Source of the DNA: Escherichia coli
GTDB taxonomy: Bacteria; Pseudomonadota; Gammaproteobacteria; Enterobacterales; Enterobacteriaceae
Strand: one strand, 5' to 3'
Assembly (NCBI RefSeq): GCF_045037415.1
Contig: NZ_CP173438.1
Length of the DNA stretch: 64,000 nt
Shown here: one piece after another, positions 1 through 64,000 of the stretch
Position numbering within the stretch: position 1 is the first letter of the stretch
How the letters are laid out: each line of letters starts with the position of its first letter
The notes under the pieces: model-generated
Told to the model about the DNA's origin: nothing
The model's database searches: none
Seen by the model: the letters and a program-made list of their open reading frames with translations, nothing else
Program-made: the position numbers and the translations under genes

Positions 1-550
1 CAAAATTGCCGGGATGATAATCACACCCAGCATCCAGCGCCATGCACCGGTGTAGCTGAAGGCGGTATCAGAAAGATAAGCACCGAGGATCCCAATAGTG
101 ATCATCAACTGATACATCGAGATCATACTGCCGCGAATTTTTTCCGGCGCAATTTCTGACAGGTACAGTGGTGCGGTATAAGAAGCCACACCCACCGCCA
201 GCCCCAGCAGAACGCGGGAAAGAATCAGTACTTCAACGTTTGGCGCAGCCGCAGAGAACAGTGAACCGGCAACAAACAGGATTGCGCCGATCATCAGGCT
301 CTTTTTGCGCCCGAGTTTAAAGGAGAGCCAGCCGCTGCCCACCGCACCGACTGCCGCACCGAACATCATGGAGCTTACGACCCATTCTTGCGTGTGCGAA
401 GTAATCTGGAATTCATCTGCAATAAACGGCAGTGCGCCAGCAATTACACCGATATCCAGGCCAAAGAGTAATCCCGCCAGAGCAGCAAGGAAGCAGACGA
501 AAAACGTCATTGCCTTGTTTGACCGCCCCTGTTTTTTAGCGTCAGGCATG
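1..550 (-). CDS. galP: Galactose:H+ symporter GalP, N-terminal part; gene continues past the window start
   Basis: Minus-strand ATG at 550 translates [42 protein letters not shown]..., an MFS sugar-porter N-terminus. No stop before the window edge, so it is missing from the ORF track. Confidence 0.88.
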
Positions 551-932
551 ATGCCCTCCAATATGGTTATTTTTTATTGTGAATTAAGATAGGTGAGTAC
601 GACGTAAAAAGATGTGAAGCAAATCACATCAGTGTAATCGCTTACACTAACATTTATCTTAGTTATGATTTAAGTACATGAAAATAATTGAGTTATATCA
701 TCATAGATTAAACGCTGTTATCTGCAATTAAGACTTTACTGAAAAGAAATGTAACAACTGTGAAAGCTGAATAATAATATGAAAATATTACAAATATTTG
801 GCTGGCGTGGTTGGTGTAATCGGTTTCAGTAGCGATGATAATTTGCGGTAAAACGTGTTCAGGAAGAATGATGTTATTGTGCGGGCAGCTTTTTGCCGGA
901 TGCGGCATGAACGCCTATCCACCGCGGTGAGG

Positions 933-962
933 TAAAAGAAAAAGGCCAGCGCGAGGCTGGCC
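933..962 (-). terminator. Rho-independent terminator downstream of metK
   Basis: GC hairpin ggccagcgcgaggctggcc with an adjacent A-run on the plus strand (T-run on the minus strand), just 3' of the metK stop. Confidence 0.6.
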
Positions 963-984
963 TTTAAAAGCAGGTGAAGAAAAA

Positions 985-2139
985 TTACTTCAGACCGGCA
1001 GCATCGCGCAGCAGCTGCGCTTTGTCGGTTTTTTCCCACGGGAAATGTTCGCGACCAAAGTGACCGTATGCTGCGGTTTCTTTGTAGATTGGGTGCAGCA
1101 GATCCAGCATCTGAATCAGACCGTATGGACGCAGGTCAAAGAACTCACGTACCAGCAGAGTCAGTTGTTCAGAAGGCACTTTCTCGGTACCGAAAGTTTC
1201 CACCATGATAGAGGTCGGTTCAGCCACGCCGATTGCGTAGGAAACCTGAATTTCACAACGATCGGCCAGGCCAGCAGCAACGATGTTTTTCGCGACATAA
1301 CGTGCTGCGTACGCTGCGGAACGGTCCACTTTTGATGGATCTTTACCAGAGAATGCACCACCACCGTGACGTGCCATGCCGCCGTAGGTATCAACGATGA
1401 TTTTACGACCAGTCAGACCGCAGTCACCCATCGGGCCACCGATAACAAAACGACCGGTCGGGTTGATGAAGAATTTGGTGGCAGAAGTCAGCCATTCAGC
1501 GGGCAGAATCGGCTTGATGATCTCTTCCATTACCGCTTCTTGCAGCGATTTCTGGTCGATTTCTTCAGAGTGCTGAGTGGAAAGCACGACAGCATCGATA
1601 CCAACGATTTTGCCGTCGTCATACTGGAAAGTCACCTGGCTTTTCGCGTCCGGGCGCAGCCACGGCAGAGTGCCGTTTTTACGCACTTCAGCCTGACGCT
1701 GTACCAGACGGTGTGCATAGGTGATAGGCGCTGGCATCAGCACGTCGGTTTCATTGGTTGCGTAGCCAAACATCAGACCCTGGTCACCCGCGCCCTGTTC
1801 CAGCGGATCGGCACGGTCAACGCCCTGGTTGATGTCAGGAGACTGTTTGCCGATGGCGCTCAGAACCGCACAGGAGTTAGCGTCAAAGCCCATGTCGGAA
1901 TGTACATAGCCAATTTCGCGAACGGTGTTACGGGTGATCTCTTCGATGTCTACCCAGGCGCTGGTGGTGATTTCGCCGCCAACTAAAACCATGCCGGTTT
2001 TTACGTAGGTTTCGCAAGCAACGCGTGCTTTCGGATCCTGTTCGAGGATCGCGTCTAAAACGGCATCAGAGATTTGGTCAGCAATTTTGTCAGGATGCCC
2101 TTCAGAGACGGACTCGGACGTAAAAAGGTGTTTTGCCAT
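985..2139 (-). CDS. metK: S-adenosylmethionine synthetase
   Basis: ORF 985..2151; start taken at [22 protein letters not shown]; 384 aa with the GGGAFSGKD motif. Confidence 0.96.
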
Positions 2140-2179
2140 ATTTAATATCACCTAAAGAGAATTTGGTTAGCTCAAACTG

Positions 2180-2446
2180 TTGTGTGGATTTTCTGTGGTA
2201 GCGGATCCTACCACGACTCTGCAGGTTAAAAACACTGGCAGTCTGAGTGTTAATCGGTATGGATGGATTAACATCTGGATGGCTATTTTAGGTCAGTTCT
2301 TCACCCAATTTCCACTTTTTTTTGAATCGTGTCTCATTCTGTTAAAAACGTGGCTGGAAATTTTTCCTGACAATGCTGGCATTCTGCGTATTTATCTTTT
2401 GCAATTTTCTGCCATTGTGGGGTATAAAACGCGGCGCGCGGCTTAA
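2180..2446 (+). CDS. Small hypothetical protein, possibly yqgD-like
   Basis: 88-aa ORF between metK and speA. Position and size resemble the K-12 small gene yqgD; no domain recognised. Confidence 0.3.
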
Positions 2447-2658
2447 ATAAAAAGCACACGACGTTTCTTTCGTGTTGCCACTTCCAGCCGGGTTGAAAAC
2501 AGAGTTTTGGCTTGTGGGTTCGTCTTAACAGGCGGCCGTGGAGGTGATACGAAATAATGAACCGTTGTCTGCTGCTTAACCTGTCTCACCGTTCTGGTGA
2601 AGATTCGTTCCCCGCACTCTGCATCTCTGCTTTGCATACCTGCCGATGTTATACCCAT
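2443..2658 (-). CDS. Small hypothetical protein, possibly yqgC-like
   Basis: 71-aa ORF; length and position match my memory of K-12 yqgC; weak coding evidence. Confidence 0.3.
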
Positions 2659-2793
2659 CTCGGCGCTTCTCAGGATTCAAGAGCTGGTTACAGCTACTGA
2701 GGACTGAACAAGGGCGCTCTTGTAAAAACAAGAGTTTTCTCGTGGTTTCGCCGAACTGTCACACTTACGTTCGGTTATGTGCTTAATAATGTT

Positions 2794-2925
2794 ATGAAAA
2801 AGAAACCGGTTGCGCAGTTGGAGCGTCAGCATTCACTGCTGGAAAATCCATGTGCTTATGGGTTGTTATCGCAGTTCCAGGCTGCGATAGTCGTTAACTG
2901 TTTTACACTTAATAAAATAATTTGA
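2794..2925 (+). CDS. yqgB: Small protein YqgB (43 aa) immediately upstream of speA
   Basis: ATG at 2794; translation [43 protein letters not shown]; stop 8 bp before the speA start. Confidence 0.6.
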
Positions 2926-2933
2926 GGTTCGCT

Positions 2934-4910
2934 ATGTCTGACGACATGTCTATGGGTTTGCCTTCGTCAGCGGGCGAACACGGTGTACTACGCTCCATGC
3001 AGGAGGTTGCAATGAGCTCCCAGGAAGCCAGCAAGATGCTGCGTACTTACAATATTGCCTGGTGGGGCAATAACTACTATGACGTTAACGAGCTGGGCCA
3101 CATCAGCGTGTGCCCGGACCCGGACGTCCCGGAAGCTCGCGTCGATCTCGCGCAGTTAGTGAAAACTCGTGAAGCACAGGGCCAGCGTCTGCCTGCACTG
3201 TTCTGTTTCCCGCAGATCCTGCAGCACCGTTTGCGTTCTATTAACGCCGCGTTCAAACGTGCGCGGGAATCCTACGGCTATAACGGCGATTACTTCCTCG
3301 TTTATCCGATCAAAGTTAACCAGCACCGCCGCGTGATTGAGTCCCTGATTCATTCGGGCGAACCGCTGGGCCTGGAAGCCGGTTCCAAAGCTGAGTTGAT
3401 GGCGGTGCTGGCACATGCTGGCATGACCCGTAGCGTCATCGTCTGCAACGGTTATAAGGACCGCGAATATATCCGTCTGGCATTAATTGGCGAGAAGATG
3501 GGCCACAAGGTCTATCTGGTCATTGAGAAGATGTCAGAAATTGCCATTGTGCTGGATGAAGCAGAACGTCTGAATGTCGTTCCTCGTCTGGGCGTGCGTG
3601 CACGTCTGGCTTCGCAGGGCTCCGGTAAATGGCAGTCCTCCGGCGGGGAAAAATCGAAGTTCGGCCTGGCGGCGACTCAGGTACTGCAACTGGTTGAAAC
3701 CCTGCGTGAAGCCGGGCGTCTCGACAGCCTGCAACTGCTGCACTTCCACCTCGGTTCGCAGATGGCGAATATTCGCGATATCGCGACAGGCGTTCGTGAA
3801 TCCGCGCGTTTCTATGTTGAGCTGCACAAGCTGGGCGTCAATATTCAGTGCTTCGACGTCGGCGGCGGTCTGGGCGTGGACTATGAAGGCACCCGTTCGC
3901 AGTCCGACTGTTCGGTGAACTACGGCCTCAATGAATACGCCAACAACATCATCTGGGCGATTGGTGATGCGTGTGAAGAAAATGGTCTGCCACATCCGAC
4001 GGTAATCACCGAATCGGGTCGTGCGGTGACTGCGCATCACACCGTGCTGGTGTCGAATATCATCGGCGTGGAACGTAACGAATACACGGTGCCGACCGCG
4101 CCTGCAGAAGACGCACCGCGCGCCCTGCAAAGCATGTGGGAAACCTGGCAGGAAATGCACGAACCGGGAACTCGCCGTTCTCTGCGTGAATGGTTACACG
4201 ACAGCCAGATGGATCTGCACGATATTCATATCGGCTACTCTTCCGGCACCTTTAGCCTGCAAGAACGCGCATGGGCTGAGCAGCTTTATTTGAGCATGTG
4301 CCATGAAGTGCAAAAGCAGCTGGATCCGCAAAACCGTGCTCATCGTCCGATTATCGACGAGCTGCAGGAACGTATGGCGGACAAAATGTACGTCAACTTC
4401 TCGCTGTTCCAGTCGATGCCGGATGCGTGGGGGATCGACCAGTTGTTCCCGGTTCTGCCGCTGGAAGGGCTGGATCAAGTGCCGGAACGCCGCGCTGTGC
4501 TGTTGGATATTACCTGTGACTCAGACGGTGCTATCGACCACTATATTGATGGTGACGGTATTGCCACGACAATGCCTATGCCGGAGTACGATCCGGAGAA
4601 TCCGCCGATGCTCGGTTTCTTTATGGTCGGCGCATATCAGGAGATCCTTGGCAACATGCACAACCTGTTCGGTGATACCGAAGCGGTTGACGTGTTCGTC
4701 TTCCCTGATGGTAGCGTAGAGGTAGAACTGTCTGACGAAGGCGATACCGTGGCGGACATGCTGCAATATGTGCAGCTCGATCCGAAAACGCTGTTAACTC
4801 AGTTCCGCGATCAGGTGAAGAAAACCGATCTTGATGCTGAACTGCAACAACAGTTCCTTGAAGAGTTCGAGGCAGGTTTGTACGGTTATACCTATCTTGA
4901 AGATGAATAA
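2934..4910 (+). CDS. speA: Biosynthetic arginine decarboxylase (PLP-dependent)
   Basis: 658-aa frame from [49 protein letters not shown]; the ORF track starts 4 codons upstream. Confidence 0.95.
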
Positions 4911-4927
4911 TTAAGATTATTCCGCTG

Positions 4928-4969
4928 GCGGGGCGATTTATTTACGTAAATCGGCCCGCTTTCTTTTTA
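4928..4969 (+). terminator. Rho-independent terminator after speA
   Basis: Hairpin gggcgatttatttacgtaaatcggccc followed by tttcttttt. Confidence 0.55.
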
Positions 4970-5055
4970 TATATTCTTAAAAATAATTTAGCTGCTTTTC
5001 TTATTAAATAATCTCCCTACAATCGCTGCATTAATTAAATGCAGAGGGAACGGTT

Positions 5056-5787
5056 ATGAAAAAATGGAAATTACGTAGCGCGTTGATAGCATTAGCCGTG
5101 CTGCTGGCCGGTTGTTCCAGTAATGCGCAGTATAATAGCAGTGCATCGGGTAATGTCGGCACCGCCTGGGGTGGGGATGTGCACTCAACGGTTCAGGGCG
5201 TATCTGCTGAACGAGCCTGGCGCGATCCGGCAGAGATGATCGTTATTAGTTATTCGACTAATGTTCCTTCCGGCTACGACCGCGTTTATAGTATTCGTAT
5301 TAACGAACTGGAATATGCTATTCGCGATGGTAATTTTAATTCTCTACCTATTACGCGGGTTTATGATTCATCCAATAATGAACCACGCTATATTGTCCAT
5401 GCCAGAATCGGAATGAATTATCAATTATATATCCGTAATTACAGTCGTAACACCAACTACGAGATCGTTGCTACGGTTGATGGCCTGGATGTGCTGAACG
5501 GCAAGCAAGGTTCGCTGAATAACAACGGTTATATTGTGAATGCCGGAGATTCGTTAGCGATTAAAGGATTCCGCAAAGATAAACATACCGAAGCGGCTTT
5601 TCAGTTCGCCAACGTTGCTGATTCCTACGCAGCCAATTCGGCGCAAGGCGATGTGCATAATACCGGTGTAATCGGCTTTGCCGCCTTTGAATTACAAGGC
5701 CCGGCGCAAAACGCGCTGCCGCCGTGCTCTGGACAAGCGTTTCCGGCAGATAACAATGGCTATGCGCCACCACCGTGTCGGAAATAG
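5056..5787 (+). CDS. Hypothetical lipoprotein (243 aa), no recognised domain
   Basis: Signal peptide with lipobox LLAG|C (MKKWKLRSALIALAVLLAGCSS); Asn/Tyr-rich; about 36% GC in the sampled coding stretch; own RBS and terminator. Confidence 0.65.
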   Translation: MKKWKLRSALIALAVLLAGCSSNAQYNSSASGNVGTAWGGDVHSTVQGVSAERAWRDPAEMIVISYSTNVPSGYDRVYSIRINELEYAIRDGNFNSLPITRVYDSSNNEPRYIVHARIGMNYQLYIRNYSRNTNYEIVATVDGLDVLNGKQGSLNNNGYIVNAGDSLAIKGFRKDKHTEAAFQFANVADSYAANSAQGDVHNTGVIGFAAFELQGPAQNALPPCSGQAFPADNNGYAPPPCRK

Positions 5788-5854
5788 CAACCTCGCTTGA
5801 TGCCTCGCCCATTTAAGGCGATAATTAGCACAAACTTGTGTTTCGCAAATCCAA

Positions 5855-5894
5855 CCCTTCCTCGTCGGGCCTAACGACGCGGAAGGGTTTTTTT
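5855..5894 (+). terminator. Rho-independent terminator after the lipoprotein gene
   Basis: Hairpin cccttcctcgtcgggcctaacgacgcggaaggg followed by ttttttt. Confidence 0.6.
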
Positions 5895-5922
5895 ATATCG
5901 ACTTTGTAAAAGGAGTCCATCC

Positions 5923-6843
5923 ATGAGCACCTTAGGTCATCAATACGATAACTCACTGGTTTCCAACGCCTTTGGTTTTTTACGCCTGCCGATGAACTTC
6001 CAGCCGTATGACAGCGATGCTGACTGGGTGATTACTGGCGTGCCGTTCGATATGGCCACTTCTGGTCGTGCGGGTGGTCGTCACGGTCCGGCAGCGATCC
6101 GTCAGGTTTCGACGAATCTGGCCTGGGAACACAACCGCTTCCCGTGGAATTTCGACATGCGTGAGCGCCTGAACGTCGTGGACTGCGGTGATCTGGTATA
6201 TGCCTTCGGCGATGCCCGTGAGATGAGCGAGAAGCTGCAGGCGCACGCCGAGAAGCTGCTGGCTGCCGGTAAGCGTATGCTCTCCTTCGGTGGTGACCAC
6301 TTTGTTACGCTGCCGCTGCTGCGCGCTCATGCGAAGCATTTCGGCAAAATGGCGTTGGTACACTTTGACGCCCACACCGATACCTATGCGAACGGTTGTG
6401 AATTTGACCACGGCACCATGTTCTATACCGCGCCGAAAGAAGGTCTGATCGACCCGAATCATTCCGTGCAGATTGGTATTCGTACCGAGTTTGATAAAGA
6501 CAACGGCTTTACCGTGCTGGACGCCTGCCAGGTGAACGATCGCAGCGTGGATGACATTATCGCCCAGGTGAAACAGATTGTGGGTGATATGCCGGTTTAC
6601 CTGACCTTTGATATCGACTGCCTGGATCCTGCTTTTGCACCAGGCACCGGTACGCCGGTAATTGGCGGCCTGACCTCCGATCGCGCCATTAAACTGGTAC
6701 GCGGCCTGAAAGATCTCAACATCGTTGGGATGGACGTAGTGGAAGTGGCTCCGGCATACGATCAGTCGGAAATCACCGCTCTGGCTGCGGCGACGCTGGC
6801 GCTGGAGATGCTGTATATTCAGGCGGCGAAAAAGGGCGAGTAA
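5923..6843 (+). CDS. speB: Agmatinase (agmatine ureohydrolase)
   Basis: 306 aa, [32 protein letters not shown]...; arginase-family motifs GGDHFVT and DAHTD. Confidence 0.95.
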
Positions 6844-6874
6844 GCGCCAGATAAGAGGCGCACGGGTGATGTGT

Positions 6875-7265
<391 letters not shown>

Positions 7266-7272
7266 CCATGCC

Positions 7273-8031
7273 TTACTTAACTCCATCCGCGCTCATACGA
7301 TCGCGAATATGTTGGGCGCGTTCGGCGGATGCTGGGTGGTCGTCAAACATTGAACTTTGGCGACCTTCTTCCAGTTTAGCCAGTTTTTCAAAGCTGGTGG
7401 CAAGGCCAGCCGGACTGATGCCGCGTTGGCGCAGCAAATCGTAGGAGTAATCATCGGCCTCTGCTTCCTGGCGCTGGGAGAATTGCGAATTGACTAGCTT
7501 TTCGCCCAGGTCTCCTAGTTGTGATTGTGACAAACTGCCGACAATTCCGCCTGCAGAGGCCGCCGCAACGCGAATTGCGTTTGTACCAAGTGCTACCTGC
7601 ATTCCTTTCTTCACATGGCCTAATGCCACGTGCCCCATTTCGTGACCGAGCACCGCTTCGACTTCGTTATCCGTCATCATATCCATCAGCCCGCTATAGA
7701 CGCGGATACAGCCGTTAGCCATTGCAAAGGCGTTCACATCCTTCGCCATATACACTTTGTAATTCACCGGCTGACCATTGATGTTATCGCCTAACGCGCG
7801 AGAAATTGTCGTCAGACGTTTAGCGTATTCGCTATTGGCTGGCGCAATCGTCGCCTTGCTGTCCATATCCTGACATGCCTGATCGCTCAGGGTTTTCACC
7901 TGCGCATCACTCAAACTGTAAGCCTGAAAAGCTTCCGCTCCTGATGAGAGCAGTCCACTGGAGTCCATATTCTGGCAACCAGTCAGTACCGTTGCCACGC
8001 TCATTGCTACCAATAAGGCGCGAATTTTCAT
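7273..8031 (-). CDS. loiP: Outer-membrane metalloprotease LoiP (M48 family lipoprotein)
   Basis: Start at MKIRALLVAMSVATVLTGC (lipobox); HEMGH zinc motif; 252 aa. The ORF track extends spuriously upstream to 8250. Confidence 0.92.
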   Translation of the reverse strand: MKIRALLVAMSVATVLTGCQNMDSSGLLSSGAEAFQAYSLSDAQVKTLSDQACQDMDSKATIAPANSEYAKRLTTISRALGDNINGQPVNYKVYMAKDVNAFAMANGCIRVYSGLMDMMTDNEVEAVLGHEMGHVALGHVKKGMQVALGTNAIRVAAASAGGIVGSLSQSQLGDLGEKLVNSQFSQRQEAEADDYSYDLLRQRGISPAGLATSFEKLAKLEEGRQSSMFDDHPASAERAQHIRDRMSADGVK

Positions 8032-8308
8032 GTTTTCTCTTCCGCACAAGGTCAGGATTATTCTAAAAATGCGCCATCTGCAGGTGAATTGACGCTCAAT
8101 CGAAGTATAAGGAAAAGTGCAGTGGACCGGCGAGTAGATTGCGCAACATGCGAGCATGATCCAGAGATTTCTGAAGCGGCAAAAGGATGTTCCATGTACA
8201 TGACGCGCGGCTTGCGGTAAATTGTTGGCAAATTTTCCGGCGTAGCCCAAAACGCGCTGTCGTCAAGTCGTTAAGGGCGTGCCCTTCATCATCCGATCTG
8301 GAGTCAAA

Positions 8309-10300
8309 ATGTCCTCACGTAAAGAGCTTGCCAATGCTATTCGTGCGCTGAGCATGGACGCAGTACAGAAAGCCAAATCCGGTCACCCGGGTGCCCCTAT
8401 GGGTATGGCTGACATTGCCGAAGTCCTGTGGCGTGATTTCCTGAAACACAACCCGCAGAATCCGTCCTGGGCTGACCGTGACCGCTTCGTGCTGTCCAAC
8501 GGCCACGGCTCCATGCTGATCTACAGCCTGCTGCACCTCACCGGTTACGATCTGCCGATGGAAGAACTGAAAAACTTCCGTCAGCTGCACTCTAAAACTC
8601 CGGGCCACCCGGAAGTGGGTTACACCGCAGGTGTAGAAACCACCACCGGTCCGCTGGGTCAGGGTATTGCCAACGCAGTCGGTATGGCGATTGCAGAAAA
8701 AACGCTGGCGGCGCAGTTTAACCGTCCGGGCCACGACATCGTCGACCACTACACCTACGCCTTCATGGGCGACGGCTGCATGATGGAAGGCATCTCCCAC
8801 GAAGTTTGCTCTCTGGCGGGTACGCTGAAGCTGGGTAAACTGATTGCGTTCTACGATGACAACGGTATTTCTATCGATGGTCACGTTGAAGGCTGGTTTA
8901 CCGACGACACCGCAATGCGTTTCGAAGCTTACGGCTGGCACGTTATTCGCGACATCGACGGTCATGACGCGGCATCCATCAAACGCGCAGTAGAAGAAGC
9001 GCGCGCAGTGACTGACAAACCGTCCCTGCTGATGTGCAAAACCATCATCGGTTTCGGTTCCCCGAACAAAGCCGGTACCCACGACTCCCACGGTGCGCCG
9101 CTGGGCGACGCTGAAATTGCCCTGACCCGCGAACAGCTGGGCTGGAAATACGCGCCGTTCGAAATCCCGTCTGAAATCTATGCTCAGTGGGATGCGAAAG
9201 AAGCAGGCCAGGCGAAAGAGTCCGCATGGAACGAGAAATTCGCTGCTTACGCGAAAGCTTATCCGCAGGAAGCCGCTGAATTTACCCGCCGTATGAAAGG
9301 CGAAATGCCGTCTGACTTCGACGCGAAAGCGAAAGAGTTCATTGCTAAACTGCAGGCTAACCCGGCGAAGATCGCCAGCCGTAAAGCGTCTCAGAATGCT
9401 ATCGAAGCGTTCGGGCCGCTGTTGCCGGAATTCCTCGGCGGTTCTGCAGACCTGGCGCCGTCTAACCTGACCCTGTGGTCTGGTTCTAAAGCAATCAACG
9501 AAGATGCTGCGGGTAACTACATCCACTACGGTGTACGTGAATTCGGTATGACTGCGATTGCCAACGGTATCTCCCTGCACGGTGGTTTCCTGCCGTACAC
9601 CTCCACCTTCCTGATGTTCGTGGAATACGCACGTAACGCCGTACGTATGGCTGCGCTGATGAAACAGCGTCAGGTGATGGTTTACACCCACGACTCCATC
9701 GGTCTGGGCGAAGATGGCCCGACTCACCAGCCGGTAGAGCAGGTCGCTTCTCTGCGCGTGACCCCGAACATGTCTACATGGCGTCCGTGTGACCAGGTTG
9801 AATCCGCGGTAGCGTGGAAATACGGCGTTGAACGTCAGGACGGCCCGACTGCGCTTATCCTCTCCCGTCAGAACCTGGCGCAGCAGGAACGTACTGAAGA
9901 GCAGCTGGCAAACATCGCGCGCGGTGGTTATGTGCTGAAAGACTGTGCTGGTCAGCCGGAACTGATCTTCATCGCGACCGGTTCTGAAGTTGAACTGGCT
10001 GTAGCGGCATACGAAAAATTGACTGCCGAAGGCGTGAAAGCGCGCGTGGTTTCCATGCCGTCTACCGACGCATTCGACAAGCAGGACGCGGCTTACCGTG
10101 AATCCGTACTGCCGAAAGCGGTTACCGCTCGTGTTGCGGTGGAAGCTGGCATTGCTGACTACTGGTACAAGTATGTTGGCCTGAACGGTGCTATCGTCGG
10201 CATGACCACCTTCGGTGAATCTGCTCCGGCAGAGCAGCTGTTTGAAGAGTTCGGCTTCACCGTTGACAACGTTGTTGCGAAAGCAAAAGCGCTGCTGTAA
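8309..10300 (+). CDS. tktA: Transketolase 1
   Basis: 663 aa from [41 protein letters not shown]; thiamine-diphosphate enzyme. Confidence 0.96.
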
Positions 10301-10363
10301 TCGGTAAGATGCTTTGTGAGAAGGGCCGCAAATGCGGCCCTTCAGATTGTTGGCAAAGTGCGC

Positions 10364-10457
10364 GTTGTTTATGCCGGATGCGGCGTGAACGCCTTATCCG
10401 TCCTACAAGATTTTGCAAATTCAACATATTGCAGCCTGATAAGCGTAGCGCATCAGG
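10364..10457. repeat. REP palindromic units in the tktA 3' flank
   Basis: gccggatgcggcgtgaacgccttatccgtcctac and gcctgataagcgtagcgcatcaggc palindromes. Confidence 0.8.
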
Positions 10458-10483
10458 CAGTTTTGTCTTTGCTATCAGTCTCA

Positions 10484-10508
10484 AGGGCCGCGAAAGCGGC
10501 CTTTTTTT
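10484..10508 (+). terminator. Rho-independent terminator (tktA side), overlapping the stop codon of the SPFH gene
   Basis: ggccgcgaaagcggcc hairpin followed by ttttttt. Confidence 0.6.
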
Positions 10509-11415
10509 ACTTAGTAGAGATAAACGGAACTGTGCTGCCGGGGATCATGGTATCGGGCAGTTTACCGTCCCAACGCTCAGCAGTGGTGAGGGCAACAAGT
10601 CCGGGATTCTCCCGCAGAGCTTCACCGCGCAGGCGGATAGCTTCTGCTTCAGCCGCACTTTTTAAACGAATAGTTTCAGCCTCTGCCGCGCCTCTTACGC
10701 GAATGGTCTCAGCTTCTGCTTTGGCTGCCGCCAGTTTACTGTCTGCTTCTGCCTGGGCCTGAGTTACTGCTATTTGCGCTTGGATTTTCTCTGTTTCCAG
10801 ATTTTGCTTACGTGTGGCAATGGCGACTTCTGCTTTCATTCGGTCTTCAATCGACTTTTCATAAGCGTCAGAAAAATCAATATTTTCAATCTGGACACCA
10901 TCAATCACCACCGGGCCAACAACGGCTTTACGCATTGCATTTTGCAGATCCTGAACCAGTTTTGTACGATCCTGTACCGCGCTGATGGCGGTATATTGGC
11001 CGAAAACGTTCTCCAGTTGAGTTGGCAACTGACGGACAATCAGACGATCTTTTAATGCTTCAATGGTGTTGTAGGTGGTATAAACCGCGCCTGCTTCTGA
11101 AGGTTTAATGTGGAAGCTGACTGATACCGTCATTTGTGCCGGTTGCTGGTCGCGGCTGTAGGCCTGTAATCCCTGATAGACCACAGCCTGATTACGCGTG
11201 GAAATTTTCTCTACACTTTCCATAAAAGGGATCTTAAAACCCAGCCCCGGCTCGGCAACTTTTACGATTTTTCCGTAGCGCAGCAAAATGCCGCGTTCAC
11301 CTTCATTAACGGTGTAATACGAGAGAAATGGCAGCACAACCACGGCAAGCACGCCAATGGCGATAGCAATAGATTTTTGTGGGCGAAATGAGGTTATTGA
11401 AACAGGTGCTTTCAT
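10507..11415 (-). CDS. SPFH/band-7 (prohibitin/HflC-like) membrane protein, 302 aa
   Basis: N-terminal TM segment (SIAIAIGVLAVVVLPFLSYYTV), band-7 core, C-terminal Ala/Glu-rich repeats (AEAETIRVRGAAEAETIRLKSAAEAEAIRLRGEA). Confidence 0.75.
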   Translation of the reverse strand: MKAPVSITSFRPQKSIAIAIGVLAVVVLPFLSYYTVNEGERGILLRYGKIVKVAEPGLGFKIPFMESVEKISTRNQAVVYQGLQAYSRDQQPAQMTVSVSFHIKPSEAGAVYTTYNTIEALKDRLIVRQLPTQLENVFGQYTAISAVQDRTKLVQDLQNAMRKAVVGPVVIDGVQIENIDFSDAYEKSIEDRMKAEVAIATRKQNLETEKIQAQIAVTQAQAEADSKLAAAKAEAETIRVRGAAEAETIRLKSAAEAEAIRLRGEALRENPGLVALTTAERWDGKLPDTMIPGSTVPFISTK

Positions 11416-11792
11416 ATGAATCTTCCTTGAGTAAAGTATGGGAATATGTCACATGGGGGGAGGAGAAAACAGCTGGCAGGTGAGAATTCAGAATCTATAA
11501 AGGGGTATAGCGAAAAAACATTGCATTAGAAAAGTATGCTTTCGGACATTCAATAAATAAATAGAGATATGCATCACAAATACAATAACAAACAAAATAT
11601 TTATTTTGTGATAAACATAACAAATACAAAATTGACTTTAAAAATATCAATTTCATGTTGTTGTTATTTAAAGTTTTATTATTTTTACTCATGAGGTTTT
11701 TCTTCTCGCGTGCCCAATTGCTTTCATTAAACTGCACGAGTATTTTATTTTTACCGCCGGACGGTACCCTAAAAATAAAATAAGGATAATTT
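11416..11792. promoter_or_regulatory. AT-rich divergent promoter region between the SPFH gene and cmtB
   Basis: About 330 bp of very AT-rich sequence with short direct repeats (acaaatacaaaattgac); no credible ORF. Confidence 0.3.
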
Positions 11793-12236
11793 ATGCGGCT
11801 TATTGATTATTTTCCAGAATCATCAATCTCAGTTATACATTCAGCAAAAGACTGGCAGGAAGCTATCGATTTCTCGATGGCATCATTGCTGGATAAAAAC
11901 TATATCAGCGAGAATTACATTCAATCTATTAAAGACTCCACCATCAGCAATGGTCCTTATTATATTCTCGCACCAGGCGTGGCAATGCCTCATGCGCGAC
12001 CGGAATGTGGGGCGCTTAAAACCGGGATGTCTTTGACGTTACTTAAACAAGGCGTTTATTTCCCGGGGAAGGACGAACCGATTAAATTACTCATCGGGCT
12101 TTCTGCTGCCGATGCCAATTCGCACATTGGCGCTATTCAGGCGTTAAGTGAATTACTGTGCGAAGAAGAAATACTCGAACAACTCTTAACAGCATCATCA
12201 GAAAAACAATTAGCGGACATTATCAGCCGCGGATAA
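11793..12236 (+). CDS. cmtB: PTS mannitol-type EIIA component (cryptic)
   Basis: 147 aa, MRLIDYFPESSISVIHSAKDWQEAIDFSMASLLDKNYI; PTS EIIA-2 fold motifs. Confidence 0.9.
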   Translation: MRLIDYFPESSISVIHSAKDWQEAIDFSMASLLDKNYISENYIQSIKDSTISNGPYYILAPGVAMPHARPECGALKTGMSLTLLKQGVYFPGKDEPIKLLIGLSAADANSHIGAIQALSELLCEEEILEQLLTASSEKQLADIISRG

Positions 12237-12263
12237 TTACTCTCTCCTCTACAGGATAATATT

Positions 12264-13652
12264 ATGGAAAACAAGTCTGCTCGTGCAAAGGTCCAGGCTT
12301 TTGGGGGCTTTTTGACTGCAATGGTCATCCCCAATATCGGTGCTTTTATTGCCTGGGGATTTATAACGGCATTATTTATTCCCACCGGCTGGCTGCCGAA
12401 TGAACATTTCGCCAAAATTGTTGGTCCGATGATTACCTATTTATTGCCCGTGATGATTGGTTCTACCGGTGGTCATCTGGTCGGCGGTAAACGCGGCGCG
12501 GTCATGGGCGGAATTGGTACGATTGGTGTGATCGTCGGCGCTGAAATCCCGATGTTCCTTGGCTCGATGATTATGGGGCCGCTCGGTGGTCTGGTGATTA
12601 AATATATCGACAAGTCGCTGGAAAAACGCATACCTGCTGGTTTTGAGATGGTTATCAATAACTTCTCATTAGGTATCGCGGGGATGCTCTTTTGTCTGCT
12701 GGGTTTTGAAGTTATCGGTCCGGCGGTGTTAATTGCTAATACTTTCGTCAAAGAGTGTATTGAGGCGCTGGTACATGCGGGTTATCTGCCTTTGCTGTCA
12801 GTCATCAATGAACCGGCGAAAGTGCTTTTCCTTAATAATGCGATTGATCAGGGCGTCTATTATCCGCTGGGAATGCAACAGGCTTCGGTTAACGGTAAAT
12901 CCATCTTCTTCATGGTGGCCTCCAACCCAGGTCCTGGTCTGGGGCTGCTGCTGGCGTTTACCTTGTTTGGTAAAGGGATGAGTAAACGTTCTGCGCCCGG
13001 GGCGATGATTATTCACTTCCTCGGTGGGATCCACGAACTGTATTTCCCGTATGTGCTGATGAAGCCGCTGACCATTATTGCCATGATTGCGGGCGGTATG
13101 TCTGGCACCTGGATGTTTAACTTACTGGACGGTGGTCTGGTGGCTGGCCCAAGTCCGGGGTCTATCTTTGCTTACCTGGCACTGACGCCGAAAGGCTCGT
13201 TCCTGGCGACAATTGCCGGTGTTACGGTAGGTACCCTGGTGTCCTTTGCTATCACTTCGCTGATACTGAAGATGGAAAAAACGGTGGAAACGAAGAGCGA
13301 AGATGAGTTTACCGAGTCAGCCAATGCGGTTAAGGCGATGAAACAAGAAGGTGCATTCTCGTTAAGCCGTGTTAAGCGTATTGCCTTTGTTTGCGATGCA
13401 GGGATGGGCTCCAGTGCGATGGGCGCAACCACCTTCCGTAAACGCCTGGAAAAAGCGGGGCTGGCAATAGAAGTAAAACATTACGCCATAGAAAACGTGC
13501 CTGCGGATGCGGATATCGTCGTTACTCACGCCAGTCTGGAAGGGCGCGTGAAACGTGTGACGGATAAACCACTGATATTGATTAATAACTATATTGGCGA
13601 TCCAAAACTCGACACTTTATTTAATCAATTAACCGCTGAACATAAACACTGA
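12264..13652 (+). CDS. cmtA: PTS mannitol-type EIICB component (cryptic)
   Basis: 462 aa polytopic membrane protein with a C-terminal EIIB domain (FVCDAGMGSSAMG). Confidence 0.9.
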   Translation: MENKSARAKVQAFGGFLTAMVIPNIGAFIAWGFITALFIPTGWLPNEHFAKIVGPMITYLLPVMIGSTGGHLVGGKRGAVMGGIGTIGVIVGAEIPMFLGSMIMGPLGGLVIKYIDKSLEKRIPAGFEMVINNFSLGIAGMLFCLLGFEVIGPAVLIANTFVKECIEALVHAGYLPLLSVINEPAKVLFLNNAIDQGVYYPLGMQQASVNGKSIFFMVASNPGPGLGLLLAFTLFGKGMSKRSAPGAMIIHFLGGIHELYFPYVLMKPLTIIAMIAGGMSGTWMFNLLDGGLVAGPSPGSIFAYLALTPKGSFLATIAGVTVGTLVSFAITSLILKMEKTVETKSEDEFTESANAVKAMKQEGAFSLSRVKRIAFVCDAGMGSSAMGATTFRKRLEKAGLAIEVKHYAIENVPADADIVVTHASLEGRVKRVTDKPLILINNYIGDPKLDTLFNQLTAEHKH

Positions 13653-13666
13653 TTACAGAGGTAAAA

Positions 13667-14944
13667 ATGAAAACCAAAGTTGCTGCTATTTATGGCAAGC
13701 GGGATGTCCGTCTGCGCGAATTTGAACTGCCAGAAATTACTGATAATGAACTGTTAGTGAGTGTAATTTCTGACAGCGTTTGTTTATCCACCTGGAAAGC
13801 GGCGTTGCTTGGTAGTGAACATAAACGCGTCCCCGACGATTTAGAAAATCATCCGGTTATTACCGGGCATGAATGTGCTGGGGTTGTTGTCGAAGTGGGT
13901 AAAAATCTCACTGGCAAATATAAAAAAGGGCAGCGTTTTGTATTGCAACCGGCGATGGGGCTACCAAGCGGATATTCAGCCGGATACAGCTACGAATATT
14001 TTGGTGGCAATGCCACCTATATGATTATTCCCGAAATCGCGATTAATTTAGGCTGTGTATTACCGTATCACGGCTCTTATTTTGCTGCGGCGTCGCTGGC
14101 AGAGCCTATGTGCTGCATTATTGGTGCTTATCATGCCAATTATCACACCACGCAATATGTTTATGAGCATCGTATGGGCGTCAAACCTGGCGGCAATATT
14201 GCCCTGCTGGCGTGTGCTGGCCCGATGGGCATTGGCGCTATCGATTACGCCATTAACGGCGGCATACAACCGGCGCGGGTGGTGGTAGTCGATATCGACG
14301 ACAAACGGCTGGCGCAGGTGCAGAAGTTGCTGCCGGTGGAGCTGGCGGCCAGTAAAGGCATTGAGCTGGTGTATATGAATACCAAAGGGATGAGCGATCC
14401 GGTCCAGACGCTGCGGGCGCTGACGGATGATGCCGGATTTGATGACGTATTTGTCTATGCAGCGGTGCCTTCAGTCGTCGAGATGGCTGATGAATTACTG
14501 GCTGAAGATGGCTGCCTGAACTTCTTTGCCGGTCCGACGGATAAAAACTTCAAAGTGCCGTTTAATTTCTACAACGTCCATTACAACAGTACGCACATTG
14601 TCGGCACGTCTGGCGGTTCCACGGACGACATGAAAGAGGCGATTGCCCTTAGCGCCACGGGGCAGTTACAGCCGTCGTTTATGGTGACCCATATTGGTGG
14701 CCTGGATGCGGTGCCAGAAACCGTGCTCAATCTGCCGGATATCCCTGGCGGTAAAAAACTCATTTATAACGGCGTGACCATGCCGCTGACCGCCATTGCC
14801 GATTTTGCCGAAAAAGGCAAAACCGATCCGCTGTTTAAAGAGCTGGCGCGGCTGGTTGAGAAAACGCACGGTATCTGGAATGAACAGGCCGAGAAATATC
14901 TGCTGGCACAATTTGGCGTTGATATTGGGGAGGCCGCGCAATGA
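13667..14944 (+). CDS. yggP: Zn-dependent alcohol/polyol dehydrogenase-like protein
   Basis: 425 aa; MDR-family motifs (GHECAG; GAGPMGIGAI). Confidence 0.88.
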   Translation: MKTKVAAIYGKRDVRLREFELPEITDNELLVSVISDSVCLSTWKAALLGSEHKRVPDDLENHPVITGHECAGVVVEVGKNLTGKYKKGQRFVLQPAMGLPSGYSAGYSYEYFGGNATYMIIPEIAINLGCVLPYHGSYFAAASLAEPMCCIIGAYHANYHTTQYVYEHRMGVKPGGNIALLACAGPMGIGAIDYAINGGIQPARVVVVDIDDKRLAQVQKLLPVELAASKGIELVYMNTKGMSDPVQTLRALTDDAGFDDVFVYAAVPSVVEMADELLAEDGCLNFFAGPTDKNFKVPFNFYNVHYNSTHIVGTSGGSTDDMKEAIALSATGQLQPSFMVTHIGGLDAVPETVLNLPDIPGGKKLIYNGVTMPLTAIADFAEKGKTDPLFKELARLVEKTHGIWNEQAEKYLLAQFGVDIGEAAQ

Positions 14945-15906
14945 TGTCCCTGGCGTGGCCATTATTTCGCGTTACGGAACAGGCAGCGTTGGCTGCCTGG
15001 CCGCAAACCGGCTGTGGCGACAAAAATAAAATTGATGGCCTTGCGGTCACCGCGATGCGCCAGGCATTAAACGACGTTGCTTTTCGTGGGCGAGTGGTTA
15101 TCGGCGAGGGGGAAATTGACCATGCGCCGATGCTGTGGATTGGCGAAGAGGTGGGCAAAGGCGATGGGCCAGAAGTCGATATCGCGGTCGATCCCATTGA
15201 AGGCACGCGGATGGTGGCGATGGGGCAGAGCAATGCGCTGGCGGTCATGGCTTTCGCCCCTCGAGATAGCCTGTTACATGCGCCCGATATGTATATGAAA
15301 AAGCTGGTTGTTAATCGACTGGCTGCCGGGGCGATAGATCTGTCTTTGCCTCTGGCGGACAACTTGCGTAACGTGGCGCGGGCGTTAGGTAAACCGCTGG
15401 ACAAGCTGCGCATGGTTACGCTGGATAAACCGCGCCTGAGTGCCGCAATTGAGGAAGCAACACAGCTCGGCGTGAAGGTTTTTGCCCTGCCGGATGGCGA
15501 TGTCGCCGCCAGCGTGCTGACTTGCTGGCAGGATAATCCTTACGATGTGATGTACACCATCGGTGGCGCACCGGAAGGTGTTATTTCTGCCTGTGCCGTT
15601 AAAGCATTAGGCGGGGATATGCAGGCCGAGCTGATTGACTTTTGTCAGGCTAAAGGGGATTACACGGAAAATCGGCAGATTGCAGAGCAGGAGCGCAAGC
15701 GTTGCAAGGCAATGGGCGTTGACGTTAACCGTGTATACTCGCTCGATGAACTGGTGAGGGGGAACGATATCCTCTTTAGCGCTACGGGCGTGACGGGCGG
15801 CGAGTTGGTGAACGGTATCCAACAGACGGCGAATGGGGTGCGGACGCAGACATTACTGATCGGCGGCGCGGACCAAACGTGTAATATAATAGACTCCCTG
15901 CATTGA
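14941..15906 (+). CDS. yggF: Class II (GlpX-type) fructose-1,6-bisphosphatase
   Basis: 321 aa; overlaps the yggP stop; GlpX-like DPIEGT motif. Confidence 0.9.
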   Translation: MMSLAWPLFRVTEQAALAAWPQTGCGDKNKIDGLAVTAMRQALNDVAFRGRVVIGEGEIDHAPMLWIGEEVGKGDGPEVDIAVDPIEGTRMVAMGQSNALAVMAFAPRDSLLHAPDMYMKKLVVNRLAAGAIDLSLPLADNLRNVARALGKPLDKLRMVTLDKPRLSAAIEEATQLGVKVFALPDGDVAASVLTCWQDNPYDVMYTIGGAPEGVISACAVKALGGDMQAELIDFCQAKGDYTENRQIAEQERKRCKAMGVDVNRVYSLDELVRGNDILFSATGVTGGELVNGIQQTANGVRTQTLLIGGADQTCNIIDSLH

Positions 15907-15927
15907 TGGTGATCTATCGGAAGACCA

Positions 15928-16437
15928 ATGGCGACGCTGACAGAAGATGATGTGCTTGAGCAACTGAATGCACAGGACAATTTATTTTCATTTATGAAAA
16001 CTGCGCATTCTATTTTGCTCCAGGGGATACGCCAGTTTCTGCCGTCGCTGTTTGTCGATAACGATGAAGAGATCGTCGAATATGCAGTGAAGCCGTTACT
16101 CGCCCAAAGCGGCCCGCTTGACGATATTGATGTTGCGCTGCGTTTGATTTATGCGCTGGGGAAAATGGATAAATGGCTGTACGCCGATATCACGCATTTT
16201 TCCCAGTTTTGGCATTACCTGAACGAACAGGATGAAACGCCCAGATTTGCTGATGACATAACCTGGGATTTTATCAGCAACGTCAATAGCATAACCCGCA
16301 ATGCGACGCTCTATGACGCGTTGAAAGCGATGAAGTTCGCCGATTTCGCCGTCTGGTCAGAGGCGCGTTTTAGCGGGATGGTCAAAACGGCGCTGACGCT
16401 GGCAGTAACGACCACCTTAAAGGAATTAACGCCGTGA
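15928..16437 (+). CDS. yggD: MtlR-like putative transcriptional regulator
   Basis: 169 aa, MATLTEDDVLEQLNAQDNLFSFMKTAHSILLQG. Confidence 0.85.
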   Translation: MATLTEDDVLEQLNAQDNLFSFMKTAHSILLQGIRQFLPSLFVDNDEEIVEYAVKPLLAQSGPLDDIDVALRLIYALGKMDKWLYADITHFSQFWHYLNEQDETPRFADDITWDFISNVNSITRNATLYDALKAMKFADFAVWSEARFSGMVKTALTLAVTTTLKELTP

Positions 16438-17147
16438 AAATCGAACTGACGGTGAATGGACTAAAGGTACAGGCGCAGTACTCTGATGATGAAATTGAAA
16501 ATGTACATAAACCATTGCTGCGTATGCTGGCGGCCTTACAGACAGTAAATCCGCAGCGGCGTACGGTGGTTTTTCTTTGCGCTCCGCCGGGGACGGGTAA
16601 ATCTACCCTAACCACCTTCTGGGAATATCTCGCGCAACAAGACCCGGAACTGCCCGCTATTCAGACGCTGCCGATGGATGGTTTTCACCAGTACAATAGC
16701 TGGCTGGATGTGCATCAATTGCGACCCTTCAAAGGCGCACCAGAGACATTCAACGTTGCGAAACTGGCGGAAAATCTGTGCCGGGTTGTGGAAGGGGATT
16801 GTACGTGGCCGCAGTACGATCGACAAAAGCATGATCCTGTTGAAGATGTGTTGCACGTTACCGCACCACTCGTCATCGTCGAAGGAAACTGGTTGTTGTT
16901 GGACGACGAGAAGTGGTGCCAGCTTGCGCAATTTTGTGATTTCTCGATCTTTATCAAAGCTCCCGCATCTGCGTTGCGGGAGCGTCTGGTGGGGCGCAAG
17001 CTGGCGGGAGGGTTATCGCTGGCAGACGCAGAAGCCTTTTATGACCGTACCGACGGGCCGAATGTTCGCCGGGTGCTGGAAGAGAGTCTGCCTGCAAATT
17101 TGACCTTAATGATGACCGCTACGGGTGAATATCGTCTGATGGATTAA
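16434..17147 (+). CDS. yggC: P-loop kinase-like protein
   Basis: 237 aa; Walker A GTGKST; overlaps the yggD stop. Confidence 0.88.
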   Translation: MKIELTVNGLKVQAQYSDDEIENVHKPLLRMLAALQTVNPQRRTVVFLCAPPGTGKSTLTTFWEYLAQQDPELPAIQTLPMDGFHQYNSWLDVHQLRPFKGAPETFNVAKLAENLCRVVEGDCTWPQYDRQKHDPVEDVLHVTAPLVIVEGNWLLLDDEKWCQLAQFCDFSIFIKAPASALRERLVGRKLAGGLSLADAEAFYDRTDGPNVRRVLEESLPANLTLMMTATGEYRLMD

Positions 17148-17829
17148 CGTTCCTGATTACACCATCTTCCAGTCGCACCACACGAGAGAAATGACGCCGG
17201 GTAAATGCGGCGTCATGACTGATTGCTACGACGCTCGTGCCTCGCTGGCGGCACTTTTCCAGCCAGCTTTCAAACACGCTCAACCAATTTTCGTCAAAAT
17301 CCCGACTCGGCTCGTCCAGTAGCAATAGTGGCGGAGAGAGTGCTTCCAGGCAGGCGACGGCGACCATCCGTCGCTGCGCACTATGCAGATCTAACGGATG
17401 CGCGCTGGCAGTGTCTGCTAACTGACAGCATTGCAGGGCAGCATTGGTACGTTGAGTGATTTCATCCGCCGGGCATTTTTGCAGTATCAAACCAAATGCG
17501 ATTTCGTCAGCAACGGTGCTGTGAAAAAGCTGATTTTCCGCTTCCTGAAACAGTACGCCAATCTTTGCCGCGCGCTGGCGGTTTTTCAGGTTTTTCATCG
17601 CTTGTTGTTGCAGCATAACCGTACCGGCTGTGGGCGTAAGAAGACCTGCCATTACTCGTAACAGCGTCGATTTTCCCGCGCCATTGTCGCCGGTCAGCGC
17701 CAGCCATTCACCTTGTTTGAGTTGCAGAGAAATGTCGCAAAGACAATCCGTAGCCGCGCCAGGCCAGCGATAAGATATCTGATTTAACGTTAACATAGTG
17801 GCTGGAGCGCTCCGTTTTGCAATTGCCAC
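17119..17829 (-). CDS. ABC-type ATPase, second subunit (A'), with a degenerate signature motif
   Basis: Walker A GDNGAGKST; Walker B LLLLDEP; signature position reads LHSAQRRM instead of LSGGQ; H-loop ISHD. Confidence 0.8.
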   Translation of the reverse strand: MAIAKRSAPATMLTLNQISYRWPGAATDCLCDISLQLKQGEWLALTGDNGAGKSTLLRVMAGLLTPTAGTVMLQQQAMKNLKNRQRAAKIGVLFQEAENQLFHSTVADEIAFGLILQKCPADEITQRTNAALQCCQLADTASAHPLDLHSAQRRMVAVACLEALSPPLLLLDEPSRDFDENWLSVFESWLEKCRQRGTSVVAISHDAAFTRRHFSRVVRLEDGVIRNVNPSDDIHP

Positions 17830-18473
17830 GCTTGCTGGCAGTGGTTCAGGAAAGGTGTGTGATGACGTTCAAAAAGAATAATCAGCGAACCACGTTCAAG
17901 CGCCCAGTGTTGTAAGCGCTGCAACAGCATTTCGCGGGCCTGCGGCGTCAGGCGGCTAAAGGCTTCATCAAGAATTAAGAGCTTTGGCTGCATCGCGATG
18001 GCGCAGGCGATGACCACACGCTGTGTCTCTCCACCGGAGAGTGTTGCCGGGTGACGATGGCGCAACGGCTGGCACTCGGTCAGGGCCAGGGCGGCGTCAA
18101 TCCGCGCCATAATCTCTTTTTCAGCAAGACACAGATTTTCTGGCCCAAAGGCAACTTCTTCTTCCACGCTAAAGGTACAGCCGGAGAGCTGCAAATAGGG
18201 CGATTGCTGGACGAGCTGGATGGTGGCGGATTGTTCATTAAGCGGGAGACGCCCAATGGGCGTACCGAGAAGCGTCCCCGTGCCGGTTATCTCTCCTGGT
18301 AGAAAGTCCGGATACCAGCCCGCCATCAGCTGTGCCAGCGTACTTTTGCCACTGCCGTTGTCACCAAAGATGGCGACCATCCCCGGTTTGACATAGTGAA
18401 AGTCATAACAGAACGGAGGATGCGTTGAGTGTGTCGGGCAATAGCGAAACTGTTCTAACGTAACCATATCCAC
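17790..18473 (-). CDS. ABC-type ATPase (A), canonical motifs
   Basis: Walker A GDNGSGKST; signature LSGGETQR; Walker B LLILDEA; overlaps the downstream A' gene by 40 bp. Confidence 0.82.
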   Translation of the reverse strand: MDMVTLEQFRYCPTHSTHPPFCYDFHYVKPGMVAIFGDNGSGKSTLAQLMAGWYPDFLPGEITGTGTLLGTPIGRLPLNEQSATIQLVQQSPYLQLSGCTFSVEEEVAFGPENLCLAEKEIMARIDAALALTECQPLRHRHPATLSGGETQRVVIACAIAMQPKLLILDEAFSRLTPQAREMLLQRLQHWALERGSLIILFERHHTPFLNHCQQAWQLQNGALQPLC

Positions 18474-19162
18474 GCTCCGAATTCAGCCAGCATTAGCAAT
18501 ATCATGGCGTAACGTGCTACGCATTGTAGGGTGCTATCGGCTGGTGCCCATAACGTAGTGCGCCTATTGTTGATTCGAAATGCCCGCATATCCAGCGCCG
18601 CACCACGGACAGCAAGATCGTTTAGCGCATTGTGTGTTAGCGGAATAATTAACGCGGGCATCGCACGTAAACGCTGATACCAGCCCTCATCCAGCGGCAC
18701 GCCGCGGGCGCACTGCGCTTCATGAATAATCGCCAATTGCCGTTTTAACTGCTCAACGACCAATAACGGCCCGGCAAACAGATAAGCGACGCCCGGCGGC
18801 AGGCGAGAAGCAAACAAAGCGCGGATAAAACGTTGCACGGGGACGTACTGCATCCACAACTGTGAGGTTGAAACAATCGCCAGAATCCGCAACCAGAGCG
18901 TAATAGCATGCGCCCACCGTTCTGGAGAGTGTGGCGTGCCGCTTAGCCATTCTGTCAGCCAGCCACCGTGCACCAGCCACAGTCCAGCCCCCAGCGAGAA
19001 CATCAGCCAGACGACATATTTTGCCCGCCGCCGCGTGGCCTTTAGCGCAATAAGGCAGAAAAAGGTCGCCGCGCTATAGACTGGCAATATTGTCTGTGTA
19101 GGCAGGATAAGCGTGGTGCAGGCCGCCAGCGCCCACAGCGTTAAGGATGTAAAAGGATGCAT
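18455..19162 (-). CDS. ECF-transporter transmembrane T component (CbiQ/EcfT-like)
   Basis: 235-aa polytopic protein with the characteristic C-terminal A-x-x-ARG motif (AQCARGV); overlaps the ATPase gene by 19 bp. Confidence 0.65.
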   Translation of the reverse strand: MHPFTSLTLWALAACTTLILPTQTILPVYSAATFFCLIALKATRRRAKYVVWLMFSLGAGLWLVHGGWLTEWLSGTPHSPERWAHAITLWLRILAIVSTSQLWMQYVPVQRFIRALFASRLPPGVAYLFAGPLLVVEQLKRQLAIIHEAQCARGVPLDEGWYQRLRAMPALIIPLTHNALNDLAVRGAALDMRAFRINNRRTTLWAPADSTLQCVARYAMILLMLAEFGAWIWLR

Positions 19163-19741
19163 TTAGCGCACGGCAGCCATTGCCGGAAAATGGCGCGTGG
19201 TGCGAATCGGCAGCTGACGCAGTAAAAGCCAGACTATCACCGCTGTAAGAATTTTATCGACCAGGTTCGCGCCTATCACCGTAATCGCCACCGACTCCAC
19301 CAGGTTTTGCCCCATCGAGTGCATCCAGGCAACGAACAAATCGGCTCCGCTTCCTGTCACGCCGCCGAACAGCGCAGTACGCAGCGGTACAGCGACGACC
19401 GTTACCGCAAGCGTAATAATCACGCCGCTAACAACGACTTTTGGCAGGGTGCGAAACCAACCCGCTCGCGCCAGCCAACCGGCGACCAGGCCGATGACCA
19501 TCGCGACGGGCGCAAATGCGGCGGCGATCGGGTCGGTCAGCAATCCCCAGAGTAAATTGGTCAGTAAACCGGTCAGCATCCCGATTATCGGACCAAGCAG
19601 TACCGCGCTAATAAGTGTGCCGATGGAGTCGAGAAAAATAGGTAATTTAACCATGCTGGCCAGTTGCCCGCCGATCATATTGATGGCGATAGAGATAACG
19701 ATCAACACCAGTGCCTGACTGGAAAAGTGGCGACGCGCCAT
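19163..19741 (-). CDS. Small integral membrane protein, candidate ECF substrate-specific (S) component
   Basis: About 192 aa with roughly 5-6 TM helices; motifs FLDSIGT and VLLGPIIG typical of S components. Start taken at MARRHF (ATG 19741) with GAGAGG RBS; the track ORF starts further upstream at 19840. Confidence 0.6.
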   Translation of the reverse strand: MARRHFSSQALVLIVISIAINMIGGQLASMVKLPIFLDSIGTLISAVLLGPIIGMLTGLLTNLLWGLLTDPIAAAFAPVAMVIGLVAGWLARAGWFRTLPKVVVSGVIITLAVTVVAVPLRTALFGGVTGSGADLFVAWMHSMGQNLVESVAITVIGANLVDKILTAVIVWLLLRQLPIRTTRHFPAMAAVR

Positions 19742-19763
19742 AAGAAAACCTCTCTGAAAATAG

Positions 19764-20195
19764 TTATTTAACGGGGGAAATATGCAACTCGTCGTAACCA
19801 GAAAGCGCGCAAAGCTGGCGGCTAAACGCCAGTTCCTCAAGGCAGCCGATCACCAGTTCAAGCGTGGTCCGCACGGTACAGCCGGGCATCATATGACCGC
19901 CAAGCATCGTGCCGTGTGGATCGGAAACGCAGAGATGAAGATGTTCACCACTCTGTTCCAGCGTGCCGTTCAATGCGATGACTTCGAACTTACCGCTTAG
20001 CAGGGCAGTGTTTTCTTGCCCGGCATAGCGTAAGGCGACGTCAGTCAGACTGCCGGTACAACCTGCAATCCACGCGGCGTGAAGTTGTTGTTGCTGCGCG
20101 AAGGCGCGTAATTGGGAGAGAACTTCCTGCCCGGGGAGCAGGCGCAGCGCGTAAAAGCGTGCGGAGGAAGAATATGGGTAGGGCAATGTCATCAT
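19764..20195 (-). CDS. PPC/DUF296-domain protein, first gene of the cluster
   Basis: 143 aa, MMTLPYPYSSSARFYALRLLPGQEV...GKFEVIALNGTL...HLHLCVSD; 22 bp upstream of the S-component gene. Confidence 0.6.
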   Translation of the reverse strand: MMTLPYPYSSSARFYALRLLPGQEVLSQLRAFAQQQQLHAAWIAGCTGSLTDVALRYAGQENTALLSGKFEVIALNGTLEQSGEHLHLCVSDPHGTMLGGHMMPGCTVRTTLELVIGCLEELAFSRQLCALSGYDELHISPVK

Positions 20196-20429
20196 TGGAG
20201 TACTCCGAAACTCGGACGTATTGCGGATAATATCGACGCTGCATCAGTCATATTCTGATATAAGTCAGGGTTTGTGACCGCACAACGAAAAGATATTGCT
20301 ACGCTTATTCGTGATTCTGCAAAGTGGAATAAATTCCACAGGGGCGGGGATGAAAACGTGACATAAGTCAGATAATTGTCTTCTTTGACTGGACAAACAT
20401 TCCTTTTATTCCACGTTTCGCTTATCCTA

Positions 20430-20444
20430 GCTGAAGCGTTTCAG
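20430..20444. promoter_or_regulatory. Candidate Cra (FruR) operator upstream of epd
   Basis: gctgaagcgtttcag matches the Cra consensus GCTGAAnCGnTTCAG, about 120 bp upstream of the epd start. Confidence 0.5.
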
Positions 20445-20566
20445 TCGATTAAATGTTCGACAATTAACCAATCAGTCGCAGTTTGCGACAGGTAAGGTTT
20501 CCCCGAACGATTTGCTGGATTACTCTGTCTGGCAAATTTGCTCAGGGAAAACCTTGCAGGAGATCT

Positions 20567-32923: not shown

Positions 32924-33526
32924 TCACCACTCCCAGACTTTCGACGGTGTAACCACCGCAGGCAGTGGGATATCCCACTCTTCAACGGGGAGTTTTTCCA
33001 CCAACTGACAATCATGCGCATAACCCACCGGTTGCATTTTATAGTGCTGCCAGTTTTGTAAGGTCCGATCATAAAAACCACCGCCCATTCCCAGGCGCTG
33101 ACCGTACTCATCAAAGGCGACCAGCGGTGTAATCAACACGTCTAATCGGGAAAGGGGTAGCACGTCACGCACATCCAGTTTTGGCTCATGGATCTTCAAC
33201 TTGTTCATCACCAGTTCGCTTTGTGGATGGTAATTCAGGAACAGCAAATTACCGGCACTAAAGGGATGCAAAACTGGAAGATATACGCGCTTACCGGCGC
33301 GCCAGAGTTGTTCTATGAGTGGCTGGGTGTCGAGTTCGCCATCAAAAGAGAGGAATACAGCGACCGTATGTGCCATCACCACCGGGGGATAAGTCATCAT
33401 CCGGGTAGCGGCTTGTTGACCCATTTCCTGCTGTTGTTCCGGCGTTAACGCACGACGACGTTGCCGAATCATTTTGCGGATTTCTTGTCGGGATAATGTC
33501 AGTGGGAGTTCTGGTAATTGCGTCAT
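32924..33526 (-). CDS. fau: 5-formyltetrahydrofolate cyclo-ligase
   Basis: Start taken at MTQLPELPLTLSRQEIRKMIRQRRRALTPEQ (an alternative start at MIRQ is possible). The track ORF extends into ssrS. Confidence 0.8.
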   Translation of the reverse strand: MTQLPELPLTLSRQEIRKMIRQRRRALTPEQQQEMGQQAATRMMTYPPVVMAHTVAVFLSFDGELDTQPLIEQLWRAGKRVYLPVLHPFSAGNLLFLNYHPQSELVMNKLKIHEPKLDVRDVLPLSRLDVLITPLVAFDEYGQRLGMGGGFYDRTLQNWQHYKMQPVGYAHDCQLVEKLPVEEWDIPLPAVVTPSKVWEW

Positions 33527-33544
33527 GGCTGGTGCCAGATAAGA

Positions 33545-33730
33545 AGGGAATCTCCGAGATGCCGCCGCAGGCTGTAACCCTTGAACCCTTGGTTCAAGGT
33601 GAATGTGTCGTCGCAGTTTTAAGGCTTCTCGGACGGACCGAGCATGCTCACCAACCGCGGAGCGCCACATTCTTGTGGTATGAAATATCGGCTCAGGGGA
33701 CTGGCCCGCTTGCGAACATCTCAGAGAAAT
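33545..33730 (-). ncRNA. ssrS: 6S RNA
   Basis: The reverse complement of 33545..33730 reads atttctctgagatgttcgcaagcgggccagtcccctgagccgatatttcataccacaagaatgtggcgctccgcggttggtgagcatgctcggtccgtccgagaagccttaaaactgcgacgacacattcaccttgaaccaagggttcaagggttacagcctgcggcggcatctcggagattccc, which matches E. coli 6S RNA. Confidence 0.92.
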
Positions 33731-33771
33731 TTTGTCTTCACGGTTACTCTACCACAGTAAACCGAAAAGTG

Positions 33772-34167
<396 letters not shown>

Positions 34168-34268
34168 CTATAGCTACCCTGATGAGAAGAGACAAGCCCT
34201 TTTCTGGTCCACCAGGGCCCAAAGTGGTAGCATATCATGAATATTCCTCCCTTTGACGACGAATGCTT

Positions 34269-34847
34269 ATGTCTATACAGAACGAAATGCCTGGTTACAA
34301 CGAAATGAACCAGTATCTGAACCAACAAGGGACGGGTCTGACCCCTGCTGAGATGCATGGTTTAATCAGTGGGATGATATGTGGCGGTAACGATGACAGC
34401 TCATGGCTGCCGCTACTTCACGACCTGACGAACGAAGGCATGGCTTTCGGTCATGAGCTGGCACAGGCACTGCGCAAAATGCACTCTGCCACCAGCGATG
34501 CCCTGCAGGATGACGGCTTCCTTTTTCAGCTTTATCTACCTGATGGCGATGATGTCAGCGTTTTCGATCGGGCTGATGCGCTGGCTGGTTGGGTCAATCA
34601 CTTCCTGCTTGGTCTTGGCGTTACGCAACCGAAGCTGGACAAAGTGACCGGCGAAACCGGTGAAGCCATCGACGATCTGCGTAACATCGCGCAGTTGGGT
34701 TACGACGAAGACGAAGATCAGGAAGAGCTTGAAATGTCGCTTGAAGAGATCATCGAGTACGTCCGTGTTGCCGCGCTGTTATGCCACGACACCTTTACTC
34801 ATCCGCAACCGACCGCGCCAGAAGTACAAAAACCGACTCTACACTAA
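34269..34847 (+). CDS. ygfB: UPF0149-family protein YgfB
   Basis: 192 aa from [21 protein letters not shown]; divergent from zapA. Confidence 0.88.
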
Positions 34848-34872
34848 AAACAAAAAACGTAAGGAGAGTGTT

Positions 34873-36198
34873 ATGAGTGATATATCCCGGCAAGAATTTC
34901 AGCGTCGCCGTCAGGCCCTGGTAGAGCAAATGCAACCCGGCAGCGCCGCGCTGATTTTTGCTGCACCAGAAGTAACACGTAGCGCCGACAGCGAATACCC
35001 CTATCGTCAGAACAGTGACTTCTGGTACTTCACCGGCTTTAACGAACCGGAAGCGGTGCTGGTGCTGATTAAAAGCGATGACACTCATAACCACAGCGTT
35101 TTGTTTAACCGCGTTCGCGACCTGACGGCAGAGATCTGGTTTGGTCGTCGCTTAGGCCAGGATGCCGCGCCAGAGAAACTGGGCGTTGACCGCGCACTGG
35201 CATTCAGCGAAATCAATCAACAACTTTATCAACTACTTAATGGTCTGGATGTGGTTTACCACGCCCAGGGCGAATATGCATATGCTGATGAAATCGTGAA
35301 CAGCGCGCTTGAGAAACTGCGTAAAGGTTCGCGGCAAAATCTCACCGCACCGGCAACGATGATCGACTGGCGTCCTGTTGTTCATGAAATGCGCCTGTTC
35401 AAATCACCAGAAGAGATTGCCGTACTTCGCCGCGCGGGTGAAATCACCGCACTGGCGCATACACGGGCGATGGAAAAATGCCGTCCGGGGATGTTCGAGT
35501 ACCATCTGGAAGGCGAAATTCACCACGAATTTAACCGCCACGGTGCGCGTTACCCTTCCTATAACACCATTGTTGGCAGCGGTGAAAACGGCTGCATTTT
35601 GCATTACACCGAAAACGAGTGTGAACTGCGTGACGGTGACCTGGTGTTGATTGACGCGGGTTGTGAATACAAAGGTTACGCTGGCGACATTACCCGCACC
35701 TTCCCGGTCAACGGCAAATTCACTCAGGCTCAGCGTGAAATCTATGACATTGTGCTGGAGTCTCTTGAAACCAGCCTGCGCCTGTATCGTCCGGGAACTT
35801 CCATTCAGGAAGTCACTGGTGAAGTGGTGCGCATCATGGTTAGCGGTCTGGTAAAACTCGGCATCCTGAAAGGTGATGTTGATGAACTGATCGCTCAGAA
35901 CGCCCATCGTCCTTTCTTTATGCATGGCCTTAGCCACTGGTTAGGACTGGATGTTCATGACGTTGGTGTTTATGGTCAGGATCGCTCGCGTATTCTGGAA
36001 CCGGGTATGGTACTGACCGTAGAACCAGGACTGTATATTGCGCCGGATGCAGAAGTGCCAGAACAGTATCGCGGTATCGGCATTCGTATTGAAGACGATA
36101 TTGTGATTACCGAAACCGGTAATGAAAACCTCACCGCCAGCGTGGTGAAAAAGCCGGAAGAAATCGAAGCGTTGATGGCAGCTGCGAGAAAGCAATGA
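34873..36198 (+). CDS. pepP: Xaa-Pro aminopeptidase (aminopeptidase P)
   Basis: 441 aa from MSDISRQEFQRRRQALVEQMQPGSAALIFAAPE; M24 metal-binding motifs. Confidence 0.95.
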   Translation: MSDISRQEFQRRRQALVEQMQPGSAALIFAAPEVTRSADSEYPYRQNSDFWYFTGFNEPEAVLVLIKSDDTHNHSVLFNRVRDLTAEIWFGRRLGQDAAPEKLGVDRALAFSEINQQLYQLLNGLDVVYHAQGEYAYADEIVNSALEKLRKGSRQNLTAPATMIDWRPVVHEMRLFKSPEEIAVLRRAGEITALAHTRAMEKCRPGMFEYHLEGEIHHEFNRHGARYPSYNTIVGSGENGCILHYTENECELRDGDLVLIDAGCEYKGYAGDITRTFPVNGKFTQAQREIYDIVLESLETSLRLYRPGTSIQEVTGEVVRIMVSGLVKLGILKGDVDELIAQNAHRPFFMHGLSHWLGLDVHDVGVYGQDRSRILEPGMVLTVEPGLYIAPDAEVPEQYRGIGIRIEDDIVITETGNENLTASVVKKPEEIEALMAAARKQ

Positions 36199-37373
36199 GC
36201 GTAATCATCGTCGGTGGCGGCATGGCGGGCGCGACGCTGGCGCTGGCTATTTCCCGGTTAAGTCACGGGGCGCTGCCAGTACATTTGATTGAAGCGACCG
36301 CGCCAGAGTCACATGCGCATCCGGGCTTTGATGGACGAGCTATTGCGCTGGCGGCGGGTACCTGTCAGCAACTGGCGCGCATCGGCGTCTGGCAATCTCT
36401 GGCTGATTGCGCAACTGCCATCACCACCGTGCATGTTAGCGATCGTGGTCACGCTGGATTTGTCACCCTCGCCGCAGAAGATTACCAACTGGCGGCGCTG
36501 GGGCAGGTTGTCGAATTGCACAATGTCGGGCAACGGCTGTTTGCATTGCTGCGCAAAGCACCTGGCGTAACGCTGCATTGCCCTGATCGCGTGGCTAACG
36601 TTGCCCGTACTCAGAGCCACGTTGAAGTGACGCTGGAGAGTGGCGAGACGCTGACGGGCCGCGTGCTGGTAGCCGCTGATGGCACCCATTCAGCGTTAGC
36701 CACCGCGTGCGGTGTTGACTGGCAGCAGGAGCCTTACGAACAACTGGCTGTGATTGCCAACGTTGCGACTTCCGTTGCGCATGAAGGGCGCGCTTTTGAA
36801 CGCTTTACACAATATGGCCCGCTGGCGATGTTGCCGATGTCTGACGGACGCTGTTCGCTGGTCTGGTGTCATCCACTGGAACGGCGCGAAGAGGTGCTGT
36901 CGTGGAGCGACGAGAAGTTCTGCCGTGAACTCCAGTCGGCCTTTGGCTGGCGACTGGGGCAAATTACCCACGCCGGAAAACGTAGTGCTTATCCGCTGGC
37001 GTTAACCCGCGCCGCCAAACCTATTACCCATCGTACCGTGCTGGTGGGGAATGCGGCGCAAACTCTGCATCCCATCGCCGGGCAAGGATTTAACCTCGGT
37101 ATGCGTGATGTGATGAGTCTTGCAGAAACCCTGACTCAGGCGCAGGAACGCAGAGAAGACATGGGTGATTACGGCGTATTGTGCCGTTATCAGCAGCGTC
37201 GACAGCGCGATCGCGAAGCAACCATCGGCGTCACGGACAGCCTTGTACATCTTTTTGCCAACCGTTGGACGCCGCTGGTTGTCGGGCGCAACATCGGGCT
37301 GATGACGATGGAATTATTTACCCCGGCACGCGATGTGCTGGCGCAGCGCACTCTTGGTTGGGTGGCGCGTTGA
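36195..37373 (+). CDS. ubiH: 2-octaprenyl-6-methoxyphenol hydroxylase (FAD monooxygenase)
   Basis: 392 aa, MSVIIVGGGMAGATLALAIS. Confidence 0.93.
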   Translation: MSVIIVGGGMAGATLALAISRLSHGALPVHLIEATAPESHAHPGFDGRAIALAAGTCQQLARIGVWQSLADCATAITTVHVSDRGHAGFVTLAAEDYQLAALGQVVELHNVGQRLFALLRKAPGVTLHCPDRVANVARTQSHVEVTLESGETLTGRVLVAADGTHSALATACGVDWQQEPYEQLAVIANVATSVAHEGRAFERFTQYGPLAMLPMSDGRCSLVWCHPLERREEVLSWSDEKFCRELQSAFGWRLGQITHAGKRSAYPLALTRAAKPITHRTVLVGNAAQTLHPIAGQGFNLGMRDVMSLAETLTQAQERREDMGDYGVLCRYQQRRQRDREATIGVTDSLVHLFANRWTPLVVGRNIGLMTMELFTPARDVLAQRTLGWVAR

Positions 37374-37395
37374 AGGCGGTTTTAAGGAATAAACA

Positions 37396-38598
37396 ATGCA
37401 AAGTGTTGATGTAGCCATTGTTGGCGGCGGCATGGTCGGGCTGGCGGTTGCCTGCGGCTTACAGGGTATCGGCTTACGCGTTGCCGTACTGGAGCAGCGC
37501 GTACCGGAACCTCTGGCGGCGGATGCACCACCACAACTGCGCGTTTCGGCTATCAATGCCGCCAGCGAAAAATTACTCACCCGTCTTGGCGTCTGGCAGG
37601 ACATTCTCTCTCGTAGGGCCTGTTGCTATCACGGCATGGAAGTGTGGGACAAAGACAGCTTTGGTCACATCTCGTTTGACGATCAAAGCATGGGCTATAG
37701 CCATCTTGGGCATATCGTTGAAAACTCAGTGATTCACTACGCGCTGTGGAACAAAGCGCTGCAGTCGTCAGATATCACTCTGTTGGCCCCCGCAGAATTA
37801 CAGCAGGTCGCCTGGGGTGAAAATGAAACCTTCCTGACGTTGAAAGATGGCAGCATGTTAACGGCGCGTCTGGTGATTGGCGCGGACGGCGCTAATTCCT
37901 GGTTGCGCAACAAAGCCGATATTCCGCTGACTTTCTGGGATTATCAGCATCACGCGCTGGTGGCGACCATTCGCACGGAAGAACCGCATGATGCGGTGGC
38001 GCGACAGGTTTTTCATGGCGAAGGCATTCTGGCCTTTTTGCCGCTTAGCGATCCGCATCTTTGCTCGATTGTCTGGTCACTGTCGCCAGAGGAAGCGCAG
38101 CGGATGCAGCAGGCAGGCGAAGACGAATTTAATCGCGCGTTAAATATCGCTTTTGATAATCGCCTGGGCTTATGCAAGGTTGAAAGTGAGCGCCTGGTGT
38201 TCCCGCTAACGGGGCGTTATGCGCGCCAGTTTGCCGCGCACCGTCTGGCGCTGGTGGGCGACGCCGCGCATACCATTCACCCGTTGGCGGGGCAGGGGGT
38301 AAATCTCGGCTTTATGGATGCTGCAGAGCTGATTGCTGAACTGAAACGGTTGCATCGTCAGGGTAAAGACATCGGGCAGTACATTTACCTGCGTCGCTAT
38401 GAGCGTAGCCGCAAGCACAGCGCGGCGCTGATGCTGGCTGGTATGCAGGGATTCCGCGATCTGTTTTCCGGGGCTAATCCGGCGAAAAAATTGCTGCGTG
38501 ATATTGGTCTGAAACTGGCTGATACGCTTCCTGGCGTTAAGCCACAACTTATTCGCCAGGCAATGGGATTAAACGATTTGCCTGAATGGCTGCGTTAA
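37396..38598 (+). CDS. ubiI: 2-octaprenylphenol hydroxylase (FAD monooxygenase)
   Basis: 400 aa, MQSVDVAIVGGGMVGLAVACGLQ. Confidence 0.93.
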   Translation: MQSVDVAIVGGGMVGLAVACGLQGIGLRVAVLEQRVPEPLAADAPPQLRVSAINAASEKLLTRLGVWQDILSRRACCYHGMEVWDKDSFGHISFDDQSMGYSHLGHIVENSVIHYALWNKALQSSDITLLAPAELQQVAWGENETFLTLKDGSMLTARLVIGADGANSWLRNKADIPLTFWDYQHHALVATIRTEEPHDAVARQVFHGEGILAFLPLSDPHLCSIVWSLSPEEAQRMQQAGEDEFNRALNIAFDNRLGLCKVESERLVFPLTGRYARQFAAHRLALVGDAAHTIHPLAGQGVNLGFMDAAELIAELKRLHRQGKDIGQYIYLRRYERSRKHSAALMLAGMQGFRDLFSGANPAKKLLRDIGLKLADTLPGVKPQLIRQAMGLNDLPEWLR

Positions 38599-38642
38599 AA
38601 ATTTCTCTTCTGCTGTTTATTTGATACCCATCACACTTTCAT

Positions 38643-38672
38643 CTCCCGGTTTTTTCGCCGGGAGATTTTCCT
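38643..38672 (+). terminator. Rho-independent terminator after ubiI
   Basis: tctcccggttttttcgccgggaga hairpin followed by ttttcc. Confidence 0.55.
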
Positions 38673-39045
38673 CATTTGAAATAAACTAATTTCACCTGCG
38701 ATTTCGCATTATATTTTCTAATGCCACGAATTTTTGATTTAGTGTTTTTTGACATTTTTTTAGTTCTTAATGTTGTCTTATTCAAATTAACTTTCTCATC
38801 TATTTATCTTTATATAGAGATTTGTTCATTTTTTGGTTTTTTATTCTGTTACGATTTTGGCGTTTTTTAACCATAAGCTAATGTGATGATCAATTTTACC
38901 TTATGGTTAACAGTCTGTTTCGGTGGTAAGTTCAGGCAAAAGAGAACGATTGCGTTGGGGACCGGGAGTGGCTCCGATGCTGGGTTTCGTGGTGATAATT
39001 TCGCCATAGAAAAGTTGTCAGCCCCGCTTATTCAATGAGGACAAG

Positions 39046-40140
39046 ATGGCACAACAGACTCCTTTGTACGAACAACACACGCTTTGCGGCGCTCGCATGG
39101 TGGATTTCCACGGCTGGATGATGCCGCTGCATTACGGTTCGCAAATCGACGAACATCATGCGGTACGTACCGATGCCGGAATGTTTGATGTGTCACATAT
39201 GACCATCGTCGATCTTCGCGGCAGCCGCACCCGGGAGTTTCTACGTTATCTGCTGGCGAACGATGTGGCGAAGCTCACCAAAAGCGGCAAAGCCCTTTAC
39301 TCGGGGATGTTGAATGCCTCTGGCGGTGTGATAGATGATCTCATCGTCTACTACTTTACTGAAGATTTCTTCCGCCTCGTTGTTAACTCCGCCACCCGCG
39401 AAAAAGACCTCTCCTGGATTACCCAACACGCTGAACCTTTCGGCATCGAAATTACTGTTCGTGATGACCTTTCCATGATCGCCGTACAAGGGCCGAATGC
39501 GCAGGCAAAAGCTGCCACACTGTTTAATGACGCCCAGCGTCAGGCGGTGGAAGGGATGAAACCGTTCTTTGGCGTGCAGGCGGGCGATCTGTTTATTGCC
39601 ACCACCGGTTACACCGGTGAAGCGGGCTACGAAATTGCGCTGCCCAATGAAAAAGCGGCCGATTTCTGGCGCGCGCTGGTGGAAGCTGGCGTTAAGCCAT
39701 GTGGCCTGGGCGCGCGTGACACGCTGCGTCTGGAAGCGGGCATGAATTTGTATAGCCAGGAGATGGACGAAACTATTTCTCCTTTAGCCGCCAATATGGG
39801 CTGGACTATCGCCTGGGAACCGGCAGATCGTGACTTTATCGGTCGTGAAGCTCTGGAAGCGCAGCGTGAACATGGCACAGAAAAACTGGTTGGTCTGGTG
39901 ATGACCGAAAAAGGCGTGCTGCGTAATGAACTGCCGGTACGTTTTACTGATGCGCAGGGCAACCAGCATGAAGGCATTATCACCAGCGGTACTTTCTCCC
40001 CAACGCTGGGTTATAGCATTGCGCTGGCGCGCGTGCCGGAAGGTATTGGTGAAACGGCGATTGTGCAAATTCGCAACCGTGAAATGCCGGTTAAAGTGAC
40101 GAAACCTGTTTTTGTGCGTAACGGCAAAGCCGTCGCGTGA
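39046..40140 (+). CDS. gcvT: Glycine cleavage system T protein (aminomethyltransferase)
   Basis: 364 aa, [41 protein letters not shown]. Confidence 0.96.
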
Positions 40141-40163
40141 TTTACTTTTTTGGAGATTGATTG

Positions 40164-40553
40164 ATGAGCAACGTACCAGCAGAACTGAAATACAGCAAAG
40201 AACACGAATGGTTGCGTAAAGAAGCCGACGGCACTTACACCGTTGGCATCACCGAACACGCTCAGGAGCTGTTAGGCGATATGGTGTTTGTTGACCTGCC
40301 GGAAGTGGGCGCAACGGTTAGCGCGGGCGATGACTGCGCGGTTGCCGAATCGGTAAAAGCGGCGTCAGATATTTATGCGCCAGTAAGCGGTGAAATCGTG
40401 GCGGTAAACGATGCACTGAGCGATTCTCCGGAACTGGTCAACAGCGAACCGTATGCAGGCGGCTGGATTTTCAAAATCAAAGCCAGCGATGAAAGCGAAC
40501 TGGAATCACTGCTGGATGCAACCGCATACGAAGCATTGTTAGAAGACGAGTAA
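40164..40553 (+). CDS. gcvH: Glycine cleavage system H protein (lipoyl carrier)
   Basis: 129 aa from [30 protein letters not shown]; lipoyl-lysine context ESVKAASD. Confidence 0.96.
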
Positions 40554-40671
40554 CGGCTTTATTCCTCTTCTGCGGGAGAGGATCAGGGTGAGGAACATTT
40601 ACGCCTCACCCTCACTCTCTTCGTAAGGAGAGAGGTTCACAATTCACTGCACGTTTCAGGAACCATCGCTC

Positions 40672-43545
40672 ATGACACAGACGTTAAGCCAGCTTGAAAA
40701 CAGCGGCGCTTTTATTGAACGCCATATCGGACCGGACGCCGCGCAACAGCAAGAAATGCTGAATGCCGTTGGCGCACAATCGTTAAACGCGCTGACCGGC
40801 CAGATTGTGCCGAAAGATATTCAGCTTGCGACTCCGCCGCAGGTTGGCGCACCGGCGACCGAATACGCCGCACTGGCAGAACTCAAGGCTATTGCCAGTC
40901 GCAATAAACGCTTCACGTCTTACATCGGCATGGGTTACACCGCCGTGCAGCTACCGCCGGTTATCCTGCGTAACATGCTGGAAAATCCGGGCTGGTATAC
41001 CGCGTATACTCCGTATCAACCTGAAGTCTCCCAGGGCCGCCTTGAAGCACTGCTCAACTTCCAGCAGGTAACGCTGGATTTAACCGGGCTGGATATGGCC
41101 TCTGCTTCTCTTCTTGACGAAGCCACCGCTGCCGCCGAAGCAATGGCGATGGCGAAACGCGTCAGCAAACTGAAAAATGCCAACCGCTTCTTTGTTGCTT
41201 CTGACGTTCATCCGCAAACGCTGGATGTGGTCCGTACTCGTGCCGAAACCTTTGGTTTTGAAGTGATTGTCGATGATGCGCAAAAAGTGCTCGACCATCA
41301 GGACGTCTTCGGCGCGCTGTTACAGCAGGTCGGCACTACTGGTGAAATTCACGACTACACTGCGCTTATTAGCGAACTGAAATCACGCAAAATTGTGGTC
41401 AGCGTTGCCGCCGATATTATGGCGCTGGTGCTGTTAACTGCGCCAGGTAAACAGGGCGCGGATATTGTTTTTGGTTCGGCGCAACGCTTTGGCGTACCGA
41501 TGGGCTACGGTGGCCCACACGCGGCATTCTTTGCGGCGAAAGACGAATACAAACGCTCAATGCCGGGCCGTATTATCGGTGTATCGAAAGATGCAGCTGG
41601 CAACACCGCTCTGCGCATGGCGATGCAGACTCGTGAGCAACATATTCGTCGTGAAAAAGCGAACTCCAACATTTGTACATCCCAGGTCTTGCTGGCAAAC
41701 ATTGCCAGTCTGTATGCCGTTTACCACGGTCCGGTTGGCCTGAAACGTATCGCTAACCGCATCCACCGTCTGACCGATATCCTGGCGGCGGGCCTGCAAC
41801 AAAAAGGTCTGAAGCTGCGCCATGCGCACTATTTCGATACTTTGTGTGTGGAAGTGGCCGACAAAGCGGGCGTGCTGGCGCGTGCCGAAGCGGCTGAAAT
41901 CAACCTGCGTAGCGATATTCTGAACGCGGTTGGGATCACCCTTGATGAAACCACTACGCGCGAAAACGTGATGCAGCTTTTCAGCGTGCTGTTGGGCGAT
42001 AACCACGGGCTGGACATCGACACACTGGACAAAGACGTGGCTCACGACAGTCGCTCTATTCAGGCTGCGATGCTGCGCGACGACGAAATCCTCACCCATC
42101 CGGTGTTTAATCGCTACCACAGCGAAACCGAAATGATGCGCTATATGCACTCGCTGGAGCGTAAAGATCTGGCGCTGAATCAGGCGATGATCCCGCTGGG
42201 TTCCTGCACCATGAAACTGAACGCCGCCGCCGAGATGATCCCGATCACCTGGCCGGAATTTGCCGAACTGCACCCGTTCTGCCCGCCGGAACAGGCTGAA
42301 GGTTATCAGCAGATGATCGCGCAGCTGGCTGAGTGGCTGGTGAAACTGACCGGTTACGACGCCGTTTGTATGCAGCCGAACTCTGGCGCACAGGGCGAAT
42401 ACGCGGGCCTGCTGGCGATTCGTCATTATCATGAAAGCCGCAACGAAGGGCATCGCGATATCTGCCTGATCCCGGCTTCTGCGCACGGCACTAACCCGGC
42501 TTCCGCGCATATGGCAGGAATGCAGGTGGTGGTTGTGGCGTGTGATAAAAACGGCAACATCGATCTGACTGATCTGCGCGCGAAAGCCGAACAGGCGGGC
42601 GATAACCTCTCCTGTATCATGGTGACCTATCCTTCCACCCACGGCGTGTATGAAGAAACGATCCGTGAAGTGTGTGAAGTCGTGCATCAGTTCGGCGGTC
42701 AGGTTTACCTTGATGGCGCGAACATGAACGCTCAGGTTGGCATCACCTCGCCGGGCTTTATTGGTGCGGACGTTTCCCACCTTAACCTGCATAAAACTTT
42801 CTGCATTCCGCATGGCGGTGGTGGTCCGGGTATGGGACCGATCGGTGTGAAAGCGCATCTGGCTCCGTTTGTACCGGGTCATAGCGTGGTGCAAATCGAA
42901 GGCATGTTAATCCGTCAGGGCGCGGTTTCTGCGGCACCGTTCGGTAGTGCCTCTATCCTGCCAATCAGCTGGATGTACATCCGCATGATGGGCGCAGAAG
43001 GGCTGAAAAAAGCAAGCCAGGTGGCAATTCTTAACGCCAACTATATTGCCAGCCGTCTGCAGGATGCCTTCCCGGTGCTGTATACCGGTCGCGACGGTCG
43101 CGTGGCGCACGAATGTATTCTCGATATTCGCCCGCTGAAAGAAGAAACCGGCATCAGCGAGCTGGATATTGCCAAGCGCCTGATCGACTACGGTTTCCAC
43201 GCGCCGACCATGTCGTTCCCGGTGGCGGGTACGCTGATGGTTGAACCGACTGAATCTGAAAGCAAAGTGGAACTGGATCGCTTTATCGATGCGATGCTGG
43301 CTATCCGCGCAGAAATTGACCAGGTGAAAGCCGGTGTCTGGCCGCTGGAAGATAACCCGCTGGTGAACGCGCCGCACATTCAGAGCGAACTGGTCGCCGA
43401 GTGGGCGCATCCGTACAGTCGTGAAGTTGCAGTATTCCCGGCAGGTGTGGCAGACAAATACTGGCCGACCGTGAAACGTCTGGATGATGTTTACGGCGAC
43501 CGTAACCTGTTCTGCTCCTGCGTACCGATTAGCGAATACCAGTAA
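40672..43545 (+). CDS. gcvP: Glycine dehydrogenase (decarboxylating), P protein
   Basis: 957 aa, [47 protein letters not shown]. Confidence 0.96.
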
Positions 43546-43567
43546 TTTACTGATTCGACTATCTTCT

Positions 43568-43590
43568 AAAGGCGCTTCGGCGCCTTTTTC
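43568..43590 (+). terminator. Rho-independent terminator after gcvP
   Basis: aaaggcgcttcggcgccttt hairpin followed by ttt. Confidence 0.6.
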
Positions 43591-43710
43591 GCTTGTTAAT
43601 AAAGTGCGCTTTGTGTGTTTCGGTTGAGGCGTAATATAAAATATTGCGAGCTCAATATATTAAAAGAGTGCCAGGCCTGATGAGCGGAGCACATCAGGCA
43701 CATCGGCTAA

Positions 43711-45171
<1,461 letters not shown>

Positions 45172-45188
45172 TTACAGGAAATATTACC

Positions 45189-45500
45189 ATGCAGCCAAAC
45201 GACATCACTTTTTTTCAACGTTTCCAGGATGACATTCTGGCTGGGCGTAAAACCATCACCATCCGCGACGAGTCTGAATCGCACTTCAAAACGGGTGATG
45301 TGCTTCGTGTCGGACGTTTTGAAGATGACGGTTATTTTTGCACGATTGAAGTCACCGCAACCTCAACCGTAACGCTGGATACGCTGACGGAAAAACATGC
45401 AGAGCAGGAAAATATGACCCTGACTGAACTGAAAAAGGTCATTGCCGACATCTATCCCGACCAGACACAGTTTTATGTGATTGAATTTAAATGTCTTTAA
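45189..45500 (+). CDS. yqfB: ASCH-domain protein YqfB
   Basis: 103 aa, [41 protein letters not shown]. Confidence 0.88.
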
Positions 45501-45660
45501 ATTGAACTCACGCCTGTTAGTTGAAATTTCGCATTTAATTTCATGATTTTTCGGAGATTAATCTCAAATCAGAATTTATTTTAGCTAACAGGTGTTCACT
45601 GGAACTATTCTCAGTTACGCTGGAGAGGTATACATGTGCGTGTACGTTTTTCCGGAGTAA

Positions 45661-46323
<663 letters not shown>

Positions 46324-46399
46324 TTGGCGTGCCTTTGTAGGCCTGAAAAGACACACCAGTGTCGCATCAGGCGATAAATGCCTGATGCGATACAGAGAT

Positions 46400-47380
46400 T
46401 TACTCTTCCAGCGAATATGGCAGTGGCTCAATACGCAATGTATTCGCATCGTCACGCACGCGGAAGATGCTGTCCGGTTCCATATCGTTATTCATGACAA
46501 CCTGCACCACAACCTGACCATCTTCCAGTTTGACCGCAGCCAGCACCGTACCGGTACGACGCCAGTTCTCGCCCATTTTCAGCTCTAAGTCTTCACCAGC
46601 TTCCGGCAGTCGGCTGGCGCTACCCGTCAGCAACCAGAGCGCGCGTTTGTTGGCACCACGGAATTTTGCTCGCGCCACCATCTCTTGTCCGGTATAGCAG
46701 CCTTTCTTAAAGCTGATGCCGCCCAGCGCCTGGAGGTTGGTCGCCTGGGGGATAAACTGCCCGCTGTTGGCGGCATCAATCACCGGAAAACCCGCTTCAA
46801 TGTTTAATGCCAGCCACTGTTGGCTATTGTTCAGTTCCGCTTCACCGCGCAGTTTATCGGTCAGCATATTGGCAGTAGCTTCATCGGTTACGATCAGGAA
46901 ACGTTCTGCCGGGTGTTCAAACCATAGCAACGTGGTCGCGCCTTCTTTGACTACCTGTTTTTCTCTCGAAGGTAGTTCACTAAAGAGATTTGCCAACGCG
47001 GTGCGCGCCTGAAAACCGGCAACACCAAGCAGCACACGCTCGTCGTCTGGCGCGATGGTCACTTTAGAGAACACCGCATATTTTTTCAGTTCAGTCAGCT
47101 GCGGTTCACGCACGCTGCGCCGTTCAATCCATGCAAAGCCATCGCCGTCGCGGAACAGACGTAAATTGCTCCACATTTTACCTTTGGCGTCGCAATGGGC
47201 GGCGAGCAGGTGCTGATCTTCAGTCATCTGGCTGACATCTGCTGTCACCTGGCCTTGCATATATTTTTCGCTGTCCGCGCCAGTAATAGTGGCAAGCGCC
47301 CAGTCATCAAGCGTCATCAGCGTCAGTGGCAAACGGGCAGAAGCCGTAGGCTGACGGGGAGGAAAAGGTGTAAAAGCCAT
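46400..47380 (-). CDS. ygfZ: Folate-dependent Fe-S cluster repair protein YgfZ
   Basis: 326 aa, [57 protein letters not shown] motif. Confidence 0.93.
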
Positions 47381-47610
47381 AATAGAGTCCTGAGTTGCTT
47401 AACGGCGTATTAATCACTAATGGTAAAAGAGCTATGAGGCAATGCAAGTGCTTTCACTGCGCGATCTGTGCCTTCTGCGAGGCGACTTCCAAAAAAATGA
47501 AGCCCTTGAATTGTTGTGAATTAATTTCGCGATCGCGATTGTGTTTACTGATATTCCCGTAAAAGAAGTCGAAAAACACGTTACAATAGCCGGGTACTGG
47601 ATTTTCGTGA

Positions 47611-48277
<667 letters not shown>

Positions 48278-48316
48278 AGATGACGGCAAAGCATATGTGC
48301 TAAGCCGTCAGTGACA

Positions 48317-48838
48317 TCAGGCGTAATGCTCTGCCATTTCGTTGAGGATTTGCTCGCACCAGCTTTGAATACGCTCGTCGCTAAGGTCATACTGGTTAGT
48401 TTCATCCAGCGCCAGACCCACGAACAGTTGCCCGTCAGCAATCACCGGTTTCGGACTGGTAAATTCATATCCTTCCGTTGGCCAGTAGCCGACGAACTTC
48501 ACGCCTTTGGTCGAGAGTTTGTCATGCAGCATACCGAGCGCATCGAGGAACCACTCGCCGTATCCCAGTTGATCGCCAAGCCCATACAGCGCAACAATTT
48601 TACCTTCGAGGTTCAGGTCGTCGAGCTGATCCCAGACGGCTTCCCAGTCTTCCTGGATTTCGCCAAAATCCCAGGTCGGGATACCCAGAATGAGCACATC
48701 GTACTGCTCCATTAATTTCGGGGAGTCGTCCTTGAGGTTATGTAAGGTCACCAGTTCTGGGCCGATAATATCGCGGATTTTTTCTGCCGCCATTTCGGTG
48801 TAACAGGTGCTGGAACCGTAAAAAAGACCCATATTCAT
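48317..48838 (-). CDS. fldB: Flavodoxin 2
   Basis: 173 aa, [60 protein letters not shown]. Confidence 0.95.
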
Positions 48839-48949
48839 AACGTAAGCTTCTCGATTCTGCTGTGGCTTTTGCGGCTAGTGTATCAGAATCGCTTTAGTCA
48901 CGGCACAATAAGGCATAATGGATCAAATGAGTGACCATAAGGGGCGCAA

Positions 48950-49846
48950 GTGAAACAGGATCTGGCACGCATCGAGCAGTTTCTTGATGCTCTGTGGCTG
49001 GAAAAAAATCTGGCTGAAAATACGTTGAACGCTTACCGTCGCGATCTGTCAATGATGGTGGAGTGGTTGCATCACCGCGGGTTGACGCTGGCGACGGCGC
49101 AAAGTGACGATTTGCAGGCATTACTGGCAGAACGGCTGGAGGGCGGGTATAAAGCCACCAGCTCAGCGCGTTTGCTGAGTGCAGTGCGCCGATTGTTCCA
49201 GTATCTTTATCGCGAAAAGTTTCGTGAAGATGATCCCAGTGCGCATCTCGCTTCACCGAAATTGCCCCAGCGTTTGCCAAAAGATTTAAGCGAAGCGCAG
49301 GTCGAACGTTTATTACAGGCACCATTAATTGATCAGCCACTGGAGCTACGCGATAAAGCCATGCTTGAAGTGTTGTATGCTACCGGACTGCGTGTCTCTG
49401 AACTGGTCGGGCTGACAATGAGTGATATCAGCCTGCGTCAGGGCGTGGTGCGGGTCATTGGTAAAGGCAACAAAGAGCGCCTGGTGCCGTTAGGTGAAGA
49501 GGCGGTTTACTGGCTGGAAACCTATCTGGAACATGGGCGTCCGTGGCTGTTGAATGGTGTGTCAATTGACGTGTTGTTTCCCAGCCAGCGTGCGCAGCAG
49601 ATGACGCGACAGACCTTCTGGCACCGCATTAAACATTATGCCGTGCTGGCGGGTATCGACAGCGAAAAGCTGTCACCGCATGTGTTGCGTCACGCTTTTG
49701 CCACTCACTTATTAAATCATGGTGCGGATTTACGCGTGGTGCAGATGCTACTGGGCCACAGCGATCTCTCCACCACGCAAATTTATACGCATGTCGCTAC
49801 CGAGCGTCTGCGACAACTTCATCAACAGCATCACCCGCGGGCGTGA
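48950..49846 (+). CDS. xerD: Tyrosine site-specific recombinase XerD (chromosome dimer resolution)
   Basis: 298 aa; GTG start; catalytic RHAFATHLL...HSDLSTTQIYTHV motif with Tyr. Confidence 0.95.
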   Translation: MKQDLARIEQFLDALWLEKNLAENTLNAYRRDLSMMVEWLHHRGLTLATAQSDDLQALLAERLEGGYKATSSARLLSAVRRLFQYLYREKFREDDPSAHLASPKLPQRLPKDLSEAQVERLLQAPLIDQPLELRDKAMLEVLYATGLRVSELVGLTMSDISLRQGVVRVIGKGNKERLVPLGEEAVYWLETYLEHGRPWLLNGVSIDVLFPSQRAQQMTRQTFWHRIKHYAVLAGIDSEKLSPHVLRHAFATHLLNHGADLRVVQMLLGHSDLSTTQIYTHVATERLRQLHQQHHPRA

Positions 49847-49870
49847 TGTCTGAAAAGAACAGGAAAATTT

Positions 49871-50581
49871 ATGAAGAAAGGTTTTATGTTATTTACCTTG
49901 TTGGCAGCGTTTTCAGGCTTTGTTCAGGCTGATGACGCGGCAATTCAACAAACGTTAGCCAAAATGGGCATCAAAAGCAGCGATATTCAGCCCGCGCCCG
50001 TAGCTGGCATGAAGACAGTTCTGACTAACAGCGGTGTGTTGTACATCACCGATGATGGTAAACATATCATTCAGGGGCCAATGTATGACGTTAGTGGCAC
50101 GGCTCCGGTCAATGTCACCAATAAGATGCTGTTAAAGCAGTTGAATGCGCTTGAAAAAGAGATGATCGTTTATAAAGCGCCGCAGGAAAAACACGTCATC
50201 ACCGTGTTTACTGATATTACCTGTGGTTACTGCCACAAACTGCATGAGCAAATGGCAGACTATAACGCGCTGGGGATCACCGTGCGTTATCTTGCTTTCC
50301 CGCGCCAGGGGCTGGACAGCGATGCAGAGAAAGAAATGAAAGCTATCTGGTGTGCGAAAGATAAAAACAAAGCGTTTGATGATGTGATGGCAGGTAAAAG
50401 CGTCGCACCAGCCAGCTGCGACGTAGATATTGCCGACCATTACGCACTTGGCGTCCAGCTTGGCGTTAGCGGTACTCCGGCAGTTGTGCTGAGCAATGGC
50501 ACACTTGTTCCGGGTTACCAGCCGCCGAAAGACATGAAAGAATTCCTCGACGAACACCAAAAAATGACCAGCGGTAAATAA
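49871..50581 (+). CDS. dsbC: Periplasmic disulfide-bond isomerase
   Basis: 236 aa with signal peptide; CGYC thioredoxin motif. Confidence 0.95.
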   Translation: MKKGFMLFTLLAAFSGFVQADDAAIQQTLAKMGIKSSDIQPAPVAGMKTVLTNSGVLYITDDGKHIIQGPMYDVSGTAPVNVTNKMLLKQLNALEKEMIVYKAPQEKHVITVFTDITCGYCHKLHEQMADYNALGITVRYLAFPRQGLDSDAEKEMKAIWCAKDKNKAFDDVMAGKSVAPASCDVDIADHYALGVQLGVSGTPAVVLSNGTLVPGYQPPKDMKEFLDEHQKMTSGK

Positions 50582-50586
50582 TTCGC

Positions 50587-52320
50587 GTGAAACAACAGAT
50601 ACAACTTCGTCGCCGTGAAGTCGATGAAACGGCCGACTTGCCCGCTGAATTGCCTCCCTTGCTGCGCCGTTTATATGCCAGCCGGGGTGTGCGTAGCGCG
50701 CAGGAACTGGAACGCAGTGTTAAAGGCATGCTGCCCTGGCAGCAACTGAGCGGCGTCGAAAAGGCCGTTGAGATCCTTTACAACGCTTTTCGCGAAGGAA
50801 CGCGGATTATTGTGGTCGGTGATTTCGACGCCGACGGTGCCACCAGCACGGCTCTAAGCGTGCTGGCGATGCGCTCGCTTGGTTGCAGCAATATCGACTA
50901 CCTGGTTCCAAACCGTTTCGAAGACGGTTACGGCTTAAGCCCGGAAGTAGTCGATCAGGCTCATGCCCGTGGCGCGCAGTTAATTGTCACGGTGGATAAC
51001 GGTATTTCCTCCCATGCGGGGGTTGAACACGCTCGTTCGTTGGGCATTCCGGTTATTGTTACCGATCACCATTTGCCAGGCGACACATTACCCGCAGCGG
51101 AAGCGATCATTAACCCTAACTTGCGCGACTGTAATTTCCCGTCGAAATCACTGGCGGGCGTTGGCGTGGCGTTTTATCTGATGCTGGCGCTGCGCACCTT
51201 TTTGCGCGATCAGGGCTGGTTTGATGAGCGCGGCATCGCAATTCCTAATCTGGCAGAACTGCTGGATCTGGTAGCGTTGGGGACAGTGGCGGACGTCGTG
51301 CCGCTGGACGCTAATAATCGCATTCTGACCTGGCAGGGGATGAGTCGCATCCGTGCCGGAAAGTGCCGTCCGGGGATTAAAGCGTTGCTGGAAGTGGCCA
51401 ATCGCGATCCACAAAAACTCGCCGCCAGCGATTTAGGTTTTGCGCTGGGGCCACGTCTCAATGCTGCCGGGCGACTGGACGATATGTCCGTTGGCGTGGC
51501 GCTGTTGCTGTGCGACAACATCGGCGAAGCGCGCGTGCTGGCAAATGAACTCGATGCGCTAAACCAGACGCGAAAAGAGATCGAACAGGGAATGCAAGTT
51601 GAAGCCCTGACCTTGTGCGAGAAACTGGAGCGCAGCCGCGACACGCTACCCGGCGGGCTGGCAATGTATCACCCCGAATGGCATCAGGGCGTTGTCGGTA
51701 TTCTGGCTTCGCGCATCAAAGAGCGTTTTCATCGTCCGGTTATCGCCTTTGCGCCAGCTGGTGATGGTACGCTGAAAGGTTCCGGTCGCTCCATTCAGGG
51801 GCTGCATATGCGTGATGCGCTGGAGCGGCTAGACACGCTTTACCCCGGCATGATGCTCAAGTTTGGCGGTCATGCGATGGCGGCGGGTTTGTCGCTGGAA
51901 GAGGAGAAATTCGAACTCTTTCAACAACGGTTTGGCGAACTGGTTACTGAGTGGCTGGACCCTTCGCTATTGCAAGGCGAAGTGGTGTCGGACGGTCCGT
52001 TAAGTCCGGCCGAAATGACCATGGAAGTGGCGCAGCTGTTGCGCGATGCTGGCCCGTGGGGGCAGATGTTCCCGGAGCCGCTGTTTGATGGTCATTTCCG
52101 TCTGCTGCAACAGCGGCTGGTGGGCGAACGTCATTTGAAAGTCATGGTCGAACCGGTCGGCGGCGGTCCACTGCTGGACGGGATTGCTTTTAATGTCGAT
52201 ACCGCCCTCTGGCCGGATAACGGCGTGCGCGAAGTGCAACTGGCTTACAAGCTCGATATCAACGAGTTTCGCGGCAACCGCAGCCTGCAAATTATCATCG
52301 ACAATATCTGGCCAATTTAG
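50587..52320 (+). CDS. recJ: Single-strand-specific 5'-3' DNA exonuclease RecJ
   Basis: 577 aa; GTG start; DHH motifs (VTDHHLP). Confidence 0.95.
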   Translation: MKQQIQLRRREVDETADLPAELPPLLRRLYASRGVRSAQELERSVKGMLPWQQLSGVEKAVEILYNAFREGTRIIVVGDFDADGATSTALSVLAMRSLGCSNIDYLVPNRFEDGYGLSPEVVDQAHARGAQLIVTVDNGISSHAGVEHARSLGIPVIVTDHHLPGDTLPAAEAIINPNLRDCNFPSKSLAGVGVAFYLMLALRTFLRDQGWFDERGIAIPNLAELLDLVALGTVADVVPLDANNRILTWQGMSRIRAGKCRPGIKALLEVANRDPQKLAASDLGFALGPRLNAAGRLDDMSVGVALLLCDNIGEARVLANELDALNQTRKEIEQGMQVEALTLCEKLERSRDTLPGGLAMYHPEWHQGVVGILASRIKERFHRPVIAFAPAGDGTLKGSGRSIQGLHMRDALERLDTLYPGMMLKFGGHAMAAGLSLEEEKFELFQQRFGELVTEWLDPSLLQGEVVSDGPLSPAEMTMEVAQLLRDAGPWGQMFPEPLFDGHFRLLQQRLVGERHLKVMVEPVGGGPLLDGIAFNVDTALWPDNGVREVQLAYKLDINEFRGNRSLQIIIDNIWPI

Positions 52321-52410
52321 CGTCATCTTCTCTATAAAAAAGAGCGTGGATTGGGTACAATCCCGCTCTTATCACCGCATTTTGACTAGCTCAATAAAAG
52401 AAATCAGACC

Positions 52411-53509
52411 ATGTTTGAAATTAATCCGGTAAATAATCGCATTCAGGACCTCACGGAACGCTCCGACGTTCTTAGGGGGTATCTTTGACTACGACGCCAA
52501 GAAAGAGCGTCTGGAAGAAGTAAACGCCGAGCTGGAACAGCCGGATGTCTGGAACGAACCCGAACGCGCACAGGCGCTGGGTAAAGAGCGTTCCTCCCTC
52601 GAAGCCGTTGTCGACACCCTCGACCAAATGAAACAGGGGCTGGAAGATGTTTCTGGTCTGCTGGAACTGGCTGTAGAAGCTGACGACGAAGAAACCTTTA
52701 ACGAAGCCGTTGCTGAACTCGACGCCCTGGAAGAAAAACTGGCGCAGCTTGAGTTCCGCCGTATGTTCTCTGGCGAATATGACAGCGCCGACTGCTACCT
52801 CGATATTCAGGCGGGGTCTGGCGGTACGGAAGCACAGGACTGGGCGAGCATGCTTGAGCGTATGTATCTGCGCTGGGCTGAATCGCGTGGTTTCAAAACT
52901 GAAATCATCGAAGAGTCGGAAGGTGAAGTGGCGGGTATTAAATCCGTGACGATCAAAATCTCCGGCGATTACGCTTATGGCTGGCTGCGTACAGAAACCG
53001 GCGTTCACCGCCTGGTGCGTAAGAGCCCGTTTGACTCCGGCGGTCGTCGCCACACGTCGTTCAGCTCCGCGTTTGTTTACCCGGAAGTTGATGATGATAT
53101 CGATATCGAAATCAATCCAGCGGATCTGCGCATCGACGTTTATCGCGCATCCGGCGCGGGCGGTCAGCACGTTAACCGTACCGAATCTGCGGTGCGTATT
53201 ACTCACATCCCAACCGGGATCGTGACCCAATGCCAGAACGACCGTTCCCAGCACAAGAACAAAGACCAGGCCATGAAGCAGATGAAAGCGAAGCTTTATG
53301 AACTGGAGATGCAGAAGAAAAATGCCGAGAAACAGGCGATGGAAGATAACAAATCCGACATCGGCTGGGGCAGCCAGATTCGTTCTTATGTCCTTGATGA
53401 CTCCCGCATTAAAGATCTGCGTACCGGGGTAGAAACTCGCAACACGCAGGCCGTGCTGGACGGCAGCCTGGATCAATTTATCGAAGCAAGTTTGAAAGCA
53501 GGGTTATGA
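52411..53509 (+). CDS. prfB: Peptide chain release factor 2, made by a programmed +1 frameshift after codon 25
   Basis: Frame 0 reads [25 protein letters not shown] then TGA (52486..52488). The slippery site ctt tga c is preceded by the SD-like agggggt, and the +1 frame continues [11 protein letters not shown]... through the GGQ motif to 53509. Confidence 0.92.
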
Positions 53510-53518
53510 GGAACCAAC

Positions 53519-55036
53519 ATGTCTGAACAACACGCACAGGGCGCTGACGCGGTAGTCGATCTTAACAATGAACTGAAAACGCGTCGTGAGAAGCTGGCGA
53601 ACCTGCGTGAGCAGGGGATTGCCTTCCCGAACGATTTCCGTCGCGATCATACCTCTGACCAATTGCACGCAGAATTCGACGGTAAAGAGAACGAAGAACT
53701 GGAAGCGCTGAACATCGAAGTCGCCGTTGCTGGCCGCATGATGACCCGTCGTATTATGGGTAAAGCGTCTTTCGTTACCCTGCAGGACGTTGGCGGTCGC
53801 ATTCAGTTGTACGTTGCCCGTGACGATCTGCCGGAAGGCGTTTACAACGAGCAGTTCAAAAAATGGGACCTCGGCGATATCCTCGGCGCGAAAGGTAAAC
53901 TGTTCAAAACCAAAACCGGCGAACTGTCTATCCACTGTACCGAGCTGCGTCTGCTGACCAAAGCACTGCGTCCGCTGCCGGATAAATTCCACGGCTTGCA
54001 GGATCAGGAAGCGCGCTATCGTCAGCGTTATTTGGATCTCATCTCTAACGATGAATCCCGCAACACCTTTAAAGTGCGCTCGCAGATCCTCTCTGGTATT
54101 CGCCAGTTCATGGTGAACCGCGGCTTTATGGAAGTTGAAACGCCGATGATGCAGGTGATCCCTGGCGGTGCCGCTGCGCGTCCGTTTATCACTCACCATA
54201 ACGCGCTGGATCTCGACATGTACCTGCGTATCGCGCCGGAACTGTACCTCAAGCGTCTGGTGGTCGGTGGCTTCGAGCGTGTATTCGAAATCAACCGTAA
54301 CTTCCGTAACGAAGGTATTTCCGTACGTCATAACCCAGAGTTCACCATGATGGAACTCTATATGGCTTACGCAGATTACAAAGATCTGATCGAGCTGACC
54401 GAATCGCTGTTCCGTACTCTGGCACAGGATATTCTCGGTAAGACGGAAGTGACCTACGGCGACGTAACGCTGGACTTCGGTAAACCGTTCGAAAAACTGA
54501 CCATGCGTGAAGCGATCAAGAAATATCGCCCGGAAACCGACATGGCGGATCTGGACAACTTCGACTCTGCGAAAGCGATTGCTGAATCTATCGGCATCCA
54601 CGTTGAAAAGAGCTGGGGTCTGGGCCGTATCGTTACCGAGATCTTCGAAGAAGTGGCAGAAGCTCATCTGATCCAGCCGACCTTCATTACTGAATATCCG
54701 GCAGAAGTTTCTCCTCTGGCGCGTCGTAACGACGTTAACCCGGAAATCACAGACCGCTTTGAGTTCTTCATTGGTGGGCGTGAAATCGGTAACGGCTTTA
54801 GCGAACTGAATGACGCGGAAGATCAGGCGCAGCGCTTCCTGGATCAGGTTGCCGCGAAAGATGCAGGTGACGACGAAGCGATGTTCTACGACGAAGATTA
54901 TGTCACCGCACTGGAACATGGCTTACCGCCGACAGCCGGTCTGGGAATTGGTATCGACCGTATGGTGATGCTGTTCACCAACAGCCATACCATCCGCGAC
55001 GTTATTCTGTTCCCGGCGATGCGTCCGGTAAAATAA
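53519..55036 (+). CDS. lysS: Lysyl-tRNA synthetase (constitutive)
   Basis: 505 aa, [50 protein letters not shown]. Confidence 0.96.
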
Positions 55037-55056
55037 GCATTACGTTATGCTCACAA

Positions 55057-55082
55057 CCCCGGCAACCGTCGGGGTTTTTTAT
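55057..55082 (+). terminator. Rho-independent terminator after lysS, overlapping the idi stop codon
   Basis: ccccggcaaccgtcgggg hairpin followed by ttttttt. Confidence 0.65.
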
Positions 55083-55627
55083 TTAAGTTGGGTAAATGCA
55101 GATAATCGTTTTCTGGCTTCGCGATTTGTCGCCTGCATCACCATCCACGGACTGAACGCCCACGGCGTAGCATCAATACCGCGTAAAACCGCTGCTAAAT
55201 CACACCATTGATAATCCATCACTTCATCATCGTTGATCTGTAACGCACTGGTCGTGCGTGCGGCAAATACCGGACACACTTCATTTTCCACAATGCCATT
55301 CGGATCGGTGGCGCGGTAGCGAAAGTCAGGATAGATAGATTCAGGAGGCGTAATTTCTACGCCAAGCTCATAACGGCAACGGCGGATCACCGCCTCTTCG
55401 TTGCTTTCTCCCAGTTGTGGGTGCCCACAAACCGAGTTAGTCCACACGCCAGGCCATGCTTTTTTGCTAAGGGCGCGGCGGGTAACTAATAATTGCCCTT
55501 TGGCATTAAACAGCCAACTGGAAAACGCGAGATGTAAGAGGGTGTCTGCCGTGTGTGCGGCATACTTTTCCAGCGTACCCGTGGGAACTCCCTGTGCATT
55601 CAATAAAATGACGTGTTCCGTTTGCAT
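55079..55627 (-). CDS. idi: Isopentenyl-diphosphate delta-isomerase (type 1, Nudix)
   Basis: 182 aa, [41 protein letters not shown]. Confidence 0.94.
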
Positions 55628-55749
55628 AATTTCTCACATGTAATTCTGATCACTCATCATTATAGATAATAGAAGAGTGAAATGATTAACCAAGTGAGCG
55701 TTTATCGACAACCGCCCGTTTTGAGCGGATGTCGACAGGTAAAAACCAT

Positions 55750-55875
55750 TTAAAAAAGCAGCATCATATATTTGAAGCGACTTTCAATGGCCATTGCAAC
55801 ACAATCAGAAATGACAGGAATAGAGAGAGTAAAAAGCAACAGCAGACTGAATATAGCGCGCATTAAAAGATTCAT
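55750..55875 (-). CDS. Small hydrophobic protein (41 aa), single predicted TM helix
   Basis: ATG 2 nt after the uacT stop, with GGAG 7 nt upstream; translation MNLLMRAIFSLLLLFTLSIPVISDCVAMAIESRFKYMMLLF. Not in the ORF track because it is under 60 aa. Confidence 0.4.
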   Translation of the reverse strand: MNLLMRAIFSLLLLFTLSIPVISDCVAMAIESRFKYMMLLF

Positions 55876-55876
55876 A

Positions 55877-57325
55877 TTATTCTCCATGCTCATTTTTCTT
55901 CAGCTTGCGCATCAGAAGCCACATACGTACTGTCCTGACTTTTAAATCTTTATCAGAGACGGATTCCTTCACCAGGTCAGCATGATGCTGGTAGCCATTA
56001 AAGAAGACGTTCAGCACAACGGCGCTAAGGGTTGCGAGCATAATGCCGCTATGCAGCAACGGTTGCAGTACGGCCGGTAACTTAGAAAAGAAATCGTGAG
56101 AGAGCGTTGGCGTCATGCCAACACCGAGACTGATCGCCACAATATAGAGGTTGTAACGGTTAGTGGTGTAGTTACAGCGCGACAGAATTCGAATCCCTGT
56201 CGCCAGTACCATGCCGAACATCACCAGCCCCGCGCCGCCCAGCACAAATTGCGGAATGGAGGCGACCAGCACCGCCATTTTGGGCACCATGCCAAACAGG
56301 ATTAATATAATTCCCGAAGAAATACACACCCAGCGGCTGTGGACGCGCGTCACGCTGACCAGCCCGACGTTCTGCGAAAATGACGTATGTGGGAAGCTGT
56401 TAAACGTGCCTCCAATCATTGTCCCGACCCCATCTACGCGTAACCCACGAATAATGTCCTGGGAAGAGAGTTTGCGACCGACTATTTCACCCAGTGCCAG
56501 GAACATCCCCATTGACTCAATAAATACGATGATGAGTACTGCGGTCATGGTCAAAATGGAAACGGGATCGAAAATCGGCATACCAAATGACATCGGCGTG
56601 ACAATCGCAAACCATGAAGCATCATGTAGCCCGGATAAATTGACTTCATTCATCATCCACGAAAGTAAAAAGCCAAATACAATCCCCAGTAATACGGCGA
56701 CGTTGGACATAAATCCTTTCGCATAGCGAGTAATGAGCAAGATAAAAATTAAGACGGCAAAGGAGATACCTAAATAAACGGGATTACCATATTGCGGATT
56801 CCCTTTACCTCCGGCGGCCCAGTCAATACCCACCTGAATGATGCTAAGCCCGATAGAAGTAATCACCACACCGGTAACCAGTGGCGGGAATAAAGGCATC
56901 AAGCGACCGATAAGTGGCGCTAATAATGTGGTGATAAAACCCGCGGCGATAGTGGCACCGAATATCCCCAGCAGGCCGATATCCGGGTTCATACCAATGG
57001 CTATCATTGGTGTTACAGCGGCGAAGGTCACCGACATAATCACCGGCAGGCGGATCCCCATAAAGCGGCCGATACCGATACATTGCAATAATGTGACGAT
57101 CCCGCAGCAAAAGAGATCCGAGCTAATGAGCATCGCAATAGCTTCTTTTGATAGGCCGAGTCGGTCACCAATCATAAGAGGAACAGCGACTGCACCTGCG
57201 TACATGACAAGGACGTGTTGCAGACCGAGTATGATCAGCTTTCCTGGTGATAATATGCGGTCAACCTCATCAGTTGGGCGGTCTTGCCCAGAAGATGAGG
57301 GAAGTTGGGAATCTATGGCGCTCAT
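55877..57325 (-). CDS. uacT: Uric acid/xanthine-family permease (NCS2/NAT)
   Basis: 482 aa from MSAIDSQLPSSSGQDRPTDEV; NAT-family membrane protein. The track ORF starts 43 codons upstream. Confidence 0.9.
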   Translation of the reverse strand: MSAIDSQLPSSSGQDRPTDEVDRILSPGKLIILGLQHVLVMYAGAVAVPLMIGDRLGLSKEAIAMLISSDLFCCGIVTLLQCIGIGRFMGIRLPVIMSVTFAAVTPMIAIGMNPDIGLLGIFGATIAAGFITTLLAPLIGRLMPLFPPLVTGVVITSIGLSIIQVGIDWAAGGKGNPQYGNPVYLGISFAVLIFILLITRYAKGFMSNVAVLLGIVFGFLLSWMMNEVNLSGLHDASWFAIVTPMSFGMPIFDPVSILTMTAVLIIVFIESMGMFLALGEIVGRKLSSQDIIRGLRVDGVGTMIGGTFNSFPHTSFSQNVGLVSVTRVHSRWVCISSGIILILFGMVPKMAVLVASIPQFVLGGAGLVMFGMVLATGIRILSRCNYTTNRYNLYIVAISLGVGMTPTLSHDFFSKLPAVLQPLLHSGIMLATLSAVVLNVFFNGYQHHADLVKESVSDKDLKVRTVRMWLLMRKLKKNEHGE

Positions 57326-57760
57326 CAGTGTTTCTCCTTTCGCCCGCCAGAGTAAAAAGCAACCGTTTATGTTCATGAAACTGTCTAAACACATGCTCGT
57401 GGAGTGCCAGTTTTTGCGAGGAAGGGGAGTTAGAGACAGGAATTGCGGAGGCAATCACATAATCGTGGTTAAACCACGAAAATGAGAAGAGAACCTGACA
57501 ATGGAATTATCTGTAATTTTCTCATATTGATATTTCATTAATCATTCTGGCATGTCGCACTCTCGCATTTAATCGTTTTTATCTGGATAGCATTCTTTTG
57601 ATCGGCAATGTTGAAATAATGAAAGCGGCATAGATTGAGGGGCAATAATTTGAACTCAGTTGCAAAATTATAATTAAAACGGTCATGCTACCTAATATAT
57701 GCCCGTTTATTGCATCGCGAAATTTGAGAAGACATAACTCATTAAATGAAAGGGATGCAA

Positions 57761-59680
57761 ATGAATAAGTTTATCGCTGCTGAAGCTGCGGAATGTATAG
57801 GCTGCCATGCTTGTGAAATTGCCTGTGCGGTGGCACATAATCAAGAAAACTGGCCGCTGAGTCACAGTGACTTTCGACCGCGTATCCACGTTGTAGGGAA
57901 AGGCCAGGCTGCGAATCCGGTGGCCTGCCATCACTGCAACAATGCCCCTTGCGTTACGGCTTGTCCGGTTAATGCTCTGACTTTCCAGTCCGATAGCGTA
58001 CAACTGGACGAGCAAAAATGTATTGGTTGTAAAAGATGCGCAATCGCTTGCCCCTTTGGCGTCGTTGAGATGGTCGATACGATTGCACAGAAATGCGACC
58101 TTTGTAACCAGCGCAGTTCCGGCACGCAAGCCTGTATTGACGTCTGCCCAACACAGGCGTTACGGCTGATGGACGATAAAGGGTTGCAGCAGATAAAGGT
58201 GGCCCGCCAGCGCAAAACGGCAGCAGGAAAAGCGTCATCAGACGCTCAGCCATCTCGCAGTGCAGCGTTGCTCCCCGTTAACTCGCGTAAAGGCGCAGAT
58301 AAAATTTCAGCGAGTGAACGGAAAACCCACTTTGGCGAAATCTATTGCGGGCTGGATCCACAACAAGCGACTTATGAGAGTGACCGCTGTGTTTATTGTG
58401 CCGAAAAAGCTAACTGCAACTGGCATTGTCCGCTGCATAACGCTATTCCGGATTACATCCGTCTGGTACAGGAAGGAAAGATTATTGAAGCGGCAGAACT
58501 TTGCCACCAGACCAGTTCCTTACCCGAAATCTGCGGCAGGGTATGTCCACAGGACCGTCTTTGTGAAGGTGCATGTACTTTGAAAGATCACTCTGGCGCA
58601 GTCTCTATCGGTAATCTGGAACGCTACATCACCGATACTGCGCTGGCGATGGGCTGGCGTCCCGATGTCAGCAAAGTTGTTCCCCGTAGCGAAAAAGTGG
58701 CGGTGATTGGCGCTGGACCTGCAGGATTAGGGTGTGCTGATATTCTGGCGCGCGCGGGAGTTCAGGTTGATGTCTTTGATCGCCATCCAGAAATTGGCGG
58801 TATGCTGACTTTTGGCATTCCTCCTTTCAAACTCGATAAAACGGTATTAAGCCAGCGGCGAGAGATATTCACCGCAATGGGAATCGATTTCCATCTCAAC
58901 TGTGAAATTGGCCGCGATATCTCTTTCAACGAATTAACGGCGGAATATGATGCTGTTTTCCTCGGCGTGGGGACTTACGGGATGATGCGAGCAGATCTGC
59001 CGCATGAAGATGCGCCTGGTGTCATTCAGGCGTTACCGTTCCTGACCGCCCATACCCGCCAGCTCATGGGATTGCCGGAGTCTGCAGAGTATCCGCTGAC
59101 GGATGTGGAAGGTAAGCGAGTTGTGGTATTGGGCGGTGGCGATACGACAATGGATTGTTTGCGGACTTCCATCCGCCTTAATGCTGCCAGCGTGACCTGT
59201 GCGTATCGTCGTGATGAAGTCAGTATGCCGGGTTCGCGCAAAGAGGTGGTCAATGCCCGCGAGGAAGGTGTTGAGTTTCAGTTCAATGTTCAGCCGCAAT
59301 ATATCGCTTGTGATGAAGATGGACGCTTAACGGCGGTGGGCCTGATTCGTACCGCTATGGGTGAGCCGGGGCCGGATGGCCGCCGTCGTCCTCGTCCGGT
59401 TGCGGGTTCAGAGTTTGAATTGCCCGCCGATGTTCTCATTATGGCCTTTGGTTTCCAGGCACATACCATGCCGTGGTTGCAGGGCAGCGGAATTAAACTC
59501 GATAAATGGGGCCTGATTCAAACCGGCGACGTCGGGTATTTACCCACCCAGACGCATCTGAAAAAAGTCTTTGCTGGTGGTGATGCAGTTCATGGCGCAG
59601 ATCTGGTTGTCACTGCAATGGCCGCAGGAAGGCAGGCGGCGCGCGATATGTTAACTCTGTTTGATACGAAGGCATCGTGA
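57761..59680 (+). CDS. ygfT: Fused 4Fe-4S ferredoxin / FAD-NAD(P)-dependent oxidoreductase
   Basis: 639 aa from [26 protein letters not shown]; several CxxCxxCxxxCP clusters and the dinucleotide-binding [11 protein letters not shown] motif. Confidence 0.92.
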
Positions 59681-60168
59681 TGAAATCGTTAATTATCGTT
59701 AATCCGGCTGACTGTATTGGCTGCCGTACTTGTGAAGTGGCCTGTGTGGTCGCTCACCCTTCAGAACAGGAGTTGAATGCCGATATCTTTTTACCCCGGC
59801 TGAAGGTACAACGGCTGGATAGCATCAGTGCGCCGGTGATGTGCCATCAGTGTGAAAACGCCCCTTGTGTTGGCGCTTGTCCCGTGGGGGCGCTGACGAT
59901 GGGCGAGCAGGTGGTGCAGGCAAATTCTGCCCGTTGTATTGGCTGTCAGAGTTGCGTCAGTGCGTGCCCGTTTGGAATGATCACCATTCAGTCATTGCCG
60001 GGGGATACCCGGCAACAAATCGTGAAATGCGATCTCTGTGAACAGCGGGAAGAGGGGCCAGCCTGCGTTGAATCTTGCCCGACACAGGCGCTGCAGTTGC
60101 TGACTGAAAGAGAACTCAGGCGAGTCCGCCAGCAGCGTATTGTTGCCAGCAGTGAGAATCCTCTGTGA
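59680..60168 (+). CDS. ygfS: 4Fe-4S ferredoxin-type protein
   Basis: 162 aa with multiple Cys clusters ([23 protein letters not shown]); start overlaps the ygfT stop. Confidence 0.9.
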
Positions 60169-60174
60169 AAGAAA

Positions 60175-60198
60175 TCTCCGCGCTGAAAGGCGCGGAGA
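60175..60198. terminator. Hairpin between the convergent genes ygfS and ghxQ
   Basis: tctccgcgctgaaaggcgcggaga, a perfect stem-loop. Confidence 0.5.
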
Positions 60199-60203
60199 AT
60201 CTA

Positions 60204-61571
60204 TTAGATTGCCCAACCACCCGCGTAAAACGCGACCAGTGCGGCAGTAATGATCACCGTACCAATATTCAGCTTTTGCCATTCGCGCGCAAAGACGCGA
60301 CCCACCACCAGTGTTACAAAGCCCAGCATAATACCGGTAACGATATTACAAGTCAGAACGATGAACACGGCACACACCAGGCCAGCCATTGCGTCAATAA
60401 AATCGTTGAAATCCAGCTTCGAGACGTTGCTTAACATCAGCAAACCCACGTACATCAGTGCGGGAGCTGTGGCATAACCGGGGATCAGAAACGATAACGG
60501 TGATAAAAACAGAATCATCAGGAACAACACACCAACCACGGTTGCGGTTAAACCGGTTTTCCCCCCGGCGGCGGTTCCTGCCGCTGATTCGATATAAACC
60601 GCCGCGGGCGCTGCGCCCACCAGGCCGGAGAATATTGAACTTACTGAGTCACTGGTCAGGGCTTTGCCGCCGTTGATGATCTGGTTGTCTTTATCCAACA
60701 AATTCGCCTGACCGGCGACGGCACGGATGGTGCCAGTGGCGTCGAACACTGCGGTCATCACCAATGCCAGTACACTCGGAAGTACAGTTGGCTGGAGTGC
60801 GCCCATAATATCGAGGCTGAAAATCAGAGACTTACCATCTTCGCCAGTCAGGCTTGGCATCGCCACCAGACCGTGGTACTTCACCGCTGGGTCAAAGATT
60901 AAGCCGATGATCGAAATTGCAATAATCACCAACAAGATCCCGCCGGGTACGCGGCACTTTTCCAGACCGAAGATGACCGCCAGCCCCAGTAAGCTCATCA
61001 TCACCGGGAAGGAGGTAAAGGCACCGAGCGCCACTGGCAAGCCTTCAATCGGGTTTTTTATAACCATTCCCACACCGTTAGCAGCAATCAGCAGCAGAAA
61101 CAGGCCGATACCGATACCTGTACCGTGAGCGATCCCCATCGGCAAATTACGTAAGATCCAGGTACGCACACCGGTTACGGAAATAGCGGTGAAGATGACG
61201 CCCATCAGAAAGACTGCGCCCAGTGCGACAGGAACGCTAATTTGTTGCCCGAGTACCAGACTGAATGCGGTAAACGCCGTCAAGGAAATAGCGCAACCAA
61301 TCGCCATTGGCAAATTGGCCCATAACCCCATCAGCAACGAGCCGAAGCCCGCGACCAGACAGGTGGCAACAAACACAGCTGCGGGAGGAAAACCTGCTTT
61401 GCCCAGCATTCCCGGAACGACGATAACGGAATAAACCATGGCCAGAAAGGTCGTTAAGCCAGCCAGTACTTCCTGACGAACGGTACTGCCACGAGCGGTA
61501 ATTTTAAAATAATTATCCAGCGCGCCCTGTGGCTTTGGTGCGTCCGGTGTTTGTAGGATGTCTCCAGACAT
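60204..61571 (-). CDS. ghxQ: Guanine/hypoxanthine permease (NCS2/AzgA-like)
   Basis: 455 aa, [47 protein letters not shown]. Confidence 0.92.
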
Positions 61572-61606
61572 AATGATGTCCTCACGAGGATGTTAAAGTT
61601 TTATTA

Positions 61607-62926
61607 TTAGTTGCGTTCGTACACCAGACGACCATCAACGTAGGTGCGGTAGATCGAACGGTCATCGCCCAACGTCATCATCACGAACAATTTGTCGACT
61701 AAAGAAACAGAGTTGTCATAGCGCAGCTGCTGTAGCGGAGTGGCAGTGGGTTCCATCACCACGAAATCAGCCTCTTTGCCAGGTAAAAAGTTGCCAATCA
61801 AATCGTCAAGGCCCAGAGATTTCGCTCCGCCGAGCGTGGCCAGGTAAAACGCTTCATATGCCGAGAGGCGATAGCCTTGTAATTGCAATACCTTGTAGGC
61901 TTCGTTCAGCGTTTGCAGCATGTTAAAAGTTGTTCCGGCACCGATATCCGTTCCCATGCCCACTTTGACTTTCTTCTGCCATGCTTTTTTCAAGTTGAAT
62001 AAGCCGCTGCCGAGGTAAAGGTTGGAGGTCGGACAGAAAGCAATGCTGGATTTGGTTTCGCTGAGACGATCCCACTCTTTTTCTTCGAGATGGACGCAGT
62101 GAGCAAAGACGCAGTTTTTACCGGTCAGGCCGTACTGATGGTAAACATCAAGATAACCATCATGGTCAGGATAAAGCGATTTCACCCAGGCAATTTCATC
62201 TTTGTTTTCACAGAGATGGGTATGTACCCATGTATCCGGATATTCTTCTTTCAGGCGTTGCGCCATCGCCATCTGTTCAGGAGATGAGGTAGGGGCGAAG
62301 CGTGGCGTAATCGCATACAACAGACGACCATTTTTGTGCCAGCGTTCAATCAGTTCTTTGCTTTGGTGATAGCTGCTTTCGGCAGTGTCGAGCAGATAAT
62401 CCGGTGCGTTTCGGTCCATCATCACTTTACCGGCAATCATACGCATATTGATATGACTGGCGGCTTCAAACAGCGCATCAACGGATTGTGGATGAACAGT
62501 GCCAAACACCAGCGCCGTGGTGGTTCCGTTACGTAAAAGCTGCTTGATGAAGAACGCCGACATCTCGCGGGCGTACTCTAAATCCTCATAACGACGTTCA
62601 GTAGGGAAGGTGTGTTTATTCAACCACTCCAGCAATTGTTCACCATAGGCCCCCACCATTTCACTTTGCGGATAATGGATATGTGTATCGATAAAGCCCG
62701 GTACTATCAGTTTGCCGCGATAGTCGCGCACGCGAATGGTGTCAGGAATTTGATGCTTTCCGTCTTCCCATTCGCCAAACCATTCCACTTTTCCCTGTTT
62801 AATGAGTAATAAACCATCCTCAATAAACCGCAGCGCAGAGGCAATTTCTTCCGGGTTATCGACCGTACGGGTGACATCAATAAAACTGCCTCGTACCGCT
62901 TTTAACGTGTGTTCTCCTGACATCAT
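61607..62926 (-). CDS. guaD: Guanine deaminase
   Basis: 439 aa from MMSGEHTLKAVRGSFIDVTRT; amidohydrolase PGFIDTHIHYPQ motif. The track ORF starts 40 codons upstream. Confidence 0.93.
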   Translation of the reverse strand: MMSGEHTLKAVRGSFIDVTRTVDNPEEIASALRFIEDGLLLIKQGKVEWFGEWEDGKHQIPDTIRVRDYRGKLIVPGFIDTHIHYPQSEMVGAYGEQLLEWLNKHTFPTERRYEDLEYAREMSAFFIKQLLRNGTTTALVFGTVHPQSVDALFEAASHINMRMIAGKVMMDRNAPDYLLDTAESSYHQSKELIERWHKNGRLLYAITPRFAPTSSPEQMAMAQRLKEEYPDTWVHTHLCENKDEIAWVKSLYPDHDGYLDVYHQYGLTGKNCVFAHCVHLEEKEWDRLSETKSSIAFCPTSNLYLGSGLFNLKKAWQKKVKVGMGTDIGAGTTFNMLQTLNEAYKVLQLQGYRLSAYEAFYLATLGGAKSLGLDDLIGNFLPGKEADFVVMEPTATPLQQLRYDNSVSLVDKLFVMMTLGDDRSIYRTYVDGRLVYERN

Positions 62927-62940
62927 TGACTCCTTTACTG

Positions 62941-64000
62941 TTAATCCATCTCTTCCGCTGAGGTAATACCAGGCAGAACGTTTTCCTGTCGGTAGCCACC
63001 AGGGAGGATAATATTTAATAAAATCGCAGTTAACCCGCCAGCACAAATAGGGTTTTCAACTAATACATAAATAGAGGCTGGCAATATTTTAAAAATTTCG
63101 GGATCGTAGGAGATACCAAGCCCTAAACCTAAAGAAGTGGCAACAATAAGCGTTTCACGGCGCTTTAAACCGTTGGTGATGATGATGCGAATCCCTGCGA
63201 TGGCAATCATGGAAAACATCAACGTCATTGCGCCTCCCAGAACTGCTGAGGGAATGGTCGTGAAGAAGCCGCCAATCATCGGAAATAAGCCGAGGATAAC
63301 CAGCATTACCGCGATGGTTCGCCCGACATAACGTGAAGCGACGCCAGTCATCTGAATAACCCCATTATTTTGCGCAAACGTGGTTAATGGTAATGAACCG
63401 ACAGCGGAGGCGATAACAGAAACCAGACCATCTGCCAGCACGCCGCCTTTCAGTCGGGACTGATACTCTTCCCCCTGAATGGGACGGCGGGAAACCATTG
63501 CCGTGGCGGTGATATCGCCGACAGCTTCCAGCACGCTAAGCAGATAAATCGTGCCAACCACCAGGAACTGATGGAAGCTAAAACTAAAGCCGTATTTGAA
63601 CGGATGCGGGATGGTGATTAACGGCAAATTGCGCATACTGCTGAAATCCACCATGCCCAGGCATAACGATGCGATATAGCCGACACATAGCCCAATGGCG
63701 ATCCCTCCCATGCGTAGCAACGGACTGCGACAGCAGTTAAAGCCGATCACCACAATCAAAACCAATAAACCAACGCCGAGATGTTCGTAATTGCCGAACG
63801 TACCGCTGCTTTTGGCTGCAAATCCTCCACCAAAATCAATAATGCCGACTTTAATCAGGCTTAAGCCGATCATCAGCACCACAATGCCGCTGACGGTAGG
63901 CGTAATAACCCGACGTAAATAGGGCAGGATAAAAGAAGAGCCGACAACCAGAAATGCGCCAACGAAGGAGACGCCGAGGAGCGACGACATGATTAACTCT
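62941..64000 (-). CDS. xanQ: Xanthine permease (NCS2/NAT), C-terminal part; gene continues past the window end
   Basis: 349-aa C-terminal portion with no start codon in the window; NAT-family TM pattern. Confidence 0.88.
   Translation of the reverse strand, partial: ELIMSSLLGVSFVGAFLVVGSSFILPYLRRVITPTVSGIVVLMIGLSLIKVGIIDFGGGFAAKSSGTFGNYEHLGVGLLVLIVVIGFNCCRSPLLRMGGIAIGLCVGYIASLCLGMVDFSSMRNLPLITIPHPFKYGFSFSFHQFLVVGTIYLLSVLEAVGDITATAMVSRRPIQGEEYQSRLKGGVLADGLVSVIASAVGSLPLTTFAQNNGVIQMTGVASRYVGRTIAVMLVILGLFPMIGGFFTTIPSAVLGGAMTLMFSMIAIAGIRIIITNGLKRRETLIVATSLGLGLGISYDPEIFKILPASIYVLVENPICAGGLTAILLNIILPGGYRQENVLPGITSAEEMD

Follow-up and report, generated by a model that had tools for sequence, protein, structure and literature searches.

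A predicted outer-membrane lipoprotein gene between speA and speB, absent from Escherichia coli K-12, belongs to a large unnamed protein family

Why do some Escherichia coli genomes carry a gene between speA and speB where K-12 has none, and what might its product do? We analysed this question in a stretch of 64,000 nt of E. coli DNA (the window; contig NZ_CP173438.1, assembly GCF_045037415.1). Here speA (biosynthetic arginine decarboxylase, 2934..4910, plus strand; open reading frame and RefSeq annotation, 100%-identical ST131 genome) and speB (agmatinase, 5923..6843, plus strand; open reading frame and RefSeq annotation, ribosome binding site AAGGAG at 5910-5915) are separated by 1,012 bp (4911-5922). 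A preliminary description had placed a lipoprotein ORF of 243 amino acids in a spacer of about 1 kb, and its coordinates and gene content were correct: the sole long ORF of the gap, 5056..5787 on the plus strand, is intact, encodes 243 aa and is annotated as a coding sequence in RefSeq. We assign a probability of roughly 0.72 to the reading that the gene is transcribed on its own and encodes a non-essential lipoprotein of the outer membrane, that this protein is one of a large unnamed family with most members in Proteobacteria, and that the gene is ancestral at this site.

The ORF is a real gene that had been annotated before; as a genome feature it is not new. Its product is identical (100%) to WP_000758881.1 of RefSeq, and at least 1,000 contigs were found to carry the exact 243-aa protein. 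In E. coli O157:H7 Sakai, ECs_3813, named 'lipoprotein', is an orthologue with 97% identity that is also located between speA and speB. Together with the UniProt entry A0A061L3B1_ECOLX these are entries of the same gene without any difference between them, and none has a tested function. Salmonella orthologues are named 'outer membrane lipoprotein'. A literature search with locus tags and accessions of the gene returned nothing informative on it.

Most genomes annotate the protein merely as 'hypothetical protein', and a third of E. coli genomes dispense with it. Both points would suit a spurious or decaying ORF without function, a reading to which we give virtually no credence. Selection on the gene is purifying (dN/dS 0.05-0.2 in comparisons with E. 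coli O157, E. whittamii, Salmonella and Klebsiella), homologues of the protein can be aligned over their full length between Escherichia and myxobacteria-like sequences, where 24 columns are invariant, the AF2 model is confident, and the lipobox is kept across nearly the whole family. The preliminary description had regarded a lack of homologues together with a lack of expression as a sign of a spurious ORF; an exhaustive search returned 4,211 representative clusters at 50% identity (E<=1e-3), mostly from Proteobacteria. An indexed search gave 280 homologues.

The N-terminus reads MKKWKLRSALIALAVLLAG followed by CSS, that is, a lipobox L-A-G-C20 and then Ser-Ser, as had been claimed. A positively charged n-region (MKKWKLR) precedes a hydrophobic h-region (SALIALAVLLAG) and the lipobox cysteine. 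The signal peptide (residues 1-19) with a lipidated Cys20 and Ser at +2, as predicted by reading the sequence, is encoded by 5056..5115 (plus strand). Cys20 is invariant in an alignment of 49 homologues, and 219 of the 250 full-length family members contain a strict lipobox ([LVI][ASTVI][GAS]C), most others having a relaxed one. In Enterobacteriaceae, Asp at +2 mediates Lol avoidance, and lipoproteins without it are sorted to the outer membrane; among the 250 full-length members examined, none carried Asp at this position. By this anatomy the precursor would be exported by Sec, lipidated at Cys20 and cleaved by signal peptidase II, and Ser at +2 would allow Lol to pass the protein to the inner leaflet of the outer membrane. 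Lipobox and conserved homologues thus bear out the claim of a genuine lipoprotein-type gene.

Is the gene a recent arrival? K-12 had been described as having speA and speB nearly adjacent, and this is the case: in MG1655, speB (3082877-3083797) and speA (3083935-3085911) are separated by a 137-bp gap without a gene, and BL21 has the same gene-free spacer of 137 bp. Distant Enterobacterales sampled, and many Enterobacteriaceae genera, also have speA-speB without the lipoprotein gene. The gene might therefore be a recent horizontal islet, with an AT-rich foreign gene inserted in this lineage and the K-12 arrangement being ancestral. We consider this highly unlikely, given how widely the site is occupied. 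The long form with the lipoprotein gene was present in 3,550 of 5,426 complete E. coli genomes (65%), the short K-12 form in 1,867. The order speA-lipoprotein-speB was found in E. whittamii, E. albertii, two cryptic Escherichia clades, Citrobacter (three cases) and Klebsiella (three cases), while in Salmonella the gene directly follows speA and an island lies between it and speB. The spacer comparison across Escherichia and Salmonella proposed in the preliminary description thus places the gene directly 3' of speA in the relatives.

Allele comparison points in the same direction. The K-12/BL21 allele has about 60 nt in place of 935 bp (window 4911-5845). It lacks the speA terminator, the AT-rich region with the putative promoter and the coding sequence, and only the speB promoter boxes are retained in the 60 nt. 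In other Escherichia species, the spacer behind the gene shows either full or 88% identity. The K-12-type spacer matches it at only 48%, close to the 53-58% found between genera. On both sides of the K-12-type junction, speA and speB display ordinary E. coli divergence without a spike beside the junction. As to the source of the 60 nt, none of 42 distinct lipoprotein-less spacers exceeded 64% identity. From these alleles, the K-12/BL21 arrangement is the derived, minority state, and K-12 lost the gene. Judged by gene order, the distribution shows that the gene was already in place immediately 3' of speA before the divergence of Escherichia, Salmonella, Citrobacter and part of Klebsiella. Since distant Enterobacterales have speA-speB without it, an ancient insertion before the split of Escherichia, Salmonella, Citrobacter and Klebsiella is plausible. 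Deeper in the tree the polarity of gain and loss is ambiguous, because the lipoprotein gene is missing from this site in many genera of Enterobacteriaceae and in every distant member of Enterobacterales sampled.

Base composition had been taken to point to horizontal acquisition, with a GC content of about 36% reported for a sampled stretch of the coding sequence. This value holds for roughly 200 nt (5256-5455, ~36-39%), but not for the whole coding sequence, which has 48.0% GC (GC3 45.5%) compared to 54.8% in speA, 55.7% in speB and 51.4% in the window. The 5' spacer (4911-5055) has 34.5%. Such values would suit a foreign gene. The lowered GC3 is common to orthologues in other genera and is therefore probably an old property of the gene, and a Variovorax homologue matches its own host (70.8%). 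At the borders of the gene, repeats were limited to short two-copy, chance-like matches and none was significant, and we detected neither IS elements nor an integrase or tRNA. True plasmid copies were not found either: all 12 'plasmid' hits were typed as non-mobilizable and were mostly Mb-scale chromosome- or chromid-like replicons. With synteny in relatives, presence in 65% of E. coli and neither mobility genes nor plasmid copies, the step from low GC to horizontal acquisition in this strain is not supported.

Loss is not confined to the K-12 type. Other alleles are disrupted by an IS1 insertion or truncated, as in Salmonella Kentucky. A truncated 174-aa allele (P0024) comprises 448 member sequences, and Shigella dysenteriae fragments of 174-181 aa in AFDB match it. 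To judge from these alleles, the gene is dispensable and has been lost or disrupted repeatedly.

The preliminary description had given the gene 'its own terminators'. Both hairpins are real, but the upstream one is the predicted terminator of speA and the downstream one a speB-leader element. The putative intrinsic speA terminator (4927..4969, plus strand) consists of a hairpin at 4927-4960 followed by TTCTTTTTA. This GC-rich hairpin with its U-tract (UUCUUUUU) is more stable than expected by chance: together with TTCTTTTT it folds at -21.7 kcal/mol (RNAfold, z -3.7). Across seven genera or species, 90.8% of the alignment cells are paired and 6 of the 14 pairs show compensatory changes, a level of covariation reached by none of 500 shuffles. 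The K-12/BL21 allele lacks this hairpin. Scanning 4700-6100 against Rfam yielded just one chance match below threshold (P31), which fell on the speA terminator.

Between this terminator and the start codon lies an AT-rich region with conserved boxes (4970..5055, plus strand). It contains a -10-like TACAAT (5018-5023), an Escherichia-specific palindrome CTGCATTAATTAAATGCAG (5026-5044) and the Shine-Dalgarno sequence AGAGGGA of the lipoprotein gene (5043-5049). TAC..T is invariant in seven species, at a conserved distance from the lipoprotein ATG. A consensus promoter scan called no promoter in this region because of a weak -35. We infer that this region would serve as the promoter of the lipoprotein gene. 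A sigma-E promoter was rejected, as inspection of the alignment by eye revealed no correctly spaced GGAACTT. Transcription of the gene probably starts from a weak promoter of its own, with the speA terminator acting as insulation from speA, and probably ends at the conserved hairpin 5' of speB. By its flanking signals the gene is probably monocistronic.

On the other side of the gene, a consensus scan detected promoter-like boxes TTGATG-17-GATAAT 5' of speB (5797..5825, plus strand). The pattern CTTGAxxC...GCGATAAT is kept in every genus, whether or not the lipoprotein gene is present. For K-12, an own, sigma-S-preferred promoter of speB has been identified experimentally (PMC3141248), to which the boxes at 5797..5825 may correspond. 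Further downstream follows a terminator-like hairpin (5853-5889) with a T7 tract (5853..5896, plus strand; -26.4 kcal/mol, z -4.5) that is identical in the K-12-type allele and matches no Rfam family. Its 21-nt core was found directly 5' of speB in 119 of 120 metagenome loci, counted on contigs carrying the speB start and including taxa with SpeB only about 80% identical. The core hardly varies, and in the outer stem A-U pairs have flipped to U-A in a compensatory manner. By its conservation, this hairpin is an ancient speB-leader element across Enterobacterales; it is not the lipoprotein gene's own, since it is also present where that gene is absent.

Conservation of the gene's place between speA and speB in at least four genera might be explained if the protein were linked to polyamines, either by binding agmatine or putrescine or by working with SpeA and SpeB. 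Amine-binding sites such as those of PotD and PotF use aromatic and acidic residues, and the invariant residues of the lipoprotein are rich in aromatics and acids (W, four Y, D and E), which is a resemblance only. Several observations make such a link quite unlikely. A covariation-supported terminator stands between speA and the lipoprotein gene, an island separates the gene from speB in Salmonella, and the gene was lost or disrupted in many lineages with intact speA and speB. Moreover, linkage to speA is restricted to Escherichia, Salmonella, Citrobacter and Klebsiella. Outside these genera, family members stand alone among housekeeping genes, in his operon, thrS/recO, DUF1161/UPF0257 and further contexts.

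What kind of protein is encoded? The preliminary description had recognised no domain, and none emerged from our searches. Pfam gave no match for the query even at E<=10 and none for 49 family members at E<=0.001, a profile search against PDB sequences at E<=10 was without match, and NCBIfam returned only signal-peptide-level matches far under the cut-offs. Among AFDB50 models, Foldseek detected 357 structural matches, every one labelled lipoprotein or uncharacterised; as these are members of the same unnamed family only, no function could be derived from the fold. The AF2 model has a pLDDT of 85 overall and exceeds 90 over residues 31-215 (5146..5700, plus strand), which form an all-beta sandwich core for which we found no close solved fold. 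T36, W38, G39, R53, Y66, Y122, N128, E136, D142, Y159, R173 and Y191 are the invariant core residues, and the most variable part of the core is encoded by the AT-rich stretch at 5256-5455.

The core is followed by a flexible C-terminal tail (5701..5784, plus strand; pLDDT 61-75) with a conserved FP-x(n)-YAPPP motif. Here F229, P230, Y236, A237, P239 and P240 are each at least 90% conserved, and 196 of 250 family members contain the motif, which is bracketed by Cys224 and Cys241 in Enterobacteriaceae. The protein had been described as Asn- and Tyr-rich with a C-terminal Pro/Cys motif. Asn makes up 9.9% and Tyr 5.8% of its residues, and the C-terminus ends in PPCSGQAFPADNNGYAPPPCRK as quoted. 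PEP-CTERM or another C-terminal sorting signal was rejected, as the tail has no hydrophobic segment. Likewise, long family members add merely low-complexity Pro/Ala-rich linkers, so that no fused domain could be found in them.

As modelled, the protein thus has a lipid anchor and a flexible tether, followed by a beta-sandwich and, at the C-terminus, by a conserved Pro-rich tail. A short disordered tether, up to about 150 residues long in other taxa, would hold the sandwich of about 185 residues. Most likely, W38, R53, Y66, Y122, N128, E136, D142, Y159, R173 and Y191 make up a surface for binding and not a catalytic site, with an envelope peptide, peptidoglycan or a glycan as the proposed ligand. 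The enteric tail (FPxD..YAPPP) is probably closed by a Cys224-Cys241 disulfide and is likely a docking motif. Our best guess from the model is that the lipoprotein acts as a non-essential, envelope-tethered binding protein.

A tethered outer-membrane lipoprotein with a disordered linker and a globular head is LpoB. Both have a lipobox, the outer-membrane sorting residue, one compact domain and a flexible linker whose length varies, by analogy and not by homology. Unlike LpoB, the protein studied here is an all-beta sandwich with an additional conserved Pro-rich C-terminal tail, and no similarity in sequence or fold was detected between them. Likeness to MATH/TRAF-type beta-sandwiches and to fungal DUF7918 exists at the level of fold class only, with sequence identities of 2-17%, Z of about 5 against solved MATH domains and no Pfam MATH match. 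We see an outside chance that the lipoprotein is the enterobacterial member of an unrecognised domain family and acts as a new outer-membrane-tethered adaptor, whose MATH-like sandwich would read periplasmic peptide motifs. If so, the target is possibly the family's own C-terminal FPxD..YAPPP(x)Y tail, with a possible tie to polyamine or envelope physiology in Enterobacteriaceae.

Inhibitors and immunity proteins such as MliC/PliC, PliG and the Rap1a/Tai4 type are also small, periplasm-facing, stand-alone envelope proteins. The lipoprotein could be an orphan immunity or inhibitor protein that neutralises an envelope-acting toxin or lytic enzyme, for instance a type VI effector, lysozyme or bacteriocin. 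In nine neighbourhood look-ups (one empty) no recurrent partner was detected except in Comamonadaceae, where the homologue is followed after 5-10 nt on the same strand by a gene for a secreted protein of 115-122 aa; in one of two examples this adjoining gene had a weak Pfam match to Rap1a (type VI immunity). Non-synonymous evolution of the lipoprotein is about ten times faster than that of its neighbours, and its distribution is patchy with repeated losses, as would also fit immunity. Against this, no effector gene adjoined it in any context examined, PADLOC returned no matches, and differences within E. coli are few and conservative. The protein is single-copy, and the core and tail motifs are deeply conserved across several classes, mostly of Proteobacteria, which is more like a housekeeping envelope role. 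We thus regard an immunity function as unlikely and prefer a binding protein of the envelope.

In itself, the speA–speB lipoprotein is a presence/absence polymorphism of an annotated hypothetical lipoprotein, an ordinary genome feature. In addition, the nearly invariant speB-leader hairpin across Enterobacterales could bear on speB regulation. A conserved, predicted outer-membrane lipoprotein of two-thirds of complete E. coli genomes, of Salmonella and of some Citrobacter and Klebsiella species appears never to have been studied, and in this respect K-12 does not represent the 'normal' E. coli envelope well. Since Pfam, NCBIfam and PDB have no entry for this large family with its confidently predicted fold, a structure or a phenotype would annotate thousands of proteins.

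The gap between speA (ending at 4910) and speB (starting at 5923) measures 1,012 bp and holds a single long open reading frame (ORF, 5056..5787, plus strand) for a protein of 243 amino acids. Its N-terminus, MKKWKLRSALIALAVLLAG|CSS, comprises a basic n-region, a hydrophobic core and the lipobox L-A-G-C20 with Ser at +2, and is thus predicted to be a textbook lipoprotein-type signal. The protein ends in PPCSGQAFPADNNGYAPPPCRK and is enriched in both Asn (9.9% of residues) and Tyr (5.8%). Two hairpins with U-tracts flank the gene: hairpin 1 on the speA side (4927-4960, -21.7 kcal/mol, z -3.7) and hairpin 2, followed by T7, on the speB side (5853-5889, -26.4 kcal/mol, z -4.5). Coordinates, sequence and folding energies agree with the preliminary description of ORF, lipobox and hairpins. 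The GC content of about 36% claimed there applies to a part only, since values of 36-39% are confined to ~5256-5455, while the entire coding sequence has 48.0% GC (GC3 45.5%), compared to 54.8% for speA, 55.7% for speB and 51.4% for the window. The spacer upstream of the gene has 34.5% GC.

A spurious ORF was among the alternatives that we weighed. The dN/dS ratio of the gene was 0.20 in comparison with O157, 0.07 with E. whittamii, 0.055 with Salmonella and 0.12 with K. aerogenes, and its dN was about tenfold the value for speA or speB. That is, the lipoprotein appears constrained, yet fast-evolving. An indexed search returned 280 homologues (E<=0.001); when searched exhaustively with a profile, the family comprised 4,211 clusters (50% identity) at E<=1e-3, 3,289 of them at E<=1e-10. 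Nearly all organism-named homologues belong to alpha-, beta- and gamma-proteobacteria, plus myxobacteria. Aligning 49 diverse members revealed 24 invariant columns, among them C20, T36, W38, G39, R53, Y66, Y122, N128, E136, D142, Y159, R173 and Y191. Judged by its sequence, the ORF is a real gene. It has no recognisable domain, as the preliminary description had held: Pfam gave no match for the protein even at E<=10 and none for the 49 family members at E<=0.001, NCBIfam yielded signal-peptide-level matches only, PADLOC had no match, and PDB sequences, searched with a profile, gave none at E<=10.

K-12 had been described as having speA and speB nearly adjacent, and indeed the speA-speB gap of MG1655 is geneless and spans only 137 bp. 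The gap in BL21 is likewise 137 bp long and geneless. A survey of 5,426 complete E. coli genomes found the long, gene-carrying spacer (80% of it or more) in 3,550 and the short K-12-type spacer in 1,867; in the small remainder are genomes with partial or IS-disrupted copies. Purifying selection goes together with dispensability. ST131 genomes match the window at 100% identity and list the gene product as WP_000758881.1, 'hypothetical protein', and in O157 Sakai the gene is ECs_3813, 'lipoprotein'. The exact 243-aa protein occurs on at least 1,000 public contigs, with a generic name every time. As a sequence feature the gene is therefore already known. Disrupted alleles were also seen: a 174-aa form (protein cluster P0024, 448 member sequences) matches 174-181-aa Shigella dysenteriae fragments in the predicted-structure database AFDB (A0A090NIM7, A0A0A6ZYV3), Salmonella Kentucky has a shortened allele (cluster P0052 is among the disrupted alleles listed), and E. 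coli GN25 (NZ_CP139196.1, genome match H15) carries an IS1 insertion in the gene.

The order speA-lipoprotein-speB is found in Citrobacter freundii, C. gillenii, C. portucalensis, Klebsiella aerogenes and K. spallanzanii as well as in E. whittamii and two cryptic Escherichia lineages. In E. albertii the gene lies directly upstream of speB, on a contig that stops inside it. In Salmonella enterica it directly follows speA, and where speB is expected stands a block of genes (5886-10732 of comparison locus L004) including a GntR-family regulator, a mannitol dehydrogenase, a zinc alcohol dehydrogenase and an Ldh_2 protein; the lipoprotein gene and speB are thus set apart by an island there. A metagenome scan for speA-speB loci anchored on hairpin 2 added syntenic orthologues with 50-71% identity at seven loci of other genera. 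The same scan found speA-speB without the gene in many other Enterobacteriaceae genera and in all sampled distant Enterobacterales (SpeB ~80% identical). Orthologues have a GC3 of 49-51% versus 65-74% for their own speA, so the low GC3 goes far back in the gene's history and does not mark a recent arrival. At the gene's borders we found neither significant direct repeats nor mobility genes, and the only matches labelled as plasmids were non-mobilizable records, mostly Mb-scale and chromosome- or chromid-like.

Owing to same-site orthologues, shared low GC3 and the lack of mobility traces, a recent islet, horizontally acquired by this strain relative to K-12 as had been proposed, fails as an explanation; horizontal acquisition is conceivable in deep time only. 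Rather, the gene is ancestral at the speA-speB locus in Escherichia, and K-12 is the odd one out. The most economical history would start with an ancient insertion that entered between the speA stop codon and the speB promoter, in an ancestor shared by genera of the Escherichia, Salmonella, Citrobacter and Klebsiella type. Repeated losses would have come later, and some E. coli would have acquired a short allele that is derived. We consider the identity of the gene and this evolutionary account highly likely. The preliminary observation thus stands, and its interpretation does so in part.

More than a simple deletion sets the K-12-type allele apart: starting at the speA stop codon, ~60 nt stand where the window has 4911-5845. 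These 60 nt share only 48% identity with the 60 nt after the lipoprotein gene, a stretch over which E. whittamii matches the window at 100% and E. albertii at 88%. The speA and speB flanks of BL21 show ordinary E. coli divergence without a spike at the junction, and no donor was traceable among 42 other spacers (identity <=64%). By eye, the segment (1441-1500 of BL21 locus L001) forms two small hairpins, seemingly kept by compensatory changes. Insertions that differ by lineage gather downstream of the speA stop, ahead of the speB promoter or hairpin: one taxon (L135) has a 140-aa Gly-rich ORF between speA and hairpin 2, C. freundii a ~125-bp insert between the -10 box and hairpin 2 (L005 ~5790-5915), and several Enterobacteriaceae spacers contain palindromes resembling REP and terminator types. 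Beyond speB, the gap to loiP is 429 bp in the window and 205 bp in BL21, about two copies fewer of a 113-bp tandem repeat (6869-7264, 3.5 copies, 95% match) made of REP/BIME-like palindromic units.

The two hairpins had been taken for the gene's own terminators. They do flank it with their U-tracts, but hairpin 1 is the speA terminator (90.8% of cells pair in an alignment of seven species, with both-sided changes in 6 of 14 pairs; the K-12-type allele lacks it), and hairpin 2 also occurs, in identical form, in gene-free K-12 and BL21. A sub-threshold Rfam match to the Pseudomonas sRNA P31 (4928-4977, minus strand; 26 bits versus a gathering threshold of 40, E 0.027) lies on the speA terminator hairpin and was judged chance. 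In Escherichia, Citrobacter and Klebsiella, hairpin 2 is near-invariant, including its loop. The 21-nt core of this hairpin immediately precedes speB on every contig that includes the speB start (119/120 metagenome loci), even in taxa whose SpeA and SpeB share no more than ~85% and ~80% identity with the E. coli proteins. Across Enterobacterales, loop and inner stem are essentially invariant, while the outer stem shows compensatory flips and the U7-8 tail is kept. Almost everywhere it is preceded by CTTGAAyC-N17-GCGATAAT; in the window, promoter boxes TTGATG-17-GATAAT lie upstream of speB at 5797-5825. A sigma-S-preferred promoter of its own has been reported for K-12 speB (PMC3141248). No Rfam family covers hairpin 2. 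Combining a promoter with a downstream terminator-like hairpin whose loop is invariant, 5797-5896 looks like a speB leader/attenuator or factor-binding element and not like a plain terminator.

Outside Enterobacteriaceae, homologues are solitary amid housekeeping genes, for example beside thrS and recO, a GntR-family regulator gene and recO, or DUF1161 and UPF0257. No neighbour recurred across taxa in the neighbourhoods examined, so guilt by association yields no function. A polyamine-linked role, which the position between speA and speB might suggest, was weighed as a rival reading; linkage to polyamine genes is confined to one clade. In Variovorax-type Comamonadaceae the homologue sits between hisD and hisC inside the his operon (L009 6001-7205, L013 6001-7171), and a gene for a 115-122-aa secreted two-Cys protein follows 5-10 nt downstream on the same strand. 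One of two such proteins has a weak Pfam match to Rap1a (type VI immunity); an orphan immunity or inhibitor protein was weighed as well, and we rank it below the binding function proposed here.

AlphaFold2 with the 49-sequence alignment gave a model (pLDDT 85, pTM 0.76) with a tether-core-tail architecture: an all-beta core (residues 31-215, pLDDT >90) between a linker (19-29) and a C-terminal tail (216-243), both of low confidence. Longer members only add Pro/Ala/Ser-rich linkers of up to ~150 residues between lipid anchor and core. The protein has the features of a lipoprotein-type precursor: a strict lipobox occurs in 219 of 250 full-length members, and Asp at +2 in none. The core motif VDG[LVI]DV is present in 232 of the 250 and the C-terminal FP..(Y/F)AxPP tail in 196. 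Many non-enteric members finish this tail with PPxY; enterics finish it with PP(x)C and have a second Cys upstream. We propose that the precursor would be exported by Sec, processed by Lgt/Lsp/Lnt and delivered by Lol to the inner leaflet of the outer membrane. There, a flexible tether would hold a beta-sandwich whose invariant aromatic and charged residues may make up a surface that binds an envelope ligand. Docking could be the task of the Pro-rich tail, probably closed by a disulfide in enterics. Such a 'binding module' is our best available guess on function, with roughly one chance in three of being correct. The speB-leader hairpin merits separate attention, and the lipoprotein itself represents an unnamed family that is large and foldable.

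What the first reader, a model, noticed from the sequence alone, without database searches (positions are those of the whole stretch)
10507..11415. Orphan SPFH/band-7 membrane protein inserted between tktA and cmtB
A 302-aa prohibitin/HflC-like protein with an N-terminal TM anchor sits where I recall K-12 having only a short tktA-cmtB spacer (b2935 and b2934). Its stop codon overlaps the tktA terminator T-run. Bacterial SPFH genes are usually paired with an NfeD-family partner, but none is present; the only upstream ORF is AT-rich junk. That makes it an orphan SPFH gene at a REP-flanked junction.
Basis: partly seen in the sequence, partly recalled or inferred. Interest (0 to 1): 0.5.

Follow-up and report, generated by a model that had tools for sequence, protein, structure and literature searches.

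The report
Stand-alone HflC-like membrane scaffold gene
This is a real, well-conserved gene for a membrane-scaffold (SPFH/Band 7) protein that one third of E. coli strains keep next to tktA. K-12 has lost it, so it is an ordinary, already-annotated accessory gene rather than a new insertion.

Summary
The ORF at 10507..11415 (-) is real: 302 aa with a full-length Band_7/SPFH domain (Pfam E = 5.6e-32), one N-terminal membrane anchor, a strong Shine-Dalgarno site and dN/dS of 0.01-0.03.

K-12, W and O157:H7 lack it, with a 313-bp tktA-cmtB spacer in K-12 and W. It is present, single-copy and chromosomal, in 1830 of 5426 complete E. coli genomes. All sampled copies are annotated 'prohibitin family protein', and the gene is 100% identical in JJ1886.

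The 'insertion' reading is wrong in direction. The same convergent tktA/SPFH arrangement, with the same shared terminator hairpin, occurs in E. albertii, E. whittamii, a cryptic Escherichia clade, Pseudocitrobacter and Kluyvera. Klebsiella spallanzanii has the matching epd-side flank. The K-12 state is therefore a derived, strongly diverged replacement allele.

The missing NfeD partner is normal. The protein sits in the HflC/HflK/prohibitin branch, for which no NfeD partner is known, and 80 homologous loci share no conserved neighbour.

It most likely forms a periplasm-facing homo-oligomeric SPFH cage on the inner membrane. That step is inferred, not shown.

A side observation is that 50-73% identical homologues sit on conjugative plasmids (some inside or beside tra/T4SS clusters), in an ICE-like element and in jumbo phages.

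Interest is low and the function is untested.

The parts
8309..10300 (+). tktA (transketolase 1), convergent neighbour. Its last ~450 bp are 6-7% diverged from K-12, against 1-2% in the 5' part.
10320..10343 (.). First copy of the hairpin GAAGGGCCGC-AAAT-GCGGCCCTTC, just after the tktA stop. It corresponds to the left half of the single ancestral terminator seen in Pseudocitrobacter and Kluyvera.
10346..10482 (.). BIME: two inverted REP units (10373-10406 and 10434-10458), lying between the duplicated hairpins. The unit is repeated genome-wide and amplified to three tandem units in Escherichia sp. MOD1.
   Evidence: (sub-threshold naRNA4/REP-derived match)
10483..10509 (.). Second hairpin plus T-run, a terminator-like site shared by the convergent genes. 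The SPFH stop codon TAA (10509..10507, minus strand) lies in the T-run.
10507..11415 (-). Gene for the stand-alone SPFH/Band 7 protein (302 aa, no cysteine). Signal-anchor helix at residues ~12-33, SPFH domain 33-181, long helix 183-269, and the conserved C-terminal ERWDGKLP...VPFI motif. 100% DNA match to the RefSeq CDS WP_000646924.1, 'prohibitin family protein'.
10657..10689 (-). Extra 11-residue coiled-coil unit AAEAETIRLKS (residues 243-253), present in the E. coli and E. albertii sequences and absent from all 29 other family members aligned.
11416..11518 (-). 5' region of the SPFH gene, absent from K-12. It holds the Shine-Dalgarno AAGGAAG (11428..11422, 6 nt before the ATG), a possible extended -10 TGACATATT (11451..11443, inferred only), and the palindrome ATTCTGAAT (11486-11494), whose region is conserved across four genera.
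   Evidence: the strict promoter scan found nothing
11519..11710 (.). AT-rich block upstream of cmtB. It is homologous to the K-12 spacer but only ~50% identical, which is as far as E. albertii is from E. coli. This is the diverged part of the replacement allele.
11711..11792 (+). cmtB-proximal leader, 98% identical to K-12. This is the right-hand breakpoint of the polymorphism.
11793..12236 (+). cmtB (PTS mannitol IIA), followed by cmtA, yggP and the yggF/glpX-like gene.

Best explanation
SHOWN. The ORF is an intact gene under strong purifying selection. It encodes a stand-alone SPFH (Band 7) inner-membrane protein of the HflC/HflK/prohibitin branch. It is a fifth E. coli SPFH paralogue, distinct from HflK, HflC, QmcA and YqiK, and closest to HflC (24% identity). 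It is the ancestral occupant of the tktA 3' flank in Escherichia and several related genera, convergent with tktA and sharing one terminator hairpin. About two thirds of E. coli, including K-12, W and O157:H7, instead carry a strongly diverged replacement allele. In that allele, ~1.2 kb (BIME, gene and gene-proximal promoter region) is replaced by ~40 bp holding a different terminator. The lack of an NfeD partner is the rule for this branch.

INFERRED. Three basic residues precede the single N-terminal helix, and its register with HflC is preserved, so the helix should anchor the protein N-in. The SPFH domain, an ~87-residue helix and a conserved C-terminal WDGKLP...VPF segment would then face the periplasm. 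Like HflK/C and prohibitin, the protomers probably assemble into a closed ring or dome on the membrane. Such a cage would fence off a patch of inner membrane and its client proteins, possibly FtsH or another envelope machine. It would act as a membrane-protein quality-control or microdomain scaffold that is dispensable in many lineages.
For: Gene reality:
- ORF and Band_7 domain.
- Shine-Dalgarno AAGGAAG 6 nt upstream of the ATG.
- dN/dS of 0.009-0.06 against six orthologues.
- 1830 of 5426 genomes carry it; it is single-copy and annotated 'prohibitin family protein' in every listed genome.

Branch assignment:
- Profile against PDB: HflC 3e-20, HflK 2e-12, prohibitin 3e-10, QmcA 1e-7, stomatin 1e-6.
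- BLASTP against K-12 paralogues: HflC 4e-16, HflK 5e-9, QmcA 2e-7, YqiK 0.05.
- AF2 model with pLDDT 82, showing TM, SPFH domain and an 87-residue helix.
- Foldseek best hits: HflC at 1e-17, then PHB1/2 and erlin cage protomers.

Topology:
- One hydrophobic segment at residues 15-33, with +3/0 charge before it.
- In-register alignment with the HflC N-terminus.

Ancestral position:
- Synteny in Escherichia, Pseudocitrobacter and Kluyvera, plus the matching epd-side flank in Klebsiella spallanzanii.
- A shared terminator sequence.

Replacement allele:
- 1816 genomes with the SPFH haplotype plus 3569 with the K-12 haplotype account for 99% of genomes.
- ~50% identity in 11519-11710, next to 98% in 11711-11792.
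- A divergence gradient in the tktA 3' end.

No partner:
- No conserved neighbour in 80 loci.
- No YbbJ/YqiJ relative in those loci or in the window.
- Literature: no NfeD for SPFH3, 4 and 6-12 (PMC2636767).
Against: - No experimental data on this protein were found.
- Oligomerisation, periplasmic orientation and any client (FtsH or other) are inferred from homology only. The C-terminal 30 residues are modelled with low confidence (pLDDT below 50), as expected for a monomer model but uninformative.
- No consensus sigma-70 promoter was found by the strict scan.
- Ancestry rests on synteny in a handful of genera. Many Enterobacteriaceae were not recovered at this locus by the pattern-based scan, so repeated loss versus transfer by flanking homologous recombination cannot be fully separated.
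- Hinderhofer et al. noted that prohibitin-like genes rarely co-occur with hflKC, yet E. coli has both. Simple redundancy with HflKC is therefore not obvious.
Confidence: 0.8

Rival explanations
1. One reading: a horizontally acquired orphan gene inserted into a formerly short tktA-cmtB spacer at a REP junction.
For: The gene is absent from K-12, W and O157:H7. A BIME lies next to it. Its GC content is 48.8%, against 56% for tktA. Family members do move on plasmids, ICE-like elements and phages.
Against: The same position, orientation and terminator are found in E. albertii, E. whittamii, a cryptic clade, Pseudocitrobacter and Kluyvera. dS scales with species distance: 0.10 within E. coli, 0.25-0.34 to cryptic clades, 0.69 to E. 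albertii and 1.4 to Pseudocitrobacter. There are no direct repeats, integrase or IS. The K-12 spacer is not an empty site but a different, ~50% identical sequence with its own terminator. The GC content is close to the window mean of 51%.
Confidence: 0.04
2. The protein is not a self-sufficient cage. Instead it co-assembles with, or substitutes for, HflC in HflK/C rings, tuning FtsH activity in the strains that carry it.
For: HflC is the closest relative by sequence, profile and fold. The N-terminal anchor and first strands align in register with HflC. Eukaryotic prohibitins and HflK/C are obligate hetero-oligomers (established knowledge; PDB entries).
Against: Identity to HflC is only 24%. 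The family occurs as a single gene on plasmids and jumbo phages and in many taxa, with no conserved partner, which argues for homo-oligomers. The HflC equivalog models are missed by a wide margin.
Confidence: 0.1
3. The family is primarily a mobile-element accessory that supports or insulates trans-envelope machines such as conjugative T4SS or phage infection. The chromosomal copy would then influence conjugation or phage outcome rather than housekeeping quality control.
For: Full-length homologues (48-74% identity) are on 58 genuine plasmid records (59 matches, one of which is a mislabelled E. coli chromosome); 32 of the 59 are typed conjugative. One lies inside the F-type tra operon between traB and traV on Enterobacter IncFII plasmids. 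Another lies directly upstream of SLT-VirB2-VirB3-VirB4 on a Salmonella plasmid. One is in a K. oxytoca ICE-like region. Homologues also occur in Eneladusvirus/GAP32-type jumbo phages at ~50% identity over 89% of the length.
Against: There is no PADLOC match. The chromosomal tktA-linked clade is vertically inherited with housekeeping neighbours. On pCAR1 the gene is not next to transfer genes. Cargo genes of many kinds ride on megaplasmids and jumbo phages. There are no functional data.
Confidence: 0.1
4. Degraded or non-expressed remnant.
For: No consensus promoter was found by the strict scan, and the gene is dispensable in two thirds of strains.
Against: The reading frame is intact in every orthologue examined. 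dN/dS is 0.01-0.03, the SD site is strong, and 47 residues are invariant across 32 diverse homologues.
Confidence: 0.01

Closest known systems
HflC (with HflK) of E. coli, the FtsH-modulating SPFH cage (PDB 7vhp, 7wi3, 9cz1)
   Same: Same overall architecture: a short cytoplasmic N-terminus, one TM helix, an SPFH domain starting with the (V/T)xEGERG(I/V)xLRxGK motif, a long coiled-coil helix and a C-terminal cap segment. It is the best sequence, profile and fold match. Periplasmic orientation is predicted for both.
   Different: Only 24% identical, and far below the HflC equivalog cut-offs (60.5 vs 134.4 bits). It is a single gene, not paired with hflK and not in the hfq-hflX-hflKC operon. It lacks the HflC insertion after the first strands. 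It is strain-variable, whereas hflKC is conserved. No FtsH link has been shown.
Prohibitin-like bacterial SPFH proteins (subfamily SPFH4 of Hinderhofer et al. 2009) and eukaryotic prohibitins PHB1/PHB2
   Same: Monocistronic with no NfeD partner. Size is ~280-300 aa, with an N-terminal anchor and a predicted extracytoplasmic orientation. RefSeq names it 'prohibitin family protein'. PHB1/2 are second-rank fold hits and profile hits at 3e-10.
   Different: By our searches it is closer to HflC than to prohibitins. Hinderhofer et al. reported that SPFH4 rarely co-occurs with HflK/C, whereas E. coli has both. Eukaryotic prohibitins are hetero-oligomers of two paralogues.
QmcA-YbbJ and YqiK-YqiJ (NfeD-partnered stomatin- and flotillin-type SPFH operons of E. 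coli)
   Same: Band 7 domain and a membrane-anchored cage protomer fold (PDB 8z5g).
   Different: Those are co-transcribed with an NfeD gene and face the cytoplasm. This gene has no NfeD neighbour in the window or in 80 homologous loci. It is also much more distant from them in sequence (QmcA 2e-7, YqiK 0.05).
Plasmid and jumbo-phage 'prohibitin family' or 'SPFH domain' proteins (e.g. pCAR1 WP_011077945.1, Enterobacter pMS7884B WP_045340601.1, Serratia phage BF gp022)
   Same: Same family: 50-73% identity over ~90% of the length, including the C-terminal WDGKLP...VPF motif.
   Different: The N-terminal anchor sequences differ, since matches begin at residue ~30. They lack the extra 11-residue coiled-coil unit. 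They are carried on mobile elements, sometimes inside or next to T4SS gene clusters, rather than at the tktA locus.

Membership tests
SPFH / Band 7 superfamily (Pfam PF01145) | Significant full-length match to the Band_7 HMM | tested here: met
   E = 5.6e-32, residues 35-210, model positions 2-176 of 176
SPFH / Band 7 superfamily (Pfam PF01145) | Protomer architecture: membrane anchor, alpha/beta SPFH domain, long coiled-coil helix and C-terminal segment | tested here: met
   AF2 model (pLDDT 82): helix 12-32, strands and helices 33-181, helix 183-269. Foldseek probability 1.0 to HflC, PHB1/2, erlin, stomatin and QmcA cage protomers.
SPFH / Band 7 superfamily (Pfam PF01145) | Assembly into membrane-attached ring or cage oligomers | not testable with these tools
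   Only a monomer could be modelled, and the C-terminal 30 residues have low confidence.
HflC (NCBIfam TIGR01932 / NF008259 equivalogs) | Score at or above the curated equivalog cut-off | tested here: not met
   60.5 bits vs a cut-off of 134.4, and 53 bits vs 427
HflC (NCBIfam TIGR01932 / NF008259 equivalogs) | Adjacent hflK partner, in the hfq-hflX-hflK-hflC operon in gamma-proteobacteria | tested here: not met
   The neighbours are tktA (convergent) and cmtB (divergent). The true operon is elsewhere in the genome. The window holds no second SPFH ORF.
NfeD-partnered SPFH operons (SPFH1 stomatin-type, SPFH2 flotillin-type, SPFH5) | NfeD-family gene in the same operon | tested here: not met
   No ORF is conserved in the 377-bp upstream region. 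phmmer with YbbJ and YqiJ found nothing significant in the window or in the neighbours of 80 homologous loci. There is no conserved neighbour cluster. Single-sequence phmmer has limited sensitivity.
Prohibitin-like bacterial SPFH (SPFH4, Hinderhofer 2009; RefSeq 'prohibitin family protein') | Single-gene unit without NfeD or a second SPFH gene | tested here: met
   the subfamily description is in PMC2636767
Prohibitin-like bacterial SPFH (SPFH4, Hinderhofer 2009; RefSeq 'prohibitin family protein') | Closest similarity to prohibitins rather than to other SPFH subfamilies | tested here: inconclusive
   Prohibitin is hit at 3e-10, but HflC (3e-20) and HflK (2e-12) score better. The original subfamily HMMs were not available, so placement within the HflK/C-prohibitin branch is firm but SPFH4 versus an HflC-like offshoot is not.
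Prohibitin-like bacterial SPFH (SPFH4, Hinderhofer 2009; RefSeq 'prohibitin family protein') | Extracytoplasmic (periplasmic) orientation of the SPFH domain | tested here: inconclusive
   The positive-inside rule (+3 before the TM, net 0 after it) and the in-register HflC alignment predict N-in/C-out. There is no experimental test.
Known anti-phage defence systems (PADLOC-DB v2) | Match to any defence-system protein model | tested here: not met
   0 families at E <= 0.01

The most novel reading that the evidence does not exclude
This would be a portable, self-sufficient HflC-like cage module that laboratory E. coli happens to have lost. Conjugative plasmids have recruited it repeatedly, both inside an F-type tra operon and upstream of VirB-type T4SS genes. 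So have an ICE-like element and jumbo phages. That pattern would imply a role in supporting or insulating large trans-envelope machines, or in manipulating FtsH for the benefit of the element. The chromosomal copy in ST131 and other B2 strains would then modulate conjugation, phage infection or envelope-stress tolerance.
Probability: 0.1. Interest if true: 0.5.

Novelty: already known. Interest (0 to 1): 0.17.

Why it matters
Work on bacterial SPFH 'flotillin-like' proteins in E. coli is based on K-12, which has four of them (HflK, HflC, QmcA, YqiK; PMC10434171, PMC13086221). One third of sequenced E. coli carry a fifth, strongly conserved, HflC-like paralogue that has never been studied. These strains include ST131 (JJ1886) and ST73 (ABU 83972).

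If SPFH proteins are partly redundant, phenotypes measured in K-12 multiple mutants may not transfer to clinical lineages. The locus is also a clean example of an apparent 'insertion relative to K-12' that is really a loss or replacement in the K-12 lineage. Beyond that, the gene is an ordinary member of a catalogued family.

Tried and rejected
- PADLOC defence models gave no hit.
- The strict sigma-70 promoter scan of 10250-11850 found 0 sites, so the promoter proposal rests only on cross-genus conservation.
- Rfam gave only sub-threshold REP-derived matches (naRNA4, ES036) in the BIME and nothing in the AT-rich region.
- blastn with word size 7 found no remnant of the SPFH gene in the K-12/W spacer. 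Only the AT-rich cmt-upstream block aligns weakly.
- Neighbour clustering of 80 loci produced only antisense shadow ORFs of the gene itself and genus-level synteny blocks. A 158-aa ORF upstream in Shewanella does not resemble E. coli YbbJ or YqiJ.
- Literature searches for the E. coli gene (cmtB/tktA/prohibitin; 'prohibitin family protein' with E. coli; SPFH with uropathogenic) found nothing relevant.
- Tandem Repeats Finder did not report the 33-bp coiled-coil duplication at the DNA level. It is visible only in the protein alignment.
- Phylogroup assignment of all 5426 genomes could not be done with these tools. Only named reference strains were placed, using my own knowledge of their phylogroups.

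Full report
**Observation.** The window holds an ATG-started ORF of 302 codons at 10507..11415 on the minus strand. It lies between tktA (8309..10300, +) and cmtB (11793..12236, +), which is followed by cmtA, yggP and a glpX-like gene.

- The product has a full-length Pfam Band_7/SPFH domain at residues 35-210 (E = 5.6e-32).
- It has a single strongly hydrophobic segment at residues 15-33 and no cysteine, so it is not a lipoprotein.
- An AAGGAAG Shine-Dalgarno sequence lies 6 nt before the ATG.
- The stop codon (10509..10507) lies in the T-run that follows a GC-rich hairpin at 10483..10504.

**Distribution in E. coli.**

- A megablast of the gene finds it in 1830 of 5426 complete genomes. It is single-copy, chromosomal but for one plasmid-located place, and annotated 'prohibitin family protein' in every listed genome. 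The gene is 100% identical in ST131 strain JJ1886.
- The whole tktA-cmtB interval of the window is found in 1816 genomes.
- The K-12-type interval is found in 3569 genomes. Together these two haplotypes account for 99% of genomes.
- K-12 MG1655 and W have a 313-bp spacer and no gene there. O157:H7 genomes carry the K-12-type interval.
- ABU 83972 has the gene.

**Direction of the event.** The 'insertion' reading does not hold.

- E. albertii, E. whittamii, a cryptic-clade Escherichia, Pseudocitrobacter and Kluyvera intermedia all have the orthologue (82-99% protein identity), convergent with tktA.
- In Kluyvera the cmt cluster is absent and the other neighbour is epd-pgk-fbaA. Klebsiella spallanzanii shows the same epd-side flank, though its contig ends before tktA.
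- In Pseudocitrobacter and Kluyvera the two stop codons are ~46 bp apart, separated by one hairpin (GAGAAGGGCCGCGAAAGCGGCCCTTTTTTTA).
- In Escherichia the same hairpin is duplicated around a BIME, and the hairpin+BIME unit is amplified to three tandem copies in one cryptic-clade strain.
- Synonymous divergence scales with species distance: dS is 0.10 within E. coli, 0.25-0.34 to cryptic clades, 0.69 to E. albertii and 1.4 to Pseudocitrobacter. dN/dS is 0.009-0.06 throughout.

This is the signature of a vertically inherited, functional gene.

**The K-12 allele is a replacement, not an empty site.**

- Homology with the window stops at the tktA stop codon and resumes at 11711.
- In between, K-12 has ~40 bp with a different terminator, followed by an AT-rich block. 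That block aligns with window 11519-11710 at only ~50% identity. This is as far as E. albertii is from E. coli in the same block; cryptic clades are ~80% identical there.
- The adjacent 82 bp are 98% identical.
- The last ~450 bp of tktA are 6-7% diverged between K-12 and the window, against 1-2% in the 5' part.

The K-12 state is therefore a derived replacement allele. It is either ancient or was imported by recombination from a distant lineage lacking the gene.

- Hinderhofer et al. (PMC2636767) found NfeD partners only for the stomatin-type (SPFH1), flotillin-type (SPFH2) and YqfA-type (SPFH5) subfamilies. They stated that none could be identified for HflK/C (SPFH3), prohibitin-like (SPFH4) or the remaining subfamilies.
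- This protein belongs to the HflK/C-prohibitin branch. A family profile hits HflC at 3e-20, HflK at 2e-12, prohibitin at 3e-10, QmcA at 1e-7 and stomatin at 1e-6.
- BLASTP against the K-12 paralogues gives the same order, with 24% identity to HflC.
- It misses the HflC and HflK equivalog cut-offs by a wide margin, so it is a separate paralogue.
- In 80 homologous loci from Gamma- and Alphaproteobacteria, the only gene clusters shared by more than 19 loci are the gene itself and its antisense shadow ORFs.
- phmmer with E. coli YbbJ and YqiJ finds nothing significant in those neighbourhoods or in the 64-kb window.
- The 80-aa ORF upstream is not conserved in other Escherichia.

Being a single gene is the normal state for this family.

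**Structure and probable mechanism.** An AlphaFold2 model built on 32 homologues has mean pLDDT 82. It shows a helix at 12-32, an alpha/beta SPFH domain at 33-181, one uninterrupted helix at 183-269 and a low-confidence C-terminal tail.

- Foldseek places it with the full-length cage protomers: HflC (7vhq_G, 1e-17), then PHB2/PHB1, erlin1/2, HflK, stomatin and QmcA.
- The N-terminus carries three basic and no acidic residues before the anchor.
- The anchor and the following TVNEGERGILLRYGK motif align in register with HflC. This predicts an N-in, periplasm-facing orientation as for HflK/C.
- The C-terminal ERWDGKLP...VPFI segment is nearly invariant across the family. I infer it is the oligomerisation cap.
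- My best reading is a homo-oligomeric dome on the periplasmic face of the inner membrane that corrals membrane proteins. Oligomerisation, orientation and clients are inferred, not shown.

**Wider family.** More than 3700 relatives were scored at E <= 1e-5.

- Full-length homologues at 48-74% identity occur on 58 genuine plasmid records; of the 59 matches in that search, 32 are typed conjugative and one is a mislabelled E. coli chromosome.
- In Enterobacter IncFII plasmids the gene sits between traB and traV inside the F-type transfer operon.
- On a Salmonella plasmid it lies directly upstream of SLT-VirB2-VirB3-VirB4.
- In K. oxytoca it lies in an ICE-like region.
- On pCAR1 it is not next to transfer genes.
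- Jumbo phages of the GAP32, Eneladusvirus and fHe-Yen9 groups encode ~50% identical copies among early small genes, and PHROG 200 matches.
- No PADLOC defence model matches.

This mobility is the only feature that hints at something beyond housekeeping. I give the mobile-element-function reading about 10%.

**Literature and novelty.** Searches found no study of the E. coli gene. Recent SPFH surveys treat E. coli as having HflK, HflC, YbbK/QmcA and YqiK (PMC13086221). The protein is already catalogued in RefSeq: the 100% identical CDS in strain AH21C062 is WP_000646924.1. The subfamily was described in 2009.

**Verdict.**

- Observation confirmed.
- Interpretation partly supported.
- Novelty: already known.
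- Interest about 0.17. The value lies in showing that K-12 has lost an ancestral fifth SPFH paralogue retained by ST131 and other clinical lineages, and in the unexplained recruitment of the family by conjugative elements and jumbo phages.

Noticed in passing
window 5056..5787 (+): A 243-aa predicted lipoprotein gene (signal peptide with lipobox LAGC), annotated 'hypothetical protein', sits between speA and speB. K-12 has only a 137-bp speA-speB spacer. A 242-aa ORF occupies a similar position in some Kluyvera contigs.
   Followed up: no
window ~17119..20195 (-): A cluster of two ABC ATPases, an ECF T component, an ECF S component and a PPC-domain DNA-binding protein lies between the yggC-like kinase gene and epd. 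From memory, K-12 has yggC directly next to epd, so this looks like another K-12-absent segment. This was not verified.
   Followed up: no
window 6869..7264: A tandem array of 3.5 copies of a 113-bp REP/BIME unit (95% matches) lies between speB and loiP. It generates several overlapping spurious ORFs.
   Followed up: partly
L013:4907-5484 (Escherichia sp. MOD1-EC7003); window 10320..10509: The terminator hairpin plus BIME between tktA and the SPFH gene behaves as a ~177-bp repeat unit. There is one hairpin and no BIME in Pseudocitrobacter and Kluyvera, two hairpins around one BIME in E. coli, E. albertii and E. whittamii, and three tandem units in the cryptic-clade strain.
   Followed up: partly
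window 10657..10689 (residues 243-253): The E. coli and E. albertii proteins carry one extra 11-residue coiled-coil unit (AAEAETIRLKS) relative to all 29 other homologues aligned. This would lengthen the long helix by about three turns. E. albertii also has a 3-residue QGL duplication near residue 80.
   Followed up: partly
window 11486..11494, and the aligned positions in L004, L006, L012, L015 and L092: A palindrome ATTCTGAAT, within CTTTATAGATTCTGAATT, lies ~75 nt upstream of the SPFH start. It is conserved, with small variations outside Escherichia, in Kluyvera, Klebsiella spallanzanii and Pseudocitrobacter although the surrounding DNA is not. It may be a regulator site.
   Followed up: no
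L096:4905-5789; L094:5001-5885; L093:4001-4903; L098:3932-4789: Homologues of the gene lie inside an F-type tra operon (between traB and traV) on Enterobacter IncFII plasmids, directly upstream of VirB-type T4SS genes on a Salmonella plasmid, in a K. oxytoca ICE-like region, and among early genes of jumbo phages.
   Followed up: partly
window ~9850..10300 (tktA 3' end) and 11519..11710: Divergence between the K-12 haplotype and the SPFH haplotype rises sharply towards the indel: 9-11 mismatches per 150 bp at the tktA 3' end, and ~50% identity in the AT-rich block. It drops to 2% within 82 bp of cmtB. This suggests an ancient or imported allele in K-12-type strains.
   Followed up: yes
L001:8703-9018 (E. 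coli ABU 83972): In ABU 83972 the yggF/glpX-like class II fructose-bisphosphatase downstream of yggP is annotated as a truncated fragment plus a short ORF, so it is probably a pseudogene. It is intact (321 aa) in the window.
   Followed up: no
PLSDB record NZ_CP134663.1: A 4.9-Mb E. coli record in the plasmid collection carries the gene at 99.3% identity. Its size suggests a chromosome filed as a plasmid, so the single 'Escherichia plasmid' near-identical hit should be ignored.
   Followed up: no

What the first reader, a model, noticed from the sequence alone, without database searches (positions are those of the whole stretch)
10630..10790. Tandem 11-residue Ala/Glu-rich repeats in the C-terminal tail of the SPFH protein
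The tail reads AEAETIRVRGA / AEAETIRLKSA / AEAEAIRLRGE, encoded by near-identical 33-bp tandem units. Such repeats form coiled coils in flotillin-like proteins, and the repeated DNA could expand or contract by slippage, giving length variation between strains.
Basis: seen in the sequence. Interest (0 to 1): 0.3.

Follow-up and report, generated by a model that had tools for sequence, protein, structure and literature searches.

The report
Extra helix unit in prohibitin-like protein
The three 11-residue Ala/Glu repeats are real, but they are old, diverged copies in the long wall helix of a prohibitin-type membrane-cage protein; Escherichia has one more unit than its relatives, and the number does not vary among E. 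coli strains.

Summary
The peptides AEAETIRVRGA / AEAETIRLKSA / AEAEAIRLRGE are present in tandem (aa 233-265 of a 302-aa Band_7/SPFH "prohibitin family" protein, window 10507-11415, minus strand; units at 10621-10719). The 11-residue self-similarity is far above chance.

The DNA units are only 58-76% identical, and Tandem Repeats Finder sees no 33-bp array. The units also sit in the 87-residue CC1 helix (aa 183-269), just before the conserved NPG bend that aligns with prohibitin-2, not in the C-terminal tail.

The helix shows no heptad signal. Its hydropathy pattern fits two opposite apolar seams, as expected in the side-by-side helical walls of SPFH cages.

Copy number is fixed in E. coli: no unit deletion in any of 1829 genomes. 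Across species the helix length changes in exact 11-residue steps. Most relatives have two units. Escherichia, Yersinia and some Rhizobiales each gained one independently. In a broad sample, 121 of 146 proteins fall on a 79/90/101/112 ladder. One E. albertii lineage lost 22 residues between 9-bp direct repeats.

This is an ordinary feature of a known family, with a modest new detail: the helix length is quantised.

The parts
10507..11415 (-). Gene for a 302-aa stand-alone SPFH / prohibitin-family membrane protein
   Evidence: ORF. Pfam Band_7 E 5.6e-32. RefSeq name 'prohibitin family protein' in 1830 E. coli genomes. Foldseek top hits are HflC, erlin, PHB1/2 and QmcA, E 3e-17 to 5e-12.
11320..11382 (-). 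N-terminal transmembrane helix (aa 12-32)
   Evidence: AlphaFold2 helix 12-32 with a hydrophobic sequence IAIAIGVLAVVVLPFL. It aligns to the TM segment of HflC/HflK.
10870..11319 (-). SPFH1/SPFH2 globular part (aa 33-182)
   Evidence: Beta/alpha elements E33-E181 in the model. The Pfam Band_7 match covers aa 35-210.
10609..10869 (-). CC1 wall helix, one continuous 87-residue helix (aa 183-269), equal to 8 hendecads counted from NIDFS
   Evidence: AF2 helix H183-269, pLDDT 95 falling to 64. Hendecad-wrapped comparison. Two-seam hydropathy period 2.23.
10720..10752 (-). Degenerate unit -1, AEADSKLAAAK (aa 222-232)
   Evidence: 17/33 nt identical to the next unit. Together with unit 0, it is the block deleted in the E. 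albertii 280-aa variant.
10687..10719 (-). Unit 0, AEAETIRVRGA (aa 233-243). One of the two Escherichia copies of the family's first unit; the aligners place the 33-nt / 11-aa gap at or next to it.
   Evidence: All non-Escherichia Enterobacteriaceae orthologues examined lack 11 residues here.
10654..10686 (-). Unit 1, AEAETIRLKSA (aa 244-254), the closest match to the AEAETIRLKGA unit of two-unit relatives
10621..10653 (-). Unit 2, AEAEAIRLRGE (aa 255-265), the ancient terminal unit shared with prohibitin-2 ([13 protein letters not shown]) and HflC (GEGDAEAAKLFAD)
   Evidence: Profile alignments to HflC and to the PHB2 chains 6iqe_A and 8rrh_B.
10600..10611 (-). E-N-P-G helix break (aa 269-272), the CC1-to-CC2 bend
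   Evidence: AF2 helix break at 270-271. It aligns to PHB2 N245-P246-G247. PHB2 E231 is described as CC1 and Y248 as CC2 in PMC12624060.
10507..10599 (-). CC2-like short helix (aa 273-282), a C-terminal tail with the conserved W-D-G-K-L-P...T-M-I-P-G segment (predicted cap strand), and the stop codon
   Evidence: AF2 helix H272-279; the tail has low confidence in the monomer model. W282, G284, L286, P287, P292 and P297 are invariant in 53 homologues.
10483..10504 (.). G+C-rich hairpin between the convergent tktA and SPFH genes (likely bidirectional terminator)
   Evidence: Terminator-like site found. It lies 3 nt beyond the SPFH stop codon.

Best explanation
The three units are protein-level structural modules, not an active DNA repeat. 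They form the membrane-distal end of the long CC1 helix of a stand-alone, prohibitin-type SPFH protein. By homology, many copies of such a protein stand side by side to form the wall of a membrane-anchored cage. Each unit is 11 residues, about three helical turns or about 16 A. On an 11/3 helical net the unit gives two apolar or small seams (L8-A1-A5 and I6-G10-A3) that would face the two neighbouring helices. It also gives two charged faces (E2/R9 and E4/R7/E11) that would point into and out of the cage. Adding or removing exactly 11 residues turns everything downstream by only about 14-20 degrees. That keeps both seams, the NPG bend, CC2 and the cap strand in register, so whole-unit length changes are the ones that survive. 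The family's ground state is two clear units. An in-frame 33-bp duplication in the Escherichia ancestor made three, and the copies have since diverged, so the number is now fixed. Shown here: the repeat, its position in the helix, its homology to the CC1/CC2 junction of PHB2 and HflC, the fixed number in E. coli, and the quantised length differences among species. Inferred: cage formation by this protein, the seam and face assignment, and any effect on cage height or subunit number.
For: The repeat is present and statistically significant. The protein belongs to the SPFH family by sequence and fold. The model has one helix 183-269 that breaks at N270-P271. A profile of the C-terminal half aligns AEAEAIRLRGEALRENPGL with PHB2 [21 protein letters not shown] and with HflC GEGDAEAAKLFADAFSKDPDF. 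PMC12624060 places PHB2 E231 in CC1 and Y248 in CC2. Hydropathy shows no power at periods 3.5, 3.6 or 3.67. Its dominant period is 2.23, reached by 0 of 300 shuffles and found at 2.22-2.24 in all 50 relatives tested. This is the alias expected for two stripes on a helix of about 3.62 residues per turn. The flotillin structure paper describes (A/G,E,A/G,E) repeats, no heptads, a right-handed side-by-side barrel, and charged residues both inside and outside. In 80 species the anchor distance is exactly 94 (59 loci) or 105 (21 loci). Parsimony on an NJ tree gives a two-unit ancestor and at least 4 independent +11 gains. Among 146 representatives sharing at most 50% identity, 121 fall on the 79/90/101/112 ladder, which corresponds to 6-9 hendecads. 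No unit deletion was found in any of 1829 E. coli genomes, and all 130 sampled rows have spans equal to the query.
Against: No oligomer was modelled or solved for this protein, so cage formation and the seam assignment rest on homology and periodicity. The best hydropathy period corresponds to about 3.62 residues per turn, not exactly 11/3. The helix is therefore near-straight rather than strictly hendecad. Upstream of the units there is no sequence-level lag-11 similarity (z = 0.4), and the hydrophobic register shifts by one position there. About 17% of diverse relatives lie off the 11-ladder: a second ladder at 83/94/105 (offset +4/-7) and some +1 variants at the bend. Eleven is therefore preferred but not obligatory. 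A four-unit E. coli allele is not rigorously excluded, because the search output does not report span for all records.
Confidence: 0.75

Rival explanations
1. One reading: a slippage-prone tandem DNA repeat (contingency-type locus) that expands and contracts and gives length variation between strains.
For: One natural E. albertii lineage, seen in two independent data sets, carries an in-register 66-bp deletion bounded by a perfect 9-bp direct repeat GGCAGAAGC. One metagenome scaffold encodes an Escherichia-like protein that lacks exactly one unit (P0011). Whole-unit gains recur across genera.
Against: The units are only 58-76% identical at the DNA level, with in-register exact runs of 4-8 nt. 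TRF finds no array. No unit deletion occurs in any of 1829 E. coli genomes, all are at least 95% identical over the probe, and each has one place. The three-unit state is shared by E. coli, E. albertii, E. whittamii and Escherichia sp. MOD1, so it is old and stable. The P0011 scaffold also has other indels, in this gene and in tktA, so it may be an assembly artefact.
Confidence: 0.05
2. The repeats form a classical heptad-based, intertwined coiled coil that drives dimer or trimer formation.
For: The region is traditionally annotated as 'coiled coil' in SPFH proteins (PMC2636767). It is a long, uninterrupted, Ala/Glu/Arg-rich helix.
Against: Hydropathy power at period 3.5 is 3.2 against a shuffle mean of 10.4, and there is no lag-7 self-similarity (z = 0.8). 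The cryo-EM papers on homologues describe parallel side-by-side barrels without heptads.
Confidence: 0.1
3. Three units are ancestral, and the two-unit proteins of other Enterobacteriaceae arose by deletion.
For: Deletion between short direct repeats demonstrably happens. Three-unit forms occur in several distant clades.
Against: Fitch parsimony on the NJ tree gives a two-unit root with 4 changes. Escherichia is nested among two-unit Pseudocitrobacter, Enterobacter, Klebsiella, Kluyvera and Mixta sequences. Two-unit forms are the majority, 81 of 146 diverse representatives. The inserted units differ in sequence and position between clades.
Confidence: 0.08
4. There was no true duplication: the similarity is a by-product of Ala/Glu-rich low-complexity helix composition.
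For: The whole helix is compositionally biased. The DNA identity between units is no higher than the shared amino acids would explain.
Against: Composition-preserving shuffles never reach the lag-11 signal (0 of 1000). Orthologues differ by exactly 11 residues at this spot, with unambiguous flanks.
Confidence: 0.03

Closest known systems
Prohibitin-2 / prohibitin-1 (mitochondrial PHB complex; PDB 8rrh, 9o9z, 9urz, 6iqe)
   Same: N-terminal TM helix, SPFH domain, long CC1, bend, short CC2 and a cap strand. The CC1 end and bend align motif for motif ([21 protein letters not shown] against AEAEAIRLRGEALRENPGL). The whole-protein profile gives E 2.9e-11 to 1.6e-10.
   Different: Bacterial, single gene (a homo-oligomer is presumed, not a PHB1/PHB2 heterodimer), with no protease partner nearby. 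CC1 is longer, with two or three clear AEAxAIRxxGx units where PHB2 has one recognisable unit.
HflK/HflC of E. coli (PDB 7vhp, 7wi3, 9cz1)
   Same: Best sequence and Foldseek matches (E 2e-13; Foldseek 3e-17). Same domain order, and the RGEGDAEA motif lies at the same place in CC1.
   Different: Scores are far below the NCBIfam equivalog cut-offs: 60 bits against 134 for HflC, and 37 against 159 for HflK. It is not in an hflKC operon and is present in only 34% of E. coli genomes.
Flotillin / bacterial FloT-YqiK 'EA repeats'
   Same: A/G-E-A/G-E repeat pattern, absence of heptads, and a helix that forms the wall of a right-handed barrel. Foldseek match to flotillin at E 2e-9.
   Different: The flotillin wall helix is 186 residues, and the protein uses hairpin or lipid anchoring. 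The FloT model scores 17.8 bits against a cut-off of 700. Here the helix has only 8 hendecads.
p-Prohibitins (SPFH4) of Hinderhofer et al. 2009 (PMC2636767)
   Same: A prokaryotic prohibitin-like subfamily with a TM helix, an SPFH domain and a predicted coiled coil. That paper already notes that related SPFH proteins differ in length mainly through the coiled-coil region.
   Different: That paper does not describe an 11-residue quantum. Assignment of this protein to SPFH4 was not tested against their alignment.

Membership tests
SPFH / Band 7 superfamily | Sequence match to the Band_7 domain model above the curated threshold | tested here: met
   PF01145: 111.6 bits against a cut-off of 23.6, aa 35-210.
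SPFH / Band 7 superfamily | Fold: N-terminal membrane anchor, alpha/beta SPFH domain, long C-terminal helix | tested here: met
   AF2 model with pLDDT 84. Foldseek probability is 1.00 to HflC, erlin, PHB, QmcA, stomatin, flotillin and vault.
SPFH / Band 7 superfamily | Assembly into a ring- or cage-shaped homo- or hetero-oligomer | not testable with these tools
   Only a monomer could be predicted. Cage formation is inferred from homologues.
Prohibitin family (as RefSeq names it) | CC1-bend-CC2 junction of the type ...GEAL(S/R)xNPG(Y/L)..., followed by a cap strand | tested here: met
   Profile alignment to PHB2 chains 6iqe_A and 8rrh_B across the junction, fragment E 0.03-0.2 and whole-protein profile E 1.6e-10. 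The fragment E-values are weak when taken alone.
HflK / HflC (FtsH modulators) | Score above the NCBIfam equivalog cut-offs | tested here: not met
   TIGR01932 60.5 bits against 134.4. TIGR01933 37.4 bits against 159.4.
HflK / HflC (FtsH modulators) | Paired hflK-hflC genes | tested here: not met
   A single gene between tktA and cmtB, with no conserved neighbour in 80 loci.
Flotillin (FloT/YqiK) | Match to the FloT scaffold protein model | tested here: not met
   NF058507 17.8 bits against a cut-off of 700.
Classical heptad coiled coil | 3.5-residue hydrophobic periodicity / lag-7 repeat | tested here: not met
   Power at 3.5 is below the shuffle mean, and lag-7 z = 0.8. No dedicated coiled-coil predictor was available.
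Slippage-prone tandem repeat (contingency locus) | Near-identical head-to-tail DNA units | tested here: not met
   19-25 of 33 nt identical, and no TRF array.
Slippage-prone tandem repeat (contingency locus) | Copy-number polymorphism among strains of one species | tested here: not met
   No deletions in 1829 E. coli genomes. Insertions are not rigorously excluded, but none appears in 130 sampled rows. One deletion variant exists in E. albertii.
Anti-phage defence systems containing SPFH proteins | Match to a PADLOC-DB model | tested here: not met
   No family matched at E up to 0.01.

The most novel reading that the evidence does not exclude
In prokaryotic prohibitin-like proteins the wall helix is built from a whole number of 11-residue modules, 6 to 9 in nature and 8 in E. 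coli. The module count may act as a ruler for cage size. By the published CC1-length rule (subunits = 0.178 x length + 10.2), each module would add about 16 A of wall and about two subunits. The Escherichia protein would then form a cage of about 26 subunits, where its two-unit relatives form about 24 and the E. albertii deletion variant about 22. The natural series (Pseudocitrobacter 2 units, E. coli 3, E. albertii variant minus 2 hendecads, 4-unit proteins such as P0150, P0160 and P0173) would be a ready-made test of that rule.
Probability: 0.3. Interest if true: 0.45.

Novelty: new member of a known kind. Interest (0 to 1): 0.22.

Why it matters
For this window it matters little. The repeat is a normal structural feature of an annotated prohibitin-family gene. 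It is not a phase-variable or strain-typing locus. One by-product has some value for people who study SPFH cages. Across a large bacterial family, the CC1 wall helix changes length almost only by whole numbers of helical turns, mostly in steps of 11 residues. Closely related natural pairs differ by exactly one or two modules. A 2025 structural comparison proposed that CC1 length sets subunit number, and these pairs are simple material for testing that idea.

Tried and rejected
- Tandem Repeats Finder at the lowest score found no 33-bp array.
- PADLOC found no defence-system match.
- A search for a conserved partner gene (NfeD, protease) within 3 kb in 80 loci found only genus-level synteny.
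- Single-stripe amphipathic periodicities (3.5, 3.6, 3.67) and a period-11 hydropathy signal were all at or below the shuffle level. I therefore dropped a strict 'hendecad coiled coil' label in favour of a 'two-seam, near-straight helix'.
- Literature searches for 'hendecad' together with SPFH family names returned nothing.
- I considered a synthetic four-unit query to exclude insertions in E. coli. I did not run it, because the tool joins pieces that reuse the same subject DNA, so normal alleles would also reach full coverage.
- The plus-strand ORF 10316..10762, which overlaps the repeat, was considered and rejected as a gene. It is the antisense shadow of GCN-GAR codons, and similar shadows appear in 17 other loci.

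Full report
**1. What is in the sequence**

The finding lies in a minus-strand ORF, window 10507..11415, that encodes 302 aa. The gene sits between tktA (8279..10300, plus strand) and cmtB/cmtA (from 11793, plus strand). Its translation contains exactly the three quoted peptides in tandem:

| Unit | Peptide | aa | Window |
|---|---|---|---|
| -1 (degenerate) | AEADSKLAAAK | 222-232 | 10752-10720 |
| 0 | AEAETIRVRGA | 233-243 | 10719-10687 |
| 1 | AEAETIRLKSA | 244-254 | 10686-10654 |
| 2 | AEAEAIRLRGE | 255-265 | 10653-10621 |

The protein-level repeat is well beyond chance. BLOSUM62 self-similarity of the helix peaks at lag 11 (z = 5.9) and lag 22 (z = 5.3). None of 1000 composition-preserving shuffles reaches the lag-11 value at any lag.

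The DNA description does not hold.
- The three 33-nt units share only 25/33, 20/33 and 19/33 identities.
- In-register exact runs between adjacent units are 4-8 nt.
- Tandem Repeats Finder finds no period-33 array even at its lowest score.
- The repeat finder reports only 17-18-nt AEAE cores, 76-83% identical, at 33-nt spacing.

**2. What the protein is**

Pfam gives Band_7/SPFH (E 5.6e-32). RefSeq calls it 'prohibitin family protein'.

The closest solved relatives by sequence are HflC, HflK, QmcA, prohibitins and stomatin. NCBIfam scores are far below the HflC, HflK and FloT cut-offs, so it is none of those.

An AlphaFold2 model built on a 53-sequence alignment (mean pLDDT 84) shows these elements:
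- a TM helix at aa 12-32;
- the SPFH alpha/beta body to aa 181;
- one uninterrupted helix at aa 183-269;
- a break at N270-P271;
- a short helix at aa 272-279;
- a low-confidence tail.

Foldseek matches the model to HflC, erlin1/2, PHB1/2, QmcA, stomatin, flotillin and the vault protein.

**3. Where the repeat sits**

A profile of the C-terminal half aligns our 'AEAEAIRLRGEALRENPGLVAL' with two homologues:
- PHB2 '[24 protein letters not shown]';
- HflC 'GEGDAEAAKLFADAFSKDPDF'.

With N270-P271-G272 equal to PHB2 N245-P246-G247, PHB2 E231 corresponds to our E256 and PHB2 Y248 to our L273. The PHB1/2 structure paper places E231 in the CC1 helix and Y248 in the CC2 helix, with a sharp bend of about 55 degrees between them (PMC12624060).

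So the repeats are not a 'tail'. They are the cap-proximal third of CC1, the helix that forms the cage wall in all solved SPFH complexes.

**4. Is it a coiled coil?**

Not in the classical sense. Hydropathy power at periods 3.5, 3.6 and 3.67 is below the shuffle mean, and lag-7 self-similarity is absent.

The dominant signal has period 2.23. No shuffle in 300 reaches it over all periods, and all 50 relatives tested give 2.22-2.24. That frequency is the alias expected for two opposite stripes on a helix of about 3.62 residues per turn.

Plotting the unit on an 11/3 helical net gives:
- two small or apolar seams, L8-A1-A5 and I6-G10-A3;
- two charged faces, E2/R9 and E4/R7/E11.

This matches what the flotillin cryo-EM paper describes (10.1101/2024.05.09.593390): (A/G,E,A/G,E) repeats, no heptads, helices side by side in a right-handed barrel, and charged residues both inside and outside that glue neighbours together. 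The seam and face assignment for this protein is my inference; no oligomer was modelled.

**5. Copy number within E. coli**

The gene is present in 1830 of 5426 complete E. coli genomes.

I used a 149-nt probe made of the three units plus 25-nt flanks. Loss of one unit would cap coverage at 78%. Instead, all 1829 matching genomes cover at least 80% of the probe, at 95% identity or more, in exactly one place each. All 130 rows sampled across the rankings of three searches show a single piece, and every full-coverage row spans exactly the query length.

Strain-level length variation is therefore not seen. A rare four-unit allele is not strictly excluded.

**6. Copy number among species**

Other Enterobacteriaceae carry two units (AEAETIRLKGA AEAEAIRLRGE), in proteins of 288-291 aa. 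These include Pseudocitrobacter, Klebsiella, Kluyvera, Kosakonia and Enterobacter; the more distant Mixta, Erwinia and Salmonella relatives also have two units. E. coli, Shigella, E. albertii, E. whittamii and Escherichia sp. MOD1 carry three.

In 80 species genomes, the distance between the ENIDF and WxG anchors is exactly 94 (59 loci) or 105 (21 loci), and nothing else. On a neighbour-joining tree built without the repeat, Fitch parsimony gives a two-unit ancestor and at least four independent +11 events:
- Escherichia;
- Yersinia;
- the Brucella/Ochrobactrum/Shinella/Ensifer clade;
- Rhizobium alvei.

None of these lineages has near-identical DNA copies; the maximum is 28/33.

A profile search of 1.84 billion representative proteins gave 146 usable relatives that share no more than 50% identity with one another. 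Their F-to-W distances are:

| Class | Distances (count) | Total |
|---|---|---|
| Main 11-ladder | 79 (17), 90 (81), 101 (20), 112 (3) | 121 |
| Second ladder, offset +4/-7 | 83 (8), 94 (2), 105 (4) | 14 |
| +1 variants at the bend | 80 (1), 91 (4), 102 (2) | 7 |
| Odd values | 73, 82, 86, 115 (1 each) | 4 |

Wrapped in elevens from the bend, CC1 has 6, 7, 8 or 9 hendecads, and E. coli has 8. The shortest class lacks the degenerate unit -1 rather than an AEAEAIR unit. One 9-hendecad protein (P0160) shows a 22-residue block duplication. The permitted steps (4, 7 and above all 11) are the lengths closest to whole helical turns. These counts are not phylogenetically independent.

**7. Evidence for slippage-type events**

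One E. albertii lineage encodes a 280-aa protein at the same tktA-cmtB locus. It appears in NCBI assembly GCA_001514595.1 and, independently, in read set ERR162681. Alignment shows a 66-bp in-register deletion that removes unit -1 and unit 0. Its ends lie in a perfect 9-bp direct repeat, GGCAGAAGC, present in the full-length E. albertii allele. In the E. coli window that repeat has one mismatch.

A metagenome scaffold encodes an Escherichia-like protein lacking exactly one unit. However, it carries other indels in this gene and in tktA, so it may be an artefact.

Five singleton, mostly metagenome-derived sequences have 3-6-residue deletions elsewhere in CC1. Their reality is uncertain, and none is fixed in a species.

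**8. Most likely mechanism**

- Shown: a diverged, fixed, protein-level 11-residue module array at the distal end of CC1. It is one module longer in Escherichia than in the family's ground state.
- Inferred: because 11 residues are about three turns, whole-module changes keep both lateral seams, the NPG bend, CC2 and the cap strand in phase. Such changes therefore survive selection, and off-phase indels do not.
- Speculative: the published regression of subunit number on CC1 length is y = 0.1782x + 10.22 (PMC12624060). For CC1 of 76, 87 and 65 residues it gives about 24, 26 and 22 subunits. Each module would then add about two subunits and about 16 A of wall.

**9. Context**

- K-12 lacks the gene. 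Homology to the window stops at the tktA stop codon (10301) and resumes at 11711, with about 230 unrelated bases in between.
- No partner gene is conserved next to it in 80 loci.
- PADLOC finds no defence-system match.
- A G+C-rich hairpin at 10483-10504 abuts the stop codon.

**10. Novelty and verdict**

The following are already known:
- Ala/Glu repeats in the helical region of SPFH proteins;
- their role in cage walls;
- length differences of that region among relatives.

I found no paper linking SPFH proteins with an 11-residue quantum. That absence covers only the searchable library.

The finding is a real but ordinary structural repeat in a known family. It is supported only as a rare, evolutionary-scale process.

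Noticed in passing
window 10302-11710: The SPFH gene is part of a 1.4-kb presence/absence segment. K-12 MG1655 has about 230 unrelated bases between the tktA stop codon and the cmtB upstream region instead. The gene is found in 1830 of 5426 complete E. coli genomes, and at the same tktA-cmtB locus in E. albertii.
   Followed up: partly
window 10316-10762 (+ strand): A 148-aa ORF (GTG start) antisense to the repeat (…SASAALFKRIVSASAAPLTRMVSASALAAAS…). It is a shadow of the GCN-GAR codon pattern. Comparable antisense ORFs appear in 17 of 80 related loci, so it is not a gene.
   Followed up: partly
window 10430-10504: A REP-like palindrome (GCCTGATAAGCGTAGCGCATCAGGC) lies between the convergent tktA and SPFH genes. 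It is followed by a G+C-rich hairpin with a T-run, which could terminate both genes.
   Followed up: partly
L081:3001-3843 and L082:3001-3843 (E. albertii): A natural 280-aa allele has a 66-bp in-register deletion between 9-bp direct repeats GGCAGAAGC, removing two hendecads of CC1. It is seen in an NCBI assembly and in an independent read set.
   Followed up: yes
P0002, P0003, P0004, P0007, P0008 (E. coli-like proteins, 296-299 aa): These single-member clusters have 3-6-residue in-frame deletions at various places in or next to CC1 (for example loss of IAT, KSIE or VTQA). Four come from ENA assemblies and one (P0004) is an NCBI third-party (TPA) annotation. They could be real rare alleles or assembly or gene-calling artefacts.
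   Followed up: no
L074 (Pseudomonas putida plasmid pKF715A); P0057 (Kosakonia plasmid); one plasmid hit in E. coli: Members of this family are sometimes plasmid-borne. A Microvirga (Alphaproteobacteria) copy also groups with Stutzerimonas/Pseudomonas sequences on the NJ tree. Together these suggest horizontal transfer of the gene.
   Followed up: no
P0160 (112-class representative): This protein contains a 22-residue block duplication in mid-CC1 (VTAEITVTKAKAAADS… / ARAEITVTQAKAQADA…). Length gains in this helix are therefore not confined to the terminal AEAEAIR units.
   Followed up: no
representatives P0157, P0170, P0190, P0200, P0207, P0212, P0217, P0225 (83-class); P0197, P0252 (94-class); P0146, P0179, P0187, P0238 (105-class): A second length ladder is offset by +4/-7 residues from the main one. 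The offset appears to arise in the N-terminal half of CC1, which suggests that one- or two-turn changes are tolerated there.
   Followed up: no
window 7273-8250 (- strand listing) / loiP region: The mechanical ORF list extends the loiP (Peptidase_M48) reading frame to a TTG start far upstream of the annotated 252-aa protein. This is probably just an ORF-caller artefact.
   Followed up: no

What the first reader, a model, noticed from the sequence alone, without database searches (positions are those of the whole stretch)
17119..20195. GC-rich five-gene cluster between yggC and epd: PPC/DUF296 protein plus a complete ECF-type transporter
Five tightly packed minus-strand genes (22 bp gap, then overlaps of 2, 19 and 40 bp) encode a PPC/DUF296 protein, a small membrane protein with S-component hallmarks (FLDSIGT, VLLGPIIG), a CbiQ-like T component (ARG motif) and two separate ABC ATPases. 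As I recall the K-12 map, yggC and epd are adjacent (b2928 and b2927), so this block looks like an insertion. It is also compositionally distinct, about 57% GC in a sampled stretch against a genome average near 51%. ECF transporters are uncommon in Enterobacteriaceae, and pairing one with a PPC-domain gene is not a combination I recognise. The substrate cannot be inferred, and I found no TPP, FMN or cobalamin riboswitch-like leader by eye.
Basis: partly seen in the sequence, partly recalled or inferred. Interest (0 to 1): 0.72.

Follow-up and report, generated by a model that had tools for sequence, protein, structure and literature searches.

The report
Orphan ECF importer with PPC partner
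Many E. coli strains, but not K-12, keep an old, already-annotated five-gene operon for an ATP-driven micronutrient importer plus a small metal-site protein; its cargo is unknown, and related gene neighbourhoods point weakly to modified, possibly sulfur- or selenium-bearing, nucleosides.

Summary
The five minus-strand genes exist as described: PPC/DUF296 protein, ECF S component, CbiQ-type T component and two ABC ATPases, between yggC and epd. The "insertion" reading is wrong. The block sits at this site in most Enterobacteriaceae genera sampled. It has no island hallmarks and is only slightly GC-richer (0.55 against 0.51). It is present in 3319 of 5426 complete E. coli genomes. The K-12 haplotype (2096 genomes) has no remnant of the block and carries a foreign-looking yggC 3' end, so K-12 lost it by allelic replacement.

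RefSeq already annotates the genes. The Salmonella orthologue (STM3071-75) has been called a putative, anaerobically induced five-gene "Co2+" ECF operon, and its PPC protein has a solved structure (2HX0).

New here:
- PPC-S-T-A-A is a strictly conserved module across several phyla.
- The S component is vitamin-type, not CbiM, so cobalt is unlikely.
- The PPC protein has an acetolactate-decarboxylase-like fold, an invariant His triad and no DNA-binding motif.
- A conserved FNR-like class II promoter fits the reported anaerobic induction.
- Distant contexts recur with nucleoside hydrolases and with sulfur/selenium-trafficking genes.

Verdict: an ordinary dedicated ECF importer of an uncharacterised specificity family. 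It is moderately interesting as a conserved orphan operon in major pathogens.

The parts
19764..20195 (-). First cistron: 143-aa PPC/DUF296 protein. It has an ALDC-like fold and an invariant H85-x-H87...H101 triad. RefSeq calls it a 'PPC domain-containing DNA-binding protein'.
19163..19741 (-). ECF S (substrate-capture) component, 192 aa with the RefSeq start; the longest ORF runs to 19840.
18455..19162 (-). ECF T (scaffold) component, 235 aa, CbiQ family.
   Evidence: PF02361, E 4.7e-4. Coupling-helix motifs QCARGV (residue 152) and LAVRGA (residue 185). RefSeq name 'energy-coupling factor transporter transmembrane component T'.
17790..18467 (-). ABC ATPase A1, 225 aa. Walker A GDNGSGKS, signature LSGGE, Walker B LLILDE. 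No canonical H-loop histidine.
   Evidence: NCBIfam ECF_ATPase_1, E 3.3e-36. Motif scan.
17119..17796 (-). ABC ATPase A2, 225 aa. Walker A GDNGAGKS, degenerate signature LHSAQ, Walker B LLLLDE, H-loop AISHD. Its 3' end overlaps the convergent yggC 3' end by 29 bp.
   Evidence: NCBIfam ECF_ATPase_2, E 6.4e-43. Motif scan. Coordinates.
20255..20268 (-). FNR-like box CTGACTTATATCAG (CTGATTTATATCAG in most genera). Its centre lies 41.5 nt upstream of the predicted transcription start at about 20220.
   Evidence: Conserved in the 17-taxon alignment of PPC upstream regions, which includes three Escherichia and three Citrobacter, and in Buttiauxella, where the module is not next to epd. No sigma-70 -35 was found by scan. 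The motif alone is not rare in the window. The Salmonella operon is reported as anaerobically activated (PMC11481890).
20227..20232 (-). Predicted -10 hexamer TATTAT.
   Evidence: Conserved columns. The spacing to the FNR-like box fits a class II activator-dependent promoter; this is inference.
20204..20216 (-). Conserved palindrome TCCGA-GTT-TCGGA (TCCGAG-T-CTCGGA in other genera) just downstream of the predicted start. It overlaps the Shine-Dalgarno GGAG. It could be an operator or a small 5'UTR hairpin.
   Evidence: Nearly invariant across Enterobacteriaceae genera. The RNA hairpin folds at -6.5 kcal/mol with z -0.88, which is not significant by energy.
16898..20345 (.). Extent of the dimorphic segment relative to the K-12 haplotype: the last ~250 nt of yggC, all five genes and the PPC promoter.
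   Evidence: Identity to K-12 falls from 95-100% to 62-67% at about 16900 and resumes at about 20346. 3319 genomes carry this type and 2096 carry the K-12 type.

Best explanation
The block is an ancestral enterobacterial operon encoding a dedicated (group I) ECF-type ABC importer. A membrane S component captures a scarce small organic molecule. A CbiQ-type T component and an asymmetric ATPase heterodimer, with one consensus and one degenerate ATP site, drive uptake. These steps are inferred from homology.

The first cistron encodes a cytoplasmic PPC-domain protein that is an obligatory partner of this transporter family. It is most likely a His3-metal enzyme or ligand-handling protein acting on the imported compound, not a DNA-binding regulator. 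This rests on fold, invariant residues and gene order.

In Enterobacteriaceae the operon appears to be transcribed from an FNR-type class II promoter, so it would be switched on anaerobically. This is a prediction that agrees with published Salmonella expression data.

The cargo is not cobalt. The best, still weak, guess is a modified pyrimidine nucleoside or base, possibly thiolated or selenated. This comes only from the neighbourhoods of related modules.

E. coli K-12 and about 39% of sequenced E. coli lack the operon because a short divergent allele replaced it.
For: Transporter identity:
- Pfam and NCBIfam hits for all four transporter subunits.
- T-component ARG and VRG motifs and the ATPase motifs.
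- All subunits lie in one operon with 0-22 bp spacing or short overlaps.

PPC partnership:
- PPC sits immediately 5' of S-T-A-A on the same strand in 79 of 80 species-representative loci; the 80th starts inside S. The taxa span Gamma-, Alpha- and Betaproteobacteria, Desulfobacterota, Synergistota, Spirochaetota and Chloroflexota.
- The same order holds in three further genomes.
- Most metagenome contigs long enough to judge also link PPC to an ECF module.

PPC nature:
- Solved orthologue 2HX0.
- H85, H87, H101, R18, R56, E71, E113 and R126 are invariant. No cysteine is invariant.
- The H-x-H...GGH pattern mirrors HEH...GGGH in Proteus BudA.

Regulation:
- Conserved TGAT-N4-ATCA box at -41.5 and a TATTAT -10.
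- Salmonella operon reported as anaerobically activated (PMC11481890).

Cargo hints:
- A sister S component (44% identity) is followed by a CD3072-family TudS-related desulfidase, 141 bits against a cut-off of 130.
- Another (41% identity) sits with GntR, a nucleoside hydrolase and a 5'-nucleotidase.
- In 17 metagenome loci, one or two Rih-type nucleoside hydrolase genes precede S-T-A-A, with the PPC gene convergent. A ribokinase gene also precedes them in 6 of the 17.
- A YedF C-domain/DsrE-like gene lies next to PPC in 11 loci (immediately upstream in most).
- YedE/YeeE-like genes occur in Morganella and alphaproteobacterial loci.
- Single or double cases: cysteine-desulfurase-like (2 loci), LysR_Se-like (1; 246 bits, cut-off 250), rhodanese (1).

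Ancestry.
Against: - No substrate, transport or binding datum exists here.
- The T-component Pfam hit is weak, E 4.7e-4.
- The sulfur/selenium and nucleoside neighbours are absent from every Enterobacterales, Aeromonas and several other contexts. Several of the positive loci are phylogenetically related.
- Sequence-profile comparison of PPC with an ALDC gave nothing. I could not inspect coordinates to show that the three histidines converge.
- The FNR-like box in E. coli has TGAC rather than TGAT. The motif alone is not rarer than chance in the window.
- A conserved palindrome between the promoter and the start codon would fit an autoregulatory DNA-binding role for the PPC protein, which a thesis explored (cited in PMC11481890).
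- The enterobacterial ATPases lack the ~55-aa C-terminal extension of distant orthologues.
Confidence: 0.55

Rival explanations
1. It is a cobalt (or nickel) ECF importer of the CbiMNQO/NikMNQO kind, with the PPC protein as its transcriptional regulator. This is the historical annotation and the hypothesis of the Salmonella STM3071 thesis.
For: The T and A subunits hit CbiQ and CbiO models. The literature calls the Salmonella operon 'suggested to import Co2+' (PMC11481890). RefSeq labels the PPC protein as DNA-binding. A conserved palindrome lies downstream of the promoter.
Confidence: 0.08
2. The PPC protein is a soluble ligand-binding or chaperone protein, or an autoregulator that senses the cargo, rather than an enzyme. 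It would be analogous to YkoF in the ykoFEDC thiamine-related ECF operon. The transporter would be as in the best explanation.
For: A small soluble protein inside a group I ECF operon has precedent (YkoF, PMC5037267). PPC proteins form oligomers in solved structures (from memory). A conserved palindrome sits at about +5 to +17. No catalytic activity is known for any PPC protein.
Against: An invariant His triad plus invariant Arg and Glu residues, and the ALDC/PTD012 fold relationship, look like a metal active site. Recurrent neighbours are enzymes and sulfur carriers, not regulators.
Confidence: 0.22
3. It is a recently acquired genomic island inserted between yggC and epd in pathogenic lineages.
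For: It is absent from K-12 and 2096 other genomes. It is slightly higher in GC than the window mean.
Against: It lies at the same site in many genera. There are no repeats, tRNA, integrase or IS. GC equals that of neighbouring core genes. The linked yggC 3' end is the native Escherichia type, whereas the K-12 one is the outlier.
Confidence: 0.03
4. It imports a conventional vitamin or cofactor precursor (folate, thiamine moiety, biotin, queuosine precursor and so on) that is already assigned to other S families.
For: A weak FolT-family hit, E 0.0028. The closest folds are FolT and ThiT.
Against: No equivalog-level NCBIfam hit. No riboswitch. The operon is not near any vitamin pathway genes in any of the ~170 loci inspected. 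All S components share the fold regardless of substrate.
Confidence: 0.1

Closest known systems
Salmonella Typhimurium STM3071-STM3075 (PPC protein structures 2HX0 and 2NMU)
   Same: Orthologous five-gene operon at the same epd-adjacent site. The PPC protein is 78% identical. It is described as a putative five-gene ECF operon, conserved in pathogenic E. coli and anaerobically activated (PMC11481890).
   Different: Nothing functional separates them. The published 'Co2+' assignment and 'DNA-binding' label are not backed by the features tested here.
Group I (dedicated) ECF transporters with a soluble extra protein, e.g. B. subtilis YkoEDC plus YkoF
   Different: There is no THI-box or other riboswitch. 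There are two separate ATPase genes instead of a fused YkoD. The soluble partner is a PPC/ALDC-like fold, not the fold of YkoF. The substrate is unknown.
CD3073-family ECF S component with CD3072-family TudS-related desulfidase (NCBIfam NF045596 and NF045597)
   Same: This is the nearest named S family: 135 bits for the E. coli protein. A 44%-identical relative sits in an S-T-A-A operon followed by a TudS-related desulfidase. The logic is the same: importer plus one cytoplasmic processing protein.
   Different: The E. coli S scores below the family cut-off of 180. The partner is a PPC protein placed 5' of S, not a TudS-like Fe-S enzyme placed 3'. Neither system has been tested experimentally, as far as the searches show.
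CbiMNQO / NikMNQO metal ECF transporters
   Same: Group I organisation; CbiQ-type T and CbiO-type ATPases.
   Different: No CbiM/NikM-type S component, no CbiN, and no N-terminal metal-binding Met-His.
Alpha-acetolactate decarboxylase and PTD012 zinc fold
   Different: PPC is a single ~140-aa domain, half the size of ALDC. There is no detectable sequence-profile similarity. Metal binding and catalysis by this PPC subfamily are untested.

Membership tests
ECF transporter, group I (dedicated) | S component with the six-helix ECF S fold | tested here: met
ECF transporter, group I (dedicated) | T component (CbiQ/EcfT) with two X-R-G coupling-helix motifs | tested here: met
   PF02361, E 4.7e-4, which is weak. 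ARG at residues 152-154 and VRG at 185-187, 33 residues apart. Orthologues carry unmarked CbiQ hits.
ECF transporter, group I (dedicated) | Two ABC ATPase domains with Walker A/B and signature motifs | tested here: met
   Best NCBIfam hits are ECF_ATPase_1 and ECF_ATPase_2, E 1e-36 to 1e-43, below the equivalog cut-offs. Motifs are present, and one composite site is degenerate: A2 signature LHSAQ with an A1 H-loop lacking the usual histidine.
ECF transporter, group I (dedicated) | All subunits encoded together in one operon | tested here: met
   The genes abut or overlap on one strand. The order is conserved in more than 80 loci.
ECF transporter, group I (dedicated) | ATP-dependent uptake of a specific substrate | not testable with these tools
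   Needs uptake or binding assays.
CbiMNQO/NikMNQO cobalt/nickel ECF transporter | CbiM/NikM S component with N-terminal metal-coordinating Met-His, plus CbiN/NikN | tested here: not met
NCBIfam NF045596 CD3073-family ECF S component | Score at or above the curated cut-off (180 bits) and an adjacent CD3072-type TudS-related desulfidase | tested here: not met
   135.3 bits. No TudS-like gene in the window block. It is a related but separate subfamily.
PPC / DUF296 domain family (PF03479) | PPC domain covering the protein; PPC fold | tested here: met
AT-hook / AHL-type DNA-binding proteins (source of the 'DNA-binding' label) | AT-hook (R-G-R-P) or another DNA-binding motif next to the PPC domain | tested here: not met
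   The 143-aa protein is the PPC domain alone. There is no other Pfam domain and no RGRP in the sequence. All 120 top relatives are single-domain proteins of 130-157 aa.
Alpha-acetolactate decarboxylase | ALDC sequence family membership with a His3 zinc site | tested here: inconclusive
Horizontally acquired genomic island | Flanking repeats or att sites, mobility genes, tRNA target, deviant composition, patchy synteny | tested here: not met
   No direct repeats at the borders. No mobility genes in the flanks. GC 0.55 against 0.51-0.56 in neighbouring genes. Same site in many genera.
Riboswitch-controlled vitamin ECF operon | Known riboswitch in the leader | tested here: not met
   The Rfam E-value scan of 16900-20800 found nothing relevant. 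The predicted 5'UTR is only about 25 nt.
FNR-activated class II promoter | TTGAT-N4-ATCAA-like box centred near -41.5; anaerobic, fnr-dependent expression | tested here: inconclusive
   The box (C)TGA(T/C)-N4-ATCA(G) is conserved and lies 29 nt from a TATTAT -10. Anaerobic activation is reported for Salmonella. The transcription start and fnr dependence were not tested. The E. coli half-site is TGAC.

The most novel reading that the evidence does not exclude
The PPC-ECF module is a salvage or acquisition system for thiolated or selenated pyrimidine nucleosides or bases, for example 2-thiouridine, 4-thiouridine or 2-selenouridine released from tRNA turnover in anaerobic, gut-like habitats. The S component would import the compound. 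The PPC protein would be a new His3-metal desulfidase or deselenase, a non-Fe-S counterpart of TudS. It would release sulfur or selenium to DsrE/YedF-, YedE- or rhodanese-type carriers. This would give the first biochemical function for the prokaryotic PPC/DUF296 domain and a new route of selenium or sulfur scavenging.
Probability: 0.12. Interest if true: 0.8.

Novelty: new member of a known kind. Interest (0 to 1): 0.45.

Why it matters
E. coli K-12 is routinely treated as lacking ECF transporters. Yet most E. coli (including ST131, O157:H7 and O26), Salmonella, Citrobacter and the Klebsiella oxytoca group carry this conserved operon, which is probably FNR-controlled and has no known cargo.

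Identifying the cargo would add a nutrient-acquisition function relevant to anaerobic gut growth. It would also give the first function to bacterial PPC/DUF296 proteins, which are currently mislabelled as DNA-binding, and would correct the propagated "cobalt transport" annotation.

The clean two-allele polymorphism at yggC-epd also offers natural presence/absence strains for testing fitness effects.

Tried and rejected
- Rfam E-value scan of the whole block and leader: no riboswitch.
- Literature searches:
  - CD3073: one irrelevant paper.
  - DUF296 with ECF transporter: none.
  - DUF296/PPC: the 30 top-ranked of 191 papers were plant AHL or protease PPC-domain papers.
  - Selenium with ECF or YedF: nothing linking them to this module.
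  - TudS with ECF: nothing.
  - The five RefSeq protein accessions: none.
- NCBIfam on the PPC and T proteins: no hits.
- PDB sequence search for S and T: no relatives.
A 3-sequence alignment worked.
- hhalign of the PPC profile against an ALDC sequence: no signal.
- Search for PPC domain fusions: all 120 top relatives are single-domain.
- Remnants of the ECF genes in the K-12 intergenic region: none.
- Flanking repeats or att sites: none.
- Sigma-70 promoter scan upstream of PPC: none, which fits an activator-dependent promoter but proves nothing.
- 5'UTR hairpin energy: not significant.
- FNR-like motif frequency in the window: not below chance, so only conservation and position support it.
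- The Salmonella intragenic sigma-54 site is degenerate in E. coli.
- Three extra genome contexts (Maridesulfovibrio and two metagenome-assembled genomes) confirmed the five-gene order but added no sulfur, selenium or nucleoside neighbours.

Full report
**1. What is in the sequence**

Window 17119-20195 holds five minus-strand ORFs. RefSeq annotates them identically in an identical E. coli genome. In order they are:
- a PPC domain protein, 19764-20195;
- an ECF S component, 19163-19741;
- an ECF T component, 18455-19162;
- two ABC ATPases, 17790-18467 (A1) and 17119-17796 (A2).

Pfam confirms PF03479 (E 2.7e-27), PF12822 (E 2.4e-8) and, weakly, CbiQ (E 4.7e-4). In NCBIfam the best hits of both ATPases are ECF ATPase models, though both score below the equivalog cut-offs.

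The T protein has ARG and VRG coupling motifs 33 residues apart. The ATPases form an asymmetric pair. A2 has a canonical Walker A, Walker B and H-loop but a degenerate signature, LHSAQ. A1 has a canonical LSGGE signature but lacks the usual H-loop histidine. The pair should therefore have one consensus and one degenerate ATP site.

The details need correcting:
- S and T abut rather than overlap by 2 bp.
- The 19 and 40 bp overlaps apply only to the longest ORFs. With the RefSeq starts they are 13 and 7 bp.
- The block averages 55.0% GC against 51.4% for the window. The core neighbour glpX is 56.3%.
- No Rfam family matches.

**2. Insertion or loss?**

Among 5426 complete E. coli genomes, 3319 carry the whole block. 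They include ST131, O157:H7, O26:H11 and UMN026. Another 2096 carry the K-12-type yggC-epd junction. Together these account for nearly all genomes, so this is a two-allele polymorphism.

The polymorphic segment is not bounded by the intergenic regions. Identity between this window and K-12 is 95-100% up to about 16897, inside yggC. It then drops to 62-67% for the last ~250 nt of yggC and recovers only at about 20346, upstream of epd. The K-12 allele holds no remnant of the ECF genes.

At protein level, the YggC C-terminus of this window is 96% identical to E. albertii and 90% to E. whittamii. The K-12 C-terminus is about 65% identical to every Escherichia allele and 48-65% identical to other genera.

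The PPC-S-T-A-A block lies divergent from epd in 33 of 40 Enterobacteriaceae loci. The exceptions are truncated contigs and Buttiauxella. In 16 species-representative loci it is also convergent with yggC; these include Escherichia, Citrobacter, Salmonella diarizonae, Silvania, Superficieibacter and Phytobacter. The two Atlantibacter hermannii contigs show the same layout. There are no flanking repeats, tRNA, integrase or IS.

The block is therefore ancestral at this site. The K-12 haplotype is a short replacement allele of unknown, divergent origin. The "insertion" interpretation is not supported.

**3. Prior knowledge**

The Salmonella orthologue of the PPC protein was solved by structural genomics (2HX0 and 2NMU, "putative DNA-binding protein"). 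It scores E 4e-69 and is 78% identical.

[quoted passage not shown] A sigma-54 ChIP site was reported inside STM3072 (PMC3844500). That site is degenerate in this window.

So the existence of the operon is known, but its function is not. No paper in the library links DUF296 with ECF transporters.

**4. The PPC-ECF pairing is a deeply conserved module**

A scan of one genome per species returned 80 loci. In 79 of them a PPC gene immediately precedes S-T-A-A on the same strand. The remaining locus starts inside S. The taxa include:
- Enterobacteriaceae, Morganellaceae, Budviciaceae and Aeromonas;
- Wohlfahrtiimonas, Rhizobium, Brucella and Betaproteobacteria;
- Desulforhopalus, Synergistaceae, Spirochaetaceae and Chloroflexota.

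Three more genomes give the same order. Clustering of flanking ORFs found no sixth universally conserved gene. The five genes are therefore a self-contained unit.

Starting instead from distant PPC proteins in metagenomes, most contigs long enough to judge again carry an ECF module next to PPC. It appears either in the same order or as an S-T-A-A operon convergent on the PPC gene.

**5. What the PPC protein looks like**

Across 21-25 diverse members, the invariant residues are R18, P21, G48, S49, R56, E71, H85, H87, H101, T110, T111, E113, R126 and E136. No cysteine is invariant.

The pattern G-x-H-x-H...GGH parallels the HEH...GGGH stretch of a Proteus ALDC. In ALDCs that stretch supplies the three zinc ligands; this point is from memory of the ALDC literature and was not tested here. 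Profile comparison with ALDC is negative.

There is no AT-hook or second domain. I infer a His3-metal site and an enzymatic or ligand-handling role. The "DNA-binding" name is inherited from plant AT-hook proteins.

**6. Regulation**

Aligning the region upstream of PPC from 17 enterobacterial taxa shows several conserved elements.
- A box CTGATTTATATCAG (E. coli CTGACTTATATCAG, 20268-20255) lies 29 nt from its centre to a conserved TATTAT (20232-20227). That places the centre at -41.5 from a start near 20220, which is the geometry of a class II FNR/CRP-family promoter.
- A nearly invariant palindrome TCCGAG-T-CTCGGA (20216-20204 in E. coli) overlaps the Shine-Dalgarno sequence.

Both elements travel with the module in Buttiauxella, where it is not next to epd. 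They are absent in Proteus, Providencia, Morganella and Aeromonas.

No sigma-70 -35 was detected. The motif alone is not rare in the window, and the hairpin is energetically unremarkable. The inference therefore rests on conservation, position and the published anaerobic induction.

**7. Cargo**

Cobalt is unlikely. There is no CbiM/NikM-type S component, no CbiN, and the S fold is vitamin-type.

The S family is nearest to the uncharacterised NCBIfam "CD3073 family", scoring 135 bits against a cut-off of 180. Relatives give recurring hints:
- A 44%-identical S component is followed by a CD3072-family TudS-related desulfidase, above cut-off.
- A 41%-identical one sits with GntR, an inosine-uridine-type nucleoside hydrolase and a 5'-nucleotidase.
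- In 17 metagenome loci, one or two Rih-type pyrimidine nucleoside hydrolase genes precede S-T-A-A, with PPC convergent. A ribokinase gene also precedes them in 6 of the 17.

The PPC subfamily is also repeatedly next to sulfur- or selenium-trafficking genes:
- A small YedF C-domain/DsrE-like CxxC protein lies next to PPC in 11 loci from Chloroflexota, Betaproteobacteria and others (immediately upstream in most).
- YedE/YeeE-like membrane proteins occur in Morganella and five alphaproteobacterial loci.
- Cysteine-desulfurase-like genes occur in two loci.
- A LysR regulator scores 246 bits against the 250-bit cut-off of the selenium-associated LysR model.
- A rhodanese occurs in one locus.

None of these neighbours occurs in the Enterobacterales or Aeromonas contexts, nor in three further genomes. 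Several of the positive loci are related to each other.

I therefore put the [quoted passage not shown] idea forward as the best available guess, not as a finding.

**8. Verdict**

The evolutionary interpretation is reversed: the block is ancestral and has been lost from K-12-type strains.

The system is a group I ECF importer of an uncharacterised specificity family with a conserved PPC partner. It is already annotated and already mentioned in the Salmonella literature.

It is a new member of a known kind. Interest is moderate, because it is a widespread, probably FNR-controlled orphan operon in major enteric pathogens, and because the PPC domain has no known bacterial function.

Noticed in passing
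window 16898-17147 (3' end of yggC): The last ~250 nt of yggC exist as two deeply diverged alleles in E. coli: 62-67% nucleotide and about 65% amino-acid identity. Each allele is strictly linked to presence or absence of the ECF block. The K-12 allele is the outlier relative to E. albertii and E. whittamii, and its donor is unknown.
   Followed up: partly
window 17119-18467 (A1 and A2): The two ATPases are complementary in their defects. A2 has a degenerate signature (LHSAQ) and A1 lacks the usual H-loop histidine, which predicts one catalytic and one degenerate ATP site. Both are 225 aa, about 55 aa shorter at the C-terminus than the Proteus and Rhizobium orthologues.
   Followed up: partly
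window 17119-17147: The convergent genes A2 and yggC overlap by 29 bp at their 3' ends, with no room for a terminator between them.
   Followed up: no
window 20324-20339: A perfect palindrome GTGGAAT-TT-ATTCCAC lies about 130 nt upstream of the PPC start in E. coli and E. albertii. Other genera conserve only TTATTCCA. No regulator was assigned.
   Followed up: no
window 20357-20372: A CRP-like site TCTGA-N6-TCACG (TCACA in most genera) lies in the part of the intergenic region shared with K-12. It is conserved across genera and probably belongs to the epd-pgk-fbaA promoter side.
   Followed up: no
window 19308-19325 (+ strand, antisense to the S gene): This is the counterpart of the sigma-54 ChIP site reported inside Salmonella STM3072 (TGGCCCATTGAATGCATC). 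Here it reads TGCCCCATCGAGTGCATC and has lost the GG of the -24 element.
   Followed up: yes
L053 4568-7177 (Proteus vulgaris), just upstream of its PPC gene: In Proteus species the module lies directly downstream of budA (acetolactate decarboxylase) and alsS. ALDC is the nearest non-PPC structural relative of the PPC protein. This is probably coincidence.
   Followed up: no
L008 603-4940 (metagenome contig): One contig carries a PPC gene followed by three paralogous S-component genes and a fused double ATPase of 684 aa. L079 (Synergistaceae) has an 827-aa fused ATPase-containing protein after S. Subunit fusions and S-gene multiplication therefore occur in this family.
   Followed up: no
L010 9269-9739 (E. 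albertii NBRC 107761); L028 148-564 (Salmonella diarizonae): A1 in the E. albertii type strain and S in the S. diarizonae locus appear truncated. These may be pseudogenes or assembly errors.
   Followed up: no
window 13667-17147: Upstream of the block lies yggP-glpX(yggF)-fumE(yggD)-yggC, preceded by cmtA. yggP is intact here (425 aa).
   Followed up: no

What the first reader, a model, noticed from the sequence alone, without database searches (positions are those of the whole stretch)
17119..17829. Second ATPase of the cluster has a degenerate ABC signature motif
The upstream ATPase carries the canonical LSGGETQR signature. The downstream one keeps Walker A (GDNGAGKST) and Walker B (LLLLDEP) but reads LHSAQRRM at the signature position. 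This predicts an asymmetric heterodimer with one catalytically impaired nucleotide site, which is unusual for ECF modules, where both A subunits are normally canonical.
Basis: seen in the sequence. Interest (0 to 1): 0.3.

Follow-up and report, generated by a model that had tools for sequence, protein, structure and literature searches.

The report
ECF transporter with one degenerate ATP site
An uncharacterised vitamin-type (ECF) importer carried by about 60% of E. coli strains has two different ATPase subunits whose sequence changes all fall on the same one of the two shared ATP pockets, so it probably burns ATP at only one site, a design well known in drug-efflux pumps but not described for this transporter class.

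Summary
The second ATPase (A2, true CDS 17119-17796, minus strand) reads LHSAQRRM exactly where ABC ATPases have LSGGQ. It has no other SGG, and it keeps canonical Walker A, Q-loop, Walker B and H-loop. The variant is fixed: all full-length sequences among the 120 closest homologues (about 70-99% identity, several enterobacterial genera) keep LH[S/T/A]AQRRM.

The partner ATPase A1 (17790-18467) has a canonical LSGGETQR but lacks the H-loop histidine. An invariant Glu-Arg (LFER) sits there in 105 orthologues. A1's P-loop side and A2's signature build the same composite ATP pocket. The heterodimer therefore has one near-consensus site and one doubly degenerate site.

Natural A1-A2 and T-A1-A2 fusions and overlapping start/stop codons support a 1:1 heterodimer.

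Among 141 tandem-NBD ECF-type ATPases most similar to A2, the NBD2 signature is non-canonical in 109. The same pocket deviates in 112, and the other pocket in 14.

Impaired catalysis is inferred, not tested. The substrate is unknown.

The parts
17119..17796 (-). ATPase A2 (225 aa, WP_000956881.1), an EcfA2-like ABC ATPase with a degenerate signature
   Evidence: PF00005 scores 96.3 bits against a cut-off of 25. The best NCBIfam hit is TIGR04521 ECF_ATPase_2, at 147 bits against a cut-off of 330.
17365..17388 (-). A2 signature position, LHSAQRRM (residues 137-144), in place of LSGGQxxR
   Evidence: Direct translation. It aligns on LSGGQKQR of ABCB1/ABCB4. LH[STA]AQRRM is kept in all full-length sequences among the 120 closest homologues.
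17665..17691 (-). A2 Walker A, GDNGAGKST (Lys42), canonical
17311..17328 (-). A2 Walker B, LLLLDE (Asp161-Glu162), canonical; followed by the D-loop SRDFD
17215..17217 (-). A2 H-loop histidine (His194, in ISHD), canonical
   Evidence: invariant column.
17790..18467 (-). ATPase A1 (225 aa, WP_000256973.1), an EcfA1-like ABC ATPase. Its stop overlaps the A2 start.
   Evidence: PF00005 scores 77.8 bits. The best NCBIfam hit is TIGR04520 ECF_ATPase_1, at 125 bits against a cut-off of 315. RefSeq CDS.
18018..18041 (-). A1 signature, LSGGETQR, canonical
   Evidence: Direct translation. 97 of 106 aligned sequences are identical and the rest read LSGGE[SAM]Q[R/L].
17859..17873 (-). A1 H-loop position, FERHH. 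An invariant Glu-Arg replaces the [S/T]-His of canonical H-loops.
   Evidence: BLASTP of A1 against A2 and two MAFFT alignments put A1 Arg (R203 in ORF numbering, R201 in RefSeq numbering) on A2 His194. phmmer against pgp-1 shifts this by one residue, onto Glu. LFER is invariant in 105 orthologues, while the residues after it vary (HH, NP, RL, HR, NH, TP).
17946..17981 (-). A1 Walker B plus D-loop, LLILDEAFSRLT. The Asp-Glu pair is kept, but the D-loop reads SRLT and lacks the usual Asp.
   Evidence: Direct translation. xLxLDEAFSRLT is invariant in 105 orthologues.
18339..18365 (-). A1 Walker A, GDNGSGKST, canonical
18455..19162 (-). EcfT-like transmembrane component (235 aa), with two Arg-Gly coupling motifs (CARGV and AVRGA)
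   Evidence: RefSeq names it 'energy-coupling factor transporter transmembrane component T'. PF02361 CbiQ scores only 20.8 bits against a cut-off of 25. Sequence.
19163..19741 (-). ECF S component (192 aa), CD3073-family-like; substrate unknown
   Evidence: PF12822 scores 34.9 bits against a cut-off of 30.7. NF045596 scores 136 bits against a cut-off of 180.
19764..20195 (-). PCC/PPC (DUF296) domain protein, first gene of the five-gene module
   Evidence: PF03479 scores 96 bits. The Salmonella orthologue has solved structures 2HX0 and 2NMU. The same gene precedes S-T-A1-A2 in L002 (Serratia) and L003.

Best explanation
A1 and A2 are the two non-identical ATPase subunits of a dedicated ECF-type importer (gene order PCC-S-T-A1-A2). 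They form a head-to-tail heterodimer with two unequal ATP pockets.

- Site II is built from the A2 Walker A, Q-loop, Walker B and His194 plus the A1 LSGGE signature. It is near-consensus and is the catalytic site.
- Site I is built from the A1 Walker A, Q-loop and Walker B plus the A2 signature. It is degenerate on both faces: A1 has Glu-Arg where the switch histidine should be, and A2 has LHSAQ instead of LSGGQ.

Because the A1 P-loop, Q-loop and Walker B Asp-Glu are intact and conserved, site I most likely still binds ATP but hydrolyses it slowly or not at all. On this model it acts as a stable ATP 'hinge' that holds the dimer together, while site II turns over one ATP per cycle and drives the EcfT coupling helices and the S component. 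This is how the degenerate NBS1 of heterodimeric and full-length ABC exporters is thought to work.

What is shown and what is inferred:
- Shown: the motif states, their conservation, their complementary placement, and the fused homologues.
- Inferred from established NBD-dimer geometry: that both defects fall in one pocket.
- Inferred by analogy only: retained ATP binding, lost hydrolysis, and a one-ATP cycle.
For: - A2 LHSAQRRM aligns on LSGGQKQR and is conserved in all full-length close homologues.
- In A1, LFER replaces the H-loop [S/T]H and is invariant in 105 orthologues. The A1 signature, Walker A, Q-loop and Walker B are canonical.
- Every A2 P-side motif is canonical and invariant.
- Each ATP site combines the P-side of one NBD with the signature of the other (PMC10368641; PMC7756269).
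- The heterodimer is supported by the ATGTTAA start/stop overlap, by a single-chain A1-A2 homologue (P0123/L003) and by T-A1-A2 fusions (P0135, P0147), all carrying the same motif pair.
- The same polarity is seen in 141 tandem ECF-type ATPases. Site I deviates in 112 and site II in 14. The ATP-contacting Ser or second Gly of the signature is lost in 56 NBD2 and in 0 NBD1. Loss of the NBD1 H-loop His is associated with a degenerate NBD2 signature (Fisher p = 0.003).
- In exporters, degenerate sites keep ATP bound as a hinge.
Against: - No biochemical data exist for this system, so impaired hydrolysis is inferred from motifs alone.
- The A1 Walker B catalytic Glu is retained, whereas many classic degenerate sites lose it.
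- The conserved His at signature position 2 and the Arg at the H-loop position could conceivably substitute in catalysis.
- The A1 D-loop (SRLT, no Asp) belongs to the supposedly consensus site II, so that site is not perfectly canonical either.
- In the group II model ECF transporter, both sites are needed. A one-site ECF cycle therefore has no experimental precedent.
- The H-loop alignment of A1 is ambiguous by one residue, Glu versus Arg. No conserved His exists under either alignment.
Confidence: 0.65

Rival explanations
1. Both ATP sites are catalytically active. LHSAQ and the Glu-Arg H-loop would then be a functional re-wiring, for example with the signature His138 or the A1 Arg taking over the transition-state role of the lost histidine, and the heterodimer would still use two ATP per cycle.
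For: - His (or Asn) at signature position 2 and Arg at the H-loop position are conserved rather than drifting.
- The A1 Walker A, Q-loop and Walker B Asp-Glu are all intact.
- Group II ECF modules need both sites.
Against: - Both signature glycines are replaced in E. coli (S-A).
- More distant subfamily members have Asn instead of His (LNSAERRM), so no single catalytic residue is conserved.
- H-loop His substitutions in other ABC ATPases are strongly inactivating. This rests on my own knowledge of MalK H192R and HlyB H662A and was not checked here.
- In other families, this complementary placement is the hallmark of non-hydrolytic sites.
Confidence: 0.15
2. Site I has lost nucleotide binding altogether. 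A1 would then be a purely structural partner and the module a single-site ATPase without an ATP hinge.
For: Two motifs of the pocket deviate. A1 is the less conserved match to the ECF ATPase models (125 versus 147 bits).
Against: The A1 Walker A G-x-N-G-[S/C]-G-K-S-T, the Q-loop Gln and the Walker B Asp-Glu are conserved across 105 orthologues and in the fused homologues. That conservation is not expected for a pocket that no longer binds nucleotide.
Confidence: 0.12
3. The deviation is mutational decay of a dispensable accessory gene, or an alignment or annotation artefact.
For: The module is absent from about 39% of complete E. coli genomes. A few truncated variants exist in the databases.
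Against: - The motif is identical in pattern from Escherichia to Proteus and Serratia, and in fused metagenomic homologues at 38-58% identity.
- All other catalytic motifs of A2 are intact.
- RefSeq annotates an intact CDS.
- Three independent alignments agree on the position.
Confidence: 0.03

Closest known systems
Group II ECF modules EcfA-EcfA'-EcfT (Lactobacillus delbrueckii, L. brevis, Thermotoga maritima; PDB 5JSZ, 4HUQ, 4HLU and others)
   Same: - Best-scoring families for A1 and A2 are TIGR04520 and TIGR04521, and EcfA1/EcfA2 chains are among the best single-NBD PDB matches.
- Two different A subunits act with one T and an integral-membrane S component.
- The T component has two Arg-containing coupling motifs.
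   Different: - Both group II sites are canonical (LSGGQ engaged in both subunits), and each Walker-B Glu is required.
- Here one site is degenerate.
- A1 and A2 are about 225 aa and lack the C-terminal extension; their matches stop at about position 217-226 of models that are 269-279 positions long.
- Scores fall far below the equivalog cut-offs.
- The module is dedicated (S-T-A1-A2 in one operon), not shared.
Tandem (duplicated) ECF-type ATPases, 'CbiO domain 1 / domain 2' fusions encoded next to CbiQ/EcfT
   Same: - These are the nearest relatives of A2 in a search of 1.8 billion cluster representatives.
- The polarity of asymmetry matches: the NBD2 signature is degenerate in 109 of 141, while the NBD2 P-side is canonical in 140-141 of 141. 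NBD1 has lost the H-loop His in 37 of 141.
- The ECF gene context was confirmed for L086-L088.
   Different: - The E. coli system is split into two genes.
- Its small subfamily has its own motif set: NBD1 DEAFSR plus 'ER', and NBD2 L[H/N]xx[Q/E]RRM plus DEP[S/T]R[D/E][F/L]D.
- Most tandem relatives keep 'EH' in NBD1 and have milder changes such as LSRGQ in NBD2.
Heterodimeric or full-length ABC exporters with a consensus and a degenerate site (TM287/288, TAP1/2, CFTR, MRP1, MsRv1273c/72c)
   Same: - Complementary deviations are split over the two NBDs and fall in one composite site.
- The degenerate site is the NBD1-P-loop / NBD2-signature site.
- The degenerate motifs are themselves conserved (PMC7756269; PMC3971661).
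   Different: - The transporter class, fold and direction differ: an ECF importer with an S component, versus type I/IV exporters.
- Here the Walker B Glu of the degenerate site is retained, and the H-loop His is replaced by Arg.
LivG/LivF and UrtD/UrtE ATPase pairs of type I importers
   Same: In loci fetched here, the first ATPase has a degenerate signature (L[P/A]xG...). The second has a canonical LSGGEQQM but 'EQ' in place of the H-loop His. This is the same complementary logic in an importer.
   Different: They belong to a different ABC family with different membrane partners. They were only seen in passing and not analysed systematically.

Membership tests
ABC ATPase (Pfam PF00005 ABC_tran) | Score above the Pfam gathering threshold | tested here: met
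   A2 scores 96.3 bits and A1 77.8 bits against a cut-off of 25.
ABC ATPase (Pfam PF00005 ABC_tran) | Canonical LSGGQ-type signature | tested here: not met
   A2 has LHSAQ at the aligned position and no SGG elsewhere. A1 meets this feature with LSGGE.
ECF transporter A component (NCBIfam equivalogs TIGR04520 / TIGR04521) | Score above the curated equivalog cut-off | tested here: not met
   These are the best-scoring families, but A2 scores 147 bits against 330 and A1 scores 125 bits against 315. The proteins are ECF-like but not members of the group II equivalogs.
ECF transporter A component (group II EcfA/EcfA') | C-terminal helical extension after the NBD core (proteins of about 270-290 aa) | tested here: not met
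   Both proteins are 225 aa. Their matches end at about model position 217-226 of 269-279.
ECF-type transporter (whole system) | An integral-membrane S component encoded with the ATPases | tested here: met
   PF12822 scores 34.9 bits against a cut-off of 30.7 for the ORF at 19163-19741. The same family lies next to the homologous ATPases in L002, L003 and L004.
ECF-type transporter (whole system) | An EcfT/CbiQ-type T component | tested here: inconclusive
   PF02361 scores 20.8 bits, below the cut-off of 25, and there was no NCBIfam hit. RefSeq names it EcfT. Two Arg-Gly motifs are present. The T part of the fused homologue P0135 gives a weak CbiQ hit.
CD3073-family ECF S component (NF045596) | Score above the equivalog cut-off | tested here: not met
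   136 bits against a cut-off of 180. This is a related protein, not an equivalog.
ABC NBD heterodimer with consensus and degenerate sites | Non-consensus signature in one NBD only | tested here: met
   A2 has LHSAQ and A1 has LSGGE.
ABC NBD heterodimer with consensus and degenerate sites | Non-consensus catalytic residue (Walker B Glu and/or H-loop His) in the partner NBD, so that both defects share one composite site | tested here: met
   The A1 H-loop His is replaced by a conserved Glu-Arg, while the A1 Walker B Glu is retained. Co-location follows from the established head-to-tail geometry. It was not measured on a structure of this protein.
ABC NBD heterodimer with consensus and degenerate sites | ATP hydrolysis strongly impaired at the degenerate site, with binding retained | not testable with these tools
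   This needs ATPase and nucleotide-occupancy assays on the purified complex.

The most novel reading that the evidence does not exclude
Many dedicated ECF-type importers, including this E. coli system and most tandem-ATPase ECF modules, may run on a single catalytic site with a permanently ATP-occupied hinge site. If so, the two-site cycle worked out for group II ECF transporters is not general. A sharper version is that site I here is not dead but re-engineered, with a trans-acting His in the signature loop and an Arg replacing the switch His.
Probability: 0.15. Interest if true: 0.6.

Novelty: new variant of a known kind. Interest (0 to 1): 0.4.

Why it matters
ECF transporters are being pursued as antibacterial targets. 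Their mechanism has been worked out on group II modules with two canonical ATP sites, both of them required.

A conserved consensus/degenerate arrangement in an E. coli ECF module, and apparently in most of its tandem-ATPase relatives, would have three consequences:
- ATP stoichiometry and NBD dynamics would differ within the class.
- The 'division of labour' seen in exporters would extend to the third type of ABC importer.
- A genetically tractable E. coli system would become available to test what a degenerate site does when the membrane partners are already asymmetric (one T and one S).

The finding also shows that the motif-level annotation 'ABC transporter ATP-binding protein' hides a functional distinction.

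Tried and rejected
- **Mis-assigned signature.** Rejected. Three independent alignments agree, and A2 contains no SGG.
- **Pseudogene or decay.** Rejected on conservation.
- **Genome-contig scan with an A2-type alignment.** It returned one close relative (Citrobacter, L006) plus unrelated ABC ATPases, so no taxonomic census was possible. The loci served only for incidental observations.
- **Riboswitch hint for the substrate.** An Rfam scan of 16000-21000 at E <= 1 found nothing meaningful. The promoter/terminator scans were at background level.
- **Literature.** Five full-text searches for degenerate or non-canonical sites in ECF transporters found only general or exporter reviews. The Rodionov 2009 ECF census is not held. 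Searches for the PCC-protein structures found no functional study.
- **AlphaFold modelling.** I considered modelling the natural A1-A2 fusion but did not run it. The tool returns no coordinates, so it could not test pocket geometry.
- **First attempt at classifying the LivG/F-like pair.** It failed on a frame error and was repeated successfully.

Full report
**What is there.** The window is E. coli chromosome, 100% identical to many sequenced strains. Between the yggC-like kinase gene (16434-17147, plus strand) and epd lies a minus-strand five-gene module:
- a PCC/PPC (DUF296) protein (19764-20195)
- an ECF S component (19163-19741)
- an EcfT-like protein (18455-19162)
- ATPase A1 (17790-18467)
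- ATPase A2 (17119-17796)

The genes abut or overlap: the S stop and T start are adjacent, T and A1 overlap by 13 nt, and A1 and A2 overlap as ATGTTAA. The module is therefore one tightly coupled operon. It is present in 3317 of 5426 complete E. coli genomes and absent from the rest, where only the flanks match.

**Checking the observation.** RefSeq and the orthologues start at ATG 17796. Otherwise the description is exact:
- Residues 137-144, encoded at 17365-17388, read LHSAQRRM.
- phmmer alignments to ABCB1/ABCB4 put these residues column for column on LSGGQKQR. BLASTP against A1 puts them on LSGGETQR. A MAFFT alignment of 291 NBDs agrees.
- The A2 Walker A (GDNGAGKST), Q-loop (FQEA), Walker B (LLLLDE) and H-loop (ISHD) are canonical.

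The variant is fixed, not drifting. All full-length sequences among the 120 closest homologues (Escherichia, Citrobacter, Salmonella, Klebsiella, Atlantibacter, Leclercia; about 70-99% identity) have LH[S/T/A]AQRRM. Serratia and Proteus proteins at 54-58% identity and a fused metagenomic homologue at 42% identity have LHAGQRRM.

**The partner is also non-canonical, in the complementary place.** A1 has a canonical Walker A, Q-loop, LSGGETQR and Walker B Asp-Glu. Where the H-loop should read [S/T]-His, however, it reads Glu-Arg (LFERHH, 17859-17873).
- BLASTP and two multiple alignments place the Arg on A2 His194.
- phmmer against pgp-1 shifts the alignment by one residue, onto the Glu.
- Either way there is no conserved histidine. 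In 105 orthologues LFER is invariant, while the following residues vary (HH, NP, RL, HR, NH, TP).

In an ATP-bound NBD dimer, each nucleotide is held by the Walker A/B, Q-loop and H-loop of one subunit and by the signature of the other (PMC10368641; PMC7756269). The A1 H-loop defect and the A2 signature defect therefore belong to the same pocket (site I). The A2 P-side together with the A1 signature forms a near-consensus pocket (site II). This is the sequence pattern that defines consensus/degenerate ABC heterodimers.

**Evidence for a 1:1 heterodimer.**
- The start and stop codons overlap.
- Relatives occur as a single A1-A2 polypeptide in the same PCC-S-T-AA gene order (P0123/L003) and as T-A1-A2 fusions next to an S-component gene (P0135/L004, P0147).
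- These relatives carry the same motif pair: NBD1 has LSGGE, DEAFSR and 'ER', and NBD2 has L[H/N]xx[Q/E]RRM and ISHD.
- A homodimer of either subunit would have no fully competent site.

**How unusual is it?** Against the characterised ECF modules it is unusual. In the L. delbrueckii group II module, both subunits engage ATP through LSGGQ. Single Walker-B E-to-Q mutants in either subunit abolish ATPase activity and transport. Reviews place degenerate sites in exporters. Five full-text searches found no description of one in an ECF transporter. This is absence from the held library, not proof of absence.

Against its own relatives it is not unusual. A search of 1.8 billion cluster representatives with A2 returned almost only tandem-NBD proteins. 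All ten of these that I tested have the ECF ATPase models as their best families. Three of four that I checked lie directly downstream of a CbiQ/EcfT gene, and one of these also has an S component. For the 141 proteins with both NBDs aligned:

| Feature | NBD1 | NBD2 |
|---|---|---|
| Signature departs from [LIFMYV]SGG[QEM] | 13 | 109 |
| ATP-contacting Ser or second Gly of the signature lost | 0 | 56 |
| At least one non-canonical Walker A, Q-loop, Walker B or H-loop | 57 | 1 |
| H-loop His missing | 37 | 0 |

- Site I deviates in 112 of the 141 proteins, and site II in 14.
- Loss of the NBD1 His is associated with a degenerate NBD2 signature (Fisher p = 0.003).
- The polarity matches full-length human ABC proteins, where the degenerate site is always NBS1.

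One caveat applies. The sample is ranked by similarity to A2, so it is not an unbiased census of ECF ATPases. The five long A-A-T fusions in the list have two canonical signatures.

**Mechanism proposed.** Site II hydrolyses ATP. Site I binds ATP, because its P-loop, Q-loop and Walker B are conserved, but turns it over slowly or not at all. It thereby acts as a hinge that keeps the NBDs engaged, by analogy with TM287/288, TAP, MRP1 and CFTR. ECF modules are already structurally asymmetric, with one T whose two coupling helices each contact a different A subunit, so a functional division between the sites is plausible. All catalytic statements are inference. I put 0.65 on this model, 0.15 on both sites being active through re-wiring, 0.12 on site I not binding nucleotide, and 0.03 on decay or artefact.

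**Points that do not fit neatly.**
- The A1 D-loop is SRLT and lacks the usual Asp. This is invariant in 105 orthologues. By the same geometry it lies at the consensus site.
- The A1 Walker B Glu is retained.
- Both ATPases lack the C-terminal extension of EcfA/EcfA'.
- The T protein and the S component fall below, or close to, their family cut-offs.
- A1 and A2 score far below the group II equivalog cut-offs. I therefore file the system as ECF-type by architecture, not as a member of the EcfA1/EcfA2 equivalogs.
- The substrate is unknown. No riboswitch precedes the operon. The conserved PCC-domain partner has solved structures (2HX0, 2NMU) but no assigned function.

**Verdict.** The finding is a new variant of a known kind, of moderate interest. 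Its value is as a testable lead on ATP stoichiometry in ECF transporters.

Noticed in passing
window 19764-20195 (-); L002 2606-3025; L003 919-1383: A PCC/PPC (DUF296) domain gene is the conserved first gene of the PCC-S-T-A1-A2 module in E. coli, Serratia and a metagenomic contig. The Salmonella orthologue has solved structures (2HX0, 2NMU, 'putative DNA-binding protein') but I found no functional study. It may be a cytoplasmic partner that hints at the substrate.
   Followed up: partly
window 16400-20500: The five-gene module shows presence/absence variation: it is complete in 3317 of 5426 complete E. coli genomes. In genomes without it, the adjacent yggC/fumE stretch matches at only about 89% identity, against 95-100% in carriers. 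This suggests two old haplotypes rather than a recent deletion.
   Followed up: partly
window 17119-17147: The 3' ends of the convergent yggC-like kinase gene (ends at 17147, plus strand) and A2 (ends at 17119, minus strand) overlap by 29 bp. RefSeq annotates both genes in this way.
   Followed up: no
window 17946-17960 (A1 D-loop, SRLT): The A1 D-loop lacks the conserved Asp (DEAFSRLT, invariant in 105 orthologues). By NBD-dimer geometry this loop faces the otherwise consensus site II, so it is not explained by the degenerate-site model.
   Followed up: partly
window 17119-18467: Both ATPases are only 225 aa. Their matches stop at about position 217-226 of ECF ATPase models that are 269-279 positions long, so they lack the C-terminal extension found in group II EcfA/EcfA'.
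   Followed up: partly
L028, L059, L065, L066, L078, L082 (match regions around 3300-5500): LivG/UrtD-like and LivF/UrtE-like ATPase pairs of type I importers show the same complementary pattern. The first ATPase has a degenerate signature (LPYG, LAHG, LPLG, LAYG and similar). The second has LSGGEQQM but 'EQ' in place of the H-loop His. Family identity was checked only for L082.
   Followed up: partly
L087 169-4716: A tandem ECF ATPase with a very degenerate NBD2 signature (IPPARRRL) sits in a TGT-family gene / unknown 257-aa gene / CbiQ / ATPase cluster. This may be a queuosine-precursor ECF system. It is another example of the degenerate-site pattern.
   Followed up: no
L007 3029-4594 (Arthrobacter mangrovi): This tandem ATPase, 38% identical to A2, has NBD1 H-loop 'TQ' (His replaced by Gln) and NBD2 signature LPASGRRL. 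It is a named-organism example of the same asymmetry. It gave no NCBIfam hit at E <= 1e-40.
   Followed up: no

What the first reader, a model, noticed from the sequence alone, without database searches (positions are those of the whole stretch)
43546..43710. Only 165 bp separate convergent gcvP and bglA; the ygfF gene expected here appears absent
As I recall the K-12 order (bglA b2901, ygfF b2902, gcvP b2903), a short-chain dehydrogenase gene of about 750 bp lies between bglA and gcvP. Here the gap holds only a terminator hairpin (43568..43590) and a second palindrome (gcctgatg...catcaggc, 43674..43699). This is a clean gene-scale deletion, or never-acquired state, relative to K-12.
Basis: partly seen in the sequence, partly recalled or inferred. 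Interest (0 to 1): 0.25.

Follow-up and report, generated by a model that had tools for sequence, protein, structure and literature searches.

The report
Common ygfF-less gcvP–bglA junction
The small dehydrogenase gene ygfF that K-12 carries between gcvP and bglA really is missing here, but this is an old and very common E. coli variant (about 43% of complete genomes) in which a decayed repeat element fills the gap, so it is ordinary.

Summary
gcvP ends at 43545 and bglA ends at 43711 on the opposite strand, 165 bp apart, with no ygfF. K-12 has a 744-bp SDR gene, ygfF, there.

It is not a clean deletion relative to K-12. About 120 bp here replace about 1,020 unrelated bp in K-12. After the conserved gcvP terminator (43568-43589), the rest of the gap is a decayed BIME-1 repeat. 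Its parts are a flank motif, half of a Y-REP, the IHF-type linker and a Z-REP.

"Never acquired" is refuted. The gcvP-ygfF-bglA order holds in Citrobacter, Enterobacter, Pseudescherichia, Phytobacter, Pluralibacter, Erwinia and Pantoea, so this is a loss.

The loss is old and common:
- ygfF allele: 3,057 of 5,426 complete E. coli genomes.
- Short allele: 2,349 genomes, with copies only 84-100% identical to the window's.
- Third allele: 17 genomes, plus E. albertii. It carries an outer-membrane "transporter" gene behind the same BIME.

Flanking-gene trees mix the allele classes, which indicates an old polymorphism shuffled by recombination.

The likely consequence is loss of a glucose 1-dehydrogenase-type SDR. 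Interest is low and the state is already visible in public annotations.

The parts
40672..43545 (+). gcvP (glycine dehydrogenase, last gene of gcvTHP)
   Evidence: TIGR00461 equivalog, 1838 bits; annotated gcvP in the identical RefSeq record
43568..43589 (+). gcvP intrinsic terminator: AAAGGCGC-UUCG-GCGCCUUU plus UU
   Evidence: dG -12.7 kcal/mol, z -3.16. The same hairpin sequence is conserved after gcvP in K-12, Citrobacter and Phytobacter, and with one compensated base-pair change (AAGGGCGC...GCGCCC) in Enterobacter sp. Bisph1 and Pseudocitrobacter. Homology with K-12 ends here. The simple terminator scan did not call it.
43592..43618 (+). Left flank motif of the BIME-1 (CTTGTTAATAAAGTGCGCTTTGTGTGT)
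   Evidence: Aligns to the flank of the canonical BIME-1 at window 10345-10371 (GATTGTTGGCAAAGTGCGCGTTGTTTAT). Shared with the transporter allele but not with K-12.
43619..43634 (+). 5' half of a Y-type REP (TTCGGTTGAGGCGTAA); the 3' half is deleted (~15 bp)
   Evidence: Aligns to GCCGGATGCGGCGTGA of the Y-REP at window 10373-10406. The transporter allele keeps a longer copy.
43635..43666 (+). Decayed BIME-1 central linker (L motif); the IHF-type core TCAATATATTA lies at 43652-43662
   Evidence: Aligns to CAAGATTTTGCAAATTCAACATATTGCAG at window 10404-10434. With the Z-REP masked, the left part scores 26.3 against 8.1 +/- 1.5 for shuffles, 0 of 2000 reaching it. IHF binding itself was not tested.
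43670..43701 (.). Z-type REP (core palindrome 43675-43699), 11 nt downstream of the bglA stop on the bglA mRNA
   Evidence: 22 of 25 bases identical to the Z-REP at window 10434-10458; the O157 ortholog matches 24 of 25. dG -20.4 kcal/mol, z -3.76 on the minus strand. An inverted REP occupies the same position next to the bglA stop in Citrobacter and Pseudescherichia.
43711..45144 (-). bglA (6-phospho-beta-glucosidase A); ends ...E-N-L-stop
   Evidence: NF011589, 1147 bits. RefSeq annotates 1,434 nt in the identical strain SA186. The C-terminal ENL/EKL and TAA/TGA variants are ordinary polymorphism.

Best explanation
The window carries the 'short' allele of the gcvP|bglA junction. In the ancestor of the Enterobacteriaceae, ygfF (an SDR with glucose 1-dehydrogenase activity in vitro) sat directly behind the gcvP terminator and ahead of REP elements at the 3' end of bglA. 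In one Escherichia lineage ygfF was lost. The whole space between the gcvP terminator and the bglA stop is now a single BIME-1 repeat (flank, Y-REP, IHF-type linker, Z-REP) that has since decayed. This allele is old. It has diversified to 84-100% identity and has been moved between lineages by homologous recombination through the conserved flanking genes. It now coexists in E. coli with the ygfF allele and with a rare third allele that has an outer-membrane channel gene behind the same BIME. Functionally, the spacer is the two 3' ends of convergent transcription units. The conserved UUCG-loop hairpin with its U-run terminates gcvTHP. The Z-REP hairpin 11 nt past the bglA stop most likely serves as the bglA 3'-end structure, acting as an exonuclease barrier or terminator. 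The steps that are shown: absence of ygfF, its ancestral presence, the BIME identity of the spacer, the allele frequencies, and the non-monophyly of the allele classes. The steps that are inferred: the mechanism of the loss (probably REP-associated recombination) and the roles of the hairpins.
For: Absence of ygfF and the anatomy of the gap. K-12 has ygfF, and homology breaks at 43589 and at the bglA stop. Ancestral synteny: YgfF lies between GcvP and BglA in Citrobacter, Pseudocitrobacter, Enterobacter, Pseudescherichia, Phytobacter, Siccibacter, Pluralibacter, Erwinia psidii and Pantoea. In Citrobacter the ygfF start lies about 20 nt after the same terminator hairpin. BIME identity: the spacer aligns end to end with the canonical BIME-1 at window 10342-10466. 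The Z-REP matches 22 of 25 bases, and the remainder scores 26.3 against 8.1 +/- 1.5 for shuffles (0 of 2000). Frequencies: ygfF in 3,057, the short spacer in 2,349 and the transporter allele in 17 of 5,426 complete genomes. Age: 423 genomes have a spacer only 80-90% identical, and the variants are aligned. A single loss junction: the short and transporter alleles share the BIME immediately after the terminator. Recombination: in trees of both flanks, K-12 (ygfF) nests among short-allele strains, and short-allele D10/19KM1831 group with transporter-allele E7-1N7. Vertical descent of ygfF: the ratio of ygfF divergence to flank divergence is about 1.8-1.9 both within E. coli (6.2% vs ~3.3%) and to Citrobacter (25.5% vs ~13.5%). 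YgfF activity: PMC10645960 and PMC12506659.
Against: No ygfF remnant or deletion scar is recognisable, so the loss event itself cannot be reconstructed. The closest outgroups (E. fergusonii, Escherichia clades II-V, Salmonella) were not among the 80 loci returned, and the E. albertii contig breaks off inside the transporter gene, so its left junction was not seen. Mutual exclusivity of the alleles is inferred from counts that add up to 5,423 of 5,426, not from a per-genome table. The hairpin functions are inferred from sequence only, and the simple terminator scan called neither hairpin.
Confidence: 0.85

Rival explanations
1. The short allele is derived from the transporter allele. On this view ygfF was first replaced by a BIME plus a Phenol_MetA_deg outer-membrane gene cassette, the state seen in E. 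albertii and the divergent Escherichia L004. The ~1.2-kb cassette was later deleted, leaving the 165-bp gap. This is a sub-variant of the best explanation that differs only in the order of events.
For: The transporter allele occurs in the most divergent Escherichia sampled: L004, whose flanks differ 4.4-6% from all E. coli, and E. albertii. It carries the less decayed Y-REP and linker of the shared BIME.
Against: Each allele has private decay. The short allele lacks ~15 bp of the Y-REP, while the transporter allele has a truncated Z-REP that the short allele keeps intact. So neither present form is the parent of the other. No remnant of the cassette is visible in the short allele. The apparent TAATTACAAAT microhomology was a chance match.
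Confidence: 0.4
2. Never-acquired state: the ancestor of Escherichia had no ygfF at this site, and K-12-like lineages gained it by horizontal transfer.
For: The short and transporter alleles occur in deep Escherichia lineages, including E. albertii, L004, and strains I recall as phylogroup B2 and E.
Against: The gcvP-ygfF-bglA order is shared by at least 9 other genera in two families. E. coli ygfF diverges from Citrobacter ygfF in the same proportion to the flanks as the two E. coli ygfF alleles diverge from each other. The conserved gcvP terminator directly precedes ygfF in Citrobacter and in the N96-type E. coli allele.
Confidence: 0.05
3. Recent strain-specific deletion or an assembly artefact in this window.
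For: None beyond the bare absence of the gene.
Against: 2,349 complete genomes carry the same spacer, 1,268 of them at 99% identity or more, and divergent variants exist at 84-87%. The junction is 100% identical to several independent complete genomes.
Confidence: 0.01
4. ygfF has been relocated elsewhere in the genome rather than lost.
For: Only 64 kb of this genome can be inspected directly.
Against: There is no YgfF match in the window. Megablast with ygfF finds it in 3,057 genomes with a median of one place each, and the three allele counts sum to 5,423 of 5,426, which leaves no room for short-allele genomes with a second-site ygfF.
Confidence: 0.02

Closest known systems
E. coli K-12 bglA-ygfF-gcvP locus
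   Same: Same flanking genes in the same convergent orientation, the same gcvP terminator hairpin, and flanks 96-98% identical.
   Different: K-12 has ~1,020 bp here: a G-rich inverted-repeat element, ygfF, and a small REP-like hairpin. The window has ~120 bp of unrelated BIME sequence instead.
BIME-1 / RIP (RIB) elements: Y-REP, L linker with IHF site, inverted Z-REP (as I recall from Gilson, Bachellier and Hofnung, and from Oppenheim and Boccard)
   Same: Same order and orientation of flank motif, Y-REP, linker and Z-REP as the canonical copy at window 10342-10466, and the same location directly after a terminator hairpin.
   Different: Decayed: the 3' half of the Y-REP is missing and there are several substitutions in the linker and Z-REP. 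Binding of IHF or gyrase was not tested.
Transporter allele of the same junction (E. coli E7-1N7, Escherichia L004, E. albertii NBRC 107761)
   Same: Same BIME directly after the gcvP terminator, and no ygfF.
   Different: It carries about 300 bp of AT-rich DNA, a 297/298-aa signal-peptide protein (Pfam PF13557 Phenol_MetA_deg; PGAP name 'transporter') and its own hairpin before the bglA stop.
REP hairpins as mRNA 3'-end stabilisers, and as translation modulators when within ~15 nt of a stop codon (Liang, Rudd and Deutscher 2015, from my own knowledge; not found in the paper library)
   Same: The Z-REP stem starts 11 nt after the bglA stop codon on the bglA mRNA.
   Different: There are no expression data, so the effect on bglA is inference only.

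Membership tests
ygfF / SDR63C glucose 1-dehydrogenase gene | An ORF encoding a ~247-aa SDR orthologous to K-12 YgfF between gcvP and bglA | tested here: not met
   tblastn with K-12 YgfF gives no hit in the window. No ORF of 40 aa or more lies wholly within the 165-bp gap; the only one touching it, 43484-43627 (+), overlaps the end of gcvP.
Clean deletion relative to K-12 | Sequence on both sides of the breakpoint collinear with K-12, with no allele-specific DNA in between | tested here: not met
   About 120 bp (43590-43710) have no counterpart in K-12's ~1,020 bp. They align to a BIME-1 instead.
Loss of an ancestral gene (as opposed to never acquired) | The gene is present at the orthologous site in outgroup taxa | tested here: met
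   YgfF lies between GcvP and BglA in at least 9 genera, including Erwinia and Pantoea. Its divergence is proportional to that of the flanks.
Intrinsic (Rho-independent) terminator, 43568-43589 | GC-rich stem-loop immediately followed by a U-run, at the 3' end of an operon | tested here: met
   An 8-bp stem with a UUCG loop, and 5 consecutive U of which 3 are paired; dG -12.7, z -3.2. It starts 22 nt after the gcvP stop and is conserved across genera. The simple scan missed it, probably because the A-U pairs use up part of the U-run (my inference). Termination activity was not tested.
REP (repetitive extragenic palindrome), Z type, 43670-43701 | An imperfect palindrome with the GCCTGATG...CATCAGGC consensus, extragenic, and multi-copy in the genome | tested here: met
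   22 of 25 bases identical to the copy at 10434-10458; pattern matches expected by chance 0.00. It is extragenic. Orthologs in other strains are closer to the consensus.
BIME-1 / RIP | Y-REP and inverted Z-REP separated by the ~30-bp L linker, with flanking motifs | tested here: met
   The spacer is collinear with the canonical BIME-1 at 10342-10466, and the non-Z part is significant against 2,000 shuffles. The copy is degenerate, with the 3' half of the Y-REP deleted.
BIME-1 / RIP | IHF binding to the L linker | not testable with these tools
   The core TCAANNNNTTR is retained at 43652-43662 (read directly from the sequence). The search for the 16-nt linker consensus with up to 3 mismatches did not return this copy.

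The most novel reading that the evidence does not exclude
The gcvP|bglA junction could be a three-state cassette site (ygfF, empty BIME, or an outer-membrane Phenol_MetA_deg channel) whose alleles are exchanged across Escherichia species. On this reading the loss or replacement of ygfF was mediated by the REP/BIME machinery (RAYT or REP-REP recombination), and the alleles are kept at intermediate frequency by selection rather than by drift.
Probability: 0.12. Interest if true: 0.35.

Novelty: already known. Interest (0 to 1): 0.1.

Why it matters
It matters very little beyond bookkeeping. ygfF is an accessory gene rather than a core gene of E. coli, present in 56% of complete genomes. K-12-based expectations about gene order therefore fail for strains like this one. 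YgfF has glucose 1-dehydrogenase activity in vitro (PMC10645960), so strains with the short allele lack that activity from this locus, and no phenotype is known. The locus is a tidy small example of an old presence/absence polymorphism at a REP-rich junction that recombination has shuffled. It could serve as a lineage marker.

Tried and rejected
1. Deletion by microhomology out of the transporter allele. A TAATTACAAAT / TTCTC match between the window junction and the region upstream of the transporter gene in L004 looked promising. I rejected it because the other short-allele variants differ exactly there, and L086 has the K-12-type bglA end.

2. 'TTAATAAAG' as a remnant of the ygfF stop region. 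I dropped this once the same motif turned out to be the flank of a canonical BIME-1 elsewhere in the window.

3. The breakpoint lying inside the last two bglA codons. I rejected it: ENL/EKL and TAA/TGA are ordinary polymorphism, and the ENL end is shared with Citrobacter.

4. HH97 (L085) as an independent partial ygfF deletion. The region reads like scrambled low-quality assembly, so I disregarded it.

5. The Rfam scan of 43300-44000 gave no match at E <= 1.

6. The consensus promoter/terminator scan found nothing.

7. A strict local alignment of the spacer to the BIME found only the Z-REP. Permissive scoring was needed to recover the rest.

8. A literature search for the REP-near-stop-codon paper did not find it. 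The 13 listed titles and abstracts of the 15 papers that mention ygfF do not address the polymorphism.

9. Phylogroup typing of the hit genomes was not feasible with these tools. The phylogroups I give for named strains are from my own knowledge.

Full report
**1. Observation**

The 957-aa ORF at 40672-43545 (+) is GcvP (TIGR00461, 1838 bits). The ORF ending at 43711 on the minus strand is the 6-phospho-beta-glucosidase BglA (NF011589, 1147 bits). Upstream lie gcvT and gcvH. Beyond bglA lie yqfB, trhA and ygfZ. The two convergent stop codons are separated by 43546-43710, which is 165 bp.

tblastn with K-12 YgfF finds nothing in the whole window.

The first hairpin is AAAGGCGC-UUCG-GCGCCUUU at 43568-43587, followed by UU (dG -12.7 kcal/mol, z = -3.2). 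The second palindrome is GCCTGATG...CATCAGGC at 43675-43699. Its extended form on the bglA strand has dG -20.4 kcal/mol, z = -3.8.

**2. Not a clean deletion relative to K-12**

The window and K-12 align up to 43589, the end of the gcvP terminator, and again from the bglA stop. In between, about 120 bp in the window face about 1,020 bp in K-12 with no credible alignment. The K-12 segment consists of:
- a G-rich inverted-repeat element, listed as HPGQ 32/33 in PMC5100583;
- ygfF;
- a small REP-like hairpin.

I first thought the break entered the last two bglA codons (ENL-stop here, EKL-stop in K-12). Other short-allele strains carry either ending, and Citrobacter has the ENL form, so this is ordinary polymorphism.

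**3. What the 120 bp are**

The palindrome at 43675-43699 matches a second copy at window 10434-10458 in 22 of 25 bases, with a chance expectation of 0.00. That second copy is the Z-REP of a textbook BIME-1 at about 10342-10466. The BIME-1 has a flank AGATTGTTGGCAAAGTGCGCGTTGTTTAT, a Y-REP (one mismatch to consensus), a linker AATTCAACATATTGCA and a Z-REP, and it sits directly after a terminator hairpin.

The whole spacer is collinear with that element:

| Part | Window coordinates |
|---|---|
| Flank motif | 43592-43618 |
| 5' half of the Y-REP (about 15 bp of the 3' half missing) | 43619-43634 |
| Linker, retaining the core TCAATATATTA | 43635-43666 |
| Z-REP | 43670-43701 |

With the Z-REP masked, the remainder scores 26.3 against 8.1 +/- 1.5 for 2,000 shuffles, and none reaches the observed value.

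The gap therefore reads: gcvP terminator, 2 nt, a decayed BIME-1, 9 nt, bglA stop. No ygfF remnant is recognisable. Rfam has no match and the simple promoter/terminator scan calls nothing.

**4. Loss, not never-acquired**

A scan of species-representative genomes with BglA, followed by tblastn, shows GcvP-YgfF-BglA in the same arrangement in Citrobacter, Pseudocitrobacter, Enterobacter, Pseudescherichia, Phytobacter, Siccibacter and Pluralibacter. With extra genes inserted it also holds in Cedecea and some Enterobacter. It extends to Erwinia psidii and three Pantoea.

In Citrobacter the same terminator hairpin is followed after about 20 nt by the ygfF start codon, and REPs fill the ygfF-bglA spacer, ending in AATTACAGATTCTCGCC exactly as in short-allele E. 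coli O157.

ygfF evolves about 1.8-1.9 times faster than its flanks at both depths:

| Comparison | ygfF difference | Flank difference |
|---|---|---|
| K-12 type vs N96 type (within E. coli) | 6.2% | about 3.3% |
| K-12 vs Citrobacter youngae | 25.5% | about 13.5% |

This is what vertical descent predicts and gives no hint of a foreign re-acquisition.

**5. Population picture**

Allele counts among 5,426 complete E. coli genomes (5,425 contain the flanks):

| Allele | Genomes | Source |
|---|---|---|
| ygfF | 3,057 | |
| Short spacer | 2,349 | |
| Third allele | 17 | |
| Total | 5,423 | |

- **ygfF allele.** 2,217 copies are at least 99% identical to K-12, and 108 are only 90-95% identical.
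- **Short spacer.** 1,268 copies are at least 99% identical to the window, 657 are 95-99%, and 423 are only 80-90%.
- **Third allele.** The BIME is followed by about 300 bp of AT-rich DNA and a 297/298-aa signal-peptide protein (PGAP name 'transporter'; Pfam PF13557 Phenol_MetA_deg, E = 1.4e-13). The same gene abuts bglA in E. albertii NBRC 107761 and in a divergent Escherichia labelled E. coli (L004, 4.4-6% flank divergence).

Named strains with the short allele include E2348/69, APEC O1, ATCC 25922, an O6:K2:H1 strain and O157:H7. K-12 derivatives and O111:H8 and O121 strains have ygfF. From my own knowledge these correspond to phylogroups B2 and E versus A and B1.

**6. History**

The short and transporter alleles share the BIME immediately after the terminator. 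Short-allele genomes match L004 over bases 1-92 after the gcvP stop, whereas ygfF genomes match only bases 1-45 (alignment). They therefore descend from one ygfF-loss junction.

Each has private decay. The short allele has lost part of the Y-REP, and the transporter allele has a truncated Z-REP. So neither is the direct parent of the other. Whether the cassette was inserted into the short allele or deleted from a transporter-type ancestor is unresolved.

Neighbour-joining trees of 1,400 bp of each flank do not group strains by allele. K-12 (ygfF) nests with O157, TB06052 and 95-3192 (all short). D10 and 19KM1831 (short) group with E7-1N7 (transporter). Strain 95-3192 combines flanks like TB06052 with a spacer like D10. 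This is the signature of an old polymorphism redistributed by homologous recombination through gcvP and bglA.

**7. How it works (inference)**

The spacer is simply the pair of 3' ends of two convergent transcription units. The UUCG-loop terminator is conserved across genera and ends gcvTHP. A REP hairpin next to the bglA stop is also a conserved feature of the locus in other genera. Here it begins 11 nt after the stop codon.

REP hairpins are known to protect upstream mRNA from 3' exonucleases and, when within about 15 nt of a stop codon, to lower translation. Both points are from my own knowledge, and the relevant paper was not found in the library. None of this was tested.

The gene that is missing encodes an SDR with glucose 1-dehydrogenase activity in vitro (PMC10645960, accepted in PMC12506659). 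The mechanism of its loss is unknown. REP-associated recombination is plausible because REP/BIME elements flank ygfF in the N96-type allele and in the outgroups, but no scar supports it.

**8. Verdict**

It is a loss, but an ancient, frequent and publicly annotated allele, and relative to K-12 it is a replacement by a decayed BIME rather than a clean excision. The finding is ordinary, and I score interest at about 0.1.

Noticed in passing
L084:1958-2851 (+); L004:7488-8384 (-); L005:1-~2650 region next to bglA: A third allele of the junction. A 297/298-aa signal-peptide protein (PGAP name 'transporter', Pfam PF13557 Phenol_MetA_deg) with an AT-rich upstream region and its own hairpin replaces ygfF. 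It occurs in 17 of 5,426 E. coli genomes, in a divergent Escherichia (L004) and in E. albertii.
   Followed up: partly
L003:4638-5917: An IS621 (IS110 family) is inserted in strain 2017-02-2CC between gcvP and ygfF, exactly inside a Z-REP at ATCAGGC|CT|AC, with CT on both sides. This matches the REP target I recall for this bridge-RNA recombinase. The window's own Z-REP reads ATCAGGCCTGG on the minus strand, a near-target.
   Followed up: partly
L091:1568-1800: The N96-type ygfF allele is 93.8% identical to K-12 ygfF, and 108 genomes fall in the 90-95% band. It has an intact BIME-1, in the opposite orientation to the window's, bracketed by two copies of the gcvP terminator hairpin upstream of ygfF. 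This suggests the BIME arrived together with a duplication of the hairpin.
   Followed up: no
L001:2125-2230; also L009, L016, L017 and L038 between ygfF and bglA: K-12 has a G-rich inverted-repeat element (GGGAGAGGGTTAGGGTGAGGGG ... CCCTCACCCCGGCCCTCTCCC) between gcvP and ygfF, listed as HPGQ 32/33 in PMC5100583. Similar elements sit on the other side of ygfF in several other genera.
   Followed up: partly
L016:7475-7684; L017:7485-8134: Independent decay of ygfF in other lineages. In Enterobacter sp. Bisph1 only residues 186-247 of YgfF are detectable in a 290-bp gap. In a soil MAG tblastn covers only residues 99-247, although the start of the gene is still readable.
   Followed up: no
L085:1766-2601: In E. 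coli HH97 the ygfF region is present in length but scrambled, with homopolymer-rich low-identity sequence. This is most likely assembly or basecalling noise rather than biology.
   Followed up: partly
window 10320-10500 and 6882-7141: There is a canonical BIME-1 (Y-REP, L linker, Z-REP) between two terminator-like hairpins at 10320-10500. Three tandem Y-REPs lie at 113-bp spacing at 6882-7141.
   Followed up: partly
window 43711-43719: The bglA C-terminus and stop codon are polymorphic among strains (E-N-L or E-K-L; TAA or TGA). The ENL/TAA form is shared with Citrobacter and Pseudescherichia.
   Followed up: yes
(E. coli genomes): One copy of the short-allele junction is reported on a record classed as a plasmid. 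It was not inspected and may be a mis-binned chromosome fragment.
   Followed up: no
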